Of a DNA stretch of 64,000 nucleotides, positions 1 to 64,000 are shown piece after piece. A program made the translations under genes and the position numbers. The notes beneath the pieces are model-generated. The model was given only the letters and a program-made list of their open reading frames with translations. It searched no databases and had not been told where the DNA came from. Within the stretch, counting starts at the first letter, position 1. Each line of letters opens with the position of its first letter. The stretch is from Nannocystales bacterium (lineage in GTDB: Bacteria; Myxococcota_A; Polyangia; Nannocystales; Nannocystaceae): contig JBOEGF010000022.1 in NCBI GenBank assembly GCA_050633305.1, positions 64,001 through 128,000 of the forward strand, given 5' to 3'.

Positions 1-1
1 C

Positions 2-1258
2 ACGGACGAGCCGGGCGCGGCGCAAGAATAGGACCAGGCTAATGCCGACGCCGAGGTAGATCGCGACGTCCAACGAGAACGCCCAGGTCCCGAACATGGT
101 CGCGAAAAAGGCGGCCGCATCTTCGTGCGAGCTTCGGACCGCGGCGCGGATCCGCCGGACGTCGATGAGGTCGTAGGCGACCACGAACATCAGACCGGCC
201 AGGCTCGCGACGGGTGTGTGGTTGAGCAGCGGACCCAATGTGGCAAGCGCCCCCAGCATCATGAGGCCGCCGAAAACTCCCGACATGCGGGTACGCGCGC
301 CGGCGCGCTCGTTCAGCGAGGACCGGGCCAAGCTTCCGCTGATCGGATACCCGCCGAAGAACGCGGCCGCGAGGTTGGCCAAGCCCTGGCCGAAGAACTC
401 GGTGGACGCATCGAGGCGGGACCCTGTTCGGGAGGCGGCCGAGCGCGCGACGCTGCTGGACTCGACGAGCGAGAGCACAGCGCACGCGACCGCCAACGGG
501 ATCAAACTTGGCGCCAAGCTGAGGTCGGGGACGGTCAGCGATGGGAATCCTGAAGGGATGGGTGCGAGGTCGGAGACGACCGCCAACCCGTGGCGCTCGA
601 GACCGAACACGAGGTTGGCCACCAGTCCCAGCCCCATGGCCACGATCGCGCCAGGGATCCGCTTGCCGCCTCGCTTCTCGGCCCATCGGGCCGCGATGAC
701 CAGCACTACGGTGGCGAGCGTGACGCCCACCGCCATCCCGCTCGCTTCGCCGAGCTGGTCCAGCCAACCACGGGTCGTGACCCAGATCCGGCCCCCGGGG
801 CCGGAGGTTCCTGTGGCGTTGTGCAACTGTCCGAACCCGATGAGCACGCCCGCCCCGGTGATGTATCCGAGCACGACGGCGGTCGAGATGAAGTCCACGA
901 GCGCGCCGAGACGGAGCAGACCGGAGGCGGCCTGAAACACGCCCACCAGCAGCGCGAGGGTCAGCGCCGTCGCGACCGGGTCGACTCCCATCTTGTCTGC
1001 CATGCCTGCGCCGACAAGGAGGCTCAGCGCGTTGGTAGGCCCGGCGATGACCAAGGGGGAGCTGCGAAACAGCGAGCCCACGATCGCGGGGATGGTCGCG
1101 GCGTAGAGGCCCACGACAGGCGGAAGCCCTGCGATCGTCGCGTAGGCCAGACCCTGCGGGACGCCGAGGAACAGCACGGTGAACGCCGCCAGCATGTCCG
1201 GCCCCAAGGCGTCCTTGGGGTATCGACGCAGTGGGGGGAGGGGAAGCCAGCGAGGCAT
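2..1258 (-). CDS. SulP family inorganic anion (sulfate/bicarbonate) permease, 3' end truncated by window edge
   Basis: Minus-strand frame not in the ORF track (no stop inside the window) reads MPRWLPLPPLRRYPKDALGPDMLAAFTVLFLGVPQGLAYATIAGLPPVVGLYAATIPAIVGSLFRSS..GPTNA, the classic SulP N-terminal signature. Later segments also fit (EFFGQGLAN, YPISGSLARS). Confidence 0.9.
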   Translation of the reverse strand, partial: MPRWLPLPPLRRYPKDALGPDMLAAFTVLFLGVPQGLAYATIAGLPPVVGLYAATIPAIVGSLFRSSPLVIAGPTNALSLLVGAGMADKMGVDPVATALTLALLVGVFQAASGLLRLGALVDFISTAVVLGYITGAGVLIGFGQLHNATGTSGPGGRIWVTTRGWLDQLGEASGMAVGVTLATVVLVIAARWAEKRGGKRIPGAIVAMGLGLVANLVFGLERHGLAVVSDLAPIPSGFPSLTVPDLSLAPSLIPLAVACAVLSLVESSSVARSAASRTGSRLDASTEFFGQGLANLAAAFFGGYPISGSLARSSLNERAGARTRMSGVFGGLMMLGALATLGPLLNHTPVASLAGLMFVVAYDLIDVRRIRAAVRSSHEDAAAFFATMFGTWAFSLDVAIYLGVGISLVLFLRRARLVR

Positions 1259-1362
1259 GAGGAGCGAGGCCGCGTTTCAACGTTGCAACGCGATTGGAAC
1301 AGACCATGCGACGTGCCTGCCCGAGAAGGTTCGAGGGACGCCGCTGCGCCTATTCTACGCGT

Positions 1363-1379
1363 CCGGCCCATTCCTTGCA
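1363..1379 (+). promoter_or_regulatory. Putative sigma-54 (-24/-12) promoter of the oxidoreductase operon
   Basis: CGGCCCATTCCTTGCA: GG at 1365-66 and GC at 1377-78 are separated by exactly 10 nt, with TTGCA at -12, just upstream of the GTG at 1396. Confidence 0.5.
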
Positions 1380-1395
1380 CAATCTGAGCCCACGC

Positions 1396-3042
1396 GTGAA
1401 CTACGGCTTCGTCATCGACAACCGCAAGTGCATCGGATGCCACGCGTGTTCCACCGCTTGCAAGAGCGAGAACGAGGTCCCGCTCGGCGTGAGCCGGACG
1501 TGGGTGAAGTATGTCGAGCAGGGCGCCTATCCCGACGTTCGCCGCAGCTTTCAGGTCAACCGTTGCAACCACTGCGAAAACCCGCCGTGTGTCCGAATCT
1601 GCCCGGTCACGGCCATGGTCCAGCGCGACGACGGCATCGTGGAGTTCGACCCGGGAACGTGCATCGGGTGCAAGGCCTGTATGCAGGCGTGCCCGTACGA
1701 TGCGATCTACGTGGACCCGGACCGCGGCACGGTCGCAAAGTGTCACTACTGTGCACATCGAGTCGACGTGGGACTCGAGCCCGCATGTGCGGTCGTCTGC
1801 CCCACGCATGCGATCATCGCGGGCGACCTCGACGATCCGACCTCCGAGATCGCCAAGCTTGCGGCCGGGAATGCAACGACCGTGCGCAAGCCCGAACAGG
1901 GCACCCGGCCGAAGGTGCTCTACATCGAGGGCGACGACCTTGCGATGCACCCCACCGCTGTCGGGACGCCCGAGCACATGATGTGGTCCGATGTTGTGGG
2001 CGAGCACCGCAGCGCACCCGCGAAGCGTCTTCCGGTCCTCGGGCAGGAGGTGCGCCGGGGCAGCGAGGGTCAGGCGCCGATGCGAGCCCCCCAGCCGCAG
2101 GGGCAACCGGCGGGCGGACCCATCCGCGGAGCCGGCACGCTGGCCGAGCACATGGTCCAGGTGGCCTACAACGCGCAGCACAAGATCCCGTGGCACTGGC
2201 CGGTGCCCGCCTACCTGGTGACCAAAGGCATCGCGACGGGCATCTTCTTGTTGCTGACCCTGGGCTTCGGGTTGGGCCTCTTCCCGGTCAGCACAGAAGC
2301 CGTGGCGGTCGGCGGCTTGGTCAGCGTGCTGATGACGCTGCTGACCACTGCGTTGTTGGTCTATGACTTGGAGCGGCCGGAGCGATTCTTGTCCATCCTG
2401 CTACGACCGCAGTGGAAGAGCTGGCTGACGCGGGGGGCCTTCCTGCTCGTCGCGTTTTCCACGGTCTCGGGGTTGTGGGTCGCGGGGGCGATCTTGGAGA
2501 CGCTCGACGTATGGACGATTCCGGCCGGAGTCACGGTGATGCTCACCTGGGTGACGTTGCCGCTGGCATTGGGCGCGGCCATCTACACCGCGTTTCTGTT
2601 TGCGCAGGCAGAGGGACGTGACCTGTGGCAGAGCCCCTTGCTGCCGATCCATCTGCTGGTTCAGGCGCTGATGATGGGGGCGGGCACCATGCTGGTCCTT
2701 GGGCTTGCCATCGAGCTTCCACCACGGTTGGTCGAAGTGAGCGGCGCGACGTTCACCGTGTGTGTCGTCCTCGATCTGATGATGCTGATGCTCGGCGAGT
2801 TCGGCATCCCGCACGCCAGCGAAATCGCTGCGCGTGCAGCCCACGAAATCTCGCGGGGCCGATACAAAAATCGCTTCTGGTGGGGTGCCATCGCGCTCGG
2901 CCACGGTGTCCCGTTGGCGGTGATGGTGCTCGGACCCCCTGGGCTCGCCCTCGCAGCGTTGAGTCTCGGCTGCGCGGGCATGGGCCTGTACCTCTACGAG
3001 CACGCCTTCGTCATGGCGCCGCAGGAGATTCCAAACTCATGA
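1396..3042 (+). CDS. Fused 4x[4Fe-4S] ferredoxin (DmsB/NrfC-like) + NrfD/PsrC membrane anchor subunit
   Basis: CIGCHACSTAC, CNHCENPPCVRIC, CIGCKACMQACP and KCHYC..PAC..VCP motifs, followed by a multi-TM NrfD-type domain (WHWPVPAYL, DLERPERF..SW). Likely start is GTG 1396. Confidence 0.9.
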   Translation: MNYGFVIDNRKCIGCHACSTACKSENEVPLGVSRTWVKYVEQGAYPDVRRSFQVNRCNHCENPPCVRICPVTAMVQRDDGIVEFDPGTCIGCKACMQACPYDAIYVDPDRGTVAKCHYCAHRVDVGLEPACAVVCPTHAIIAGDLDDPTSEIAKLAAGNATTVRKPEQGTRPKVLYIEGDDLAMHPTAVGTPEHMMWSDVVGEHRSAPAKRLPVLGQEVRRGSEGQAPMRAPQPQGQPAGGPIRGAGTLAEHMVQVAYNAQHKIPWHWPVPAYLVTKGIATGIFLLLTLGFGLGLFPVSTEAVAVGGLVSVLMTLLTTALLVYDLERPERFLSILLRPQWKSWLTRGAFLLVAFSTVSGLWVAGAILETLDVWTIPAGVTVMLTWVTLPLALGAAIYTAFLFAQAEGRDLWQSPLLPIHLLVQALMMGAGTMLVLGLAIELPPRLVEVSGATFTVCVVLDLMMLMLGEFGIPHASEIAARAAHEISRGRYKNRFWWGAIALGHGVPLAVMVLGPPGLALAALSLGCAGMGLYLYEHAFVMAPQEIPNS

Positions 3043-5960
3043 CCGACCTCGCGACCTCGGTGGCCAACTTCCTGGGCGCGCTCTTCGGCCGCGCTCCTGA
3101 GACCAACGACGACTCACAGGAGCCGAGCAACGTTGCGGGGGAGGCATTGCCCGGGTTCTCGACCACGTCGGTCGAGCCGACCGAGCTCACACATGTCCAG
3201 CACCCCGACGGCCGCATGAGCACGTATCCCCCGGCCCACGCCTGGGACGATTGGGTGGAGTGGGACTCCAAAGCCTGGCCGCAACGCAAGGCTCGCCACT
3301 ACGCGTTGGTGCCCACGATCTGCTTCAACTGCGAGTCCGGCTGCGGGCTGATGGCGTACGTCGACAAGAAGACGTTCGAGATCCGCAAGTTCGAAGGCAA
3401 CCCGGTGCACCCCGGGAGTCGGGGCCGCAACTGCGCGAAGGGGCCTGCCACCCACAACCAAATCTACGATCCCGAGCGCATCTTGTATCCGCTCAAGCGG
3501 GTCGGAAAACGCGGCGAGGGCAAGTGGGAGCGGGTGAGCTGGGATGACGCGCTGGAAGACATCGGCGCCCGAATGCGGGAGAGCCGAAAGAAGCGACGCG
3601 ACGGCATCATGTACCACGTGGGGCGTCCGGGCGAGGACCACTACACCAACCGGTGCATCACCGCGTGGGGGGTCGACGGACACAACAGCCACACCAACAT
3701 CTGCTCGGCGGGTGCACGTGCCGGGTACGCGTTTTGGACGGGCATGGACCGGCCCAGCCCCGACCACGCCAACGCTCGGGTCATCCTGCTGATCTCCAGC
3801 CATCTCGAGACGGGGCACTACTTCAACCCGCACGCCCAGCGGATCATGGAGGCCAAGCTGGGCGGCGCGAAGATCATCACGATGGATCCGCGCCTGTCGA
3901 ACACAGCCTCGCGCTCGGATGTTTGGTTGCCGACGTGGCCGGGATCCGAGGCGACCGTGCTGTTGTCGATCGCTAGCTTCTTGATCCGGCGCCGGACCTA
4001 CAACCGCGAATTCATGAAGCGGTGGGTGAACTGGGATGAGTTCCTGGCATCGGCCCCGAGCGCACCGGGGATGCCGCAACTCCCCGCACCCGAGCCCGGC
4101 GAAGAGGGCACGTTTGCGTACTTCGAGCGCTGCCTCGAGGTCTGCTACGCAGGCTTCACGTTTGAGCGTGCTGCCGAGGAAGCACAGGTTCCGATCGAGC
4201 GCATCGAGGAGACGGCGCGGCTGATCGAGGCGGCGGGGGACAAGCTCGCGGCCCATACGTGGCGGGCGGCGTCGATTGGAAACCTCGGCGGGTGGCAGGT
4301 ATCGCGGTGCTTGTTCTTCCTCAACGTGCTGACCGGATCCGTCGGGACGCCGGGCGGAACATCGATGAACGCGTGGAACAAGTTCGTGCCCAAGCCGTTC
4401 AAGCAGCCGCCTGCGTTCAACGCCTGGAACGAACTCCATCTGCCGCAGGAGTGGCCGATGTCCTTCTTCGAGATGAGCTTCTTGCTCCCGCACTTCCTCG
4501 AGGAAGACCGCGGGGACATCGATGTGTACTTCACCCGGGTCTACAACCCGATGTGGATCAACCCCGATGGATTCATGTGGCTGCGGGCGTTGCAGGACAC
4601 CGAGAAAATGAAGTTCCACGTTGCGCTCACGCCCACCTGGAATGAGTCGGCGTGGTTTGCGGACTACGTGCTGCCGATGGGGCACTCCGGCGAACGCCAC
4701 GACATCATGAGTCAAGAAACCCATGCCGGAAAGTGGATCGGGTTTCGGCAACCCGTTCGCCGGGTCGCGATGGAGCGGGCGGGCAAGAAGGTCCGGTTCA
4801 CGCACGAAGCGAACCCGGGCGAGGTTTGGGAGGAGGCCGAGTTCTGGGTGGAGGTTTCGGGGCGTATGGACCCCGATGGATCGCTGGGGATTCGGGAGTG
4901 GTTCGAGAGCCCTGAGCGTCCGGGCGAGTTGGTCAGCCAAGACGAGTACTGGAAGTGGATCTTCGATCACTCGGTGCCCGGGCTCCCGAAGGCCGCCGAG
5001 GCACAGGGGCTGGACACGCTGCAGTACATGCGGAAGTACGGGTGCTTCGAGGTCACCAGCTCGAACTACGTGCCGTACGAGCGTGAGGTCTCCGAAGGGG
5101 GCGTGGAGATCGACGGCGTCCTGCGGGAGGGCTTCAAGACGCCAAGCAAGAAGCTCGAGCTGTACAGCCCCACGCTTCGGGACTGGGGGTGGCCCGAGGT
5201 GGAGCACGTGCTGCCGTGGACCCTGCAGAGCCACGTCGCCCCCGAGAACATCGACCGCGATGGCGGGGAAATGCTGTTGCTCCCCACATTCCGGCTGCCC
5301 ACGCTGATCCACACCCGCTCGGCCAATGCGAAGTGGCTGTACGAGATCAGCCACGCCAACCCGGTGTGGATGCACGTGTCCGATGCCGCGCGGCTTGGCG
5401 TTGTGACCGGGGACCTGCTGCGGGTCGAAACCGAGATCGGGTACTTCATCGACAAGGTCTGGGTGACCGAGGGCATCAAGCCTGGCGTGATCGCGATGAG
5501 CCACCACCTGGGCCGCTGGAGGCTCAAGGACGACATGGGCGGGAGCCCGGGGATGACTGCGCTTGCCGAACTCGAAGACCGAGGTGGCGGGGAACAGGCG
5601 CTCCATATCGTCAAGCAGGGAAGCGCTTGGGAGACCTTCGACCCAGACACGTCGAGGATCTGGTGGAAGGATGTGGGCGTGCATCAGAACCTCACCCATG
5701 GTGTGCACCCAGACCCGATCTCGGGCGCGCACTGTTGGCTGCAGCGGGCGCTCAACGTGCGCAAGGCTCGAGAAGGGGAGCGCCACGGAGACGTCGTGGT
5801 GGACACCCGCAAGTCGATGGAGGTTTATCGTTCGTGGCGGAACCTTGCCCGCTGCGCTCGGGAGCACAGCCCCGATGGCACCCGTCGGCCAATGTGGCTC
5901 AAGCGTCCACTCAAGCCCGTGCCCGAGGCGTATCTGCTTCCGGAGCGTGAGGAGAGCTGA
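3039..5960 (+). CDS. Molybdopterin (Mo/W-bisPGD) oxidoreductase catalytic subunit, DMSO-reductase superfamily (Ttr/Psr/Arr-like branch)
   Basis: FS0 motif CFNCESGC..NCAKG, RILYPLKRVG.RGEGKWERVSWDDAL, putative Cys Mo-ligand in HNSHTNICS, ADYVLP, and C-terminal HTRS..NPVWMH domain. ATG overlaps the upstream TGA (ATGA). Confidence 0.92.
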   Translation: MTDLATSVANFLGALFGRAPETNDDSQEPSNVAGEALPGFSTTSVEPTELTHVQHPDGRMSTYPPAHAWDDWVEWDSKAWPQRKARHYALVPTICFNCESGCGLMAYVDKKTFEIRKFEGNPVHPGSRGRNCAKGPATHNQIYDPERILYPLKRVGKRGEGKWERVSWDDALEDIGARMRESRKKRRDGIMYHVGRPGEDHYTNRCITAWGVDGHNSHTNICSAGARAGYAFWTGMDRPSPDHANARVILLISSHLETGHYFNPHAQRIMEAKLGGAKIITMDPRLSNTASRSDVWLPTWPGSEATVLLSIASFLIRRRTYNREFMKRWVNWDEFLASAPSAPGMPQLPAPEPGEEGTFAYFERCLEVCYAGFTFERAAEEAQVPIERIEETARLIEAAGDKLAAHTWRAASIGNLGGWQVSRCLFFLNVLTGSVGTPGGTSMNAWNKFVPKPFKQPPAFNAWNELHLPQEWPMSFFEMSFLLPHFLEEDRGDIDVYFTRVYNPMWINPDGFMWLRALQDTEKMKFHVALTPTWNESAWFADYVLPMGHSGERHDIMSQETHAGKWIGFRQPVRRVAMERAGKKVRFTHEANPGEVWEEAEFWVEVSGRMDPDGSLGIREWFESPERPGELVSQDEYWKWIFDHSVPGLPKAAEAQGLDTLQYMRKYGCFEVTSSNYVPYEREVSEGGVEIDGVLREGFKTPSKKLELYSPTLRDWGWPEVEHVLPWTLQSHVAPENIDRDGGEMLLLPTFRLPTLIHTRSANAKWLYEISHANPVWMHVSDAARLGVVTGDLLRVETEIGYFIDKVWVTEGIKPGVIAMSHHLGRWRLKDDMGGSPGMTALAELEDRGGGEQALHIVKQGSAWETFDPDTSRIWWKDVGVHQNLTHGVHPDPISGAHCWLQRALNVRKAREGERHGDVVVDTRKSMEVYRSWRNLARCAREHSPDGTRRPMWLKRPLKPVPEAYLLPEREES

Positions 5961-5962
5961 GC

Positions 5963-6832
5963 GTGGTCACGACGGATGCCCAGCGGGTTCGCGGGTACCG
6001 AGTCCTCGCCCGGCTGCTTGAGGATGGGGCCGCGGGCGTCCCGGCCGAGATCGCGGCCGTGTTCGACGCATCCGCCGACCCTGGCGAGCTCCGCAGTCAG
6101 TACGTGGCCGCGTTCGATCTGGGCGTGCCCCCGTACGCGAGCGTGTTCCTGGAGTCGGACCGGTGTGTTGGTGGGCAGGTGACCGCCGCCTTGGCCGACC
6201 GCATGGAGACGGGCGCGGCGACAGGACCGGCCGCATGTCACCTTGCCGTGCAGCTCGAACACGTTGCGAGGCGGCTCGAGGCTGGGGACGGGGAGGAGGC
6301 GGTCGCGTTCCTTCGCGAAGCCTTGTTGGCGTGGCTGCCAGCCTTGGCTGTGGTCCTCGAAGACCAGCCGGTTCCCTTCTGGCGGACGGTGGTCTCCCAG
6401 GCCCTTGACCTCGCGGCTGACCATTCGAGGAAACCGGAGGCTTCGGCGGCGGGGATGAGGCCCGCGGTTGTGCCGCCTCCGCTTGGGGATGCGTCGGGCC
6501 TCTCGGACATCGCCGCATGGCTCGCCACCCCATCGGCGGTCGGCACGTTCATCTCCGACGCCGATGTCGTGGCAATCGGCCGAATCCTCCGCGTCCCACG
6601 GGGATTTGGGACTCGTGCCCAGCGTATCGAAACGCTGTTGCGTTCGGCAGCGGACTACGGCTGCGTGGCGAGCACGGCGGACGCTCTGGCCGACTTGCTG
6701 TCGCGACGGCGTCAGTCGTTGCTTGTGGTGGCCCAGACCCACGCTTTGGCGGAGTTGGTCGCCCCGTGGGTGGAGCGGCTGGGTGGAGGGCTCGGCGTAC
6801 TCCAGGCGCTTCGTGACGGATCGACTGACTGA
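5963..6832 (+). CDS. TorD/DmsD-family molybdoenzyme maturation chaperone
   Basis: VPPYASVFL and HLAVQLE..FLREALLAWLP motifs; lies directly after the Mo-enzyme gene. Confidence 0.75.
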   Translation: MVTTDAQRVRGYRVLARLLEDGAAGVPAEIAAVFDASADPGELRSQYVAAFDLGVPPYASVFLESDRCVGGQVTAALADRMETGAATGPAACHLAVQLEHVARRLEAGDGEEAVAFLREALLAWLPALAVVLEDQPVPFWRTVVSQALDLAADHSRKPEASAAGMRPAVVPPPLGDASGLSDIAAWLATPSAVGTFISDADVVAIGRILRVPRGFGTRAQRIETLLRSAADYGCVASTADALADLLSRRRQSLLVVAQTHALAELVAPWVERLGGGLGVLQALRDGSTD

Positions 6833-6873
6833 CCAGGCCTGCGTCCGCCTGGACCTGGTGGTCGCCGCTGGGT

Positions 6874-7527
6874 TCAGGTCCAGTGGATCGCAAAGTCGAC
6901 CGAGGTCATCTCGAACCCCGCGCTGTCCGGCTCGCGCTTCGCCTCGCGGATCTCGGTGCGGACGTCTTTGGCTCCGTTGACGGTCATCACGTGTTGGACA
7001 AACGCGCTGGTGACGATTCGAAACCAAGGGACCATCAGGACTGGGATGCCGTGCATTCGGGTCGCGGTTCGGCCTGGGCTCCGCTGCACTGTATCGAGCG
7101 TGAGGAAGTCGAAGTACGAAATCGCGACGCCGGGCAGTCGTGATGCGACACGGTCCGGGTTGGCGAGCTGGACCAAGAGCCGCCGAACGAATCGAAGGTC
7201 TTTGTCGACTTGGTCCTTGGCCCGAGTCCGAACGAACTCCTCGAAGCCAACCCCCGCGACGTTTGCACAAGCGTGCCCCATCGCGATGAGGGGAAACACG
7301 TCATACCAGCCGCCCGCCAGGAACAAGGTCGAGAAGAAGGGGTGTCCTCGCAATGAGCGGAGCGCGTCGCCTTGGGCCTGGAGCCCGCCGGGGAGTCGCT
7401 CCCGGACGTATTGCTGGTGAAAGACGTAGCTGGTGCCGCGCACACGAAAGGGTGATTCGCCCGGGGCGGCCGAAACTCGTTCGTAGAAAGCCTCTGCATC
7501 TGAGGTTGCCGGCATCGAGTCTCCCAA
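6874..7527 (-). CDS. Myxobacterial hypothetical protein (DUF2378/TIGR02265-like, V4R-like fold)
   Basis: About 215 aa; FLAGGWYD..., RRLLVQLANPDRV pattern. Start may be ATG 7515. Confidence 0.6.
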   Translation of the reverse strand: MGDSMPATSDAEAFYERVSAAPGESPFRVRGTSYVFHQQYVRERLPGGLQAQGDALRSLRGHPFFSTLFLAGGWYDVFPLIAMGHACANVAGVGFEEFVRTRAKDQVDKDLRFVRRLLVQLANPDRVASRLPGVAISYFDFLTLDTVQRSPGRTATRMHGIPVLMVPWFRIVTSAFVQHVMTVNGAKDVRTEIREAKREPDSAGFEMTSVDFAIHWT

Positions 7528-7584
7528 CAGTAGCGAGAAGTCCCCGATGAGGAAAACCGAAGGGAAGCCGATGAGCGGGTCGTT

Positions 7585-8409
7585 TTAGTCCACGCACTGA
7601 AGAGGGGCGCGTGACGGAAGGACGACCGGCGGCTGCATCGACGCCCCCGGTTCGATTCGGGACTTGCACCCGAAGCTCATGATGCTCCCGCTGCATCGCC
7701 CCACAGCGCGGCCGAGCTCGGGCTGAACGAAACAGCTTCCGCCTGGATCGCACGTTCGAAGTCCGGGGCGGACGACCTCGAACCGTTCGAACATGCAGCT
7801 GCCCTGGCAATCGTTTCCGTCTGCGCAAAGGTTGCCGGCGTCGTTGGTGGAACAGTTGCAGCCCTCGACACTGGCCAGCCCTCGCACGTCCCACACCCCG
7901 TTGCAGGCCGTACACGCTCGAAGCGCCGCGTCTCGGGCGGTGTTGTCGATACGGAACTCGACCGGGTCTGTGTAGACGAGCCGCTCGCCCTCGCGCAGCG
8001 TCACGACCACGCTGCGAATGCCCGCTCGAAAGATCGGGGAGTCCTTCGTCCACAACGCGCCGGGGATCAACGTCGACTCCGCCGGCGTGAAGATCGTCGC
8101 GCCCTCGCCCTCGTGAACCCGCATTTCGACGAACTCCACGGATGAGGCCGTGCAGTTGCGAACGCTGAACGTCCCGGTCCCCGAGCAGTTTCGGTGTTCG
8201 TCCTCGCACCGCAAGTCGATCGGAGGGGCTGCCACAACCACTGCGTTCAACCCGTCGCAAGGATCGGGAGGTTCGCGCGGAGGTGCAGGGACTCGCTCGT
8301 CGAGCTGGCGTGCGGTGACCGGGGGCGGGGGGTCCTGGAGAGCCTCCATCTGCGGCGCGGATGGCCGGTGGCATCCAGCCACCGCCACGAACGCAAGGAA
8401 CCTACGCAT
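7585..8409 (-). CDS. Cys-rich putative lipoprotein
   Basis: MRRFLAFVAVAGC lipobox-like N-terminus; Cys-rich C-terminus (CNC.TNDAG..C.DG.DCQGSC). Confidence 0.6.
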   Translation of the reverse strand: MRRFLAFVAVAGCHRPSAPQMEALQDPPPPVTARQLDERVPAPPREPPDPCDGLNAVVVAAPPIDLRCEDEHRNCSGTGTFSVRNCTASSVEFVEMRVHEGEGATIFTPAESTLIPGALWTKDSPIFRAGIRSVVVTLREGERLVYTDPVEFRIDNTARDAALRACTACNGVWDVRGLASVEGCNCSTNDAGNLCADGNDCQGSCMFERFEVVRPGLRTCDPGGSCFVQPELGRAVGRCSGSIMSFGCKSRIEPGASMQPPVVLPSRAPLQCVD

Positions 8410-8457
8410 ACCTGGGCTGACAACCCCGGTCCGCGTAGGTTCCACGGTCGGGCGAAC

Positions 8458-9153
8458 TCACGCGCCGAGAACCGCTTCGATCGCTTTTCCAAGCTCGGCG
8501 AAGTCCGCCGGCTCCACCGCGGAGTACTGCACCTTGTTGCGGCTGTCGGAGAACATCACGGTGCGGCTCTTGGTGATGTTGTAGTAGTCCTCCCAGGTGT
8601 CGTTGGCACCGCCGTCCTCGGGTGCGGGGACGACGATGGGGAAGTCGACACCGAGCTCGGCCTTGAGGGCTTTGGCCTTGGCCTTGGCGGCCTCGGGGTC
8701 CTTCGGCGTGATGGCCTTGCCGTCTTCGATGTCGGTGATCACTGCGAACGCCTTGACCTTGTCCGCGCCGTACTTTTTGACGATCGCGTCGAGGTCTTTG
8801 AGGTCCTTGCGGAACGCCTCGTCGTCGGCCGTGCCCACTGCCATGAGCTTGGGGTTGCTGCCGTAGCGGCAGACTTGGCAATACTCCTCGCCGTCGTCGC
8901 AGTTGAGGATCTGGAACGCGCTGAGCTTGCCGCCCACCCCCAACCCGCTGTCGGCGAGCACCCGGTTGTCGACGGCTTTGTTGGATGCCTGTTTTGCGGA
9001 CGCTTCGTCCGGTGTGCCCTTGGCGGCCGTTTCCTTCGCGCCTTCGCCACCCTTGGCCTTGGCTTGGGTGTCATCCTTCTTCGCGTCTGCGTCGTTGCCG
9101 TCGCAGGCCGGCAGAAGAAGGGCAGCGGCCAACATCACAGAGATCCTGCTCAT
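8458..9153 (-). CDS. Lipoprotein with CxxC, probable thioredoxin-like fold
   Basis: MSRISVMLAAALLLPAC lipobox, Lys/Ala-rich linker, then YCQVCRYG and an alpha/beta pattern. Strong GC3 bias. Confidence 0.7.
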   Translation of the reverse strand: MSRISVMLAAALLLPACDGNDADAKKDDTQAKAKGGEGAKETAAKGTPDEASAKQASNKAVDNRVLADSGLGVGGKLSAFQILNCDDGEEYCQVCRYGSNPKLMAVGTADDEAFRKDLKDLDAIVKKYGADKVKAFAVITDIEDGKAITPKDPEAAKAKAKALKAELGVDFPIVVPAPEDGGANDTWEDYYNITKSRTVMFSDSRNKVQYSAVEPADFAELGKAIEAVLGA

Positions 9154-9214
9154 GGACGCCAGGATGACCCGGGCAGCCCCCACAGACCAGGCTCGGTGCT
9201 GTATCGTCCCGCCC

Positions 9215-10852
9215 ATGTCGTCCTTTCGGCGTGATTTCCTGACGCTCTCGGGATTGGCGACCGCATCCCTGCTGCTGCCTGGGCGGGCGTGGGCCATGCC
9301 CACCGGGGCTCGGAAGCCGGCGCCGGGGTCGCCTCCTCCCACTGCGGGTGGTGCCAACGGTGCGTTGACGCGCAGCCGGGTGCCTGCCGACCTGCCGATC
9401 GCCAAGAAGGCCATCGACGCAGCGATCGCCGCAGGGGCCAGCTACGCCGATGCTCGCCTGGTGCTCTATCGGACCGAGTCCATCGGGGTCCGTGATGACC
9501 ACGTGCAGGCGGTCTCGCACCATGAGGACTACGGCATCGGCGTACGTGTCATCGCAAACGGTGGGTGGGGCTTTGCGGCCGCGCCCCGGGTGGACGAGAA
9601 GACGGTGGTTGGACTCGCGAAGACGGCCGTCGATGCTGCCAAGCGCAGCGGGGCCCTGCTCAAGAGCCTGGGCCAAGCACCGGTCGAATGGGCGGCGGCT
9701 CCGGTCGCCACAGGTACGTGGGTATCGCCCTTCGAGGTCGACCCGTTCGAGGTCTCGCTCGCCGACAAGGCGGCGCTCCTGGTGGACGCGGCCAAGGCCG
9801 TGCTGAACAAGCCCGGGGTCGCCCATGCCTCGGCCGGGGTTTCGATCGTCGGAGAGGATCGTGGCTTCGTGAGCAGCGAGGGGGCCCAGGTCCACCAGAT
9901 CGCGTACCGACTTGCCCCGCGGCTCTCCGCCTCTGCGGTCAACCGCCGCTTGGGTCGCTTCGCCAGTCGCGACCTCGAAGTCGCGGGCATGCAGGCGGGG
10001 TGGGAGTACGTGCAGGGGCTCAATTTGGAAGGGCAGGCGGCCGACATCGGCCAAGACGCGCTGCGTAAGCTGCACGCGGCACCCGTCGAGCCCGGCACAC
10101 GAAACGTCATCCTGGCACCGAGCAACCTGTGGCTCACGATCCACGAGAGCATCGGACACCCGACCGAGCTCGATCGTGCGATGGGCCTCGAGGCCGACAT
10201 GGCAGGCACGAGCTTCTTGCGGCCCGAAGACGCGGGATCTCGGAAGATCGCGGCCAAGGGGGTCAACCTCGTCGCGGACCGAACCCAACCAGGCGGGCTC
10301 GCGACCACGGGCTGGGACGATGACGGGGTGCAGCCTGGACGGTGGGACATCGTCCGCGACGGCACGTTCGTCGGCTGGCAGACCACCCGCGATCAAGCGG
10401 GCTGGGCGGGGGAGACCAGCAGCCGCGGGTGCAGCTATGGCCAGCGCTACTCGGGGGTCGCGTTCCAGCGCATGCCCAACGTGAGCCTGCAGCCGGGTGC
10501 CGAGGGTTACACCACCGAAGACCTGATCGGCGCCACCGAAGACGGTGTACTCATCTCCGGACGCGGCAGCTGGTCCATCGATCAGCAGCGCTACAACTTC
10601 CAGTTCTCGGGACAGATGTTCTGGGAGGTCAAGCGCGGTCGCATCACCAGGCCGTTGCGCGATGTCGCGTACCAGGCCAACACCGTCGACTTCTGGAAGT
10701 CCTGCGACATGGTGGGCGGGGAGGGGACCTACCGCCTCGGCGGTACGTTCGGTGACGGAAAAGGGCAGCCCATGCAGTCCAACGCCGTCAGCCACGGCTG
10801 CCCGCCCGCGCGCTTCGAGGCCAACATTGTGAACACCGGAGGTGGCAAATGA
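9215..10852 (+). CDS. tldD: TldD family metalloprotease with twin-arginine signal
   Basis: MSSFRRDFL..AWA Tat signal; YAD.R, G.G.R....GWGFA, HESIGH metal motif, RMPN, C-terminal SHGCP. Confidence 0.88.
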   Translation: MSSFRRDFLTLSGLATASLLLPGRAWAMPTGARKPAPGSPPPTAGGANGALTRSRVPADLPIAKKAIDAAIAAGASYADARLVLYRTESIGVRDDHVQAVSHHEDYGIGVRVIANGGWGFAAAPRVDEKTVVGLAKTAVDAAKRSGALLKSLGQAPVEWAAAPVATGTWVSPFEVDPFEVSLADKAALLVDAAKAVLNKPGVAHASAGVSIVGEDRGFVSSEGAQVHQIAYRLAPRLSASAVNRRLGRFASRDLEVAGMQAGWEYVQGLNLEGQAADIGQDALRKLHAAPVEPGTRNVILAPSNLWLTIHESIGHPTELDRAMGLEADMAGTSFLRPEDAGSRKIAAKGVNLVADRTQPGGLATTGWDDDGVQPGRWDIVRDGTFVGWQTTRDQAGWAGETSSRGCSYGQRYSGVAFQRMPNVSLQPGAEGYTTEDLIGATEDGVLISGRGSWSIDQQRYNFQFSGQMFWEVKRGRITRPLRDVAYQANTVDFWKSCDMVGGEGTYRLGGTFGDGKGQPMQSNAVSHGCPPARFEANIVNTGGGK

Positions 10853-12180
10853 GCCTTCGCGAGAATCAAGCCAAGACGATCATCAATCAGGCTCTGGGCC
10901 AGGCTTCGCTTGGAGACGTGCGCGTTTCGGTCCGTGCGGACAAAGGAGGCAACGCTCGCTGGGGTGCGTCGATGCCGACGACCAGCGGAGACATCGAGAC
11001 GTTGAACGTGTCGGTCACCGCTGTGACTCGTGAGCACCGCAAGGCCACCGCCAGTGGCAACGACACGTCGAAGGCTGGGCTGGCCAAGCTCGTGCAGCAA
11101 GCCGAAACGATGGCTGCGCTTGCGCCCGTCGACCCCGAGTTCATGCCCGCGCGGGGAAAGACGAGCTATCTGTCGTCTTCCGCGTTCGACCGCAAGGTGT
11201 CGACGATGAAGGCATCGGGCCGAAGCCCGATCGTCAAGGCGATCATCGGAGCGGGAAAGGGCCAGGGCTTGGAGATGTCCGGCATCCTCTCGCACCGCGA
11301 TCGGGCCATCGCGGCCGGCGACCGGGCTGGCTTGTTCGGGTATGCCCGCACGACACGGATGCTGGCCAGCACGACCGCACGCACCGCCGATGGGACGGGG
11401 AGCGCCAAGGCTGCGCGGGTCGGTTTTGCGGCGGACACCGTGGATGGCGCCGCACTGGCGTCCGAAGCCGCACTGTGGTCTCTGCGAAGCAAGGAACCCA
11501 CGGGGCTCGATCCCGGAGACTACACGGTCGTTCTCGCTCCACAGGCGGTCTCCGATCTTCTCGGCTTCCTGATCGGCGAGATGTCGCACCGCAAGGCGTT
11601 CGAGGGACGCAGCTTCTTCTCGGCCGGTGAGGGGGACACGAAGATCGGTCAGGCGTTGTTTGGTTCGGCGATCACGCTGAGCTCGGATCCGACCGACGCG
11701 AAGAATCCCGCTTCGATCATGACGGGGAGCGGCGACCCGCAGCCCAAGGTCACGTGGATCGAGGCCGGTGTGCTTCGAGCGCTGCGCTCGGGTCGCTATT
11801 GGTCGAGCAAGACCGGGGTCGCGGTTCGTCCCATGCCCTCCTCCCTTCACCTCGCCGGGGGTTCCGGGTCTTTGGATGACCTCATCGCGAAGGTCGACAA
11901 GGGCGTGTTGGTGAGTCGCTTTTGGTACAACCGGATGCTCCAGCCTCGCTCGATCCTGGCGACGGGGCTGACGCGGGACGGAACGTTTTGGATCGAAGAC
12001 GGCAAGATCGTCCGCCCGATCAAGAACATGCGCTACAACGACAGCCCGCTCACCCTGCTGACCAAGGCGTCGGCGATGGGTGCTTCGGTTCGCGCCGGTG
12101 GGACGTTTGATCGCACCGATGTGGTGCCGCCGATGATCGTGGACGGCTTCCACTTCGACAGCAGCTCCGACGCGGTGTAG
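10849..12180 (+). CDS. pmbA: TldE/PmbA family protein
   Basis: ATGA overlap with tldD; LDPGDYTVVLAPQAV, TGLTRDGTFWIEDG.I..PIKNMRYN; no HExxxH. Confidence 0.85.
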   Translation: MSLRENQAKTIINQALGQASLGDVRVSVRADKGGNARWGASMPTTSGDIETLNVSVTAVTREHRKATASGNDTSKAGLAKLVQQAETMAALAPVDPEFMPARGKTSYLSSSAFDRKVSTMKASGRSPIVKAIIGAGKGQGLEMSGILSHRDRAIAAGDRAGLFGYARTTRMLASTTARTADGTGSAKAARVGFAADTVDGAALASEAALWSLRSKEPTGLDPGDYTVVLAPQAVSDLLGFLIGEMSHRKAFEGRSFFSAGEGDTKIGQALFGSAITLSSDPTDAKNPASIMTGSGDPQPKVTWIEAGVLRALRSGRYWSSKTGVAVRPMPSSLHLAGGSGSLDDLIAKVDKGVLVSRFWYNRMLQPRSILATGLTRDGTFWIEDGKIVRPIKNMRYNDSPLTLLTKASAMGASVRAGGTFDRTDVVPPMIVDGFHFDSSSDAV

Positions 12181-12198
12181 GACACCCTCCGACCGACT

Positions 12199-12522
12199 TT
12201 GGCCTTTTTGGTCCAAAGCACTCAAGACGTGGCCCACGCGGACGATGGCCCGGATGTGTCTCTCCCCGCCGCACTGCTCGAGTTCCCGGTCGTCGTCTCT
12301 GTCGATCAGCCTGCCGCCAACGATCGGCCAATGGTCGGGACTCCGATCGAGCGGCCGAACACGCTGTCGGTCTGGGACCTGTTCGAGGCGCTGCAAGACG
12401 CCGTCGACGAGTCCGGCGCAACGCCCTCGGAGACGGATGCGCTGGTGATGGCCGCCTACTTCGAGGTTCAGCAGTCGGTCGTTTCGGGGTCCGCCGAGGA
12501 CCGCGGCGACTGGCTGAGCTGA
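12199..12522 (+). CDS. Small hypothetical protein
   Basis: 107-aa ORF with plausible codon usage fills the gap; 3' end overlaps the convergent YihY gene. Confidence 0.3.
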   Translation: MAFLVQSTQDVAHADDGPDVSLPAALLEFPVVVSVDQPAANDRPMVGTPIERPNTLSVWDLFEALQDAVDESGATPSETDALVMAAYFEVQQSVVSGSAEDRGDWLS

Positions 12523-13847
12523 GCGTAGGTGAGCGAGCCGATCTCCGCCTCCCGTGAGGCGTCGAGTTTTGCCCAGACCTCCCCAAGCCGATCGCTGCGG
12601 GGGTTTCGGGCGTGGTCGCGGTCGAACAACTCGATCACCTCAACGACGGTGATCTGGTCCAGCGGACGTCCGGGGACCCACAGCCGTCCGTCACCATCGG
12701 CTTCGAGGAGCAGCCCCGCCCGTTCGAGCCGCGTCAGCGACTCTTGAACGACATCGAGGCCGAGGCCGAAGCGCTCCGCGAGCACGTCTTCGCGCAGGCC
12801 GGCGTCGCGCCTGGAGAAGTGGTCGGCGATCGCGAGCATCAACCGCGCCGCGGTGCGTCCGGAGGGCTGCTGGATCGCCAGTCGATCCAGGACGTACCGG
12901 TTGAGATAGCCCATCAGTGCAATCGAGCGCTGGTGCTGCTTGACGTAGGCGATCTGGGCACCGAGCAGCACCACCATCCACGACAGGTACGACCAGACCA
13001 GCAGAATGGGGAGGATCGCGAGCGGGCCGTAGAGGCCTTCATAGGTGACCAGCGCAAACCGGGTCGCGTAGATGCCAAAGCCGAGTTTGGCGATCTCGAG
13101 CAGCGCGGCCGAGACGACCCCGCCTATGATCGCGCCGCCCCACTGCACCGCTGTATTGGGGAGAAAGCGGTTGAGCGCGATGAGCCCGAGCGTGCTGGTC
13201 AGCCAAGGAACACCCAGCGCAGAGTCGAGGCCGGGGACCAGCGGGTGGGCCACGCTGTAGAGGATCAGCAGCGGGCCCAACGTCGCCAGCGTGTAAAACA
13301 TCGTGAACTTGATCAGGACCGAACGACGTCGGTTGACCCGCCAGATGCGGTTGAACGTGCGCTCGAGCGTTTGAAACAGGACAAACGCGATGACCAGGGT
13401 GACGAGAAAACCCCACGCGCCGAGGTTGCCGATGGTGACGTTCTCGGCGAGGGCGAGGGCGCCTTCGGCCATCTCGTTGGCGCGGGCTCCCTCGGGGACC
13501 AGAGAACGGAAGAGATCGCTGAGCAGGCGTCGCCCCGATGTCTCGTCCATCAACCCGACGACGAGCAGCGCGGTGCCGATGATCGGGACCGCCGAGAGCA
13601 GCGTGTGCAAGGTGAGGATCGCTGCCATGCCGGCGCAGCGGTCTTCGACGAAGAACCTCCGCGAAACGTAGGCACCCAGCAGGTACAGGCGTCGCGATTC
13701 GCGGACCTCGAATTCAGGGGCGCGTGGGACGACCTGACCGCGCAAGGATTGGAAAGCGGCGACACTCACCCGCCACCACCGAGGTCCCGATGGTGGGGGG
13801 TCCTCCTGCGACACGGGCTGGGAGGCGGGCGTCGCCGGCTCGCTCAC
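12468..13847 (-). CDS. YihY/BrkB family inner membrane protein with C-terminal Rrf2-like HTH
   Basis: AA.L...TLLS.VP, E.TFNRIW, YEGLYGPLAILPILLVWSYLSW.VVLLGA; winged-helix C-terminus ending P.RPLDQITV. Confidence 0.88.
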   Translation of the reverse strand: MSEPATPASQPVSQEDPPPSGPRWWRVSVAAFQSLRGQVVPRAPEFEVRESRRLYLLGAYVSRRFFVEDRCAGMAAILTLHTLLSAVPIIGTALLVVGLMDETSGRRLLSDLFRSLVPEGARANEMAEGALALAENVTIGNLGAWGFLVTLVIAFVLFQTLERTFNRIWRVNRRRSVLIKFTMFYTLATLGPLLILYSVAHPLVPGLDSALGVPWLTSTLGLIALNRFLPNTAVQWGGAIIGGVVSAALLEIAKLGFGIYATRFALVTYEGLYGPLAILPILLVWSYLSWMVVLLGAQIAYVKQHQRSIALMGYLNRYVLDRLAIQQPSGRTAARLMLAIADHFSRRDAGLREDVLAERFGLGLDVVQESLTRLERAGLLLEADGDGRLWVPGRPLDQITVVEVIELFDRDHARNPRSDRLGEVWAKLDASREAEIGSLTYAQLSQSPRSSADPETTDC

Positions 13848-14605
13848 GCCTCTCCGCTGGCTCGCTGCGGGGGCTTCTTGGCGGCCTTGGGGCGGTTGGC
13901 TTTTTTCTGCGCCGCGATCGCGTCGCGAAGCGGCTCGGCAAGGGTCTCGAGCGCCTCGCGCAGATGCCCCAACGCCTTCTCGACGGGGACGACCTTGTCG
14001 TCGTCGAGGCCTTCGATCTCGGGAAGAATGTCGGCGAGCTTGCGTGCTGCGCCGAGGGCCTTTTGGATCGAGTCGAGCTCTTCGGCACCTTGTGGCTTGG
14101 GTCGAAGGATCGGGTCGAAGCGACGTCGCAACTCCGCAACGGACTGGCCTTCGTCAAAGACGGCGGTGCGTAGATCTTTGAGGACCTCGCGGGGGGCTGG
14201 CGGAGCCTCACCGGTGCTGGGCATGCGCTGCTCGGCCGGCTTGTTGGCGGCGTTGACCGCTTTGCCGAAGTAGTCGACAGCCTGCAGGCTCGGTACTTCT
14301 TTCTCCACGCCGTCCCAGCGAAGCACCGAAGGCGCGAGTCGCTTGAGGGTGGAGAACGACATCACCAACTTGTCGACGGTCCCCCGCCGGAGGTGAAGTT
14401 CTTGAGTGCAGTACGCATAGAACTCGTCGAACCCCCACGCTTCGTAGGACCCGCCGTCGCGGATCTGAACGAGGGTTTGGGCGAGTTCGACCCAGGAACG
14501 TTTGAAGGCCTGGGTGATGCGCAAGGCATCGAGTCTCAGGGGCTCTGCACCGCTCTGCTCGAGTCGTTCCAGCAGAGCCGCGATCTTCTCACTAGCTTGC
14601 GCCAC
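13844..14605 (-). CDS. Conserved-looking helical hypothetical protein (possible DNA-binding)
   Basis: FKRSWVELAQ.L......YEAWGF..F..YC..ELHLR..TVDKL pattern and Lys-rich tail; translationally coupled to YihY. Start GTG 14605 inferred. Confidence 0.7.
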   Translation of the reverse strand: MAQASEKIAALLERLEQSGAEPLRLDALRITQAFKRSWVELAQTLVQIRDGGSYEAWGFDEFYAYCTQELHLRRGTVDKLVMSFSTLKRLAPSVLRWDGVEKEVPSLQAVDYFGKAVNAANKPAEQRMPSTGEAPPAPREVLKDLRTAVFDEGQSVAELRRRFDPILRPKPQGAEELDSIQKALGAARKLADILPEIEGLDDDKVVPVEKALGHLREALETLAEPLRDAIAAQKKANRPKAAKKPPQRASGEA

Positions 14606-14799
14606 GGCCGCGTCATATAGCACCGGCTCGCCCGCGGTGGTACCTTGGCGTTGTGTCCGTGCCCGAAGGGCGGTCGAAGACTGCGTTGCGCGGCGCCGAC
14701 GTCTCTGCGCGGGCGGTTGCGCCCACCCTCCTCCCAGAGGGGCTCCCCGATGGGCTTCGACGCGGGCTTCCGGCTTCTGCGTCGGTTGGGCTCGCGCAC

Positions 14800-16404
14800 A
14801 TGCCCACGGTGCCCCCGGATTCCGCCGACGGTGCACAGGGGCCCAATACGGTCCGGCCCGGCCATGGGAAGACGCGGCAGTTCCGGCTCGGGGCAACGTT
14901 CTTGCCCGATCCAGAACCGGAAGCCGCGCCCGACACCCTGCTTGGGGCCGAGGACCGGTACCGGGTCGTTCGGTTTTTGGGGCAGGGCGGGATGGGCCGG
15001 GTCTACGAGGCGCGCCGAGAACGCGACGGACGTCTCGCGGCGGTCAAGGTGCTTCGAAACGACCGTGCGACCGGCAACCCTGCCGAGCTGATCGCGAGGT
15101 TCAGACAAGAGGCGTCGGCGGCATCGCGCGTCGGCCACCGGGGGATCGTCGAGATGTTGGGTTTCGAGCAAACGCCCGACGGCCAGGTGATCGTCGCGAT
15201 GGAGCTCCTCCAAGGCGAGCCGCTTGAGGATTGGATGGCGCGCGAGGGGACGCTCGGCAAGGGCCTGGAGTTACTCGCGGCGTTGTGCGATGCACTCCAC
15301 GCTGCGCACGAGGCCGGCATCGTTCATCGCGACATCAAGCCGGCGAACCTCTTTCTTCATCGTGAGCAAGACGGAAGCTTGCGGCCGACGGTGCTCGACT
15401 TCGGCTTGGCCAAGGTCGAGCTTCCCGATCACACGCAGATCGAGACCGCGGCAGGCACGGTGTTGGGAACCCCGTACTACCTCGCGCCGGAGCGAGCCCT
15501 GGGCAAGCCCCTGGATCGCCGCGCCGATCTCTACAGTGTGGGTGTCGTCCTGTACGAGCTCATCACGGGTTCACTTCCCTTTGAGGCCAACTCATTCATG
15601 GCTGTGCTCGAGGGTCATGTGCGGCGGGTGCCCCTGGACCCACGGCAGGCGGCTCCCGAGCGTCCGATCCCCCCGGCAGTCTCCGAGTTGGCGATGGGGC
15701 TGCTCGCCAAGGACCCCGATGTTCGGCCGCAGACCGCCGCGGAGGTCGCCACGGCGCTGCGAGCGTTGCTGGCGGAACACCCCGGCGAACTTCAACGCTG
15801 CCCGACGGGACCGCGAGTGCGGGTGGATGCGGGTGCCGACACGATCTCCGTCCTCGCGCTGGCTGCCGGTCACACCGCGGCACCCGTCGCGGCGACCACA
15901 GCCTCCGCGGATGCGATCACCGTTGCGCCCGGTGTCGGGGGCGCTGCAGCTTCGGCTGAGCATCCTCGGCAGGTCGGCTCGTCGTCCTCAGCTCGTCCAG
16001 GCCTCAAGTTACTTGTTCTCGCTGCGGTTGTGCTCGTGGGTCTCGGGTTCGCTGTGGTTGTCCGGTGGGATCCCGCGGGGCCCCGCCCCGCCCGGACGCC
16101 GTCCTCCGCCCCGTCGCCGAGCAGCCTCGCCGAACCAGCCGCTACCGCGGCGGCAGAGTCGCCCAAACCGCCTGCGGAGCCGCCTGTGGCTTCGGTCGAA
16201 CCTCTCGAGTCGGTGGTCGCGGTCCCCAAGCCGCGACCTGCCAAAGTCGCCGCGCCGCAGGCCACCGCCAAGCCGGCAGGGGGTGGTACAAACGCGTCGG
16301 CGAAGAAGCCCCGGCGGCGTAAACCTGTGGTCGTCCCACAGCCGCCGGCCGCACCACCCAAGTCTTCGCTACCCGCCTTCAAAGACCAAGTCTATGAAGA
16401 TTGA
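14800..16404 (+). CDS. Hanks-type Ser/Thr protein kinase with TM helix and Pro-rich C-terminus
   Basis: GQGGMGRVY, AVK, HRDIKPAN, DFG, GTPYYLAPE. Confidence 0.93.
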   Translation: MPTVPPDSADGAQGPNTVRPGHGKTRQFRLGATFLPDPEPEAAPDTLLGAEDRYRVVRFLGQGGMGRVYEARRERDGRLAAVKVLRNDRATGNPAELIARFRQEASAASRVGHRGIVEMLGFEQTPDGQVIVAMELLQGEPLEDWMAREGTLGKGLELLAALCDALHAAHEAGIVHRDIKPANLFLHREQDGSLRPTVLDFGLAKVELPDHTQIETAAGTVLGTPYYLAPERALGKPLDRRADLYSVGVVLYELITGSLPFEANSFMAVLEGHVRRVPLDPRQAAPERPIPPAVSELAMGLLAKDPDVRPQTAAEVATALRALLAEHPGELQRCPTGPRVRVDAGADTISVLALAAGHTAAPVAATTASADAITVAPGVGGAAASAEHPRQVGSSSSARPGLKLLVLAAVVLVGLGFAVVVRWDPAGPRPARTPSSAPSPSSLAEPAATAAAESPKPPAEPPVASVEPLESVVAVPKPRPAKVAAPQATAKPAGGGTNASAKKPRRRKPVVVPQPPAAPPKSSLPAFKDQVYED

Positions 16405-17083
16405 CCGCTTCGCCCCGCGCCCCCGTCTTGCCGCTTCTCTGCGTTTGGCTGCGTGCCTCACGGTCATCCCCGCGTTGACCATGCTGGGACCGATCCACGC
16501 GGCCACGGCGGCACCGCTTCCGATGGTCGTGACGCCCCCTGCGGCGGCGGAGCCTGGAGACCTCAGCGCCCAGGCCGACGCGGCCGTTGCGGCCCGAGAG
16601 GCCGACCCGACCCCTGCCGCGTGGCGTGCGGAGGCCCAGGCGAAAGAAGCGATGGGCGACCTTCGAGGCGCCGAGGCTGCCTACGCGGGCGAGCGCGACG
16701 CGTTGCCCGAGGACGACATCGATGCGCGGCGCAAAGCCGAGGTGGATTGGGAGCGCATGCGGGAACAGTCTCGGGGGGCGGTGGAGGACGAGCCTCGCTC
16801 GACCCACCGTGCGGAGCTCGACGGACAGTGGGTGGCCCCCGCCTCGCCGGAGGAGTTGCGGCCGGTTTCCCGACCCAAAGCAGACCCGACGCTCGACAAC
16901 ACGCCGAGGTCGGAGCGCATCGTGACCAAGTGGTACTTCTGGGTCACCGTCGCCGCGATCGCTGCGAGCGCCGGAGCCGTCGCCGGAATCGCGATCAAGG
17001 CAGCTCGAGATGAGCGGAGCGATTCCCTCGACGCATCCGCGCTGCAGCCGATGCCGATGTCTCCGGGCGGGTTTCGCTTCTAG
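16394..17083 (+). CDS. Secreted helical (TPR-like) protein with C-terminal membrane anchor
   Basis: Starts MKIDRF inside the 15224 ORF and overlaps the kinase stop; signal peptide; KWYFWVTVAAIAA TM segment. Confidence 0.6.
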   Translation: MKIDRFAPRPRLAASLRLAACLTVIPALTMLGPIHAATAAPLPMVVTPPAAAEPGDLSAQADAAVAAREADPTPAAWRAEAQAKEAMGDLRGAEAAYAGERDALPEDDIDARRKAEVDWERMREQSRGAVEDEPRSTHRAELDGQWVAPASPEELRPVSRPKADPTLDNTPRSERIVTKWYFWVTVAAIAASAGAVAGIAIKAARDERSDSLDASALQPMPMSPGGFRF

Positions 17084-17088
17084 GCTCG

Positions 17089-18276
17089 ATGAAGCGGTCG
17101 CTGTGGGCACTGGTGGTTGGCACGCTGCTGGCGTGTGGCGAGCCGGTGCCACCGCGTGCTGTGCTCGAAGTCGACGCGCGCCAACGCAGCGAAGGTCGTG
17201 CGGACCGCTGGGTCTTTCACGACGGGGCAGTCGTGTCCGGTCTCGTTGTCCCGACCTCGCCGGTCTCGCCGGGCGAGTCGGTATCCGTGGCTTTCCACGT
17301 TTCGAAGCCGGGACAGTTCGAGGTCTCAGTGGTACCGCCTCGTGCCGCTGCTCGGGAGGTTGCGCTCGGGGGACCGGACGCGCCGCCACCCACCGTTCCT
17401 CCGGATTTCCGCACTCGGAGTGTCCGTGTACAGGGAAAGGGGCATCTACAGGTCGAGATCCCCGTTGCTGCGCCGTGGCATCCACAGACCGCGATTGTCA
17501 CGCTGCGCCGTCTCCGGGGAAGCCGGACTTCTCCGGTGCTCGAAGGCCCGAGGCGGCGCGACGGAGTTGGGGTGCTCGCGGTGCTCGATGTTGTCCGCGC
17601 ACCGACCCGCGTCGCGGCAACCCGTGGGACGCCGAGCGTCGACGGAACGCTCGGAGAGACCTTGTGGGCGTCGGCGGCTCACACCGCGTTGGTCGACTCG
17701 CTCGTGGGGGAGCCATCGCGCCTGGGGGCGACCCGCGAAGATGCGCCGGACTGGGGTCCTACGGAGGTCGCGTTCGCATGGGACCAGGCCCATCTCTACG
17801 TCGGCGCTTGGCTTCCCGATCGGGACCTGCGTGGGACGTACACCGAGCGCGATGATCCGATCTGGAAGCAGGAGGTGTTCGAGTTGTTCGTGTTTGGCGA
17901 CGACCGACGCGCGGACTATCTGGAGCTTCAGGTCTCGCCGCGCGGCGTGCAGTTCGACGCGCGCTTCGAGCGGTACCGGAAGGGCGACGAGGCGTGGAAC
18001 GGCAACTTCGCGGCGCCGGTTTCGGTGCGCGGGACCGTGGAGGTGCCCGAAGATCGCGATGAGGGGTGGACGACCGAGTTCGCGGTTCCGTGGTCGGACA
18101 TCTGCCGTCACACCGAGGTGGAGTGCCCCGTCGCTGCGGGGATGAGCCTGCGGGTCAACGCGTTCCGCTTGGAGCGACCCCGCAAGGGCCCGACTGTGGG
18201 GTTGGCGCTGTCTCCGACGCGTGTGCCGGATTTCCATGCGCCGGAGAACTCGGCGGTATTGGAACTGTTACCCTGA
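17089..18276 (+). CDS. Lipoprotein with carbohydrate-binding family 9-like domain
   Basis: LLAC lipobox; VDG.L.E..W, WD..HLYV, RDDPIW..EVFELF, YLELQVSP.G..FD, WTTEFAVPW. Confidence 0.8.
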   Translation: MKRSLWALVVGTLLACGEPVPPRAVLEVDARQRSEGRADRWVFHDGAVVSGLVVPTSPVSPGESVSVAFHVSKPGQFEVSVVPPRAAAREVALGGPDAPPPTVPPDFRTRSVRVQGKGHLQVEIPVAAPWHPQTAIVTLRRLRGSRTSPVLEGPRRRDGVGVLAVLDVVRAPTRVAATRGTPSVDGTLGETLWASAAHTALVDSLVGEPSRLGATREDAPDWGPTEVAFAWDQAHLYVGAWLPDRDLRGTYTERDDPIWKQEVFELFVFGDDRRADYLELQVSPRGVQFDARFERYRKGDEAWNGNFAAPVSVRGTVEVPEDRDEGWTTEFAVPWSDICRHTEVECPVAAGMSLRVNAFRLERPRKGPTVGLALSPTRVPDFHAPENSAVLELLP

Positions 18277-19966
18277 GGCTCTGCTCTCCGGGAACTCAGG
18301 TCTGCGCCCAGGACTGCTGGCATTGGCACTCGCATGTGCGTCGGTGGTTCCATCCGGTTGTGACGCACCACGAACGGCGACACAAAGTGGAAGCCGTAGC
18401 CCACGGCGAGTCCAGCGAGGTGTCTTCGATGGGATCACGCTGACGCCGTTCGAGGTGGAGTTCAACGGGCCGCCGGCCGAGGCCTACGGCGAGCCGGTGC
18501 GCCACACGCTTTCGCCCACCGAGACGATGATCGCGGCGGCGTTGACCGAGCGTGGCATGCAATCCGACCCCGCGTTGGACCGTGCTGCCCGCGAGCTCGC
18601 GCGAACGGCTCCCAACGGCGCCAACGTTCCAACCCGGTTGATCGAAGCGGTGCTCGCGTGGGCTGGCATTGTGAATCCGCCCCCGCGACTGGTGATCGTC
18701 GAGTTGCCTGAGGATCCACAGGCTTGCTACCGCAGCTACGCAGAGTCCTGCCAAGGCGCCGTCGCTTCGTTGGTCGGCAAGGTGGAGTCTTCGCCGACCC
18801 GAATCCCTGAGAGGGTCGGGGTGGGGGTGGCCCGCGGAACCGACGGCCGCACACGGATGGTCACGGCCGTTGTCCCCCCGACGGTGGCGATGGCTTCGGT
18901 GCCGACGAGCGTCGCGGCGGGAGAGCGAATCGACATCCGAGGGCGTCTGGTCGGTGCCCGATCGGCCCCCAGCATCGAAGTCGTCGAGCCCTCAGGGCGG
19001 GTGTACACCGCGCCCGCTTCGGTGTCCTTGGACGGATCCTTCTCTGCGCAACTCGAGTGCGCGTCCCGGGGCGTCTACCAGATCGAGGTGATGGCGGAGG
19101 GCGCTCACGGGCCCGGGGAAGTCGTGGCGAACTTCCCGGTGTCCTGCGCCGAGCCTCCGCCGCAGCGGGTTCGCATCGAACTCGAGCGGATCTCCGCTGG
19201 AGTCGAGGCAGAAGCCCTCGCGCGCGCCAATTTCGCGCACCTCAACCACGAGCGCAAACAACGAGGGTTGGCCCCGTTGTCTTGGGATGACCGAGCCGCG
19301 GGGGTCGCAGAGGCGCACAGCCGGGACATGATGCGCGGTGGTTATGTCGGGCACGTGTCCCCCAAGACAGGAGACGTGGGCGGGCGCTTCAAGCGGGCGC
19401 GCATCGTCGGTGGCGTCATTCGGGAGAACGTGGCGTTGGGCTACGGTCCCAAGGGCGTGCACGACAGCTTGATGTCGTCTCCGGGGCATCGCGGCAACCT
19501 GCTCGCCGAGGATGTGACGCACGTGGGGGTTGGGGTTGTGCTGGGGCCCGAGGATCCGGAGGCTCCCGAGGCGCCGCCGGGGCTGTACGTCACCCAGAAC
19601 TTCTTCAAGAAGCCCGGGGCGGGGGCTCCCCGGGATGGGCAGCTTGCGCCGACGATCCGGGCTCGTGTCGATGGAGCCCGCACCGAGCGAGGTCTGCCAG
19701 CCGCGCGGTGGGACGACGGCCTGGATGTGGTTGCGAATACGCTCGCGGCTCGGGTTGCTGCGGGACGGCGGCTTCCCAGCGGATGGGAAGAGGAGGTGTT
19801 CGACCTCGGCTACGAGAGCGTGGACACCCATCAAGTCACCGCTCCCGACTTCGACGCCCTCCCGGCGGTCGATCTGTTCCTTGGCTCGCAGCTCGCGGCC
19901 GGGGTGGGGGTCGCCCGGCAGCCCAAGGACCGTGGATTCGTCATGATCGTGCTTGTCGTCGACTGA
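18221..19966 (+). CDS. CAP/SCP domain-containing secreted protein
   Basis: LN.ER...GLAPL.WD..A..HS.DM...Y.GH, ENVA, MSSPGHR.NLL....HVGVGV. True start is probably near 18300. Confidence 0.82.
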   Translation: MCRISMRRRTRRYWNCYPEALLSGNSGLRPGLLALALACASVVPSGCDAPRTATQSGSRSPRRVQRGVFDGITLTPFEVEFNGPPAEAYGEPVRHTLSPTETMIAAALTERGMQSDPALDRAARELARTAPNGANVPTRLIEAVLAWAGIVNPPPRLVIVELPEDPQACYRSYAESCQGAVASLVGKVESSPTRIPERVGVGVARGTDGRTRMVTAVVPPTVAMASVPTSVAAGERIDIRGRLVGARSAPSIEVVEPSGRVYTAPASVSLDGSFSAQLECASRGVYQIEVMAEGAHGPGEVVANFPVSCAEPPPQRVRIELERISAGVEAEALARANFAHLNHERKQRGLAPLSWDDRAAGVAEAHSRDMMRGGYVGHVSPKTGDVGGRFKRARIVGGVIRENVALGYGPKGVHDSLMSSPGHRGNLLAEDVTHVGVGVVLGPEDPEAPEAPPGLYVTQNFFKKPGAGAPRDGQLAPTIRARVDGARTERGLPAARWDDGLDVVANTLAARVAAGRRLPSGWEEEVFDLGYESVDTHQVTAPDFDALPAVDLFLGSQLAAGVGVARQPKDRGFVMIVLVVD

Positions 19967-20024
19967 GCGCGCTCGTGGGGGTTTCTCATGGCCCTGCAGC
20001 GGTCGGGTTCGTATGCTCCGCCCG

Positions 20025-20927
20025 ATGAGCACGCACCCAGGATCCCTTGCCGCCCGTGATGCAGTGGTTCTCGGGGTGATCGGCGGCTCGGGCCTCTATG
20101 CCATGGACGCCCTTCAAGGCGCCGAGTCGGTCACCCTCACCACCCCGTTTGGCGATCCCAGCGGGCCGTACACCGTCGGGACGCTCGAGCGTCCGGGCAA
20201 GGCTCCGCTGCGCTCGGTGTTCTTGCCGCGGCACGGATCGGGGCACCGGGTGCTTCCCTCGGAGATCAACTACCGCGCCAACATTCACGGCCTCAAGCAG
20301 CTCGGTGTGACCCACCTGATGAGCGTCTCGGCGGTGGGGTCGCTGCAAGAAGAGGTGGTCCCCGGACACATCGTGTTCCCCGACCAGTTCATCGATCGTA
20401 CGAAGCATCGGGCGACGTCGTTCTTCGGCGACGGCGTCGTTGGACACGTTCAGTTCGGGCACCCCACGACGAAGGGCTTGCGGGAACTGGCTCAGGAGGC
20501 GGCGTCCTCGACCGGAGCGACCGTGCACAACGGCGGGTCGTGTGTCGTCATCGATGGACCGGCGTTCTCGACCCGGGCGGAGTCCGAGCTGTATCGCAGC
20601 TGGGGCGCGCGAATCATCGGCATGACCGCGTTGCCCGAGGCCAAGCTGGCCCGGGAGGCGGAGCTGGCCTACTGCCTGCTTGCGATGTCCACCGACTACG
20701 ACTGTTGGCACGACGAAGAGGTCAGTGTCGATGCTGTGGTCGCTGTGATGCAGGCGAACGTCGACGTTGCGCGCAAGACCATCGTACGCCTCGCGGAACT
20801 GCTTCCCGAGCGCAACGAGGAACTCCCCTATCCCCGTGCTTGCGAGAACGCGGTCATGACGACTCCCGAGACCATGACCGACGAGGCACGAAAACGACTC
20901 GACTTGATCATCGGACAGTATCTGTAA
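20025..20927 (+). CDS. mtnP: S-methyl-5'-thioadenosine phosphorylase
   Basis: GVIGGSGLY, FLPRHG..H..LPSEINYRANI, SAVGSL, PDQFIDRT, GPAFSTRAES, GMT.LPEAKLAREAE, STDYDCW. Confidence 0.93.
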   Translation: MSTHPGSLAARDAVVLGVIGGSGLYAMDALQGAESVTLTTPFGDPSGPYTVGTLERPGKAPLRSVFLPRHGSGHRVLPSEINYRANIHGLKQLGVTHLMSVSAVGSLQEEVVPGHIVFPDQFIDRTKHRATSFFGDGVVGHVQFGHPTTKGLRELAQEAASSTGATVHNGGSCVVIDGPAFSTRAESELYRSWGARIIGMTALPEAKLAREAELAYCLLAMSTDYDCWHDEEVSVDAVVAVMQANVDVARKTIVRLAELLPERNEELPYPRACENAVMTTPETMTDEARKRLDLIIGQYL

Positions 20928-20932
20928 CGTTC

Positions 20933-21020
20933 GCGGGAACCATCCGAGGTTCCCTGCTCAAGACGACAGCGAAGCCTGGCTTCGTTCGCCTTCCAACGAT
21001 CGCCCTGTCGGAGTTGGAGG
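20933..21020. repeat. Intergenic cluster of short inverted repeats (REP-like hairpins)
   Basis: GGGAAC/GTTCCC, CGAAGCC/GGCTTCG and TCCAAC/GTTGGA stems between mtnP and the PfkB gene. Confidence 0.45.
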
Positions 21021-21081
21021 CTTTCGCACCCACACGGTCGTGTTCTTGGAACGCGGCCCCTCAACTCTCAGAAGAACACAC

Positions 21082-22017
21082 ATGAGCGATAACAAACCCT
21101 CCGTGCTCGTCGTTGGCAGCGTGGCCGTCGACTGGGTCATCACCCCCCGTGCAGAGCGCGAAGAATCGATCGGCGGCGCCGCGACGTTCTTCTCGATGGC
21201 CGCCTCCTACCTCTCCGACGTTCGGCTTGTCGGCGTCGTCGGGGATGACTTCCCCCAGCAAGGCCTCGCCGACCTGAAGTCGCGTGGCGTGGACCTCGAT
21301 GGCCTCGAGGTCAACTCCGAGGGCAAGACCTTCCGCTGGAAGGGCAAGTACCACGACAACATGAACGGCCGAGACACGCTGGACACCCAACTCGGCGTGT
21401 TCGAAGCGTTCGACCCGAAGCTTCCGGAGCACTACCAGGAGACCGACTACCTGTTCCTCGCGAACATCGTGCCGGCGCTGCAACTCAAGGTGTTGGAGCA
21501 GATGCGGACGCGGCCAAAACTGGTCGGTCTCGACTCGATGGATCTGTGGATCAACATCGCCCGAGAGGACCTCGTCAAAGTCATCGGCAAGGTCGACGTC
21601 CTGACGATCAACGAAGAAGAGGCCATGCTCCTGACCGGAGAACACAACCTGGTCAAAGCAGCCAAGGCGATCCGCGGCATGGGTCCGCACAGCCTGGTGA
21701 TCAAGCGCGGTGAATACGGCGCACTGCTGTTCCACGACGAAGAGATCTTCTCCGCGCCGGCGCTTCCGCTCGAAGACGTGGTCGATCCGACCGGCGCAGG
21801 CGACTCGTTCGCTGGCGGATTCATGGGGTACCTCGCCCGCGGCGTGGAGCCCACGGGGCAGAACCTCCGCACCGCGATGATCTACGGGTCGGTGCTGGCC
21901 AGCTTCAACGTCGAAGGCTTCTCGTATGACTCGATGAAGGACCTGAGTATCGAGAAGATCCAGGCGCGCTTCGACCAGTTCTCCCGGCTGACCGACTTCA
22001 GCCGGGCCGAACTCTAG
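21082..22017 (+). CDS. PfkB/ribokinase family carbohydrate or nucleoside kinase
   Basis: GSVAVD, GGAATF, INEEEA, IKRGEYG, DPTGAGDSFAGG. Confidence 0.92.
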   Translation: MSDNKPSVLVVGSVAVDWVITPRAEREESIGGAATFFSMAASYLSDVRLVGVVGDDFPQQGLADLKSRGVDLDGLEVNSEGKTFRWKGKYHDNMNGRDTLDTQLGVFEAFDPKLPEHYQETDYLFLANIVPALQLKVLEQMRTRPKLVGLDSMDLWINIAREDLVKVIGKVDVLTINEEEAMLLTGEHNLVKAAKAIRGMGPHSLVIKRGEYGALLFHDEEIFSAPALPLEDVVDPTGAGDSFAGGFMGYLARGVEPTGQNLRTAMIYGSVLASFNVEGFSYDSMKDLSIEKIQARFDQFSRLTDFSRAEL

Positions 22018-22037
22018 TCCATCCCTGGACCCCCTGA

Positions 22038-22131
22038 GCATCGCCTGATGCTGTCGCGGGGGACCCCGACACGACACGTCTGAGCGGGGCGAGACTCATT
22101 CCCTGCGGGCCCACGGTTGGGCTTGCGGGGA
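22038..22131. terminator. Hairpin cluster after the PfkB gene (possible terminator/REP-like)
   Basis: AGCATC/GATGCT and CCCTGCGGGCCCA/TGGGCTTGCGGGG stems; no U-tract. Confidence 0.35.
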
Positions 22132-22199
22132 GCGAGATTGGCCGGGCGCCTTGGGCTGGTGGATTCGGGGGCCCGAGGGGGGCATAGTGTTGCGCAAGG

Positions 22200-22829
22200 A
22201 TGAGCGCGCCCACCGATTTCGAGCTGCTCGAGGCCTGGCGGGGCGACGACGAGTCCGCGGGGCGAGAGTTGTTCGCCCGGTACTTCGATTCGGTCTTCCG
22301 GTTCTTTCGGAACAAGGTCGACGACGCAGCCGAAGACCTGACCCAGCAGACCTTCATGGGGTTGGTGCAGAGCAAGGATCGCTTTCGTGGCGACGCCAGC
22401 TTTCGCACCTACGTGTTCATGATCGCTCGCAAGCGGTTGTACTCGCACCTTCGCAAGCGTGACCGTCGAGGAGACGCGGTGGAGTTCGGCTCCATGTCCG
22501 TCGCCGACCTTGGCGTGGTGTCGCCCTCGCGGGCGGTGGCGGTTCGTCAAGAACAGCAGCTGTTGCTCAGCGCGTTGCGTCGGTTGCCGATCGACATGCA
22601 GCTGGCGCTCGAGCTGTTCTACTGGGAGGAACTCACGGTCACCGAAATCTCGGCCGTCCTCGAGACGCCGGTCGGTACGGTGAAGAGCCGTCTGCAGCGC
22701 GCCCGCACTCGGCTCGACGGCGTGATCGCGGAACTCAGCGAGTCCGAAGACCTGCTGCGAAGCACGATGGACAACTTCGAGATGTGGGCCAAAGACCTGC
22801 AGGCGCGGCTGATCCCGCCCAAGCGCTAG
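22200..22829 (+). CDS. ECF RNA polymerase sigma-70 factor with short C-terminal extension
   Basis: Sigma2 AEDLTQQTF..FRTYVFMIAR; sigma4 ELFYWEELTVTEIS.VL..PVGTVKSRLQRAR. Confidence 0.92.
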   Translation: MSAPTDFELLEAWRGDDESAGRELFARYFDSVFRFFRNKVDDAAEDLTQQTFMGLVQSKDRFRGDASFRTYVFMIARKRLYSHLRKRDRRGDAVEFGSMSVADLGVVSPSRAVAVRQEQQLLLSALRRLPIDMQLALELFYWEELTVTEISAVLETPVGTVKSRLQRARTRLDGVIAELSESEDLLRSTMDNFEMWAKDLQARLIPPKR

Positions 22830-23046
22830 AGCCTTCGCCCAGCGCGGTTGCGTTCGGCACCGACTGGAGACGACGCATCGCGTGTCGTCATGAGATGAGA
22901 CGAGCACAGAGGCTCCGGTCACCGTGATGCGCCCACCAACCAACTGAGAGACCGACCGCGCCGAGCGTGGGAGGGGTCCGGAGCCGCAAGGCGAAATCTC
23001 CAGACCCCGCTGACACCTGCCTGCAGCCCCGGTGTTGTTCCCTCCC

Positions 23047-24432
23047 ATGAGAACAGCACCTTGGCTTGAACACGCTGCGGCACTGACGCTACTCGTTGTC
23101 GCCGCCTGCGACACGGCGACAACGGACCCCGTCCCGGTCACGGACCTCGAGCAGCTCGAGGGCATTTGGGAGCGGCGCGGCTACGCGCAGATGCTCGAGA
23201 TCCACGACGGTCAAGTAACGGATATCCACGTCACGGCCGCCAGCTGTGTACGCACAGAGAGTTCCGACTACGCCGACGTCTTCGACGCCCATGACTCGAT
23301 CGTCTCCGAGGGGACGCGGTTGTCGTGGCACGAACTTGGGCACTTCACACGGGCCGACTTCGATCGGGTTCCGTCACTCCCGTCGTCATGCATGGAGGCC
23401 GGGGCACTCACCGATCCCGTCACCAACTTCGAGGCGCTGTGGCGACTGTTCGCAGAGAACTACGCATACTTCGAGGTTCGAGGGGTGGACTGGGACCAGA
23501 TGCACTTGGCCCATGTATCGCAAGTGGATGCCGACACCTCCGGCGAGGCGCTTTTCGGGGTCTTCCAGGAGATGCTGAGCCCACTGAGCGATGGGCATGT
23601 CTGGGTCTACGATGGCGAGGCGATGGGCTTCCTCAGCGGGTCTTTCGGTGCGATGTGGGAGCGATGGGCGGCGCAGTACGACGGAGAGCCGGTCACGAAC
23701 CCCATCGATCCTCGACGCGACTTCATCGTGGACATGCAACACCTTGTTCTCGAAGACGTGCTGGGAGGCGAAGGGAGCAGCGGCCTCCACGGCACGCTGC
23801 ACTGGGGCTGGCTCAACGACGAGGTCGCCTACCTCGATGTCCACGAGATGGCATTCTCGGACGGGGCCGAGCTGACGATCCCGCAGATGCAGGACGAGGT
23901 CGACACGACCATGGCCCTGGTCATGGAGGACCTCGGTGGGGCGGAGGCGTTCGTCATCGACGCGCGTTTCAACCAAGGCGGCCGGGACACGATGGGCTTC
24001 GCGATCGCGGGCTGGTTCACCGATGAAGAGGTGATCGTCGCACGCAAGCGCGCTGTCGACCAAGGCGGCTGGACCGAGGACCAAGACGTCTTCGTAGCTC
24101 CGCGGACCGACGCACCCTTCCTTGGGCCGATACGCTTGTTGACGAGCGGCAACACGGTGAGCGCGGCCGAGACGTTCACCATGGCCATGAGTGCGCTCCC
24201 CAACACCGTCCGCGTCGGCACAGCGACCTACGGCGCGTTCTCCGATGTGCTCGTGCGGCAGCTGCCCAACGGGTGGCTGGTCGGGCTGTCGAACGAGGTC
24301 TACGAGGCTCCCGACGGCTCCGTCTACGAGGCTATCGGGTTCCCGCCGGACCTCGAAGTCGCGTACGACGATGCGCTGAGCTTCGAAGGGAACCTCCAAC
24401 TCACGCTCGATGCCGCGGTGGCCGGACTCTGA
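23047..24432 (+). CDS. S41 family (tricorn/C-terminal processing-like) peptidase lipoprotein
   Basis: VAAC lipobox; NYAYF..RGVDW, L.DGHV, IDARFNQGG, TVSAAETF, G..TYGA. Confidence 0.88.
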   Translation: MRTAPWLEHAAALTLLVVAACDTATTDPVPVTDLEQLEGIWERRGYAQMLEIHDGQVTDIHVTAASCVRTESSDYADVFDAHDSIVSEGTRLSWHELGHFTRADFDRVPSLPSSCMEAGALTDPVTNFEALWRLFAENYAYFEVRGVDWDQMHLAHVSQVDADTSGEALFGVFQEMLSPLSDGHVWVYDGEAMGFLSGSFGAMWERWAAQYDGEPVTNPIDPRRDFIVDMQHLVLEDVLGGEGSSGLHGTLHWGWLNDEVAYLDVHEMAFSDGAELTIPQMQDEVDTTMALVMEDLGGAEAFVIDARFNQGGRDTMGFAIAGWFTDEEVIVARKRAVDQGGWTEDQDVFVAPRTDAPFLGPIRLLTSGNTVSAAETFTMAMSALPNTVRVGTATYGAFSDVLVRQLPNGWLVGLSNEVYEAPDGSVYEAIGFPPDLEVAYDDALSFEGNLQLTLDAAVAGL

Positions 24433-24575
24433 GGGCTGCTGGTCCCCGTGCGACCCGGCGTTGCGGGGGCCTTGTCCCTCACGGAACGGTCACCGAGGTG
24501 TTGGAGACCTGCGGCGACAGCTCTCGGACGTGGTCGTACCCGCCGTCGTCCTTCTCCGCGAGCGGAGCTCGCCGT

Positions 24576-25181
24576 TCAGCGTTGCTTCCAGTGCGCGTGG
24601 AACAGCGTCTGCTCGTTCGACGGACGTTCGACCTCGACGGTCGCTCCCATGGCGCCGCTGAGGTCGAGGACGACTCGGAACCCTGCGGCGGTCGCGAGGC
24701 TCACCTCGGGATCCCACAGGTCGGGCCCGTGGTTGAGGTCGAGTCGAACGGCGTTGTCGGTTCGAGCACCCAGGCTCAGCTCGGTGCCGCGATGAAGCGA
24801 ACTCCACCGCAGTGCGATTGCCCCGAAGAGCATCCCGGGGGTCGCGAGGGCGAACATCACCCGGTACATCGCCGTTTGAAACAGCTCCCGCTGCCGCAAG
24901 TGGCAGAAGCGGACGAAGTCCTCCCGGTCGGTGCACACCGAGTCGCGAAGCACGAGGAGAAGTGCGTGGGTATGCACCTGCGAGACCCAGTGGGTCACAG
25001 GCGGAGGCGCGTCCAGGAGGGCTGAAAGGGCCTGTGGAAGGGCCTCCCGCGTCTGCCGCGGGATGGGGCGGAAGTTGGCGACCGACCGCAGGAGCGAAGC
25101 TTTGGCTTGGGCTTCGGGGTAGCTGTCGAGTCCTTGAGGCAGGCGATCGATATACGCCTCAAGGTGCGGGAGCCGGGCCAC
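24576..25181 (-). CDS. Myxobacterial hypothetical protein (DUF2378/V4R-like)
   Basis: YIDRLPQGLDSYPEAQAKAS, PPPVTHW, YRVMFALATP..W..LHRGT. Confidence 0.65.
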   Translation of the reverse strand: MARLPHLEAYIDRLPQGLDSYPEAQAKASLLRSVANFRPIPRQTREALPQALSALLDAPPPVTHWVSQVHTHALLLVLRDSVCTDREDFVRFCHLRQRELFQTAMYRVMFALATPGMLFGAIALRWSSLHRGTELSLGARTDNAVRLDLNHGPDLWDPEVSLATAAGFRVVLDLSGAMGATVEVERPSNEQTLFHAHWKQR

Positions 25182-25241
25182 CGCGGGAGTCTACATTGCG
25201 AGAGACGGTCGGGGTTGGTCCGGCGGATGGGGCGCGGGAGA

Positions 25242-28010
25242 TCACCGGGACACACAGCTCGCGTCGGAGGCCTGGACGGAGGCGGCCAGGGTCGCGAGAT
25301 GGGTGAACGCCCGATACGAGTGGTAGTCCTGCATGAAGTCGTTGCGCCAGAACAGCTGGCGGTGAATCCAGAGAATGCCTGGCGACTCCGTACTCAGGGG
25401 GTCCTCATCCCACTGCCAGGACCAGTCGTGCCAGTCGTCGGGGATTGCCCGCAAAGAGGCGTCTGAGATGGCTCCGGTGTCGTCGGCGTCGGTGTGGTGG
25501 CAGTTGAGCCCAAGCACTCGGACCGCACGTTCGTAGTAGATGGATCCGGGTCCTTCGAGCGAGGCGAGGTAGGCCAAGGGGGCAAGGTGGTAGTAGACGG
25601 ACCCCGCGCTCCCGCTGGTGGTCAGCCCCATGGGATCGTTGTCCGCGGCGAGCGCGTTCGCAGCGATGCTCAGCGCTTCGAGCGCTCGGGGATCGCCAGT
25701 GCGCTCGTGTTCGTACATCAGCCCGGGCAACACGCGGACGAACACGTTGAAGTTGTCGCCCACATCGCCGAGCCCATCGAACTCCCCCCGGATGTACGCG
25801 GTGTCGTTCGTGTTGAGCCAGAGCAGCAGCTGCTCGTTGCGATCGGTGTAGCGGCTGTGGAGTTGTGGGTCGTCGTAGAACACGGCAGCAGCTCGCGAAA
25901 GCACGTCGATACCGTTGGCACCGCCGGTCCACTGGGGGTTGTCGGGGCCGTACCTCGTGATGAACTCGGCCGCCTCGTACAGCGCGTCGCGGGCCCGAGC
26001 GTCGCCCGAGAGGTAGTACCAAGTCTCCACGCCGGCGATGTGGCTGTACTCGGGCAAGCCGGCATAGCCGGAGAATGCTTGCCGTCCATGTCGGTGCTGG
26101 CTTCCGACGGTGAACTCCCGGTTGCGGCCGTTCCACGGCGTGTCGTCGATGCTCGATGCGTCCCCGTAGTGGACCATGCTCTGGTCTTGGGTGTGGCGTG
26201 CGAGGGCCTCCGCGTCGAGCAGGACGTCGGCGGAGGGAGCCCGAAGGTATTGCGCCCAGAGCTGGTTGCTCGGCTCCCCAGAGTTGCCCGACCACCCGTA
26301 GCGCCCCAGCTCGCTCCACGTGAAGGATGCGTTCCCACCGTCGAAGCGGCCCCGGATATCGCCGTAGTCCTCGATGCCAAACCACGCGAACTCGCGTCGT
26401 TGGTTGACGCGCATGAAGTCGGCGGTCACGCGAAGGGCTGCGTCCGCTCGCTGATGCGCTTGCGCGCCCGCGTCCAACGGAATGTGAAAACTTCCCAATC
26501 CCATGACTCGTGCTTCGGAGACCCAGCCTGCCGGAGGGGTGAGGGGCAAGGGTCCGGCGTCGAGGCCTTGGGCGGCGGTCCGCAGTGCGTCGTGGTCGGC
26601 GGTGCCCTCGAACGGAGTCCACATCCAGGTGTCGGTCACGCTCAATCCCTGCGCACCACGATCCGCCTCCCCACCCGTCTCGCCGTTGGCGGTGTCGAGG
26701 GTGTTGCTGTAACGAGCCAAGCTCCACGGCTCAGCGATGCGCGGATAGAGCTGAATCTCGATTCCATCGGGTTCGAGGGAGAGCGCTTTGGGGAATCGCT
26801 CCGCCATGTCGCGGAGGATCACGGCCTGACCGATCGAACCATCGGACCGCGATGCGATGCCGTGGGCGGGACCAGGCCGCGGTTGTCCATCGATGGTGTG
26901 CTCGTTCCATGCGAGTTGGGCGAGCTGCCCCGCTCCGGGCTCTCCTTCCACGGCGTCCTCGTTCCCGGACGCGGGGAGCCTGAACCCATAGGCCTGCACG
27001 CCATCACCTTGGGCTCCCGTGTAGACGAAGGTCTGCTCGAAACGCAGCTGCGGTTGGCCCCGCGTGGCATGGACACGCACGATGAACGTGCCCGCGCTTT
27101 GCCCGGTGTCCGAGAGGTGGGTGCCGGACACCCGTACGACCGCGTGCACCGGGCCTTGTTCCTCGACGACGACTTCGAGGGCGAACGGGTCATAACGATT
27201 GGCCGCGCGGTCGAGGTTCTCTGAGCCCCAGTTTCGGTACGCCTCGATCGCGTCGCCGCTGGCCGGGACCGTGCTGGGCTGCAGACGGGCGCCGAGGTAT
27301 TCGGTGTCTCCGACGGCCACGAACGGACCACGATCCGTGCCGCTGGGGAGGTCGAGGACGAGGACGTCGTCCAGCCACGCGCGGCGCAGGACCGACCCAC
27401 TGAGCCTGTCGATCTCGACCCGCAAAGGACCGGTATCGAGGAGCACGGCGTCTTCGGTCTGGAGGACGGACAGGGGCGACGACACCTCTGCGGGCTCATC
27501 GGGGACACGCAACACGAGCTCCTTGGTCTCGTCGGCGTCGAGGTCCGCGGTGGTGTCGAGTAGAACCCAACGCCTGGACCCGTCCGGCCACTGCGCCAAG
27601 TCGCGCGCTTGGGTCGGCCAGACGCTTCCGTCCGCGTCGACCAAGCGTAGCGGCTCCTCGGCGTCGACGAGGCCTTGCGGAAGCGGAACGCCCCAACGGA
27701 CGTGCGCCCCATCCCGGCGGGTCCCGGCTGGCTCGTGCAGGGAGAGCGCGACGACGTCTCGACCCTCTGGGTTCGGGTCGTCGGTGTCGGCCGTCCCGGT
27801 TTCTCCGGCCGTCTCGGTGTCCTCGGACTCTGAACTTTCGCCGCCTTCGCTGGCTGACGGGGTGTCGGCGCTGGTTTCTGTGCCCCCCGATGTGCTCTCG
27901 GTTCCCGAACTCGCTCCGTCGCTCGCTCCGTTGTCGTCGGTACACGCGCTCATCAGGAGTCCGGCGAAGGCTGCAGCGAGGGTCCGAATGCGGGGTCCGT
28001 GGGGGCGCAC
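25242..28010 (-). CDS. Large lipoprotein, PcRGLX/YetA-like (putative polysaccharide lyase; RIFT-like N-terminal domain + alpha-barrel)
   Basis: MSAC lipobox and acidic linker; VRWGVPLPQG..LAQWPDGS.RW, EQGPV.AVVRV.G, WFG.EDYGD, H..D....H. Confidence 0.72.
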   Translation of the reverse strand: MRPHGPRIRTLAAAFAGLLMSACTDDNGASDGASSGTESTSGGTETSADTPSASEGGESSESEDTETAGETGTADTDDPNPEGRDVVALSLHEPAGTRRDGAHVRWGVPLPQGLVDAEEPLRLVDADGSVWPTQARDLAQWPDGSRRWVLLDTTADLDADETKELVLRVPDEPAEVSSPLSVLQTEDAVLLDTGPLRVEIDRLSGSVLRRAWLDDVLVLDLPSGTDRGPFVAVGDTEYLGARLQPSTVPASGDAIEAYRNWGSENLDRAANRYDPFALEVVVEEQGPVHAVVRVSGTHLSDTGQSAGTFIVRVHATRGQPQLRFEQTFVYTGAQGDGVQAYGFRLPASGNEDAVEGEPGAGQLAQLAWNEHTIDGQPRPGPAHGIASRSDGSIGQAVILRDMAERFPKALSLEPDGIEIQLYPRIAEPWSLARYSNTLDTANGETGGEADRGAQGLSVTDTWMWTPFEGTADHDALRTAAQGLDAGPLPLTPPAGWVSEARVMGLGSFHIPLDAGAQAHQRADAALRVTADFMRVNQRREFAWFGIEDYGDIRGRFDGGNASFTWSELGRYGWSGNSGEPSNQLWAQYLRAPSADVLLDAEALARHTQDQSMVHYGDASSIDDTPWNGRNREFTVGSQHRHGRQAFSGYAGLPEYSHIAGVETWYYLSGDARARDALYEAAEFITRYGPDNPQWTGGANGIDVLSRAAAVFYDDPQLHSRYTDRNEQLLLWLNTNDTAYIRGEFDGLGDVGDNFNVFVRVLPGLMYEHERTGDPRALEALSIAANALAADNDPMGLTTSGSAGSVYYHLAPLAYLASLEGPGSIYYERAVRVLGLNCHHTDADDTGAISDASLRAIPDDWHDWSWQWDEDPLSTESPGILWIHRQLFWRNDFMQDYHSYRAFTHLATLAASVQASDASCVSR

Positions 28011-28061
28011 GTCTCAGGGACGCCCCCGGAGCTCGCGATGGCTCAAAAAACGTCCCGGCCC

Positions 28062-29141
28062 TCAGCCCCGGAGCTGAATGCCGATCCACCCATCGAGCAG
28101 AGGGTGTCCCGCGCGGGCGACCGAGGCCGCCCCGGTGCGGATATCGAGACCGGGCAGGGCCCACGAAGCCCCCGCTCGCGCGACGACGGCGAGTCGAGCA
28201 CGGAGCCGAACGCTCCCGCCGAGGGTGGCACTGAGCAGCCCGACGATCGTCTGCGCCTTCGCCTGCTCCGCCCAGGCCACTGCGGCGCCGCCTCCGAGTC
28301 CCGCCGATGCCGAGACGCGTCGCTGGGCCCAGCCCCACCACATGGCATGGGTTCGCAGGAGCATCCAACCCACGCGGTCGGCGGGGTCTGCAACATCGCT
28401 GCGGACTGCGGTGACCATCGTGTTGGCTTCGAGTCCCAGCTGTTGGCGCTGGCCCCAGCCGTATCCGGCGCCCAGGGACGGACCGGCCATGACTCGGAGG
28501 CCGCCCGGGGACCCGCTGGGACCGAACCCGAGGGAGACCCGCCAACGCGGCGCAGTGGGTTGGTGCTGTGATGCTGCGGGAGGCGCGGGCGGGAGGGGAG
28601 CGGGTTGCGGAGGCGCGGGGTCGGACGGCTGCGCGTCGGGCACGGGTTGCATCGACGCGGCCACGGCCAGTTCGGCGGCTTGCACCGCGAGCATCTCCGC
28701 GCTCTCGCCGTTGCGAACGGGGACCTCGAGTGTGCGTCCCACCGCGGTTCCGGAGGCGTTTCTGTCCCACCACACCAGCGCCGCACCGCCGGTGGTGTCC
28801 TCGAGAAACACCGCCACACCCAGGACGTCCGGGTCGTCGAGCGCCGTTCGTACCCACGGTGGCATCGCCGTCGCTGCCGAGGGGTCGGGTGCGAACTCCG
28901 GAGGGGGCGGATGGTCTCGGGTCTCGAATCCCTCGGTCCGCAGTTCGGCCCGTACCCTGCGCAGTGCGGGCGTCCAGGCATCGGATGCGGAGGCGAGAAC
29001 GATGAGCACGACCCTGGCCCGGGAGGTTTGCTCCGTCGGCGCCGCTGCCCGGGCGACCGAGATGGAGCCGGGTCCAACCAGGGACGCCATCAACAGCCCG
29101 ACCGACGCCGTCCGAGCATTGCTCCACCTACGGAGCGTCAC
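28062..29141 (-). CDS. Secreted hypothetical protein with C-terminal beta-strand-rich (possible outer-membrane barrel) domain
   Basis: Signal-like N-terminus, Pro-rich linker, alternating strands ending GWIGIQLRG; overlaps the upstream stop. Start approximate. Confidence 0.6.
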   Translation of the reverse strand: MTLRRWSNARTASVGLLMASLVGPGSISVARAAAPTEQTSRARVVLIVLASASDAWTPALRRVRAELRTEGFETRDHPPPPEFAPDPSAATAMPPWVRTALDDPDVLGVAVFLEDTTGGAALVWWDRNASGTAVGRTLEVPVRNGESAEMLAVQAAELAVAASMQPVPDAQPSDPAPPQPAPLPPAPPAASQHQPTAPRWRVSLGFGPSGSPGGLRVMAGPSLGAGYGWGQRQQLGLEANTMVTAVRSDVADPADRVGWMLLRTHAMWWGWAQRRVSASAGLGGGAAVAWAEQAKAQTIVGLLSATLGGSVRLRARLAVVARAGASWALPGLDIRTGAASVARAGHPLLDGWIGIQLRG

Positions 29142-30282
29142 CCAGAGTCTTTCGTGCGAGGTCCACGTAGGTCCCCTGCGGATCGTCTTGGAGCACTTCG
29201 CGGGCCACAGAGCGCGCCGCGGCATGCTCTCCTCGCCGTCGCAGGACCCCGAGAAGCCGGCCCCGGGCTTCGGCGCGTAGGGAGCCCTGGGCGTTGCTTT
29301 CGAGGTACGTTCGGTACCAGGTTGCGGCGTCCTCGAGCCGGGCTTCGCGCTCCGCCTGGCGCCCCAGATAGAACGCCGCGCGTCGTGCTTCTCGGGACTT
29401 GGGAAACCTGCGCCGAAGCGTCTGCAACACCGCGATGCTGTCCTGGGGGGCGCCCCCGAGGCGCGCGACGTCGGCGAGGAGTTTGAGCTCGGCCTTCGAC
29501 AACGAGCCCGTCTTCTTCAGGGCGTTCGCCCCGGTGGCCTGCGCGAGGGCGTCGACGTATCGACCGTCCTTCGCGAGGCGTTTCCAGGCCTGGTCTCGGC
29601 GTCCGTCCACTCCCCTGGGTGCCTTGCTTGGTCCCTCGTCCGATGTTTCGTCGGCGCCCTTGGAGATGGTCCGCGTCGAAGTGATGACAACTTCAGAGCC
29701 GTGGACGCGAGCCTGGTACCCAGCGACGACGATGTGGGTCGCTGTTGCGACGTGCACAGACACCGATCCCTCCTCCACGCGCACATCGAGGGCGTCCGCC
29801 GTCGGCTCCCATGTGAACGTGACCCGAGCGTCCGCGTCCACATCGATCCGGTGCACGCCAGCCACGACTTCGCGAGCGGCGCTCGGGGCCAGCTCGACGG
29901 TCCCCGAGGCGAGCTGCAGGGGGCTGGAACTCACGGGCGCGTTCGCGGGATCGGAACGATCCGGATTCGAGCTTGGGGACACGATGGTCGGGCCCGCAGG
30001 CGCTCGGCGCTTCGAGGAGGCGATCGGGGTCGGCTTGGCCTGGGCGGGGGGCGCTTGCTCACCTCGGAGCCAGAGCACAGCCGCGGCGGCCACCGCCAGC
30101 GCACCGATGCCCGCCCACTTGAAGCTGGGAGCCCAGGCCGCCGTGTGACCTTGTGGCGCGGCTGCGGCTGCCGCGACCACGGCAGCACGTTGGCGAAGCC
30201 GATCGACGCCGGCATCCTGCTGCTGCGCTCGGCGCACCTCTGCGCCGAGCTTCCGCAGTCCACGGTGGTCCGAACCGGTCAT
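29128..30282 (-). CDS. FecR-like/TPR membrane protein, putative anti-sigma factor
   Basis: Single TM, LASGTVEL..VRVEEGSVSV FecR-like strands, C-terminal TPR helices; ATGA-coupled to the ECF gene. Confidence 0.75.
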   Translation of the reverse strand: MTGSDHRGLRKLGAEVRRAQQQDAGVDRLRQRAAVVAAAAAAPQGHTAAWAPSFKWAGIGALAVAAAAVLWLRGEQAPPAQAKPTPIASSKRRAPAGPTIVSPSSNPDRSDPANAPVSSSPLQLASGTVELAPSAAREVVAGVHRIDVDADARVTFTWEPTADALDVRVEEGSVSVHVATATHIVVAGYQARVHGSEVVITSTRTISKGADETSDEGPSKAPRGVDGRRDQAWKRLAKDGRYVDALAQATGANALKKTGSLSKAELKLLADVARLGGAPQDSIAVLQTLRRRFPKSREARRAAFYLGRQAEREARLEDAATWYRTYLESNAQGSLRAEARGRLLGVLRRRGEHAAARSVAREVLQDDPQGTYVDLARKTLGDAP

Positions 30283-30908
30283 GTGCCAGCCTCCCACCGG
30301 GTCCCGCGTTGGATACGGTCGAGCAACTCGGGGTCTCGCTGTGCGCGTCGAAGGAAGCGTTCGTTGGCCCGGCGGAGCCGTCGCTTGACCGTGGCCACCG
30401 AGCACCCACACACGCTGGCGATCTCGGCCAGCGGCCGTTCGTCGACGTAGCGGAACAGGAACACGATCCGGTCATCGGGCGGCAGGTCGTGTACGGTCGC
30501 GTAGAACCGTTTCAGCAACGCACGCCCTTCGAGGTCTTCGCCGGGTGCAGGGACCTCGGTGGTGTCGTCGCTGCCCGTGAGGTTGAGCCACCGCCAGCGT
30601 CTGCGTCGGCGAAGCTCGTCGCGGGTTGTGTTGGCCGCGATGGCCACGAGCCATGGGCGGAGCGCGGCGCGCTCGCGCAGCCCATCGAGTTTCTCCAGGG
30701 CGACGGAGAACACGCGCTGCACGATGTCGTCATGCTCGGGGTCTGGACCCAAGAGACTCCGCACCACCCGGTTGACGTCTGCGCCGTGCCGGTCGTACAG
30801 CACCGCGGCCAGCTCCGCGCCTTCGAGCTCGAACACGGCGGCGTCATCGGCCGACGGGGGAGGCTTGCCGGAGGCAGCCTTCGGGGTAGGGGAGAGGGAC
30901 CGGTTCAC
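30279..30908 (-). CDS. ECF sigma-70 factor
   Basis: EHDDIVQRVF..LRPWLVAIAAN; FRYVDERPLAEIA..CGCSVATVKRRLRRA. Start approximate. Confidence 0.88.
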   Translation of the reverse strand: MNRSLSPTPKAASGKPPPSADDAAVFELEGAELAAVLYDRHGADVNRVVRSLLGPDPEHDDIVQRVFSVALEKLDGLRERAALRPWLVAIAANTTRDELRRRRRWRWLNLTGSDDTTEVPAPGEDLEGRALLKRFYATVHDLPPDDRIVFLFRYVDERPLAEIASVCGCSVATVKRRLRRANERFLRRAQRDPELLDRIQRGTRWEAGT

Positions 30909-30997
30909 GGAGTGTTGCCTCCATGGTGCCGGTGTCGAGCCCGTGGGGTCCAGCCCGGACGGCGCAGGCATCGGAATTGGAGATACAGTCGTGGGCG

Positions 30998-32590
30998 ATG
31001 CGGGAGGGCTGGGCCAAGCGGACGGTGGTGGGAGCGATCTTCGCGACGCTCGCCGGATGCTCGAACGCTGGGGTTCTCCAGCTCGGCGAGGGTGATGCCG
31101 GCTCGACAAGTGGGCCGGGGACGAGCTCGGGAACCGGTGGCGAGGAGACGGAGGGTGGGTCGAGCACGATGGGGTCGAGCACGACAGACCCCGCAGCGGC
31201 GGACGGGTGTTGGAGCGTCCCGGTGGACGCCCCGACGTTCATGGTTGCCGCAGACGGCGTCGATGCGACCGGCGACGGAACATCGATGTCGCCGTGGGCG
31301 ACGCTGAGCCACGCCGTCACTCAGGTTCCCGACGGTGCGGTCATCGAAGTGGGGCCCGGCGAGTACGTCGGGCCGCAGGAGCTGCTCGGAGAGTTCGACC
31401 TCGGCATCACGGTTCGTGCGGTACCGCCCTATCAGGCCCGCCTGCGCCACAGCGGTCCCGTTGTCACGCTGGCCCGGGCCCAGGGCATCACCGTGGAGGG
31501 CTTCGACATCGCCCACGTTGGCCAAGGGGCGGGGCGTTTCGTGGTGCACGTCCGTGACGACTACGATGGGCCTGGAGGCGACACGTTCACCACCCGTGTC
31601 GTGCTTCGGGACAACATCATCCACGACAGTTTCAACGACGACTTGCTGCGTATCGACAGCGGGACGGCTGGGATCACGGTCGAGGGGAACGTCTTTTACA
31701 ACCAAGGTCCGAGCAACGAGCACGTCGACGTGAACGCTGCGTCCGAGGTCGACTTGCGGGGGAACATCTTCTTCAACGACTTCGCCGCATCCGGGCGGGT
31801 CAATGCGCGCGACACTGCGAGCTTCATCGCCGTCAAAGATGCCAACGGTGCGGACGATGAAGTCTCCGGTGCATCGTCGATTCACATCGACGGCAACATC
31901 TTCATGGGCTGGCAAGGCACCGCGGCGACGAACTTCGTGCAGCTGGCCGAGAACGGGTACGCGTTCTACGAAGCGCGGGACGTTTTGGTGCAGAACAATC
32001 TGATGCTCGGGGACGGCGGCGATGAGATGCGGGCGCCGTTCGGCTGCAAGGGGGCGACGAACGTGGTCGTGCGCAACAACACCGTTGTGGGCAACATCCC
32101 CGCCAGCGCGTTTGCCTTCCGGCTCAACGTCGAGGGCGAGAGCCCACCCAACGACGGCATCTCGTTCTTCAACAATGTGTGGAGCGCACCGGGGGGAACC
32201 ATGATGGACCTGACCGATACCGAGCCGGTCAGTCCGTTGCAGAACTTCGCGCTCGAGGCCAACGTCTACTGGAACGGGGACCAGGCGATCCCGCAAGATG
32301 CGAGCGACACGGTCAACGTCGACATCGACGCCAACGCGATCGTCGCGGACCCGCGCATCGAGTCGCTGCCCTTGATCAACCCGGTCTGGGATGCGACCGC
32401 CGAACAGTTCGACGGGGGGCGCGTTTCGGTCTGCGAAGCCTTCGAGAACCTGGTCCTGCGTCACGGCGTCCCGGGGCCGGATGGCGCCGCTGCGGGGAGC
32501 GCGCTGGCCTCTGAGCTGCCTGCACGCGACATTCTGGGGCGTACTCGCACGACCGCAGATGTCGGTGCGGTCGCGATTTCGCAGCCCTGA
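30998..32590 (+). CDS. Lipoprotein with right-handed parallel beta-helix (pectin lyase-like) domain
   Basis: LAGC lipobox; GDGT..SPWATLSHA..GAVI.V.PGEY; repeated V.GNIF/NNT strands. Confidence 0.8.
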   Translation: MREGWAKRTVVGAIFATLAGCSNAGVLQLGEGDAGSTSGPGTSSGTGGEETEGGSSTMGSSTTDPAAADGCWSVPVDAPTFMVAADGVDATGDGTSMSPWATLSHAVTQVPDGAVIEVGPGEYVGPQELLGEFDLGITVRAVPPYQARLRHSGPVVTLARAQGITVEGFDIAHVGQGAGRFVVHVRDDYDGPGGDTFTTRVVLRDNIIHDSFNDDLLRIDSGTAGITVEGNVFYNQGPSNEHVDVNAASEVDLRGNIFFNDFAASGRVNARDTASFIAVKDANGADDEVSGASSIHIDGNIFMGWQGTAATNFVQLAENGYAFYEARDVLVQNNLMLGDGGDEMRAPFGCKGATNVVVRNNTVVGNIPASAFAFRLNVEGESPPNDGISFFNNVWSAPGGTMMDLTDTEPVSPLQNFALEANVYWNGDQAIPQDASDTVNVDIDANAIVADPRIESLPLINPVWDATAEQFDGGRVSVCEAFENLVLRHGVPGPDGAAAGSALASELPARDILGRTRTTADVGAVAISQP

Positions 32591-32719
32591 GCGTGCCGGA
32601 GGCGTCGCCATTCCCTCAGTAGACGCCGCAGCGGATCCGATGGGCTCACAAATCCCCGCAGCGGGGCCGGGTTCCAACAAACACGGGAGCGGATCGCCCG
32701 CGAGCACAACAGTCGGGGC

Positions 32720-32974
32720 GTGACGACACCGCGCTTGCTTCCGATCCCGTTTCTCCTCCGCCCCAGGCCGATGGGGGCGAACCGGCGCCGCGCGGGCGCG
32801 GGGTGGACCTCCGGCAAGGCAGGGGTCGCGGAGGGTGGAGGCAGGGCCGGGGGAATCGTCGCCGAAGACGGATGGTGGCAACCGGCGCAGGAGCACGCCT
32901 ACGAGGTGTTGGATGGTGACCGGAAGCAGAGGGGCCTGTTCGCAGTCCCGTCCGAGCCCGAGCGTGGCCGTTGA
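32720..32974 (+). CDS. Small hypothetical ORF
   Basis: 84-aa ORF in an otherwise empty gap; contains GWW..YEV..F. Confidence 0.25.
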   Translation: MTTPRLLPIPFLLRPRPMGANRRRAGAGWTSGKAGVAEGGGRAGGIVAEDGWWQPAQEHAYEVLDGDRKQRGLFAVPSEPERGR

Positions 32975-33024
32975 TCATGTCGCGCCTGCTACGAAAATGG
33001 TCCGGTCTTGTCTATCGTGCCCCG

Positions 33025-33651
33025 ATGAACGTGGCGAAGGAACCCGCCGACTTCGAGCTGTTGGAGCAGTGGCGAGATGGGGATCGCGACGCGGGCAACG
33101 TGTTGTTCACCCGCCACTTTCGGCCGTTGTTTCGGTTCTTTCGCACGAAGGTGACCGATGAGGTTGCTGAAGACCTCACCCAGGTCAGCTTCTTGGCCTG
33201 TGTGGATGGCCGCGACAAGTTTCGTGGGGCTTCCAGTTTCCGAACCTACCTGTTTGCGATCGGACGCAATCAGCTGTTCATGCACTTTCGCAAGCGAGGA
33301 CGCGAGGAGTCGGATGCGGTTTTTGGGACGGTCTCGGTCGCCGACCTCGGCGCTGGCCCCAGCACGCTCATCGCCGCCAAGGCGGAGCAGCGCCTGCTAC
33401 TGCGAGCCCTGCGTCGAATCCCGGTCGACTTCCAGATCGCGATCGAGCTGTACTACTGGGAGGGGGTCTCCACGGCCGAAATCGCGGTGGTGCTCGAGGT
33501 CCCCGAAGGGACGGTTCGCAGCCGGCTCACTCGGGCGCGCTCGCACTTGAGTTCTCAGATGCGGGAGTTGGCGGAGTCGGCGGAGTTGGCCGAGAGCACC
33601 ATTGCGGACTTCGAGCAGTGGGCGAAGTCGTTGCGCGATGGCCTCCTGTAG
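33025..33651 (+). CDS. ECF sigma-70 factor (paralog of 22200..22829)
   Basis: DFELLEQWR.GD..AG..LF.RHF, AEDLTQ, ELYYWEG.STAEIA.VL..PEGTVRSRL.RAR. Confidence 0.92.
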   Translation: MNVAKEPADFELLEQWRDGDRDAGNVLFTRHFRPLFRFFRTKVTDEVAEDLTQVSFLACVDGRDKFRGASSFRTYLFAIGRNQLFMHFRKRGREESDAVFGTVSVADLGAGPSTLIAAKAEQRLLLRALRRIPVDFQIAIELYYWEGVSTAEIAVVLEVPEGTVRSRLTRARSHLSSQMRELAESAELAESTIADFEQWAKSLRDGLL

Positions 33652-33691
33652 AGCGCCGCTCATTCCGACGCGACCGGGCCCCGACTTTGGC

Positions 33692-36244
33692 TCACCCCGC
33701 TTCCTGCGTCGCTGCAGCGAGGTCGACGTCGGTCTTGCCGGCTTCGAGGGGGACCCCGAGTCGGATGAACAACGACTTCGCCTCGCGGAGCTTCTCCAGC
33801 GCCAACTCCGACTGGTCGTCGACCTGCAATGCGTGTCCCCATGAGCGGAGCGTGTACGCGGTGGTCAGGTGCTCCTTCCCAAAGACGGACATCGAAAGCT
33901 CGACCGCAGCGGCGCTGACCTGGATCCCGTCTTGGGTTTGGCCCAGGGTCAGGAGGGCGTCGGACTCGGCGAGCATGCACTCGATTTCGCGCCACGAGTT
34001 CTTCCCGTGGACCGCCCGGACGATCCGTTTTGCCTCTCTTACGCTGTGCAGGGAACCTTCCGCGTCATCGAGCGCGCGTTGGGCAATGGCGAGGTTGGTC
34101 AGCGTGCTCACCAGGACCGGGTGTTCGGGTCCCAACACCGCGCGTTGTGCCTCGAGGACGTCGAGCAACTCGGCAAGAGCTTCGTCGGCCCGCCCGTTCT
34201 TTGCCCGCATTCCCGCCCGGTTCTGGCGGGCGAGCAAGACCCGCGGGTGCGTCGATCCGAACGAGGCGTACCCTATCTCCAACGCCTGCGCGTAGGCCCG
34301 TTCCGCCTCGTCGATGCGGCCACGCTGGTTGTCGATGTTGGCCAGGTTGGTCAGGACACGCATTCGCAGGGGTGAGCCGTCCTCGAGGTCCGCGAGGCTC
34401 CGCTCGTGAACGGCGGTGGCCTCATCCCAGCGTCCTGCGCTGGCAAGCACGGCACCCTCGTTGTTGAGCAGGGCCGAGCGCAGGGCGGGGGCGGCTCGAC
34501 CCTCGATCGCCGCGTGCCCCATTGCGGCCCAAGTCAGCGCGTGGTCGAAGGCGGCATCGATCTCTCCGAGCTCCCACGTCAGCCCGGCCGCGGCGCGTGC
34601 GAACGATTCGGGAAGCTGGGCGCGCTGGGACTCGATCGCGGCAGTGCGGAAGCCGGCGAGGGCCTCGTCATGGTCACCGAGCCAGCTTGCCGCGTCGGCA
34701 GCGACCAGGGTCGCTGCGACACAGGTCGGCGGATGGTCCAGGCTGGACGACGCGCATGCCTCCCGGACGGGAACGATCGCCTCGGCAGCGCGGTCGTGGT
34801 GCCCGGCCTCGAGCTCGGCTCGCCCGCGGGCGAGCACTTCGTTGGCGTTCTCGACATTCTGGCGAGCATCTGCGGGCACCGGGTGTGCGGTTCGCAAGGT
34901 CTCGATGTCGGCGCAGGCTTGGGGGGACGGCAGTGCGCCCACGGCCCGGACGGCCTTGTCGACCGCGGATGGGTCGGCCTCTAAGAATACATCCAGCTGA
35001 GCGTCAAATCGGGCGAGCTGCGCGTCGAGGCACCGTGTTCGTAGATCCAATCCTTGCGCGGACTGCAGGCCTCGCTCGTGGTCGAGACAAGCGTCGTACC
35101 TGGACTCAGCCCACTCGGTTGCCCAGCGGTCGAGGATCGCCTGGGCGGTGCGTCCACTGCTTGCTGCATGCGGAAGCGCTGTGGCTTCGAACGCCGTGGA
35201 CATCGCGGAGCGGGTTGTCTCGCTCCACCGCCCCGGCAGCCTCTTGCTGCCCTCACACGGTCGGTCTGACTGCCCGAACGCCACCCCTGCCGAGACGCCG
35301 AGGGTGACGACTACGACTCCGCCGAGCGTCCGTGTGTGTCGGGTGAGGGACCGGGCCAGCGCTGTGTCGAGCTCGCGCATCGAGGCGAATCGGTCCGCGG
35401 CGAGTGGAGCGAGCCCACGCTGCAGGACCCGCGAGATGCGAGTCGGTACAGCAGCGGCGGCCGGGGGCAGCGGAACCAGGTCCTTGGCCTGGCGCAGGGC
35501 GTCGAGGTCGTCCTGCGGGAACGGCGGTTGTCCGTAGACCGCCTCCCACAGCGCGACGCAGAAACAGTACTGATCGGTGCGGGCGTCGACACCATCCGCG
35601 CGGTGTTGCTCGGGCGCCATGTAGCGGGGGGTTCCCGCGGACCGCGTTTGTTCGGCACGCTCGCCGGCGTTGGCTTGGGCCGCGCCTGCCCGCGCGAGGC
35701 CGAAGTCGAGCACACGGACCCGACCGTCGGTTCCCAAGAGTGCGTTGGCGGGTTTGAAGTCTCGGTGGACGATGCCCGCGTCGTGTGCCGCGGCCAACCC
35801 GGCTGCCGCTTGGCGGTAGATGGCGACCACGGCTCGCCACCCCAGTTCCGTTGTGTCCATCGTGGACAGGGGCTTGCCGTCGACGAACTCCATCGCCAAG
35901 AACAACTCGTCGCCGGACTCGCCGACGTCGTGGACGGTGACCACGTTGGGGTGGGCGAGTTTGGCCAGGGCTCGGGCTTCACTGTGAAGCCCCTCCGTCG
36001 CGCCGCCGTGCAGCACCTTGATCGCGACCTTTCGGTCCAACCGGGGGTCCCAGGCCGAGTAGACGGCGCCGTAGCTGCCCTCGCCCAGCTTTTCGATCAG
36101 GGCGTACCGCTCGAGGGTGGGCGGCTTGGAGCTGCCAAACAACGCGCCCTGAATCCGCGCCATGGCCACGTCTTCTCCGACCTTGTCGATCGGAGGGGCG
36201 GGCAGGACGTCGGGGTCCGAGACCAGTCGGCGCGCGTCGACCAC
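33692..36244 (-). CDS. Ser/Thr protein kinase with TM and C-terminal TPR repeats
   Basis: GEGSYGAVY, VAIK, HRDFKPAN, DFG, GTPRYMAPE; TPRs with HP motifs. Start approximate. Confidence 0.92.
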   Translation of the reverse strand: MVDARRLVSDPDVLPAPPIDKVGEDVAMARIQGALFGSSKPPTLERYALIEKLGEGSYGAVYSAWDPRLDRKVAIKVLHGGATEGLHSEARALAKLAHPNVVTVHDVGESGDELFLAMEFVDGKPLSTMDTTELGWRAVVAIYRQAAAGLAAAHDAGIVHRDFKPANALLGTDGRVRVLDFGLARAGAAQANAGERAEQTRSAGTPRYMAPEQHRADGVDARTDQYCFCVALWEAVYGQPPFPQDDLDALRQAKDLVPLPPAAAAVPTRISRVLQRGLAPLAADRFASMRELDTALARSLTRHTRTLGGVVVVTLGVSAGVAFGQSDRPCEGSKRLPGRWSETTRSAMSTAFEATALPHAASSGRTAQAILDRWATEWAESRYDACLDHERGLQSAQGLDLRTRCLDAQLARFDAQLDVFLEADPSAVDKAVRAVGALPSPQACADIETLRTAHPVPADARQNVENANEVLARGRAELEAGHHDRAAEAIVPVREACASSSLDHPPTCVAATLVAADAASWLGDHDEALAGFRTAAIESQRAQLPESFARAAAGLTWELGEIDAAFDHALTWAAMGHAAIEGRAAPALRSALLNNEGAVLASAGRWDEATAVHERSLADLEDGSPLRMRVLTNLANIDNQRGRIDEAERAYAQALEIGYASFGSTHPRVLLARQNRAGMRAKNGRADEALAELLDVLEAQRAVLGPEHPVLVSTLTNLAIAQRALDDAEGSLHSVREAKRIVRAVHGKNSWREIECMLAESDALLTLGQTQDGIQVSAAAVELSMSVFGKEHLTTAYTLRSWGHALQVDDQSELALEKLREAKSLFIRLGVPLEAGKTDVDLAAATQEAG

Positions 36245-36248
36245 GGCC

Positions 36249-38414
36249 TCAAAACTGCGCCTGAAGTCCGCCGAGCACCAGCAGAGACTGCGCCTGGTCC
36301 CCGGGCTTGGGTCGGTTGCCCTCGTCCTCGGCGGGAGGCTCGAACTCCTGCTCGCCAAAGACGCCGCGAAACTGAACGACCAGCCGAAGCCAGCGACGCA
36401 GCCGGAATCTCAGGTCCAGGTTGGGCGAGACGATGAAGTTCAAGGTGTCGCCCGTGATGTCGTCGGCGCCCCGGTAGGGCAGCGAGAAGCCCATGCCCAG
36501 TCCTCCGCCAAGCGCGATGCGTTCTTGCAGGGACACGACCACCCCCGGCTCGACCAGAACCCGCGCCCACCCGATGCGGGCTTCGCCGCTCTGCTCGGAG
36601 GTCGTGTTGTCGCCTTCGAGGTTGCGCATCGGGGGGTCGAGTTCGTCGTCGGTGTCGTCGACGACCGGCACGCCCCAACGGCCCAAGGTGCCCCCGGCCC
36701 GCAGCTCGAATCCGACCCGGTTCCAGCCCGGACGCCGCGGCCGGAAACGGACGGCAAACATGCCCAGACCCGAAAAGTAGATCGGCGGGGTCTCGAGGTT
36801 GCCCGACCACGCGGGGCCGCCTCCGAACAACAATGAGAGGTTGAAGCTGACCCGCCGCGCGCCTCGCTCGGGGCGCCCCAGGACGAGCTCGCCGTCCTCG
36901 ACCGAGGCCACCAGCTCGTCGTAGGCCCGGTCGCCGCGAGGTTTGAAGCGCACGCTCTCGCAGGTTCCGCCGCGGCCTTGAAGCCCGGCGCCGGGGACCC
37001 TGAGCAGCAGGCGGTCGAGGTGCGTGACGCCGTACTCGCGCTCGGCTCCGTCCTCGCCGAACAACACGATGCCGCGGATCTGGTTGTCGGGCGTGGAGGT
37101 CTCCCACTGGTTGATGTTGGCCGCGAGGTAGACCTCGTCGGCGGCGACAAAGCTGGTGAGCTCTTGGCCGCTCTGCGCGAGCGTGTCGGTCCAGCGCTGG
37201 TTGGGGTCGTCCTTCTCGAAGGTGATCTGCAGCGGGAGGTCGAGGTCGAGGGCCTGCTCGGTGATGAACTCACCCGGGCACGAGTAGGCGCAGCCCGAGT
37301 CGGTGACCGTGGCCGCACAGGTCGTGCCGGTCTCCAAGGTGGCGTCCGGGCACGCGTCGCGGGCGTAGATGCACGGTGGGCGCCGCCAGGTGAACGTGAC
37401 CTGGTTGAAGTCGAGCGACATCGGGCTCTTGGGCCACTCACCCTCGAAGCTCCCGCCGAAGCGGGCCGCGCCCGAGCCTCCCTCGGGCGCGTCGAGCTCG
37501 ACGTCCACGCCGCCCACCCGAAGCGGTGCGGGCGGCATACGAATCTGGATGACTTCGGAGCCGACGAGGTTGCCCACGCAGCGTCCCGGCACGTAGTCGA
37601 TGCCGTTGATGCGCACGCCGAGGCGGTCGCGGTCCGCCGCATTGACCCGGGTCCGGGGCAGGCGGACCTCGACCATTCGACAGCGGGGGGTGAGGGCCAG
37701 CTGCACCGTGGTGGCCCGGCTGCTGCCATCCGTGTCGGCGCCCGGGTCTTCGGATCGGCCGCGTTCACTGCGTCGGTGCGAACGGTAGTAGCCACCGAGA
37801 CTCCGTGCCGTGACGATGACGCGGTCGAAGGGCGGGCTCATCACGCCGATCGTGGCGATGCCGCCGGCGAGCCGAACGCTTTCGATCTTCGGCGGCGATC
37901 CTTCGAGAAACTCGAGAAGTACGAACAGCGGCCGAGCTTCTTCGGACTCGCTGCCTTGGGTGAGGCTGTCGGCGGTGCAGGCGACGTGCAGCTCGTCTTG
38001 CCCGGACAAGCCACTGGGAAGCTCGATGCGGGGACGGCAGTCGGCCGAGGCGTCGTCGGAACATCGGAGTGCATCGACGGACTTGTCGTCGGCCTCTGGG
38101 TTCCAGACCGACGGCTTGACCCGCCAGCTGGTGCCGCGGACTCCGGTGACGGAGGACTCGGCCTGGGGCTCGAGAAGCTCGCGCAGCGTCTTGCGGGTGC
38201 GGGCACCCTTGCCCTCACTCACCACGCACAGATGCGTGGGCACGTCGGCGTCTTCGGGACGGAGGTCGAGGGTGACGACGCCGTATCCGTCACTCGCGTG
38301 GGCCAACGAGGGGGCGCCCAGGAGGACCAAAACGCCCAGAGTGAAGAACCACCCCGAGAATCCTCGGGGCAAACCTCGGGCGAGTCCCAGAAAGCGGTGG
38401 GTCAAGGTTTGCAT
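36249..38414 (-). CDS. Large secreted Cys-containing protein with C-terminal beta-barrel-like domain
   Basis: Real start MQTLTHRF (38414) overlaps the kinase stop; AHA signal cleavage site; ends LVLGGLQAQF (beta-signal-like). Confidence 0.65.
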   Translation of the reverse strand: MQTLTHRFLGLARGLPRGFSGWFFTLGVLVLLGAPSLAHASDGYGVVTLDLRPEDADVPTHLCVVSEGKGARTRKTLRELLEPQAESSVTGVRGTSWRVKPSVWNPEADDKSVDALRCSDDASADCRPRIELPSGLSGQDELHVACTADSLTQGSESEEARPLFVLLEFLEGSPPKIESVRLAGGIATIGVMSPPFDRVIVTARSLGGYYRSHRRSERGRSEDPGADTDGSSRATTVQLALTPRCRMVEVRLPRTRVNAADRDRLGVRINGIDYVPGRCVGNLVGSEVIQIRMPPAPLRVGGVDVELDAPEGGSGAARFGGSFEGEWPKSPMSLDFNQVTFTWRRPPCIYARDACPDATLETGTTCAATVTDSGCAYSCPGEFITEQALDLDLPLQITFEKDDPNQRWTDTLAQSGQELTSFVAADEVYLAANINQWETSTPDNQIRGIVLFGEDGAEREYGVTHLDRLLLRVPGAGLQGRGGTCESVRFKPRGDRAYDELVASVEDGELVLGRPERGARRVSFNLSLLFGGGPAWSGNLETPPIYFSGLGMFAVRFRPRRPGWNRVGFELRAGGTLGRWGVPVVDDTDDELDPPMRNLEGDNTTSEQSGEARIGWARVLVEPGVVVSLQERIALGGGLGMGFSLPYRGADDITGDTLNFIVSPNLDLRFRLRRWLRLVVQFRGVFGEQEFEPPAEDEGNRPKPGDQAQSLLVLGGLQAQF

Positions 38415-39970
38415 TCGTCGCTCGGCGTCACCGTGCACAGGTGATTGGTCCGGCAGGTGGTGCCCGGCGGCGGGCTCAAGGTCGTGGCCACAGAGTTCCC
38501 CGGCTTTCGACAGGTGTAACACGACCCCTTGTGCTCGAAGGTGCTGGCCCGCTTGCGACTGGCCCGGATGAACGAGCGCTTGTCCTCTTTGTAGAAGCAC
38601 GCCTGGCCGCGTTTCCTGGGCGCTTTGGAGGCCAAGGGCCCCGACTTCGTGGGCGCCGGAGGCGTGACCTCGACCTCGGAGGGCTCGACCCGTGTGGGCT
38701 CGGGCACAGCGTCTAGAGGCGCCTGGGGCTGCGCCGTCGCGGGCTCTGGGTCGGCGGGCACGAGCGTTGTGGGCTCGGGGTCGGCGGGTGCCGGAGGCGC
38801 CGTGGCGAGGGCCTGCATGGGTTCGGTGGACGGGGCGGACTCGGGGGGCGAGGGGTCGCCCCCGACGGCGATGCCGCTGCCCACCGCCGCCATGACGCCG
38901 ACGCTGATCCCCAGGGCCAAGAGCCACACTGTCCGGCGTTTTCGGGGCCGGGGATCGCTGAGCGCGGCCAGACCCGAGCGCAGAGCGTCGAGCAGCGCCC
39001 GCATGTTGGGATGGCGGTCGGCAGGGTCCCGGTGCAGGCCTCGCCGCAGCAGGTCGAACACCCACTTGGGGACCTCGGGGTGCTCGGGGACCCGCACCGC
39101 TTCTTCGTTGACCGCTTGGCGGTAGCGCGCGACCGTCGTGCCGTGGAACGGGGGGTGGCCGTACAGCCCCTCGTACAGCGCGACGCAGAAACCGAATTGA
39201 TCGGAGCGAGCCGTGGCGCTCAAGCCGGTCTCTTGCTCTGGCGCCATGTATTTGGGGGTGCCGAGCAGGGCGCCGGTGCGGGTGAGCGATGAGGAGACGG
39301 CGCCGTGGTCGACGGTGGCGCTGCCACTGTCGCCGGGGAGGAGCTCGTGACGGCCGGTCTCGCTGCCGGGGCCTCCGGCGAGACCAAAGTCGCCCACCCG
39401 AACCCGTCCGTCGGACCCAAGCATGACGTTCTCGGGCTTGAAGTCGCGGTGCACGATGCCGGCCTCGTGTGCGGCGGCCAGGCCCTCGCCCGCGTCGAGG
39501 TAGCAGCGCAGCGTGTCGCGCCACCCTGGGGTCTCGCGGTCGATCCACTTGGACAACGGGTCGCCATCGACCAGCTCCATCGCGATGAAGACACCGTCGT
39601 CGACCGCACCGACGTCGTACACATGAATGACGTTGGGGTGGGCGAGCTTGGCCATCGCTCGGGCCTCGCGGACCAAGCGCCCCCGGGCGCGACCTGCCTC
39701 CTCGTCAGAGACGGCCGCGGTGTTCATCAACTTGAGCGCAACGTCGCGGGCGAGCTCGGGGTCGTGGGCTCGGTAGACGACCCCCATGCCGCCCGCACCG
39801 AGCTTTCCTTCAACCCGATAGCGACCCACCTTGACCCGTTTTGCAGGGCCAGAGAACAATCGGTTCTCGATCGCGGCTCGTGCACGCCGGGCTTCGACGT
39901 CGTCGGCCTCGGGCGTGGCCGAACGAAGCGGGTCGTCCGCTTTCGGCGAGAACTGGGCACGAGCTGCCAC
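38402..39970 (-). CDS. Ser/Thr protein kinase with TM and Pro-rich/Cys-containing C-terminus
   Basis: GAGGMGVVY, VALK, HRDFKPEN, DFG, GTPKYMAPE. Start approximate. Confidence 0.92.
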   Translation of the reverse strand: MAARAQFSPKADDPLRSATPEADDVEARRARAAIENRLFSGPAKRVKVGRYRVEGKLGAGGMGVVYRAHDPELARDVALKLMNTAAVSDEEAGRARGRLVREARAMAKLAHPNVIHVYDVGAVDDGVFIAMELVDGDPLSKWIDRETPGWRDTLRCYLDAGEGLAAAHEAGIVHRDFKPENVMLGSDGRVRVGDFGLAGGPGSETGRHELLPGDSGSATVDHGAVSSSLTRTGALLGTPKYMAPEQETGLSATARSDQFGFCVALYEGLYGHPPFHGTTVARYRQAVNEEAVRVPEHPEVPKWVFDLLRRGLHRDPADRHPNMRALLDALRSGLAALSDPRPRKRRTVWLLALGISVGVMAAVGSGIAVGGDPSPPESAPSTEPMQALATAPPAPADPEPTTLVPADPEPATAQPQAPLDAVPEPTRVEPSEVEVTPPAPTKSGPLASKAPRKRGQACFYKEDKRSFIRASRKRASTFEHKGSCYTCRKPGNSVATTLSPPPGTTCRTNHLCTVTPSDECKP

Positions 39971-40007
39971 CTGGCGGGAATCTACACCGCCCGGGGGCTT
40001 GGCGCCG

Positions 40008-40841
40008 CTATGCTTCTGCGGAAGAAGCGCCGGACACCGAGGCTTCCGCATCGGACGGGGACTCCGCGGAGGGTTCGAGCTCGACCGGGAGCCAGTGTGT
40101 GACCCACGACATCCGCAGGAAAGAGAGCGCCAGTCCAGCCGCGACCAGCACCCGGAGTAGGCTGCTCACGTTGGAAGGCCCCAGTGCTTGCACCGCCAAG
40201 GGCGTCAGACTCAGCGCGAGGGCCAGTTTCAGGCCCCAAAGCCCGCCCGTGACCGCCACATACTGGGGGCGTTTGGCGGCTTCCACGAACCCTCGAAGGG
40301 TCGCCATCGGGTGATACGGCTTCTCGACCGAGTGCAGGCAGATCTGCGCCCGGACCAGGTCGCGCGCAAGGATGGCGAGCGAGACGCCGACGAGTAGGAC
40401 GATCCCGCGGATCGGGGTGGGCAGGGGGCCGAGGACGACCGAGAGGACCATCAGGCCGCCGAAGGTCACCACCGCGTGGACCAAGCCCTGGGCCAGCAGA
40501 GGCCCCGCAGCGGCGACGGCACCGCCAGCGGCTTCGCTCAGACGATCTCCCCGGGCAGCCAGGAATACGATCCCGCCCAGCGTCGTCCAGCCCAACCAGC
40601 TGAGCACGGCGGTGACCAGCGTCGCCGCGCCGATGCCCACCCCGAGTTCGGGATTGTGCAGCAGCACCTCGGTGAGCCGGGCGAGCGCATGCTCGACATC
40701 CGCCTCGCCGCCGAACGGGCCGAGGATGAACTGGGTCATCCACGCCACCAGGGAGCCACCGAGGATCGCCCACCCGAGCGTGAGTCCAAGCGTGAGCAGG
40801 TACACCCAACGGGTGTTCCACGCCGTGCGCAACACGCTCAT
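40008..40841 (-). CDS. Multi-pass membrane hypothetical protein
   Basis: About 6 hydrophobic segments; ATGA overlap with the M1 peptidase stop. Confidence 0.7.
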   Translation of the reverse strand: MSVLRTAWNTRWVYLLTLGLTLGWAILGGSLVAWMTQFILGPFGGEADVEHALARLTEVLLHNPELGVGIGAATLVTAVLSWLGWTTLGGIVFLAARGDRLSEAAGGAVAAAGPLLAQGLVHAVVTFGGLMVLSVVLGPLPTPIRGIVLLVGVSLAILARDLVRAQICLHSVEKPYHPMATLRGFVEAAKRPQYVAVTGGLWGLKLALALSLTPLAVQALGPSNVSSLLRVLVAAGLALSFLRMSWVTHWLPVELEPSAESPSDAEASVSGASSAEA

Positions 40842-42961
40842 GGGCTCACCCCCAACATCGCCGACAACAGGGCCGCCTCGGTGAGCTCGGCGAGGTCGCC
40901 GTCGGTCGTGACGGGTCGATCCGCACGCCGGGCGAAGCGGTGGTTGTCGATGCGTTTGGCTTCGAGCTCGAGGTGCCGATGGGGGTCGAGACTCACCGAA
41001 CGGATCCGACGCCCCGGAAACGTGAGCGTGTCGGTCGTGCGCACGCCGTCCCACCAGGCCTCTTCGATGCTGCCATCCTCGAACGTCACGGCGTACTGGA
41101 CCGGGGTGATGAAGGGCCCCGAGCGTTCGAACACGACGAGACCCTCAGGTCCGCGCGCATCGGGCACGTTTGGGCTGCTTGCATCGTCGGCGCCGGGGTC
41201 CAGGGAGGTTCGGGCGGACGTCTCGGGCCGCGGGGTCTCGACCCATGTTCCGTCTTCACCGCGGTGCCAACCAGCATCGCCGAGCTGGGTCCGGTTCTCG
41301 ACCCAGCGGACCGAGAACGCGATCGAGCGAGGGGTGCGGAAGGCCTGTTGAAGCCAGTCGCGCACATCGAGGGTGACCGCCGGAGAGAGGGCGAGCAATC
41401 CGGGCGCGGCAGGGTCGTCCTCGAGCGCGGTGGTGAGGGTGTTGAAGAAATCCTCGGGGCTGGGGTGCCCGAACCGGAACGCGTCGGTGTACGTGCGAAG
41501 GGCGTCGTCAAAGCGCTGGTGGCCAACGAGATTGCGCAGCGATCGGAGCGCGGCGGCGGTCTTGCGATAAACCGTGCGGCCGTAGAGTGCCTCGGATTCT
41601 GCAAACTGGTCCGCGCGCTGATCGATGACGGCGATGTTGTCCAGCCGAGCCATATCCAGCCGCAGCAAGTCGCCGGAGTCGAGGGGGTGGCCCAAGACCT
41701 TCACCGCCCAGTTGCCCTCGCGGGAATCGTCGAGCACGAGCGTGTTGGAGAAGGTGTTGAGACCTTCGTCGAGCCACGGCGCTTCGGACTCGTTGGACGC
41801 GAGCAGACCCTGAAAGAACTGGTGACCGAATTCATGCACGGTGGTGAAGCGGCCATCGAGGCGCATCTCCACCATGGAGCCGAGCGGGGCCGGGATCTCC
41901 AGGAGTGGGCCGCTGGTGAAGAAGGTGGGGTACTCCATTCCGCCAGCCCCTCCCGCCTGGGCGGGTGGGTGGACGATGGTGATGCTCGACCACGGGTATG
42001 GGCCGAAGCGTCGCTGCATCGAGTCGAGAGCCTGGACCTGGGCATCGAGGTGGACCTGGGCGTCTTGCCAGGTCTGCGGGGTGTGCAGCTGCCGGATCCG
42101 GATCCCCTCGTGCGTCGCGATGTGCTCGACGTAGTTGGGCGAGGCCGTCCAGGCGAAGTCGTGCACCATCTGGGCCTCGTAGGTGTGGCGAACCCTTCCG
42201 CTGTCGTCATCCTCCTCTCGGGTTCGGATGCCGGTTGCGCCCACGACCCAGCCCTTGGGGACGTCGAGAATCACGCGGTAGTCGCCGAAGTCGGCGAAGA
42301 ACTCGGAGTGGAAGGTGAAGACGTGGTTGTTCCAGGTGCCGTCGTCTTGAAGGACGCCAAGCTTGGGGAACCACTGTCCGGCCAGCACGAACTGGGTGTG
42401 CTCGTCGGCCTGGTACCCGGTCCGTGCAAACACCTCTGGGAGGTCGGTCGTGAACCCGATGTCGACCTCGACCTCCGCGCCGGGTGCGAGCGGCCGGGCG
42501 AGGGGGATCGTGGCCACGGTAGGGTCGGAGCCTGGAACGAGGGAGAGGGCTTGGTCGTCGCGCGTATCTCGGATGGAGGAGATCGTCACCCGGCCCCACG
42601 GAGCCGTCGAGCCCTGACCGCTGGTGCGATGGGAACCGCGGCCCTCGCTCATCCACGCCGTGTCTTCCGCCGAAAAAGCGTTCATATAGAGGTGGACGGC
42701 CAGGTGATCGACGGCGACCCGGCTGCGGTTGCGGAACGTGATCCGCTCCAATCCCTTGATCCGGAAGCTCTCCTCGTCGAGCTTGGCGTCGATGGCGTAG
42801 TTGGCGATCTGGGCGTCGTCTGGCATCGAGCCGCGTTGCTCGGCCGGTCGTAGAGGCTCGGTGGGCTCATCGATCTGAAGGCCCACGCTGCGTGGCCTTG
42901 CACCGCTGTCGCACGCGGACAGCGCGAGTGCGGCAACGCAGGGCAGGAGAAACACGCGCAT
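40838..42961 (-). CDS. M1 family (gluzincin) aminopeptidase lipoprotein
   Basis: LSAC lipobox; GGMEYP, HEFGH..WLDEG, VY.K motifs. Confidence 0.92.
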   Translation of the reverse strand: MRVFLLPCVAALALSACDSGARPRSVGLQIDEPTEPLRPAEQRGSMPDDAQIANYAIDAKLDEESFRIKGLERITFRNRSRVAVDHLAVHLYMNAFSAEDTAWMSEGRGSHRTSGQGSTAPWGRVTISSIRDTRDDQALSLVPGSDPTVATIPLARPLAPGAEVEVDIGFTTDLPEVFARTGYQADEHTQFVLAGQWFPKLGVLQDDGTWNNHVFTFHSEFFADFGDYRVILDVPKGWVVGATGIRTREEDDDSGRVRHTYEAQMVHDFAWTASPNYVEHIATHEGIRIRQLHTPQTWQDAQVHLDAQVQALDSMQRRFGPYPWSSITIVHPPAQAGGAGGMEYPTFFTSGPLLEIPAPLGSMVEMRLDGRFTTVHEFGHQFFQGLLASNESEAPWLDEGLNTFSNTLVLDDSREGNWAVKVLGHPLDSGDLLRLDMARLDNIAVIDQRADQFAESEALYGRTVYRKTAAALRSLRNLVGHQRFDDALRTYTDAFRFGHPSPEDFFNTLTTALEDDPAAPGLLALSPAVTLDVRDWLQQAFRTPRSIAFSVRWVENRTQLGDAGWHRGEDGTWVETPRPETSARTSLDPGADDASSPNVPDARGPEGLVVFERSGPFITPVQYAVTFEDGSIEEAWWDGVRTTDTLTFPGRRIRSVSLDPHRHLELEAKRIDNHRFARRADRPVTTDGDLAELTEAALLSAMLGVSP

Positions 42962-43009
42962 CGAGGCATCGGTACCACAGCCGTTGCGCGGCGGTACACT
43001 GCCCGAGAA

Positions 43010-43540
43010 GTGCAGCTGCACGGTTTGAACCAGAGCGAACTCGAAGGGTTGGGCGAGCGTCTGGGAACGCTGGTCACGCCGGGGGTGGTGTTGCTTCTCG
43101 AAGGGCCGATGGGGGCGGGCAAGACCACCTTCACGCGGGCGCTCGGACGCGGCATGAAGCTCGATCGCCCCGACCGCGTTTGCAGCCCCACCTTCAACAT
43201 CTGTCTCACCCATGCCGGCCCAGTCCCGCTGCTGCACATGGACCTGTTTCGGCTTGCCCCCGATGATGGCGATGGGCCCGCGCCAGCGTCGTTTGAGGCG
43301 CTTGGCTTGGAGGCGCTGCTGGACCGGCTCGCCGACGAAGACCCGGACGCCGAAGCGGACGACGGTGTGTTGGCGATCGAATGGTCGAACCTGTGGCGGC
43401 AGTCCGACCTGGATGCCCTCACGCTCCGTTTGTCCCGCCCGAACCCTGAGTCTCGCGACCTCGAGGCCGTTGCGGGCGGTCCGCGGCACGCAGCGCTCCT
43501 GAGCCGCTGGGCTGCTGCTGGGCCGCTCCAGGGCGGGTAA
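43010..43540 (+). CDS. tsaE: tRNA threonylcarbamoyladenosine biosynthesis ATPase TsaE
   Basis: LEGPMGAGKTTF, SPTF, HMDLFRL, IEW. Confidence 0.88.
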   Translation: MQLHGLNQSELEGLGERLGTLVTPGVVLLLEGPMGAGKTTFTRALGRGMKLDRPDRVCSPTFNICLTHAGPVPLLHMDLFRLAPDDGDGPAPASFEALGLEALLDRLADEDPDAEADDGVLAIEWSNLWRQSDLDALTLRLSRPNPESRDLEAVAGGPRHAALLSRWAAAGPLQGG

Positions 43541-43609
43541 ACGAGGCGTTTCGCCCCGCGGGCGTGAGTCGGATGACAAGATCGGCGCCTTGTGAGGCGA
43601 TCCGGGGCC

Positions 43610-43820
43610 CTCAAAACGCCCGCCGAGGGCGAAAATTCGGTTCCTAGGCGGATTTCGGGCTTTCCACGGCGCGAAAATCGGGTTTATGGTGCGTCGGCGG
43701 GCGCGGATGCCGACGTCTGGAAATGGCCACCAATGGCCGTCTACAGCCGTTCTTCATGCTCTGGCCCACACGTTCAACCCTTTTGCCTCAACGCAAACTC
43801 GAAAACGCTAAGGAACAATC
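43610..43820 (+). promoter_or_regulatory. Upstream regulatory region and RBS of the histone-fold gene
   Basis: A/T tracts about 10 bp apart (43613-43687), AATGGCC direct repeat at 43722 and 43732, AAGGA Shine-Dalgarno at 43810-43814. Confidence 0.45.
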
Positions 43821-44015
43821 ATGGCCCGTTCGTCCAAGCCCAAGGAAATTGTCGTCGTCGGTTCGAAAATCAAGGAAGTCGTCAAGGAAGCCGGCCTCCG
43901 CAGCGACGGAGAGCTCGTCCAGGCTGTCTCCGACAAAGTGCACGAGTTGCTCGGCGCCGCGATCAAGCGCTGCCAAGACAACAACCGCAGCACGGTTCGC
44001 CCGTACGACCTCTAA
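43821..44015 (+). CDS. Prokaryotic histone-fold protein (short alpha3 class, Bd0055/Leptospira HLp-like)
   Basis: 64 aa: VVVGSKIKEVVK (alpha1), GLRSD (L1), long alpha2, RSTVRPYDL (RxTxxxxD). Good RBS and a downstream hairpin. Confidence 0.88.
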   Translation: MARSSKPKEIVVVGSKIKEVVKEAGLRSDGELVQAVSDKVHELLGAAIKRCQDNNRSTVRPYDL

Positions 44016-44020
44016 TCTTA

Positions 44021-44045
44021 GAGGGACCCTTCACGAGGGTCCCTC
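44021..44045 (+). terminator. Perfect 10-bp hairpin just after the histone stop codon
   Basis: GAGGGACCCT-TCACG-AGGGTCCCTC; no U-tract. Confidence 0.6.
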
Positions 44046-44050
44046 GCTGC

Positions 44051-44128
44051 GGAGGCGAAGCCTCCTCCGCTTCACCCGTAGCGAATCCGTGGATTCGCGA
44101 AGGTGCCGAGCGAATCCACCGGATTTGC
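44051..44128. repeat. Three additional hairpins, two sharing the GCGAATCC arm
   Basis: GGAGGC-GAA-GCCTCC; GCGAATCC-GT-GGATTCGC; GCGAATCC-ACC-GGATTTGC. Confidence 0.6.
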
Positions 44129-44431
44129 GGAGCACCCCCCAATGGTCGCCCTGCTGGGCTCCTGTTCGCTTCGCTCACGGCGCGCGGCAGGGTTTCCGGA
44201 AACCTGGAGCGGCCTGGGCATGACGAGCGTGTTCCGTAGGGAGCGCGCTCGTCTGCGTTTGGGGGGTTGGGGCCGATTCAGCGCTTTCCGAGGTGGGCTT
44301 CGATTCGCTTGGAGCGCGACGCGAGCGGGATTGGGGCAGAAGCGGCGAGTGCTCCGATCCCGAGGGTGCTACTCGCCGGCCGGTTTTTGGGCGTAGCGTG
44401 TTTGGGCTGCGTTTGATAACCCCAGTGGGCG

Positions 44432-45442
44432 TTGAGCGGCTATCCCATCGATCGTGCCAGCTATCGGACTCTCGATCCCGATTGGGAGGGGCAGGTCGTC
44501 ATCGCGGACATCGATCGAACCTACCTCGCCACGCGATTCTCGAGCATGAAGGGAATGCTTCGCATTCCCTTCGAGCGTGCCGCGCAGAAGCGTGACATCG
44601 AGGGGATGGCGCGACTGCTCCGGGAGCTCCGACGGGGCCCAGGGCGCATGACACGGGACACGCCCCTGTTTTTCCTGTCAGCCAGCCCCAAACAGCTGCG
44701 GCCGGTCATCGAGCGCAAGATGGGGCTCGATGGGATCAGCTTCGACGGGACGACATTCAAGGACTGGGGCCGGGTCCTGCGCGCCGGCTGGCCCAAGCGG
44801 ATCACCGAGCAGATCGGGTTCAAGCTCACCGCGCTCCTGACCTCCCGGTCGCACATGCCACTGGGCGCCCACGAGCTGCTGCTGGGCGATGACCTGGAGA
44901 CGGACCCAATCACCTACGGTCTGTATGCCGACGTCCTTGCGGGCCGGATTCCGACCTCAGACCTGGCCCGCGTACTGCGGCACAACGGGGTGGGGCATGC
45001 CGACGCTGCGCACATCGAGCGCCTGCGCCGGGACCTGGAGCCCGGCCGAGGGGTTCGCAAGGCCTGCATTCGGCTGGAACGGCACCAAGACTCGGACGAC
45101 TTCTTGGAGTTTGGCCCGGGTGTGATCGGCTGCCGCGGTGCGTTCCAGATGGTGGTCGTGCATTGGCGCATGGGCCTGGTGTCGCTCTCGGGTGTGGGGC
45201 GTGTGGCGGCCGCGTTGGCGTCCCGAGGGGTTTCGCCCGATTCGCTGGGCCGGCGGATGCACGACCTGCGCCGCCGCGCGATGATCGACGCCGACGAGGT
45301 TCCTCAGGTACTGCAGACGGTTCGCGAACACGGCGTCGAGATGGAAGACCAGTCCTTGCCCGACCCAGACGCTCGGTGGGTCGAGGTTTGGCAGCGGTCC
45401 GAGGATCGGGTGTGGACACCCGAGGCCTACGTCGGCAGCTAG
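44432..45442 (+). CDS. HAD-like phosphatase (App1/LNS2-like phosphatidate phosphatase domain)
   Basis: IADIDRTY (DxDxT), FLSASP, K, LLGDDLETD (HAD motifs I-IV). Confidence 0.72.
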   Translation: MSGYPIDRASYRTLDPDWEGQVVIADIDRTYLATRFSSMKGMLRIPFERAAQKRDIEGMARLLRELRRGPGRMTRDTPLFFLSASPKQLRPVIERKMGLDGISFDGTTFKDWGRVLRAGWPKRITEQIGFKLTALLTSRSHMPLGAHELLLGDDLETDPITYGLYADVLAGRIPTSDLARVLRHNGVGHADAAHIERLRRDLEPGRGVRKACIRLERHQDSDDFLEFGPGVIGCRGAFQMVVVHWRMGLVSLSGVGRVAAALASRGVSPDSLGRRMHDLRRRAMIDADEVPQVLQTVREHGVEMEDQSLPDPDARWVEVWQRSEDRVWTPEAYVGS

Positions 45443-45637
45443 AGCGGCGGCGTTCTTCGTCGGTCGAGGACGGTCAGCAGACTTCGCCTTCGCGCCTAGG
45501 CCAGCGGGGCACCGTGTGTCCGTTCGTCGGAGGGCACGTGGAGCCTGCCCGTGAACTCGCGGCGAGGCGGCTGCGTGGCGACGGAGGATCGGCGGAGGAT
45601 CGGAGAAATGGTGTGAAGCTGGTTGCGGCTACTCGAT

Positions 45638-45655
45638 CTATCTACTACTAGATAG
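45638..45655. promoter_or_regulatory. Palindromic operator, probably for the downstream TetR
   Basis: CTATCTA-CTAC-TAGATAG perfect AT-rich inverted repeat ending 6 nt before the GST start. Confidence 0.7.
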
Positions 45656-45660
45656 GTGTC

Positions 45661-46281
45661 GTGAAGTTCTACGAAACCCAAGGATTCCCCAACCCTATCC
45701 GTGTTCGTGTTGCCCTGGCGGAGAAGGGGCTGCTGGACCAAGTGACGGTGGTGCCCGTGGACGTGATGGCCGGGGAGCACCGCCAAGAGCCGTTCTTGGC
45801 CAAGAATCCCTCCGGAGCGGTTCCGGCGCTGGAGCTCGACGACGGCACCGTGTTGGCCGAGTGCACGGCGATCACGGAGTATCTCGACCACGCGGTCGGG
45901 GAGCCGACGCTGACGGGAACCGACGCCCGCGAGCGCGGAGTGATCGCAATGGCACAGCGCCGGGCAGAGGCAGGGTTTCTCGACGCGGTCGCGGCCTACT
46001 TTCACCACGCGACGCCGGGCCTGGGACCGGAGCTCGAGACGTACCAGAACCCACAGTGGGGCGAGCACCAGAAAACCCGCGCACTCGACACGATGGCGGC
46101 GATCGACGGTTGGCTGGCCAACCACGAGTTTGTGGCGGGTGACCGGTTCACGGTCGCGGACATCACGACGCACGCAGGCATCGTGTTCGGTGGGTTTGCG
46201 AAACTCGACGTGCCCGCGTCATGCTCCAATCTCCGGCGCTGGCACGAGACGGTCCAAGCCCGCCCGAGTCTGTCGGCCTAG
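45661..46281 (+). CDS. Glutathione S-transferase family protein
   Basis: PNPIRVRVALAEKG, NPSGAVPAL, ECTAITEYLD, GDRFTVADI. Confidence 0.93.
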   Translation: MKFYETQGFPNPIRVRVALAEKGLLDQVTVVPVDVMAGEHRQEPFLAKNPSGAVPALELDDGTVLAECTAITEYLDHAVGEPTLTGTDARERGVIAMAQRRAEAGFLDAVAAYFHHATPGLGPELETYQNPQWGEHQKTRALDTMAAIDGWLANHEFVAGDRFTVADITTHAGIVFGGFAKLDVPASCSNLRRWHETVQARPSLSA

Positions 46282-46292
46282 TTGGTTGCGCC

Positions 46293-46988
46293 ATGGAACA
46301 CAACGCAGACTTCGCGCAGCGCGTCTGGTCCCACGATCGCGACACGACGTGGCTTCCATCCCCGATGCCGGGCGTCACCCGCCGCGTCCTCGACCGCATC
46401 GGATCCGAGGTCGCACGCGCCACATCGGTGGTGCGCTACGCCCCGGGCAGCAGCTTCTCCAGACATACACACACCGGAGGCGAGGAGTTTTTGGTGTTGG
46501 ATGGCGTGTTCTCGGATGAACATGGCGACTTCGGGCCTGGGTCCTACCTGCGCAACCCGCCGGGCTCGAGCCATCAGCCGGGGTCCGAGCCGGGCTGCAC
46601 GATCCTGGTGAAGCTGTGGCAGTTCGATCTGGACGACCGGACGCCCGTTCGACGGATCGCGACGGACGCCTTCGTCGGCGGCCTCGAGGCGGGGGTCAGC
46701 GTGCAAGCGCTGCACGAAGACGAGACCGAGCGCGTTCGTCTGGAGCGGTGGCACGCGGGCGCGTGTATCGACCGGGAGGCCCCCGCAGGGTTGGAGTTGT
46801 TCGTCCTCCAGGGTGGCTTCGAGGTCGATACTGAGCGCTTCGAGGCTCGGAGTTGGCTGCGGATCCCCCCTGCAGAGCGCTTCCGCGCGACTGTGGGGAA
46901 GGGCGGGGCGACCCTCTGGCTCAAGGCGGGGCATTTGAGAGATGCTCGGGCTCGGTTCGAGGACGCATTCGTGCGCGCCCAACTGTGA
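46293..46988 (+). CDS. ChrR-like double cupin protein
   Basis: GV.R..LDRIG.EVARATS.VRYAPGS.F..H.H.GGEE..VL.G.FSDE.G.F.PG.YLRNPPGS.H.P. Confidence 0.9.
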   Translation: MEHNADFAQRVWSHDRDTTWLPSPMPGVTRRVLDRIGSEVARATSVVRYAPGSSFSRHTHTGGEEFLVLDGVFSDEHGDFGPGSYLRNPPGSSHQPGSEPGCTILVKLWQFDLDDRTPVRRIATDAFVGGLEAGVSVQALHEDETERVRLERWHAGACIDREAPAGLELFVLQGGFEVDTERFEARSWLRIPPAERFRATVGKGGATLWLKAGHLRDARARFEDAFVRAQL

Positions 46989-46991
46989 ATC

Positions 46992-47567
46992 ATGCCCGCG
47001 GATACGAAAGCCAAACTCCTCGAGAGCGCCGAACGGCTCGTCCGTGAACGGGGCTACAACGGATTTAGCTACGCCGATCTTGCCGCTGAGATCGGGATTC
47101 GTACCGCGAGCATCCACTACCACTTCCGGGCGAAGTCCGACCTCGCCCTGGCGCTGATCGAACGCTACACCGAGCGCATCGGTGCCGGGCTCGCGGAGCT
47201 CTCCGAGACGGGGCACACGGGAGCGGACCGGATCGCTGGTTATGTAGGTGTCTACCGGAACGCGCTGCGGCAGGGCAACTCGTTGTGCCTGTGTGTGTCG
47301 CTGAGCGCGGACGCGGAGAGTTTGGAGCCGGCCGCTTTGGCTGCCCTCGAAGCGTTTCACCGGGCGGGTGTGGCGTGGCTGACCAAAGCGTACGCACTGG
47401 CCGCCAAGGATGGGTCGATCGGCCACGTCAGCGACCCGGGGTCCGAGGCTTCCGCAACGCTGGCGGTCGTCGAGGGGGCGCAACTTGTTGGCCGTGCGTC
47501 GCGAAGCGTGGAGCCGTTCGACGATGCTGTCGCCCTGCTGCTGGGGCGGCTGCGCGACGTGGAATGA
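46992..47567 (+). CDS. TetR/AcrR family transcriptional regulator
   Basis: GYNGFSYADLA..IGIRTASIHYHF..K.DL; CLC in the ligand domain. Confidence 0.93.
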   Translation: MPADTKAKLLESAERLVRERGYNGFSYADLAAEIGIRTASIHYHFRAKSDLALALIERYTERIGAGLAELSETGHTGADRIAGYVGVYRNALRQGNSLCLCVSLSADAESLEPAALAALEAFHRAGVAWLTKAYALAAKDGSIGHVSDPGSEASATLAVVEGAQLVGRASRSVEPFDDAVALLLGRLRDVE

Positions 47568-47601
47568 TGGGGCTCGAAGCGCCCGAGCTGAGCGGGTCCC
47601 C

Positions 47602-48186
47602 TCAGGACTTCATCATGCTGCGCGCCGCCGGAAGCACGAAGGTCGCGGTGCCCGTCTTGGCGTCCAGGTTGGCGACGAGGCAGCGACCATCGGCGATTCC
47701 ACAACGGTCGAAGAAGCCGTCGAAGGTCCCCGCGAAACACAGCGGGAGCGTCCCCGTGCGATCGTCGAGTTGCGGGTCGTAGGTATACTGGATACGCGCC
47801 TCACCGCTGCTGCTGATCGACGTGGAAAGCTCGCCCATCCCGTCCGACATCAGCTTCCAACCCCGCGGGGCGCCGCGGGCAAGCCCGGCTGGCGCCTGGT
47901 CGTAGAGGCGCAGGTACGCGTCCGTCAGCGGCCCGAGCAGCTTGCTACGGCTGACCTCGACGTACGCGCGCCGGAAGTGAGCCCGAAGTCCGTCATCACC
48001 CAGGACGTTGCGCAGAGCCTGCGTGAGCTCGACGTAGCCCTCGCCCTGCGCCCACGAGATCGGGAGCGATCGCTGAGGTCGAAGAATCGACTCGGCGCAG
48101 ACCTGGGCCTCGACCGCCGCACGTTGCTCCTGTGTCTGGAGCGACCCAAAGGCCATCTTCGAAAGCAGGCATCGAACCCGGGGCAC
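47602..48186 (-). CDS. Myxobacterial hypothetical protein (DUF2378/V4R-like)
   Basis: LPISW, LRLY..AP.GLAR..PRGW pattern similar to the 6874 and 24576 ORFs. Confidence 0.55.
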   Translation of the reverse strand: MPRVRCLLSKMAFGSLQTQEQRAAVEAQVCAESILRPQRSLPISWAQGEGYVELTQALRNVLGDDGLRAHFRRAYVEVSRSKLLGPLTDAYLRLYDQAPAGLARGAPRGWKLMSDGMGELSTSISSSGEARIQYTYDPQLDDRTGTLPLCFAGTFDGFFDRCGIADGRCLVANLDAKTGTATFVLPAARSMMKS

Positions 48187-48666
48187 TCGAACTCCTCGTC
48201 GCGCCTCCGTTCAAGGTGACGTCGTCGGACGTTACCAGGAAGTGGAATTCAAACCCATAGGGGTTGCGGCTGTGGGTTGTGCGCGGGGGGTCGGGGAAGC
48301 CCCCTCGACGCGACCACGGTTGTTGACGGATGGCGCAGTTGCTCGCCGCTGCGACGGGTCACTGGGGGCGTGCGGTGCTCGGAGGCAATCTAGGCTCGAC
48401 ACAGCTGTCCACTGGGAGCGGGGACCAGGTTCACGGCGCTGTTCGTAAGCCTCGTCAACGATCCGGTTCCACGCGGCGAGGCGCTTGAGATGATCGGCGA
48501 GCTCTTTGCGAGCGAGGAAGGACTGCGAAGACCTAGCTGCTCAAGCTCCGGAAGGCTCAGCGCGAGGAGTGTTCGCGCCGCCTCCTCGACAAGCCGGGTT
48601 CTGAAGGCCCAAGGCGTCCGCCGAGCGAAGGAAGCCTGTTCCCCGTGCCCATCACGAGTGTCCTCG

Positions 48667-49428
48667 CTACGAGTAGTAACAGAGCCGAACGTTCGACCCG
48701 TCGGGCAGCTGCGCCATCGGGCTACAACTCATTCCGTCCGGACACCCCGCGGAACCGGATTCGGAGCACTCCAGGGCACAGGACCCTCCTGCTGTGCCCT
48801 TGACGTTGCTGAGAATGCACGCGGGGTCTGCTCCCGTCCCAGGGTCGTAGCACTCCGCCACGTCCCGGCACGGTTGGGAACAGAACCCGCTTCTGATGTC
48901 TCCCAGGAGCTCGAGGCAGGCCGAGTTGGGGCAATCGACGGCCTGGGTCTCGGAGGTACAGGGTTGGAACAATTCGCGGATGGGGATGGGTTCGCCGGTC
49001 GAGCTCGAGGAGTCTCCTCCGGTCGAACTCGAGGACGCGCCCCCCGTCGACGCGTGTCCACCCGTCGAGCCAGTCTGCGGTCCAGCGCCGGTCTCCGTGG
49101 ACGTGCCCGATGTGTCGCTCGAACCAACCTGCATGGTGCTGCTTGCGGTGCCACCGTCGGTCTCGACCACCCCGGTCGACCCGATGTCACTCTCGGGAAC
49201 GCAGTTGCCGGCAATCTGCGGGTTCCCCTGTTCACCGTAGCGTCGGCCGGTCGGACACTGCGAGTCGGGAAAACTGCATGCGCCCGACGGCTCGCAGCGA
49301 CCGCCAGCACTCTGCGAGCACTCGGCATCCTGCGTGCAGACGAAATAGTCTTTCCCGCACCCACCTGAGCCCAACGATCCCGCGAAACAGATGAGCGAGA
49401 ATGCTGTGCGCTGAATCGTTTTCCTCAT
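48667..49428 (-). CDS. Cys-rich lipoprotein, tandem paralog 2
   Basis: Start MRKTIQ; GGC lipobox-like; FVCTQDAEC..CEPSGACSFPD..CPTGRRYGE; Ser/Thr/Gly linker; Cys-rich C-domain. Confidence 0.75.
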   Translation of the reverse strand: MRKTIQRTAFSLICFAGSLGSGGCGKDYFVCTQDAECSQSAGGRCEPSGACSFPDSQCPTGRRYGEQGNPQIAGNCVPESDIGSTGVVETDGGTASSTMQVGSSDTSGTSTETGAGPQTGSTGGHASTGGASSSSTGGDSSSSTGEPIPIRELFQPCTSETQAVDCPNSACLELLGDIRSGFCSQPCRDVAECYDPGTGADPACILSNVKGTAGGSCALECSESGSAGCPDGMSCSPMAQLPDGSNVRLCYYS

Positions 49429-49444
49429 GGCGGTCGGTCTCCAG

Positions 49445-50167
49445 TCACGAGCCGGCAGGATGCACGCAGCGAGGTGGGGCGAGCGGGAGTTCCTCGAGCG
49501 CGCACACCATGCCTTCGGGACATCCCGCGGTCCCAGTCTCACTGCAGTCGAGCAAGCAAACGCTGAGATTCTGCCCGTCGACGAACTGCATGGCGCAGCG
49601 CGCCTCGGCGCCGGTTTCAGGGTCGGTGCAGGGCGCCCGCGGTTCCGGACACTCCTGCGTGCAGGCGTGTCCGACCGGATTCTGCCAGACGTCGACCGAT
49701 TCGAGGCAAATGCCCATGCAGTCACCCGACGCCTGACACGGCTCCCATAGATCCGGCAAGATCGGGTCGACGCCCGAGCTGCTGCCCAAGCCGGTCGAAG
49801 TGCTTCCGGTCGAGGAGGAGCCCGACGAAGCCCCGGAGGAGCCACCGGTGGGGCCCGACGTCGATGACGAGGCCGAAGCCCCGGTGCTACCGCCGCCGCT
49901 GCCCTCACCCACTGGCGACGTACTCGTCGAGCCGATGTCTCCGGATGGAACGCACTGCCCCGCCGCGGCGGGGTTGCCCAGCTCGCCATACCGCCGACCG
50001 GTTGGACACTCGTTGTCGGGAAAACTACAGGAGCCCGACGGCTCGCATCGACCGTTCTCGTCGCACTCAGAGTTCGTCGAGCAGACAAAGAACCCCGAGG
50101 ATGGACACGCGGTCAGCCCGACGACCCCGAGCAGCGCAACTGCCAAACCCCACTGCACCGGTTGCAT
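49445..50167 (-). CDS. Cys-rich lipoprotein, tandem paralog 1
   Basis: LTAC lipobox; FVCSTNSEC..CEPSGSCSFPD..CPTGRRYGE; same architecture as its neighbour. Confidence 0.75.
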   Translation of the reverse strand: MQPVQWGLAVALLGVVGLTACPSSGFFVCSTNSECDENGRCEPSGSCSFPDNECPTGRRYGELGNPAAAGQCVPSGDIGSTSTSPVGEGSGGGSTGASASSSTSGPTGGSSGASSGSSSTGSTSTGLGSSSGVDPILPDLWEPCQASGDCMGICLESVDVWQNPVGHACTQECPEPRAPCTDPETGAEARCAMQFVDGQNLSVCLLDCSETGTAGCPEGMVCALEELPLAPPRCVHPAGS

Positions 50168-50279
50168 ACTAATCGCCCCTCCACGGTTCGTCAGCTCGCA
50201 ACCGAATTGTCCATGGGGGATTGCTGTGGCCACAGTTAGGGGCACAAATCGCTTGTCGCTCGGGGGATGGGCTCGCTCC

Positions 50280-50679
50280 CAGAACCCGCGGCCAGTTCTT
50301 CTTCGAGTCGTCCGGCGGGCTCGTCAGGCGCGTGTTCCAGCAGCCCGAGAATGCGGCGGAGCTGCAGAACGTGCTTTCGGCCGGACAGGCCTCCGCGAGC
50401 GACTGGTCGACGCTGGCGCTTGAGCCCGGGAGCTCCGTTGACGAGAAGCCCGCTGACCGACTCCTCCGACGTCGTCGACGACCTTCATCGGACAGACGAT
50501 GCGGACAAGCGTGCGAGAGCCCGCCCCTCGCGAAGGAGCCGCTCGAGCGCGACAATGCGGTCCAGCTTGGGATCGAAGGCCTCGAACGCGCTTCCCATAC
50601 CGCCCGAGCCGATGGGCCGCAGCTCGCGAAAGCGGCCGATAGGCCGGGGGGACGCTCGTCGTCGGCGTGACGTCTCCAT
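50280..50679 (-). pseudogene. Degenerate Ser/Thr kinase N-lobe fragment
   Basis: IGRFRELRPIGSGGMGSAFEAFDPKLDRIVALE-RLLREGRALARLS then stop at 50485. Catalytic Lys is replaced; no HRD or DFG. Confidence 0.65.
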
Positions 50680-51029
50680 CTTTGAAAGAACAGGGGCGCT
50701 GGCCACAAACCGCGGTGAGAACCCGATGAACGCGATTCTCAACAGTCGAAGACTGGCAGCGTCGAATGCCAAGGACACTATCCGCGCGCAATAGACTGGG
50801 TGCTGGGTCGCAAGAAAACCGACGTTCGCTCGACCGACGGGTGCCCACGATGAGCTCGCTGGGCTTGAAGGACCGAGGCCTGGGCCCAAGAGTGTTCGGC
50901 CAAGGCCGAAGTGGGTGCCAGAGGTCTGTTGGAAGGGCGACCCGACCGAGGGTTGTTGAGGAACCGCTGGTCGCTCGACGCTCGGACCAGCGTCGGTGGG
51001 ACAGGGGCCCCGGAGCGGGGCACCGAAAC

Positions 51030-51560
51030 TCACTGCTGAAGCCGGGCTCGGGCTCGCTCGTAGTCCGCGCAGGGCACATCGTCGACGTCCACATCGTCGT
51101 CGACCGCGGTCTTGAGTACCGAGACGCGCACGCATGCGCCCGGAGGGAGGACCTCCTCACCGTCCGCGTGGAGCGTGACGCTAGGCCCATCCATCTCGAC
51201 GCTGATCCATGCGACGCCGCGCCCCATGTGGAGATCGATGCGGCCGTCGGCACGGACGTCCCACTGTACGTCGGCGCCGCCTTCGGCCACGACCTCGGCA
51301 GCGGCTCCGACCCGCATCACCGAGACCGCCGACGGATCGCGCCGCACCGCCTCCCGCACCACGAGGAGCGTCGCGGCTGCCCCTGCGAAGGCGCCGACGA
51401 ACAGTGGCGCGAGCCATCGCGCCCAGGGCCGAGAGGCGGGGGGCGCGGTCGTGGTCCGGAACACGACACGGTCGACGAAGTCAGCGGCCGGCTCCGGCGC
51501 CCCCCAGCCGAGCAGCTGCTCGTGGACCGAATCGGGATCCTGCGTAGGTTCGTCAGTCAT
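51030..51560 (-). CDS. Putative anti-sigma factor (single TM, FecR-like strands)
   Basis: P.PAADFVDRV N-terminal motif, TM helix, beta-rich C-terminus; coupled to the ECF stop. Confidence 0.65.
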   Translation of the reverse strand: MTDEPTQDPDSVHEQLLGWGAPEPAADFVDRVVFRTTTAPPASRPWARWLAPLFVGAFAGAAATLLVVREAVRRDPSAVSVMRVGAAAEVVAEGGADVQWDVRADGRIDLHMGRGVAWISVEMDGPSVTLHADGEEVLPPGACVRVSVLKTAVDDDVDVDDVPCADYERARARLQQ

Positions 51561-52075
51561 CAGCCACTCCCATCTTTGCCGAGCGCTCTGCGAACGCGGG
51601 TGCGGGCCCGATGCAGGCGAGATTTCACGGTCCCGAGGTCGAGCTCGAGGCTGGTGGCGACCTCGGCGTACTCGAAGCCGTAGAGGTCGCGCAACACCAG
51701 CACCGCGCGATGTTCCGGGGTGAGGCCCGCCAACGCCACTTCGACGCGCGCTTCGAGCCTGCGAAATCGAGCCAGCTCGTCGGTCTCGGGGACCGGCAGG
51801 CGGTGGACGTCTTCCTCGAACGGGGCGTCCGCAAACGAACGGCGGCGGAGGTGGTCGATTGCGATACGAGCCGCGATCGTCAAGATCCACTTGCGACGCG
51901 CTGCCGGCCCGCGATCCTCGAGGTCGGACAAGGAGCGATGCACACGAAGAAACGTCTCCTGGGCAAGGTCGTCGACGTCCCCGAGCGCCGCGCGAAACAG
52001 AACACGCGCCAGCACGGCGTGCACATCGTGCTGATGGGCGCGGACCAGGTCCCGGAACTCGTCGTCTCGCCCCAA
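51560..52075 (-). CDS. ECF sigma-70 factor
   Basis: VDDLAQETFLRV, WILTIA.R.AIDHLRR, LRDLYGFEYAEVA..L....GTVKSRLHRAR. Confidence 0.9.
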   Translation of the reverse strand: MGRDDEFRDLVRAHQHDVHAVLARVLFRAALGDVDDLAQETFLRVHRSLSDLEDRGPAARRKWILTIAARIAIDHLRRRSFADAPFEEDVHRLPVPETDELARFRRLEARVEVALAGLTPEHRAVLVLRDLYGFEYAEVATSLELDLGTVKSRLHRARTRVRRALGKDGSG

Positions 52076-52082
52076 CTGCGTC

Positions 52083-53225
52083 TCACCCCTCCAGCATCGC
52101 GAGCCCCAGCGCGGTGGAGAACGACTCGATGTCGAAGTTCTCTGCGGTGTTGGTGCCGATGACCACCCGGCTGTTGATGGCCGGCACGTCGAGGGCGACG
52201 CCGCCGAACCCGAAATCACCGCCGCCAGCATAGCCGAACACGTCCTGCCCCCCGACATCCGTTGACCGCAGGTATCCGGCGGCGTAGGCATCGAATGCCG
52301 CGGGTTCCAGCACGTTCCCCGCCCACAGCTCGATCAGCCAACGGTCAAGGTCCTCGACCGTGGTCACCAAGCCGCCGTTGCCGACCAGTGCCCAGGTGTA
52401 CGGCCACGTCGCGGGATCATTGCCCTCGAACACAAGGGCATCGTACCCGACGGCGGTCGGATGCTCGGCCCACAGCGCCTCCCCGAAGAACCCCGTCGCC
52501 TCCATACCAGCGGGCTCGAGCAGTCGCTCCCGCACGTAGTCCGCGAACGGTTGGCCGGAGGTCGTTTCAACGATGTCGGCCAGCAGCGTGAACCCAGCGT
52601 TCGAGTACGCTTCCTCGGATCCGGGCTCGAACAAGAGGGTCTGTCCGAGGATCGCCGCGCGGGCCTGCATGCGATCCATCGGCTCGAAGTCGCCCAGCGT
52701 GTCGTGGTACTCGCCAAACCCGGCCCGATGCTGCAACACCTGCAGCACCGTGATCTGGGCCTTGTCGGGCGGGATGCCGGGCAGCAGGACGTCCAGTGAA
52801 TCGGTGGTGCTCAGCGCGTCGTCTTCCTCGAGCGCAAAGATGGCCGCTGCGGTGAAGTCCTTCATCACCGAGCCGAAGTCGTAGGCCGTCTGCGGTGTGT
52901 TCTCGCGCTCGAGCTGCCGGGCGGCCAGGCCGTGTCCTTCCACGACCAAGACCTCGCCATCGAGCCGGACCAGGATTGCTCCCTCGAAGCCGGACTCCAC
53001 GGCTTCGTCGATCAGCTCGCGAACCGCACCGCCGGGCGCGGCGGTGGTGCTGCTCGATGCGTCGCCCGGTCCCGCGCTGCTTTCGGTGCTCGAGACCTCG
53101 CTGCTCTCATCACCGGTCGACCCGATGTCGCTCGTGGTCCCGCCTGCACCGGGCCCGTCGGGAGAGCCGACGCAGGCCGCGAGCAAGCCCAGAAACGACA
53201 ACCACGCGGCCGAGAACCTCTTCAC
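52083..53225 (-). CDS. Serine hydrolase (class C beta-lactamase/PBP-like) lipoprotein
   Basis: LAAC lipobox; SVMK (SxxK), LQHRAG, YSN, PAGM, GNGGL. Confidence 0.88.
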   Translation of the reverse strand: MKRFSAAWLSFLGLLAACVGSPDGPGAGGTTSDIGSTGDESSEVSSTESSAGPGDASSSTTAAPGGAVRELIDEAVESGFEGAILVRLDGEVLVVEGHGLAARQLERENTPQTAYDFGSVMKDFTAAAIFALEEDDALSTTDSLDVLLPGIPPDKAQITVLQVLQHRAGFGEYHDTLGDFEPMDRMQARAAILGQTLLFEPGSEEAYSNAGFTLLADIVETTSGQPFADYVRERLLEPAGMEATGFFGEALWAEHPTAVGYDALVFEGNDPATWPYTWALVGNGGLVTTVEDLDRWLIELWAGNVLEPAAFDAYAAGYLRSTDVGGQDVFGYAGGGDFGFGGVALDVPAINSRVVIGTNTAENFDIESFSTALGLAMLEG

Positions 53226-53577
53226 GGCTGCCCAACGAGCGCCGGGCGGAAAAGGTTCCCTCGAAGTTTCGGTCGAAGGACTGCGCGCTTCTCGCGGGAC
53301 TTGTCTTGTGCGGGAAGTGAACGACGCGGGCCGGTGCCAAGGAGCCCCGCGGTATCTCTCACTTGCGGACGCGGTCCCGGTGACCCGGGAGGTCGTCATG
53401 GCCGAACTCGGGCGTCTGAACAAGGACGGCTACGACATGGCGCAGTTCATCTCCATCATGGGAGAACACCTCCCCAAGAGCTTGCCCGGGCCGTTGCGGA
53501 CGTCCCAGCTCGACAAGCGCTCGTCCTGTCCTCCACCGAGTCGTGGGGGCCTTCAGGCCGTGTTATGAGGCGTCTCC

Positions 53578-54291
53578 ATGGGTCATTCCGTCGCATGGGT
53601 CGGTCTCCGAGGCGTCGACCCGCAGCTGTTGTTCGACGCGTTCGGGGTCGAGCCCACGGGCACGACCGACAACTACTCTTCACACCCCTTCGTCGGTGTT
53701 CGGGGCGCGGGTGGCTGGACGATGGTGCTGGTCAACCTCGCAGCCGGCGGAGACGAGCGACTCTTCGATCCCGCGTTCCTGGCCACGCTGTCCAAGCTCG
53801 CGCCCGCGGTGTTCTTCTGCTCCGACACCGGGGCCAAGGATAGCGGCGTCGCGGAGTGGGAGGATGGCGGGTGCCGATGGTCACTCGTGCATGATCCCGA
53901 GGCCGAAGAGGGTCCACTGCTCAAAGCCGGGGAGGTCCCCGAACCGCTTGCGTCCGTTCGGGTGTCTTCGGATCCGTTCGAGGTCCCCACCCGCATCGCC
54001 CATGCTCTCACTGGGTTTCGTCATGACACCGCAGGCTCGGAATTCTTGGTGTTGGGTTTTGCCGAGCCCAAGAGCGATCTTCCATCGACGTCGTCATGCC
54101 ACTCGCTGGGTGGCTTCGTCGTCGAGACCTACGAGGTCGGCGGGACCGCACGGCCTTGGTCCGAGACGGCGTGCCACTGCAGGAGCTGCTGCACCACGTG
54201 GCCCACGACGAGGAAGACGTTCTCATCTTCCGAGGCGAGAACGGGTGGTTCATGCAGACGGTGGCGGCCGATGACGCTCCGGGTCGGCTGA
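53578..54291 (+). CDS. Hypothetical protein (possibly frameshifted into the next ORF)
   Basis: Good coding bias until about 54145, then Cys/Trp-rich off-frame-looking tail. Confidence 0.55.
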   Translation: MGHSVAWVGLRGVDPQLLFDAFGVEPTGTTDNYSSHPFVGVRGAGGWTMVLVNLAAGGDERLFDPAFLATLSKLAPAVFFCSDTGAKDSGVAEWEDGGCRWSLVHDPEAEEGPLLKAGEVPEPLASVRVSSDPFEVPTRIAHALTGFRHDTAGSEFLVLGFAEPKSDLPSTSSCHSLGGFVVETYEVGGTARPWSETACHCRSCCTTWPTTRKTFSSSEARTGGSCRRWRPMTLRVG

Positions 54292-54491
54292 TGGTCGAGT
54301 GGCGGCACAGTCAAGACGATGAGCCGCGACTCATCCGACTGGTACGGGCGCCGGACCCGCTTGGGGGGCAGCCGCGAAGCGACTTCTCAACCGCCGAGGT
54401 GTACACGCATTTCCTGTCGTTCACCCGCCTGGGTACACCCGCTCCGGGTGCGTTCATGCTCGACATCACGGCCGAGATTCTTGGGGGGTAG
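54096..54491 (+). CDS. Hypothetical protein / probable C-terminal part of the 53578 gene
   Basis: Protein-like sequence only from about 54150 (ALVRDGVPLQELL..WFMQT..LMVEWR). Confidence 0.45.
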   Translation: MPLAGWLRRRDLRGRRDRTALVRDGVPLQELLHHVAHDEEDVLIFRGENGWFMQTVAADDAPGRLMVEWRHSQDDEPRLIRLVRAPDPLGGQPRSDFSTAEVYTHFLSFTRLGTPAPGAFMLDITAEILGG

Positions 54492-54551
54492 GAGGACCGG
54501 GGGGCCGATGGAGGCGCTGTGGATGGCCCAGCCGGTCCGCTGCTTCGCCCG

Positions 54552-55595
54552 TCAGCCGGGTGGGTCGAAGTTGTCGCAGGTCGTCTTGATCGTATCGAGC
54601 GTCGACTGAAATACGGGCCCGTAGTCGGGCTCGCAGATGCTGGCCTTGATGCCTTGCTCGCCGAACGCATCGACGAAGCCGATCAGGTTGGGACTCTCCG
54701 CGGTCAGCGGCACACACGAGACGTCCTGCCAGGGGATGAACCCAATCACGACCACGGCCTCGGGGTTGTTGTCTTTGGCCGCGAGGACGGCGGGCGCCCA
54801 GCCCGAGGTGTCGATGGTGGGCTCCGCATCGTCGAAAAACCCCGGGACTGGTGGATCGTCGGTGACCACGACGACCACCAAGATGGCATCGTCACGAACG
54901 AAGTTCTCGTTGCAGGCGCCCGGAGCCGCGTTGCTCTCGTCCAGTGCGGCCACCAGGGCGCTGATCGGCCGCTCGTTGCCGCTGCCGTTGATGCCGACTT
55001 GCCCGATGCAGGGGAACTGTGTCGCGATGTCGTCCGCGTCGGTGAGGAACCGGTCACCCCCCGCAAAGGGTCCGCAGATGCCGCCTGCGGGAGTCTGCGA
55101 GACGAGGTCGCCCAAGACTTGGCATCCCGCTTCGTTGTTTCCGTAGTCGTCGCTGGTGACGACGCCGACATGGAAACTGTCGACTTCGTCCAGCGAGTCC
55201 TCGATGCCGAGGATGAATCCATCGAAGCTCGCCAGGAGCTGGGTCTGCTGTGCGCCCATGCTTCCGGAGTTGTCGATGACGAACAAGAAGTCGATCCCAG
55301 CGCAACCATCATCGACGGGCGGTGCATCGGGTTGTACGCCGAGGTCGAAGACGACGCTGCCGTCGTCGTCGGAGCCCGAGGTGGAAGAGGTGCTGTCGGT
55401 TCCGGTCGTTCCGCCGACGGTGGTTGGGGACGTCATCCCTCCGGTCGTGGAGCCGTCCGTGGGTCCGCCGGTCTGGGTGAGACCCACCGTCGCGCCGAGC
55501 GTTGTCTCGGTCGCGGCGTCCGAAGACCCGCCGCCATCTTTGCCACACGCCACGAGCAACGACACACCGAAGACAACCGCAACCGAACGTCTCAT
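54552..55595 (-). CDS. vWA-like domain lipoprotein
   Basis: LVAC lipobox, Thr/Gly linker, IDFLFVIDNSGSM (MIDAS), HVGVVTSD, FVRDDAILVVVVVTD. Confidence 0.85.
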   Translation of the reverse strand: MRRSVAVVFGVSLLVACGKDGGGSSDAATETTLGATVGLTQTGGPTDGSTTGGMTSPTTVGGTTGTDSTSSTSGSDDDGSVVFDLGVQPDAPPVDDGCAGIDFLFVIDNSGSMGAQQTQLLASFDGFILGIEDSLDEVDSFHVGVVTSDDYGNNEAGCQVLGDLVSQTPAGGICGPFAGGDRFLTDADDIATQFPCIGQVGINGSGNERPISALVAALDESNAAPGACNENFVRDDAILVVVVVTDDPPVPGFFDDAEPTIDTSGWAPAVLAAKDNNPEAVVVIGFIPWQDVSCVPLTAESPNLIGFVDAFGEQGIKASICEPDYGPVFQSTLDTIKTTCDNFDPPG

Positions 55596-55722
55596 CGAGG
55601 CAGGCTACCAGGGAAGGGCGTTCGACCCAGGGGGGCCGGAGCCGCATCTGTGCGGTCGAAGGCCCCCGCTGCTGCGTGGACCCACTCCGTTGTCGGTCCG
55701 ATCGCCCCCGAGCTGTGGGGGG

Positions 55723-56139
55723 TCAGCTGCGGTTTCGGAAGGTGCCGTCGATCATCTCGACGAAGGCTCCCACGCCACTCTTCTTCACCAGGTAGGCGTT
55801 GGCACCCAGTGTGGAGGCGCGCTCTTCGTCGCTGGCGGCATCGGAGCTGGTCAACATCGCGACCACCGGGAGCTCTCCGAAGGCGTCGTGCTCACGAATG
55901 AACGTGAGGACATCGAATCCGGTCATCCCGTGCATGTTCACGTCGAGCAGAACGAGTGCAGGGGGGCGTCGGCCGTTGTCGACGGCTTGCGTCAGGTGGG
56001 CCAGTGCCTGCTCGGCGGAGTCCAGCAGTACAACCGGGTTGGTCAGCCCACAGCGCTTGAGTACGATTCCGGTGATCAAGCGATCTCCGTCGCTGTCGTC
56101 GACGACCACAATGTCGAGGTCGGGCTCGATCTCGATCAT
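55723..56139 (-). CDS. Single-domain response regulator
   Basis: VVDD, LLDVNM, LTSS, GANAYLVK. Confidence 0.9.
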   Translation of the reverse strand: MIEIEPDLDIVVVDDSDGDRLITGIVLKRCGLTNPVVLLDSAEQALAHLTQAVDNGRRPPALVLLDVNMHGMTGFDVLTFIREHDAFGELPVVAMLTSSDAASDEERASTLGANAYLVKKSGVGAFVEMIDGTFRNRS

Positions 56140-57314
56140 GAGGTGGGCCCTCCCACGGGCAGGGAGAGTTCGATCGAGAACGACGTGTCGGAACCGGACG
56201 CGGTGGCCGTGCCTCCGTGAAGCTTTACGACGCGGTCGACGATGGCCAGCCCGAGCCCTGTGCCGTCGCCCGAGCTCGTCAGTCGGCGGAACGGGACGAA
56301 GACGCTCTGGTCCACCTCGACCCGCGCGGCGATGCTGTTGCTGACGCGGATGTTCGCCCGTCTACCTTGACCCTGAATATCCACGGTGACGTCTCCCGCT
56401 CCGTACTGTGCAGCGTTGCGGAACAGGTTCACGAACGTGGAGCGTATCAAGTCGGGGTCGCACCAGAGCTCGGCGTCGCCGCGAAGCTCGAGGGCGTAGT
56501 CCGGGGAGACCTGGGTACGTGCAGCCTCGACCAACACCGAGAGCTTGTGGGGCTCGGACACCGAGAGTTGGAGCCGAGAGAGCCGTCGGTATCCCGAGAC
56601 CACGCCTTCGAGCTCTCCGGCGGTCTTGCGGATGAGACTCAGCTCGCTGGAGTCGTCGTTCTCGTCGGCGTCCTCGAGGGCGAGCTCGGCGAGGTTGACG
56701 ATGGTCTTGAGCGGGGCGCGAAGGTCGTGCGAGGCGAGATGAGCGAACTGCTCCAGGCTCTCGTTGGCAAGGCGGAGCTCTGCGGTGGTGGTCTCGAGAG
56801 CCTCCCGGGTTCGCTGGAGATCGACGACGTGTTTGCGAAGGTGCAATTCGTCCACGACGATCTGCGCAAGGTCGACCAACGCGCTTCGCTCGTGCTCGGA
56901 CAGGCTCCGCGACTCGGTATCGATCGCGCACAGCGTTCCGATACGGACGCCGTCGGAGAGCGACAGAGGGGCGCCTGCGTAGAAGCGCACATGGGGTGCC
57001 CCGGTGACGAGCGGGTTCGTGGCAAAACGTGGGTCTTCGTGGGCGTCGGGGATGACGAAGACCTTGGTGTCGAGGATCGCATGCGCACAGAAGGCGACGT
57101 CACGAGGAGTTTGCGGTGCGTCGAGCCCGACCGCTGACTTGAACCACTGCCGCGCCTCGTCGACGAGCGAGATCAGGACGATCGGTGTTCCTATGATCTG
57201 CGCCGCAAGCCGAGTGATGCGATCGAAACGCTCTTCGGGCGGCGTGTCGAGGATCGCGAGCGCCCGCAGGCTCTGGAGGCGTTCTTGCTCGTTGGGGGGC
57301 AGCGGAGCGATCAT
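56136..57314 (-). CDS. Cytoplasmic GAF-domain sensor histidine kinase
   Basis: ILDTPPEERFDRITRLA..RFYAGAPL (GAF); SHDLRAPL H-box; N-box; GTGLGLAIV. Confidence 0.92.
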   Translation of the reverse strand: MIAPLPPNEQERLQSLRALAILDTPPEERFDRITRLAAQIIGTPIVLISLVDEARQWFKSAVGLDAPQTPRDVAFCAHAILDTKVFVIPDAHEDPRFATNPLVTGAPHVRFYAGAPLSLSDGVRIGTLCAIDTESRSLSEHERSALVDLAQIVVDELHLRKHVVDLQRTREALETTTAELRLANESLEQFAHLASHDLRAPLKTIVNLAELALEDADENDDSSELSLIRKTAGELEGVVSGYRRLSRLQLSVSEPHKLSVLVEAARTQVSPDYALELRGDAELWCDPDLIRSTFVNLFRNAAQYGAGDVTVDIQGQGRRANIRVSNSIAARVEVDQSVFVPFRRLTSSGDGTGLGLAIVDRVVKLHGGTATASGSDTSFSIELSLPVGGPTS

Positions 57315-57444
57315 CGGGGCGGGTCCTAGCAGCCGCGCAGACAGGTGCCTCTATCAACCAAGTATAGAACACCGGCCGCGCCGTGACATGCTCAATGCGG
57401 GACGCTTGGCCTTTGTGACTCCGTGGTGCAGCTGAAGCGCGCTG

Positions 57445-59469
57445 CTACTCGCCGTCTTCGAGCGCCTCTTCCATGATCTGCCAGCGCTCGAAAACCCGCG
57501 GGCTCCGGTCGAGTTCGACCAGGAACTTGCTCGGCCGCATCATTCGCGAGGGCCCATCGCGGGCGTCTTCGATCGTCGGGTAGAGCATGTATAGCTCCGA
57601 CATCGCCCGGGTTGCGGCGACGTAGAACAGCCGTCGCTCCTCCTCGGTTTCGACCGGAGAGCGCAGCGCGACCGCGGACGGAAAACGCCCGTCGGCCATC
57701 CAGATCATGAAGCAGATCGGCCATTCCAGCCCCTTGGCCTGATGCACCGTGGTGAGGATGAGTTTGTCGTCGGGCTCCTCCCCCGAGACGATGTTCTCGG
57801 CTGAGATGCCCTGGACGAGCGCGAGTTCGCTGAGAAAGGCCTCGGGGCCGCCGAAGCGGTCGGCGTATTCGGCGAGGTGCTCGAGGTCCTCTTTGCGAGC
57901 GTCGGCGTTGGTGAACGAGCGTTCCGCAAACTCGCGGTAGTGCTCTTCGACGACCTGTTTGATCGCGGCGCCGGGGCTGCGCTGCTCGGGTTCGTGCAAC
58001 GTGTTCCAGAGCGCGGCGAGCCGGGCGAGGGCCTGCTTGGCTTGGCCGCGCGCAGTCTGAGCATGTGAGAGCAAGATGTCGGCGGGGGCTTGCCGCTGGG
58101 TGTCGGGGTCGTGACCTGCGAGCTTGAGCGAGAGGGCCTCGGCGGTTTGAACTCCGACGCCGGGCCACTGCCGGAGCAGCCGTAGCCAGGCCAGCTCGTC
58201 TCGCGGGTTTTCCCGGGCGCGCAAGTACGCGACGACATCTTTGATGTGCGCCTGCTCGAAGAACTTCACCCCCGAGCGGATGCTGTAGGGGATCTGACGG
58301 CGGGTGAGCTCGACCTGCAGCTCGAGGCTGTGGGCGTGGTTGCGGTAGAGCACCGCCATCTTGCGGAGCGGAAGGTTCTGTTCGTGGTGGATCTCCAGGA
58401 CCCGTTGCGCGACGAACTCGGCCTGCTGGTAGACGTCGCGCAGGGGGATGAGCGCCGGCACCATGCCGTTGTTGTTGACCGCGTTCAGCTCCTTGAAATG
58501 CTGGCGGCGGTTGAAACCGATGCTGCGGTTGGCGAGGTCGAGGATCTCGGGGGTGCTTCGATAGTTGGTGGTGAGCTTGAGGATCTGGCCTGTGGGGTGT
58601 CGGCGCTCGAACGCTGCGATCTGCTCGAAGTCGGCCCCGCGGAACCCGTAGATCGACTGGGCGTCGTCGCCCACCGCCGTGAGGCTGCCGCACCGCGACG
58701 CCATCTGGTCACACAGGTAACCCTGCAGCGCTGTGACGTCTTGGTACTCGTCGACCAAGACGTGGTCGTAGGCGCCGAGGAGTTCGTCGGCGACCTCGCT
58801 GCACGCCGGGTCGACCAACAAACGACGCCACAGCGTGATGAGGTCATTGAAGTCGACGATGTTGTTGGCCCGCTTGCGCTCCGCGTATCGCCGCGCGGTG
58901 TCTTCGATGGCGGGCAGCTGCGGAACCAGCTTGGGCGCTCGCTCGGCGATGACCTCGGCCAAGGGCGTGAGCGTGGAGCCGGACAGGCCGATCATCGAGG
59001 CCAGCACTTTCGGCTGCGGAAAGCGGCGGGCGCTGAGCTTCTCGAGACCCTGCTCGGCGATCACGCTGCTCAGCAAGCTGCGCGCGTCCTCGGGGTCGAG
59101 AATGCCGAAGTCCAAGCCCAGGCCCACGTGTTCGCCATAGCGGCGCAACAGCTTGTGCCCGATGTGGTGGAAGGTGCCGGCGCTGGCCAGCGTCATGTCG
59201 ATGCCGACGGTGGCCTCGACCCGCGAGACCATTTCCTTGGCCGCACGGTTGGTGAACGTGCACAGCAGGATCCGGTCCGGGGGACAGCCCTCCTGCACCA
59301 GACGGGCGACGCGATAGATGAGGGTGCGTGTCTTGCCCGAGCCGGCCCCGGCGATGACGAGCAGGGGCTGCGCAGGGGCTTCGACCACGGCCTGCTGTTG
59401 CGGATTGAGATCACGCGTGGGGTCGAAGCGCGGGCGGCTGGGCTTCGACGTCTTGAGGACGTACTTCAC
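57445..59469 (-). CDS. UvrD/PcrA/Rep family ATP-dependent DNA helicase
   Basis: AGAGSGKT, TFTNRAA, VDEYQD, VGDDAQSIYGFRGA, NYRS, TVHQAKGLEW, EERRLFYVAATRA. Confidence 0.95.
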   Translation of the reverse strand: MKYVLKTSKPSRPRFDPTRDLNPQQQAVVEAPAQPLLVIAGAGSGKTRTLIYRVARLVQEGCPPDRILLCTFTNRAAKEMVSRVEATVGIDMTLASAGTFHHIGHKLLRRYGEHVGLGLDFGILDPEDARSLLSSVIAEQGLEKLSARRFPQPKVLASMIGLSGSTLTPLAEVIAERAPKLVPQLPAIEDTARRYAERKRANNIVDFNDLITLWRRLLVDPACSEVADELLGAYDHVLVDEYQDVTALQGYLCDQMASRCGSLTAVGDDAQSIYGFRGADFEQIAAFERRHPTGQILKLTTNYRSTPEILDLANRSIGFNRRQHFKELNAVNNNGMVPALIPLRDVYQQAEFVAQRVLEIHHEQNLPLRKMAVLYRNHAHSLELQVELTRRQIPYSIRSGVKFFEQAHIKDVVAYLRARENPRDELAWLRLLRQWPGVGVQTAEALSLKLAGHDPDTQRQAPADILLSHAQTARGQAKQALARLAALWNTLHEPEQRSPGAAIKQVVEEHYREFAERSFTNADARKEDLEHLAEYADRFGGPEAFLSELALVQGISAENIVSGEEPDDKLILTTVHQAKGLEWPICFMIWMADGRFPSAVALRSPVETEEERRLFYVAATRAMSELYMLYPTIEDARDGPSRMMRPSKFLVELDRSPRVFERWQIMEEALEDGE

Positions 59470-59716
59470 GGGCCCGGGCAGCTTGGCGCGGGGTCGCCGG
59501 CTGGGTCAACCGGTACCTCGCACGCGCTCCTTCCCTGCACGCGGTCCTGTTCCGAAGCGGTGCGACCCGACCCAGACTCGACGGCCCCGCGCTCGGTCGC
59601 GCATCGGTGGCGGGCGTGACTCCGGCCGTGACACGGCGCGCGCGCCGTGGTGTTCCCTCGCGGTTTTCGTGTCCAAGTCCTGTAAGAGGTCGTCGGGGAC
59701 CGGCGTTCAGACTTCG

Positions 59717-61831
59717 ATGCTGGGCAGACGTGGCTCGTGGTGGGTGCTTGGTTGCGCCTTGTTGTGGATCTTCGGAACTCCCGTGCGCCCTGCGTTCGCC
59801 GCGGGGCCGGAGGATCCGGTGCAGGCCCGGCCGGTTGCCTTCACCCATCCCGGAGACCTGCCGCAGCTCCGCCTCGTCGATGGCGCTGAGGCCCTGCCGC
59901 TGAAACACACGGACGTCCGAGCCACGGTTACGGGCCTCGTGGCGGAGGTCGAAGTCGAGCAGACGTATCGCAATACTCGGCCCGAGCCGATCGAAGCGAT
60001 CTACACCTTTCCGCTCCCTGAAAACTCCGGGGTTCGGGACATGGAGATCGTCATCGGGGAGCGTACGATCAAGTCCGAGATCAAGACGCGGGCCGATGCT
60101 CGCCGGACCTACGAGCGGGCCCGTGCCCGTGGCAACACGGCCGCGCTGCTCGAGCAGGAGCGAGCCAACATCTTCACCCAGTCGGTGGCGAACATCGCAC
60201 CGAACGAGGACATCCGGGTGCTCGTGCGGTACGTGCAGGACATCTCGTACGACGCAGGCCAGTACGAGTTTGTGTTCCCGATGGTCGTGGGCCCACGCTA
60301 CACCGCTGGGTCGACCGATGCTCAGCGGATTACGCCGTCGGTCGCGGGCGAGGGGATGCGGACCGGTCATGACATCAGTGTCGAGGTGTCGGTCGATGCG
60401 GGTATGCCCGTTCGGGACATCGAGGTCCCGACCCACGAAACGCAGACGCGCCGGGACGCGGGGCGGACCACGGTCACACTCGCGGAACGCAAGTCGATCC
60501 CCAACCGCGACTTCGTGTTGCGCTACCGTGCGGACGGACCCGAACTACAATCGACGTTGTTCATTGCCGAGCATGGGGAGGAACGCTACTTCACGCTGCT
60601 GGTTCAGCCGCCGACCGCGGATGTCGACGCGTTGGTCGGGCGCCGAGAGTTGATCTTCGTCGTCGACACTTCGGGCTCCATGTTGGGAATCCCGTTGGCA
60701 TCGTGCAAGTCCGCCATGCGTCGGTCGCTGCGGTTGCTGCGCCCCCAGGACACCTTCAATGTGATCACGTTCGCGGGCGGGACCGGGCAAGCGTTCGACC
60801 GTCCGGTGCCCGCCAATGCAGAGAACACGGCCTTCGCGGAGGCGTTCGTGGGTGGGTTGGTCGCAGGCGGGGGGACGGAGATCCTCAACGCAGTGGATGC
60901 GGCGCTGCAACCCGCGGTTGGACAAGGGCGCCATCGTTACGTGTTCTTCCTGACCGATGGCCACGTGAGTATCGAGGACGACGTCTACGCGCGGACGCGG
61001 ACGTGGGTGAGCGCGTTGGCGGAGTCCGGACAGCAGGCGCGGGTGTTCGCGTTGGGCACGGGGAGTAGCCCCAACCGAGAGCTCCTCGACAAGCTGACCA
61101 ATGCGGGGCAGGGGGCGGTGGTCTATGCCTCAAACCGCGAGGATCCGGCTCGGGCGGTGGACACGTTCCATCGCTACATCGACCACGCGGTGTTCACCGC
61201 GCCGACGATGAAGTGGGGCGGAGCAGAGGTCAGCGACACGCACCCGAGCGTGCTTCCCGACCTATACGTGAGTCGTCCAAGCACCGTTCACGGCCGTCTT
61301 CGCGGGCGGCTGCCCGCGTCCCTCGAACTCACCGGCACCCGGGCGGGTCGCAGCGTGACTCTCCCCGTCAAGGTTCAACGGTTGGGCCCCGCTGCGAGCG
61401 CGGTGCAAGCTCAGTTGTGGGCGCGGGCCGAGATCGAGGAGCTACAACTCACCGCTGTGTGGGAACGCGGCTCTCGGGAGGAGCAGATCACGCGTTTGGG
61501 TCTCGAGCACCGCCTGGCAACCCAGTACACGAGCTTCGTCGCCGTCGACACCTCCCGTGTGGTTGGACACGGACAACCGGATCGAGTCCGACAGCCGGTG
61601 GATGCGCCGGAGGGCACCGAGATGTCGCTTGCGGGTGGCTCGCAGTACGGTGATGAGGAGGAGCCGTCGCGGACGTTTTCGGTGGGTGCTCCTCGGGAAC
61701 TCGAGCTCGAGCGGAGCGGAGCTGGATGTGCGCACTGCAACGTGTCCGGTCCCGGGGGAGCCGGGAGCGGGCTCTGGCTCGGGTTGCTGTTGCTCGGTCT
61801 GAGGCGACGATGCGGGCCCTCCGAGCCTTGA
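59717..61831 (+). CDS. VIT + vWA domain protein with MYXO-CTERM-like tail
   Basis: AFA signal; IEAIYTFPLP (VIT); FVVDTSGSM, FLTDG; C-terminus GCAHC..LWLGLLLLGLRRR. Confidence 0.9.
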   Translation: MLGRRGSWWVLGCALLWIFGTPVRPAFAAGPEDPVQARPVAFTHPGDLPQLRLVDGAEALPLKHTDVRATVTGLVAEVEVEQTYRNTRPEPIEAIYTFPLPENSGVRDMEIVIGERTIKSEIKTRADARRTYERARARGNTAALLEQERANIFTQSVANIAPNEDIRVLVRYVQDISYDAGQYEFVFPMVVGPRYTAGSTDAQRITPSVAGEGMRTGHDISVEVSVDAGMPVRDIEVPTHETQTRRDAGRTTVTLAERKSIPNRDFVLRYRADGPELQSTLFIAEHGEERYFTLLVQPPTADVDALVGRRELIFVVDTSGSMLGIPLASCKSAMRRSLRLLRPQDTFNVITFAGGTGQAFDRPVPANAENTAFAEAFVGGLVAGGGTEILNAVDAALQPAVGQGRHRYVFFLTDGHVSIEDDVYARTRTWVSALAESGQQARVFALGTGSSPNRELLDKLTNAGQGAVVYASNREDPARAVDTFHRYIDHAVFTAPTMKWGGAEVSDTHPSVLPDLYVSRPSTVHGRLRGRLPASLELTGTRAGRSVTLPVKVQRLGPAASAVQAQLWARAEIEELQLTAVWERGSREEQITRLGLEHRLATQYTSFVAVDTSRVVGHGQPDRVRQPVDAPEGTEMSLAGGSQYGDEEEPSRTFSVGAPRELELERSGAGCAHCNVSGPGGAGSGLWLGLLLLGLRRRCGPSEP

Positions 61832-61880
61832 ATCTCCACCACGGGAATACCTCTTCGCTCCTCGCGGTCCTCGGCCGCGG

Positions 61881-62183
61881 ATGGGCAAATGGCTGGGAAT
61901 CGTGGTTGTTCTGGGTGTTTCTACGGCGGCCGCATGGTGGTTCACGGGACCGGGGTCGCAGGCCGGTCAGGCGTGCGCCAAACTCGAGACCCTGTGCGGC
62001 GAGGCTTCGGTGCCTGCCGGGGCGTGCCGGGAGGACCTCGCCGATGCGCCCCAAGCCGAGCTCGACGCCCTGGATACTTGTATCCAGCCCGCGAACTCGT
62101 GCCTTGAAGTCTCGGGTTGCCTGGCTGGGTCGGCGGCGAGAGAGCTTGCCGTCGGTGCGCTGCGAGGCGTATTCGGGCGCTGA
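61881..62183 (+). CDS. Small membrane-anchored Cys-containing protein
   Basis: N-terminal TM and 6 Cys in a helical pattern. Confidence 0.5.
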   Translation: MGKWLGIVVVLGVSTAAAWWFTGPGSQAGQACAKLETLCGEASVPAGACREDLADAPQAELDALDTCIQPANSCLEVSGCLAGSAARELAVGALRGVFGR

Positions 62184-62284
62184 GCCGGCGCCGTTGCGGC
62201 CCGGGGGCTTCGCGAGTGCGCCCGCTGTTCCGTGAAATCTCGATGACGCCAACGGCGTGCTCCGTTGCGGTAGCGTTGGGGTGG

Positions 62285-63712
62285 ATGAACCGACTTAGTT
62301 ATTCATTGATCATGGGAGCGGCCCTCATCGCCGGCTTCGTTGCACCGCAGGCGCAGGCCGCAGACGTTCTGGTGATCTCCAACCAGTACGCGCAGAATGC
62401 CGCGGACGACTTCGCGGCGAACACTTCTCACACCTTCACCGCGTGGGACGCATCGATCACGCCCACGCAGAAGGACCTCGACCCGTACGACGTCCTCCTC
62501 GTGTTTGAGGACGGGAACTTCGGCAACGTGACCAACGTCGGGGAGGCGCTCGCGACATTCGCAGCAGGCGGCGGCGACGTGGTTCTGGGCACGTTCTACT
62601 GGCAGGGCCGGAGTGACGGCGGGGGTGCAGGTTGGGGCACGTTCGAGAACATCGATCCGTTTACCAGCGCCGCAGGGGCTTGCGAGTACAGCCCCGACGA
62701 TCTCGATCCCGCGAGCGTGGTCGTGCACGACATGACAGCGGGGGTGTCTTCGCTCATGGCGACGGACTATCGCGGGGGCCTCACCGCCAAGGACGACACG
62801 GTTGTCCTCGCGACGTGGGCCGGCCTCAACGACAACGACGAGCCGGACCCTGTCGTGGGGTATCGCATCGAAGGAGAGTCGTGCATCGCGGGGGTGGGCA
62901 TCGCGCCGCACTACGCGGCGATCGGCACGATTGATGTCGACTTCGGCGGGGACTTCTACGCGCTGTGGGACAACGTGTTGGAGAGCGCAGACAATGACTG
63001 TGCCTTCTGTGGGAGTGGGGTGGTCGAGCCCGGAGAGGAGTGCGATGACCTGGTCGAGAGCGAGGCGTGCGATCTCGACTGCACATTTCCCGTGTGCGGG
63101 GATGGAGTGTTTAACGCGACCGCGGGAGAGGCCTGCGACGACGGCGCAGAGTCTGAGGCGTGCAATGCCGACTGCTCCCTTTCCGTATGCGGAGACGGCA
63201 TTCTCAACGAGACGGCCGGCGAGGCGTGCGATGACGGTGGTCTCGAACCCGGAGACGGTTGTGACGCGACCTGCCTCGTCGAGGACGAGGGGACGTCGAC
63301 CGGACCCGATACGGATGGCGGGTCGGATACCGACGCAGACACCGACGCGGGTTCGGACACGGACGGAAGTTCGGACACGGACGGGGGCTCGGACACGGAC
63401 GGAGGTTCGGATACCGACGGTGGGTCCGATAGCGACTCGGACTCGGACTCGGATTCGGACTCGGACTCGGACTCGGACAGCGAGACAGCATCCGGTAGCG
63501 ATAGCGACAGCGACAGCGGCCTGACCGCAACCGCTTCGGACTCCGACGCTTCCGGGGGCGACGACGGTTCTGGTGGAGCCGACACCGATGGCGACTCCGG
63601 CGGGGGCGGGGCAGACGACGGGGGCGGTTGCTCCACGGGCTCGGGCGCTCCTGGGTTCGGCTGGCTGGCGCTGTTCGGCCTGGTCGGCTTGCGGCGTCGT
63701 CGGCAGGGCTGA
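62285..63712 (+). CDS. Surface protein with Myxococcus cysteine-rich repeats, Ser-Asp repeat stalk and MYXO-CTERM-like tail
   Basis: AQA signal; three CG.G....GE.CDD repeats; GGSDTD and SD repeats; GGCST..WLALFGLVGLRRRR. Confidence 0.85.
   Translation: MNRLSYSLIMGAALIAGFVAPQAQAADVLVISNQYAQNAADDFAANTSHTFTAWDASITPTQKDLDPYDVLLVFEDGNFGNVTNVGEALATFAAGGGDVVLGTFYWQGRSDGGGAGWGTFENIDPFTSAAGACEYSPDDLDPASVVVHDMTAGVSSLMATDYRGGLTAKDDTVVLATWAGLNDNDEPDPVVGYRIEGESCIAGVGIAPHYAAIGTIDVDFGGDFYALWDNVLESADNDCAFCGSGVVEPGEECDDLVESEACDLDCTFPVCGDGVFNATAGEACDDGAESEACNADCSLSVCGDGILNETAGEACDDGGLEPGDGCDATCLVEDEGTSTGPDTDGGSDTDADTDAGSDTDGSSDTDGGSDTDGGSDTDGGSDSDSDSDSDSDSDSDSDSETASGSDSDSDSGLTATASDSDASGGDDGSGGADTDGDSGGGGADDGGGCSTGSGAPGFGWLALFGLVGLRRRRQG
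63316..63517 (+). repeat. Coding tandem repeats: ~18-nt (GGSDTD) units followed by GACTCG hexamers (SD dipeptide)
   Basis: Directly visible; GACTCG run at about 63434-63478. Confidence 0.9.
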
Positions 63713-64000
63713 GGCACTGCCGCCCCGACCGCTCGCACGAAGCCTGCGGTTGCGGTCGGACTCTTACGTTGCCCCGGGTCCGCGACCCGGGGGATGTCGA
63801 GACCCTGGAGTTCGAGGTCCCTCCCGCAGGAATCCCGTCGCTTGGCATACACGCTCGGCGGCATCGGGGCGCGTGTTGGTGGCGCAGCATTTGATCGTCG
63901 GTGGCGCGGTGCTTGCGGCCAGACGTTGCCCGGCGATCACCCACGGCGCGGACCTGAGGTGCTATCGCGGGCGGACCTACGGCGCGGCCGCGCTGATCAG

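Follow-up and report, generated by a model that had tools for sequence, protein, structure and literature searches.

A probable face-to-face histone and its paralogue in a myxobacterium of the family Nannocystaceae

Introduction

Bacterial histones were recognised only recently, and to our knowledge in-depth studies exist for two of them only, namely HBb, a DNA-bending dimer, and HLp, which wraps DNA as a tetramer. A short open reading frame (ORF) in the genome of a Nannocystales bacterium raises the question of whether a myxobacterium encodes a histone of its own, to which of these two kinds the protein would belong, and what it might do in its cell. The ORF lies in a stretch of 64,000 nucleotides (contig JBOEGF010000022.1, positions 64,001 to 128,000), referred to here as the window. 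A first-pass annotation, made from the letters of this window, read it as a standalone histone gene and favoured the face-to-face (FtF) tetramer class.

Bacterial FtF histones have been described mainly from Spirochaetota, Planctomycetota, Bdellovibrionota and Myxococcota, and bacterial dimer histones from Myxococcota_A among others (Schwab et al., 2024, PMC11390915). The occurrence of FtF histones in Myxococcota is repeated by Hu et al. (2025, PMC12701072), and histones from Plesiocystis pacifica, Enhygromyxa salina and Nannocystis exedens are named in the legend to the alignment of Fig. 1A in Hu et al. (2024, PMC11317129). The class of the present protein, its company in the genome and its distribution in the family are therefore the points on which we concentrate.

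Results

The reading frame and its conservation

The gene and the features around it are the following (window coordinates).

40838..43579, minus strand: M1-family peptidase gene, divergent neighbour (Pfam Peptidase_M1, 2.9e-18)
43661..43690, plus strand: promoter-like block TTTCCA-N18-TATGGT, about 130 nt upstream of the start codon, conserved
43810..43814, plus strand: ribosome-binding site AAGGA, 6 nt 5' of the ATG
43821..44015, plus strand: histone gene, 64 aa, alpha3-truncated, probably of the face-to-face type (paralogue A)
44021..44045, plus strand: hairpin 1, perfect 11-bp stem, GC-rich, 6 nt past the stop codon, with no U-run behind it
44049..44070, plus strand: hairpin 2, shorter, directly behind hairpin 1
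44432..45442, plus strand: APP1-like phosphatase gene, 417 bp past the histone stop (Pfam APP1_cat, 1e-11)

The plus-strand translation of 43821..44015 is identical to the 64 residues quoted in the first-pass annotation. The ATG at 43821 is the only possible start because an in-frame TAA stands 12 nt upstream of it, at 43809-43811. The proposed ribosome-binding site was found as described, and its AGGA core is invariant, together with the ATG, in all 11 aligned orthologous upstream regions. Its last residues are R56-S-T58-V-R-P-Y-D63-L64, with TAA as the next codon, and the protein contains 12 K/R and 9 D/E, so that both the R56-x-T58-xxxx-D63-L64 ending and the charge count of the annotation can be read directly from the sequence. 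The GC contents at codon positions 1, 2 and 3 are 0.64, 0.38 and 0.81, in a window with a GC content of 0.669.

A short ORF in GC-rich DNA could be a chance open frame and no gene. ORFs of 215 aa and 166 aa overlap it in other frames, and the Pfam and NCBIfam models all remain under their cut-offs for its product. Such overlaps are expected at 67% G+C; because they are longer than the 64-aa ORF, they make it easy to miss, as the annotation had warned. Its evolution speaks against a chance frame. In the 23 of 63 orthologous loci whose match covers residues 1-64 at the same length (loci with a partial match or another length were left out of the comparison), 428 of 653 nucleotide differences fall at the third codon position, against 138 at the first and 87 at the second. 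One orthologous locus differs by 8 nucleotides and by no amino acid, and the stop codon follows immediately 3' of the terminal DL in 23 of 23 orthologues. A word-indexed protein search returned 226 proteins at E <= 0.001 among 235 candidates, and the matches to solved histones described below are significant. The ORF is a real gene under purifying selection. The third-position excess, the conserved stop and the matches to solved histones rule out a chance frame, a reading to which we assign practically no probability.

Fold and relatives

Searched as a single sequence against PDB chains (phmmer), the protein matched HLp (9qt0) at 6.3e-10 over residues 6-63, HBb (8cmp and 8fvx) at 4e-3 to 5e-3, and HTkC (9f2c) at 0.03. 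With a family profile built from an alignment of 68 homologues (A1) the matches became much stronger, with E-values of 8.4e-24 for HLp, 3.1e-14 for HTkC and 3.5e-13 for HBb (86.5, 55.9 and 52.5 bits; HmvA reached 19.3 bits). AlphaFold2 (AF2), run with an alignment, returned a model with a pLDDT of 74.7, in which helices span residues 14-23 and 32-53 and a short helical turn spans 61-63; the corresponding segments are alpha1 (approximately 14-23), L1 (24-31), alpha2 (32-53), L2 (54-60) and alpha3 (61-63). Foldseek placed this model on 9qt0_A (E 5.9e-5, TM 0.83/0.94, rmsd 0.9 A, 36% identity). Ranks 1-9 were occupied by HLp, HBb and HTkC chains, HBb with a TM of 0.79, and were followed by eukaryotic histones, TAFs and NF-Y.

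The model and these matches assign the protein a histone fold in which alpha3 is truncated, in agreement with the first-pass annotation, which had named such a structural comparison as its check; HLp came first in it. The fold, an alpha3 of 3 residues at the chain end and the R-x-T-x4-D motif, which together mark the alpha3-truncated histones (Schwab et al., 2024), are all present. The protein falls outside the nucleosomal archaeal class (HMfB-like; PF00808), given its one-turn alpha3 and a PF00808 score of 16.1 bits against a cut-off of 21.4. All Pfam matches were sub-threshold: besides this one (CBFD_NFYB_HMF), DUF5805 (PF19121) scored 21.3 against 28.5 bits and DUF1931 (PF09123) 15.4 against 21.8, which leaves the protein outside both of these families as well; NCBIfam gave no match for it.

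An exhaustive search of cluster representatives yielded 302 proteins at E <= 0.001. Among the matches of the word-indexed search, the few that bear a name are annotated as hypothetical, as 'DUF1931 family protein' or as 'histone H3/H4' and belong to Nannocystaceae, Nannocystis or Myxococcota records. The analysis thus offers a correct annotation for a gene that has been left as 'hypothetical protein' in some public records. That the gene is myxobacterial, as the first-pass annotation had said, agrees with the names of its relatives (Nannocystaceae, Nannocystis, Enhygromyxa, Plesiocystis and Paraliomyxa).

Several further proteins came up beside these relatives. Histone doublets bearing a putative signal peptide, for example at L066:3716-4138, and RRM-histone fusions were seen. 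A Foldseek search with a doublet model gave no match at E <= 0.001, and its rows were histone doublets or pseudodimers together with HLp, HBb and HTkC. A histone peptide stretch recurs in unrelated proteins, and small alphaproteobacterial ORFs share a histone stretch of 12-18 aa; a homologue search with these returned 3 proteins only.

Tetramer or dimer

The best match in both sequence and structure is HLp of Leptospira perolatii (9QT0/9QT1/9QT2), a protein of 63 aa against 64 aa here, with the same fold and a one-turn C-terminal alpha3. The HLp tetramer is held together by R49, S52, N53, R55, T61 and F63, its clamp is formed by R55 and D62, and the DNA backbone is contacted by A13, S14, K15, K17, K21, T27, G29, T56 and T57 (PMC12701072). 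In the HMMER alignment the residue number of the window protein equals the HLp number plus one. The interface equivalents are hence R50, D53, N54, R56, Y62 and L64, the clamp equivalent, as read from the alignment, is R56-D63, and the DNA-contact equivalents are G14, S15, K16, K18, K22, S28, G30, S57 and T58; all nine of the latter positions are kept or conservatively replaced. R49, N53 and R55 of HLp, together with the clamp residue D62, thus recur as R50, N54, R56 and D63. The two proteins are nevertheless only 36-37% identical, and S52, T61 and F63 of HLp are replaced by D53, Y62 and L64. Conservation in the 68 homologues of A1 is complete for D63 and reaches at least 90% for S15, K18, A47, R50, N54, R56 and T58.

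HBb (Bd0055) of Bdellovibrio bacteriovorus (8CMP, 8FVX, 9EZZ) is the alternative model. It is of similar size and shares with the window protein the truncated alpha3, the R-T...D motif and alpha1 lysines, yet it acts as a DNA-bending dimer. The window protein could behave in the same way, as a stable dimer that bends DNA locally and neither assembles into an FtF tetramer nor wraps DNA. HBb is, after all, also matched by the single sequence and the profile and aligns well in Foldseek, three of the six positions of the HLp interface carry substitutions, and dimer histones are on record from Myxococcota_A. What separates the two is the pair R50 and N54. HBb carries S and D at these positions (HMMER alignment), in agreement with the description of the dimer class as one without the conserved FtF residues R48 and N52 (Schwab et al., 2024, PMC11390915), which in that numbering are R49 and N53 of HLp. 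In the window protein the FtF class residues R50, N54 and R56 are all present, R50 and N54 being those that dimer histones lack, and the family profile scores HLp approximately 34 bits above HBb, so that in sequence the protein lies nearer the bacterial FtF histones than either the dimer or the nucleosomal class. Moreover, the HBb-like domain of this genome is located in a separate gene, that of the ZZ histone described below (4.4e-11).

A model of four copies built with A1 points in the same direction. It scored 0.88 in 3 of 3 runs, against 0.15 for the best of 3 controls. Of 30 proteins solved as pairs of one chain, 20 attained the mark, as did 1 of 23 solved as single chains; this calibration stems from two copies, not four, and from another kind of alignment. 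Contacts agreed between runs to at least 95%, with a partner pLDDT of at least 89. The first contact runs along residues 9-64 and is that of a handshake dimer (40-40, 36-44, 28-59), while the second meets residues 49-50, 53-54, 56, 60 and 62-63 of another copy, which correspond to the HLp tetramer interface. The model may recall the solved HLp tetramer, and it gives the contacts of one copy only, from which we infer the closure of the ring; within these bounds it supports the FtF geometry. An assembly that stops at the dimer, and the absence of the interface arginine and asparagine that goes with it, are not what sequence and model display, and we consider an HBb-like mode of action unlikely.

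The third comparison is with an archaeal host. HTkC of Thermococcus kodakarensis (9F2C) is an alpha3-truncated tetramer former and a more distant match. Its R45, near the end of alpha2, is reported to be necessary for tetramerisation (bioRxiv 10.64898/2025.12.06.692711) and, in the legend of Figure 2 of the same preprint, to contact the C-terminal carboxyl group. This role matches the strict conservation of R50 and of the chain end in the window family, and the latter may be so strictly conserved because an arginine of the HTkC type contacts the carboxyl group of the last residue. The first-pass annotation had taken the end of the chain at DL as favouring the FtF class. The class it arrived at is the one that the profile, the residues R50, N54 and R56 and the four-copy contact on those residues favour over that of HBb, but the DL ending alone does not separate the classes; R50 and N54 do. 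Altogether, the 64-aa protein is quite probably a face-to-face histone that is orthologous to the histones of the Nannocystaceae and related to HLp.

Flanking signals and neighbouring genes

The promoter-like block consists of a -35-like hexamer at 43661-43666 and a -10-like hexamer at 43685-43690. When the upstream DNA of 11 orthologous loci, drawn from several genera, is aligned (A2), the block columns C81, T83, T84 and C86, and G101, G102, G103, T104, T106, A107, G110 and T111, are invariant whereas the flanks vary. Such conservation suggests that the block may act as a promoter. A sigma-70 consensus scan called 0 promoters; the block matches 8 of the 12 positions, and the scan requires 9. 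One relative's RNA-library contig ends at 43703, 13 nt past the -10-like hexamer, and is a weak hint to a transcription start at that point, as contigs cannot show a start.

The hairpin that the first-pass annotation placed after the stop codon is indeed there, as hairpin 1, and with hairpin 2 it reaches -35.2 kcal/mol (z -4.2), a value that 0 of 200 shuffles equalled. Hairpin 1 is likely to form the 3' end of the transcript or to stabilise it. A similar hairpin sequence follows the stop codon in a relative's RNA-library contig (X16). A terminator scan made no plus-strand call past the gene, its silence on hairpin 1 being due to the absent T-run. The two matches that it did return lie on the minus strand within the gene, are at chance level and were discarded. 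Discarded as well was an apparent contig 3' end near 44070-44077: three contigs stop matching there and continue as unlike sequence, which reflects divergence.

The M1-family peptidase gene is the nearest credible upstream gene, and at least 241 bp of non-coding DNA separate it from the histone gene; the upstream gap of the first-pass annotation, which put it at about 280 bp, is thus real. By tblastn, 40 of the 41 loci L019-L059 have the peptidase gene upstream in divergent orientation, and 17 of the 41 have an APP1-like gene on the downstream side. HLp has other neighbours, smc and map. As for the 'standalone' gene of the annotation, the word is apt insofar as the gene is monocistronic, but not in the sense of a sole histone, as two more histone-fold genes exist in the genome.

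Paralogues, other chromatin genes and expression

The host genome comprises 11.0 Mb in 90 contigs and is 92% complete. It encodes a second FtF-type protein of 69 aa (P0269, paralogue B), which is 78% identical to the window protein (paralogue A) over the core and carries a lysine-rich N-terminal tail. Its gene is convergent with ftsZ, both here and in 5 of 6 B-type loci. Short tails and an R-C motif that includes Cys51 are shared by the A-type proteins; in B-type proteins that site reads R-A, and L2 contains K-R-G-T. Paralogue B lies just above the DUF1931 cut-off (22.0 against 21.8 bits). Two matches at E <= 1e-14 were found in 18 of 36 family genomes, and A and B were told apart by synteny and these sequence signatures.

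The third histone-fold gene encodes a protein of 175 aa (P0270), which is rich in Cys and His in its N-terminal region and matches HBb at 4.4e-11 with its C-terminal domain. A Cys/His-rich region joined to a histone is the architecture of the ZZ histones (Schwab et al.), and on its sequence P0270 is a ZZ-type histone. Pfam gave no match in P0270 and BLASTP no alignment between it and the window protein; their relation emerges through HMMER (6.7e-4, and 6.5e-13 with the profile) and also by way of HBb. Three HU/IHF-family genes are present in the same genome.

Codon usage provides a hint to the level of expression. The score is a log-ratio between 17 ribosomal-protein genes (2,539 codons) and 655 long background ORFs of the same genome. 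Over 63 codons this is a noisy expression proxy, on which paralogue A scores +0.118 and paralogue B +0.097, values reached by 0.3% and 0.7%, respectively, of 63-codon background chunks. Both lie among the ribosomal-protein genes themselves, which range from -0.01 to 0.14 by leave-one-out. The value for the ZZ histone is -0.195, and five neighbours in the window range from -0.04 to -0.20 and are background-like. The ribosomal-protein-like usage suggests an abundant protein and not a low-copy regulator. In 4 RNA-library runs from 4 studies, contigs of close relatives (mostly 90-99% alike) extend across the gene; being assembled and derived from relatives of the host, they show presence, not level, strand or ends. 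No run contained half or more of the sampled words.

The conserved neighbourhoods leave room for another job of the histone fold, as a specific regulator or a protein-protein adaptor whose task is linked to the M1 peptidase or, in the case of paralogue B with its neighbour ftsZ, to cell division. Histone-fold proteins need not all organise genomes (Schwab et al., 2024), and the HU/IHF genes could carry the bulk of the nucleoid role. Constancy of the two neighbours, with the peptidase divergent in nearly all loci and ftsZ convergent with B in most, fits such a function, but it comes with an orientation in which neither is co-transcribed with its histone gene. Nor does the protein have an extra domain, and both the retention or conservative replacement of the nine HLp DNA-contact positions and the ribosomal-protein-like codon usage weigh against a specialised partner role, which we regard as improbable. 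A DNA-binding FtF histone continues to be the better description of the window protein.

Distribution

A search of 60 related genomes, with that of the host (G000) included, found a match in all 35 other genomes of the family Nannocystaceae and, outside the family but within the class, in 7 of 24 genomes. The closest named orthologue records are Nannocystaceae, Nannocystales or Myxococcota MAGs. Cultured hosts of orthologues are Paraliomyxa miuraensis, Enhygromyxa salina, Plesiocystis pacifica and the organisms behind six Nannocystis genomes, which come from five named species and from strain RBIL2; N. punicea with its complete chromosome and N. exedens DSM 71 are among them. The histone accessions listed by Hu et al. 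(2024) are WP_096326703.1 (Nannocystis exedens), WP_052547863.1 (Enhygromyxa salina) and A6GF99 (Plesiocystis pacifica), each of which may be of either paralogue type, A or B. Loci of these three species, members of the same family as the host, encode proteins that are 72-80% identical to the window protein and bear the same R/N/R...D-L signature. Across the phylum, 93 of 301 sampled genomes matched the A1 profile at E <= 1e-8, with 18/18 to 0/26 per family, a count that stands for alpha3 histones generally and not for FtF histones, since the profile also detects the ZZ and dimer types.

Discussion

We identified a short gene of a Nannocystales bacterium whose product has the predicted fold of an alpha3-truncated histone and the residues of the FtF class. 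Food for discussion is how such a protein would work. By comparison with HLp, two chains would pair into an antiparallel 'handshake' histone dimer, and a pair of dimers could then join at two equivalent contacts to form a ring-like tetramer, each contact being made by the end of alpha2, L2 and the one-turn alpha3 with R50, D53, N54, R56, Y62 and the C-terminal L64, while an R56-D63 clamp would keep L2 in shape. DNA might be bound independently of its sequence at the rim of the ring, by G14-S15-K16, K18 and K22 of alpha1 and by S28, G30, S57 and T58 of L1 and L2. If the analogy with HLp extends to function, approximately 60 bp would be wrapped per tetramer and the nucleoid compacted. The gene may be transcribed on its own from the conserved promoter-like block, with the hairpins ending the transcript, and the protein would probably be abundant, beside the lysine-tailed paralogue B, the ZZ histone and the HU/IHF proteins. 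The analysis itself shows the gene and its purifying selection, the fold, the class-defining residues, conservation and synteny, and we infer tetramer formation, DNA wrapping, abundance and a role in the nucleoid.

The genomic setting differs from that of HLp. Leptospira is reported to have a single histone and no HU (PMC12701072), whereas the host of the window adds to its 64-aa histone a further FtF paralogue, a ZZ histone and three genes of the HU/IHF family. Because all of these are kept in the genome, the 64-aa histone need not be the main organiser of the nucleoid.

How much of this is new deserves a careful answer. The first-pass annotation was right to see a histone in a myxobacterium, which is no new discovery, as FtF histones in Myxococcota and histones of Nannocystaceae were already in print. 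The FtF kind, its presence in Myxococcota and the existence of histones in Nannocystaceae species are known. New here are the family-wide presence, the two paralogues in conserved neighbourhoods, the ZZ histone and HU/IHF genes alongside, and the ribosomal-like codon usage. A term search of Hocher et al. (2023) returned no mention of Myxococc-, Nannocyst-, Plesiocystis, Enhygromyxa or Deltaproteobacteria. In full-text literature the combination of Nannocyst- and histone fold led to Hu et al. (2024) only, and that of myxobacteri- and FtF histone to none. In the main texts, the same literature search found neither experimental work on a myxobacterial histone nor a description of two syntenic paralogues, and Schwab et al. 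may already classify these proteins in their tables and in Supplementary Figs 6 and 8.

Most bacterial FtF histones are described as coming from uncultured organisms, with only two Leptospira species named as cultured hosts with complete genomes (PMC12701072). The present survey adds cultured, non-pathogenic myxobacteria, such as N. punicea and N. exedens DSM 71, that carry clear FtF histones by sequence with the tetramer signature intact. The Nannocystaceae may therefore serve as a practical system for asking how a histone shares the nucleoid with classical bacterial proteins, and perhaps whether bacteria have histone variants.

Regarding this last question, one scenario is conceivable, if rather speculative. 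The Nannocystaceae might possess a histone-variant system built on two ancient FtF paralogues, A with a short tail, Cys51 and the M1 peptidase as its neighbour, and B with a lysine tail, no Cys and ftsZ as its neighbour. Both would be present at ribosomal-protein-like levels and form homotetramers as well as mixed tetramers, over a layer of ZZ histone and HU/IHF proteins, in genomes of 4-13 Mb. A bolder extension of the same tentative idea is that A-type proteins were recruited outside the cell, as signal-peptide doublets, in other phyla. If the scenario holds true, these bacteria would offer an analogue of histone variants in culturable non-pathogens, namely Nannocystis, Enhygromyxa and Plesiocystis.

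Histones of the same genome and their surroundings

The window histone, which belongs to the A type (short tail), is not the only face-to-face (FtF) histone of its genome; a second gene, paralogue B, was identified there.

Window 43971-43973: codon of Cys51 in the window histone
L002:1498-1707 (contig C7 of genome G000, about 328128-328334), (-): paralogue B (P0269), second face-to-face histone, 69 aa

Over its core, P0269 shares 78% identity with the window protein, and its N-terminus forms a lysine-rich tail. Its gene is convergent with ftsZ, an arrangement that recurs at 5/6 B-type loci elsewhere. P0269 lacks Cys51, which in the window histone adjoins the interface arginine R50. This position is occupied by Cys in nearly all A-type orthologues and by Ala in all B-type proteins, whereas the Leptospira histone HLp has Thr where the window histone has Cys51. 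Other genes in the window include two upstream kinases, the first of which also contains TPR repeats.

Window 33692-36358, (-): eukaryotic-type Ser/Thr protein kinase (Pkinase 1.6e-38)
Window 38402-40051, (-): eukaryotic-type Ser/Thr protein kinase (Pkinase 1.1e-39)
Window 45661-46281, (+): GST gene
Window 52083-53423, (-): beta-lactamase-family gene

Histone folds in other protein architectures

Related histone folds also occur as tandem doublets of 140-185 aa, one of them encoded in a Planctomycetota MAG.

L066:3716-4138, (+): tandem histone doublet

Proteins of this kind are P0122, P0123, P0125, P0129, P0131, P0139, P0141, P0158 and P0159. The doublets start with a hydrophobic, signal-peptide-like segment ending in A-x-A, followed by a stretch nearly identical to the N-terminus of the window histone. 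Similarity to the Nannocystaceae A type is about 85% or higher in the first half, and the second half has diverged. The AF2 model of the L066 protein reached a pTM of 0.70, with pLDDT >90 in both folds. A Foldseek search with this model gave no row at E <= 0.001; the rows above that value were mostly histone doublets or pseudodimers. Our literature search combining 'face-to-face histone' and 'signal peptide' found no paper. These proteins may represent an exported histone pseudodimer.

A signal-peptide-like start is likewise found in metagenomic RRM-histone fusions (P0124, P0132, P0133, P0140, P0143 and P0155), in which it precedes a domain matching Pfam RRM_1 (1.6e-14 to 2.8e-5), after which come one or two FtF-type histone folds. 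This architecture is present in 6 separate 50%-identity clusters.

Two further metagenomic predicted proteins, P0161 and P0254, mix histone fragments with stretches that, judged by eye, are GroES-, EF-Tu-, PII- and RRM-like. Both resemble chimeras assembled from abundant transcripts, in which case they would point weakly to an abundant histone message in the samples concerned.

Short pieces of the histone were also observed in Alphaproteobacteria and Planctomycetota ORFs that are elsewhere unrelated to it.

L076:3992-4237, L077:4007-4294 and L075:1576-1830: ORFs with a recurring histone stretch
L074, L078, L071, L079 and L080: further loci with a recurring histone stretch

One stretch comprises 12-18 residues, from the end of alpha1 through loop L1 to the start of alpha2; separately from it, the N-terminal 18 residues recur too. 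Amino-acid identity is at or near 100%, whereas nucleotide identity is only about 80%, and synonymous codon switches are seen. In the three Rhodobacteraceae/Paracoccaceae ORFs the mutual likeness extends past the motif, and a homologue search for the alphaproteobacterial ORFs found 3 proteins only.

Coexistence with classical nucleoid proteins

The genome that contains the window encodes a third histone-fold protein as well as members of the HU/IHF family (PF00216).

L003:1162-1689, (+): P0270, 175 aa; histone part at about 247535-247714 of contig C43
L005, L006 and L007 (contigs C24, C4 and C6): three HU/IHF-family genes

The N-terminal region of P0270 is Cys/His-rich and zinc-finger-like, and its C-terminal domain matches the Bdellovibrio dimer histone HBb at 4.4e-11; a Pfam search of P0270 gave no match. 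This domain arrangement is the one published as 'ZZ histone'. The codon usage of the gene resembles that of background genes. Given the three HU/IHF-family genes, histones therefore coexist with classical nucleoid proteins in this bacterium.
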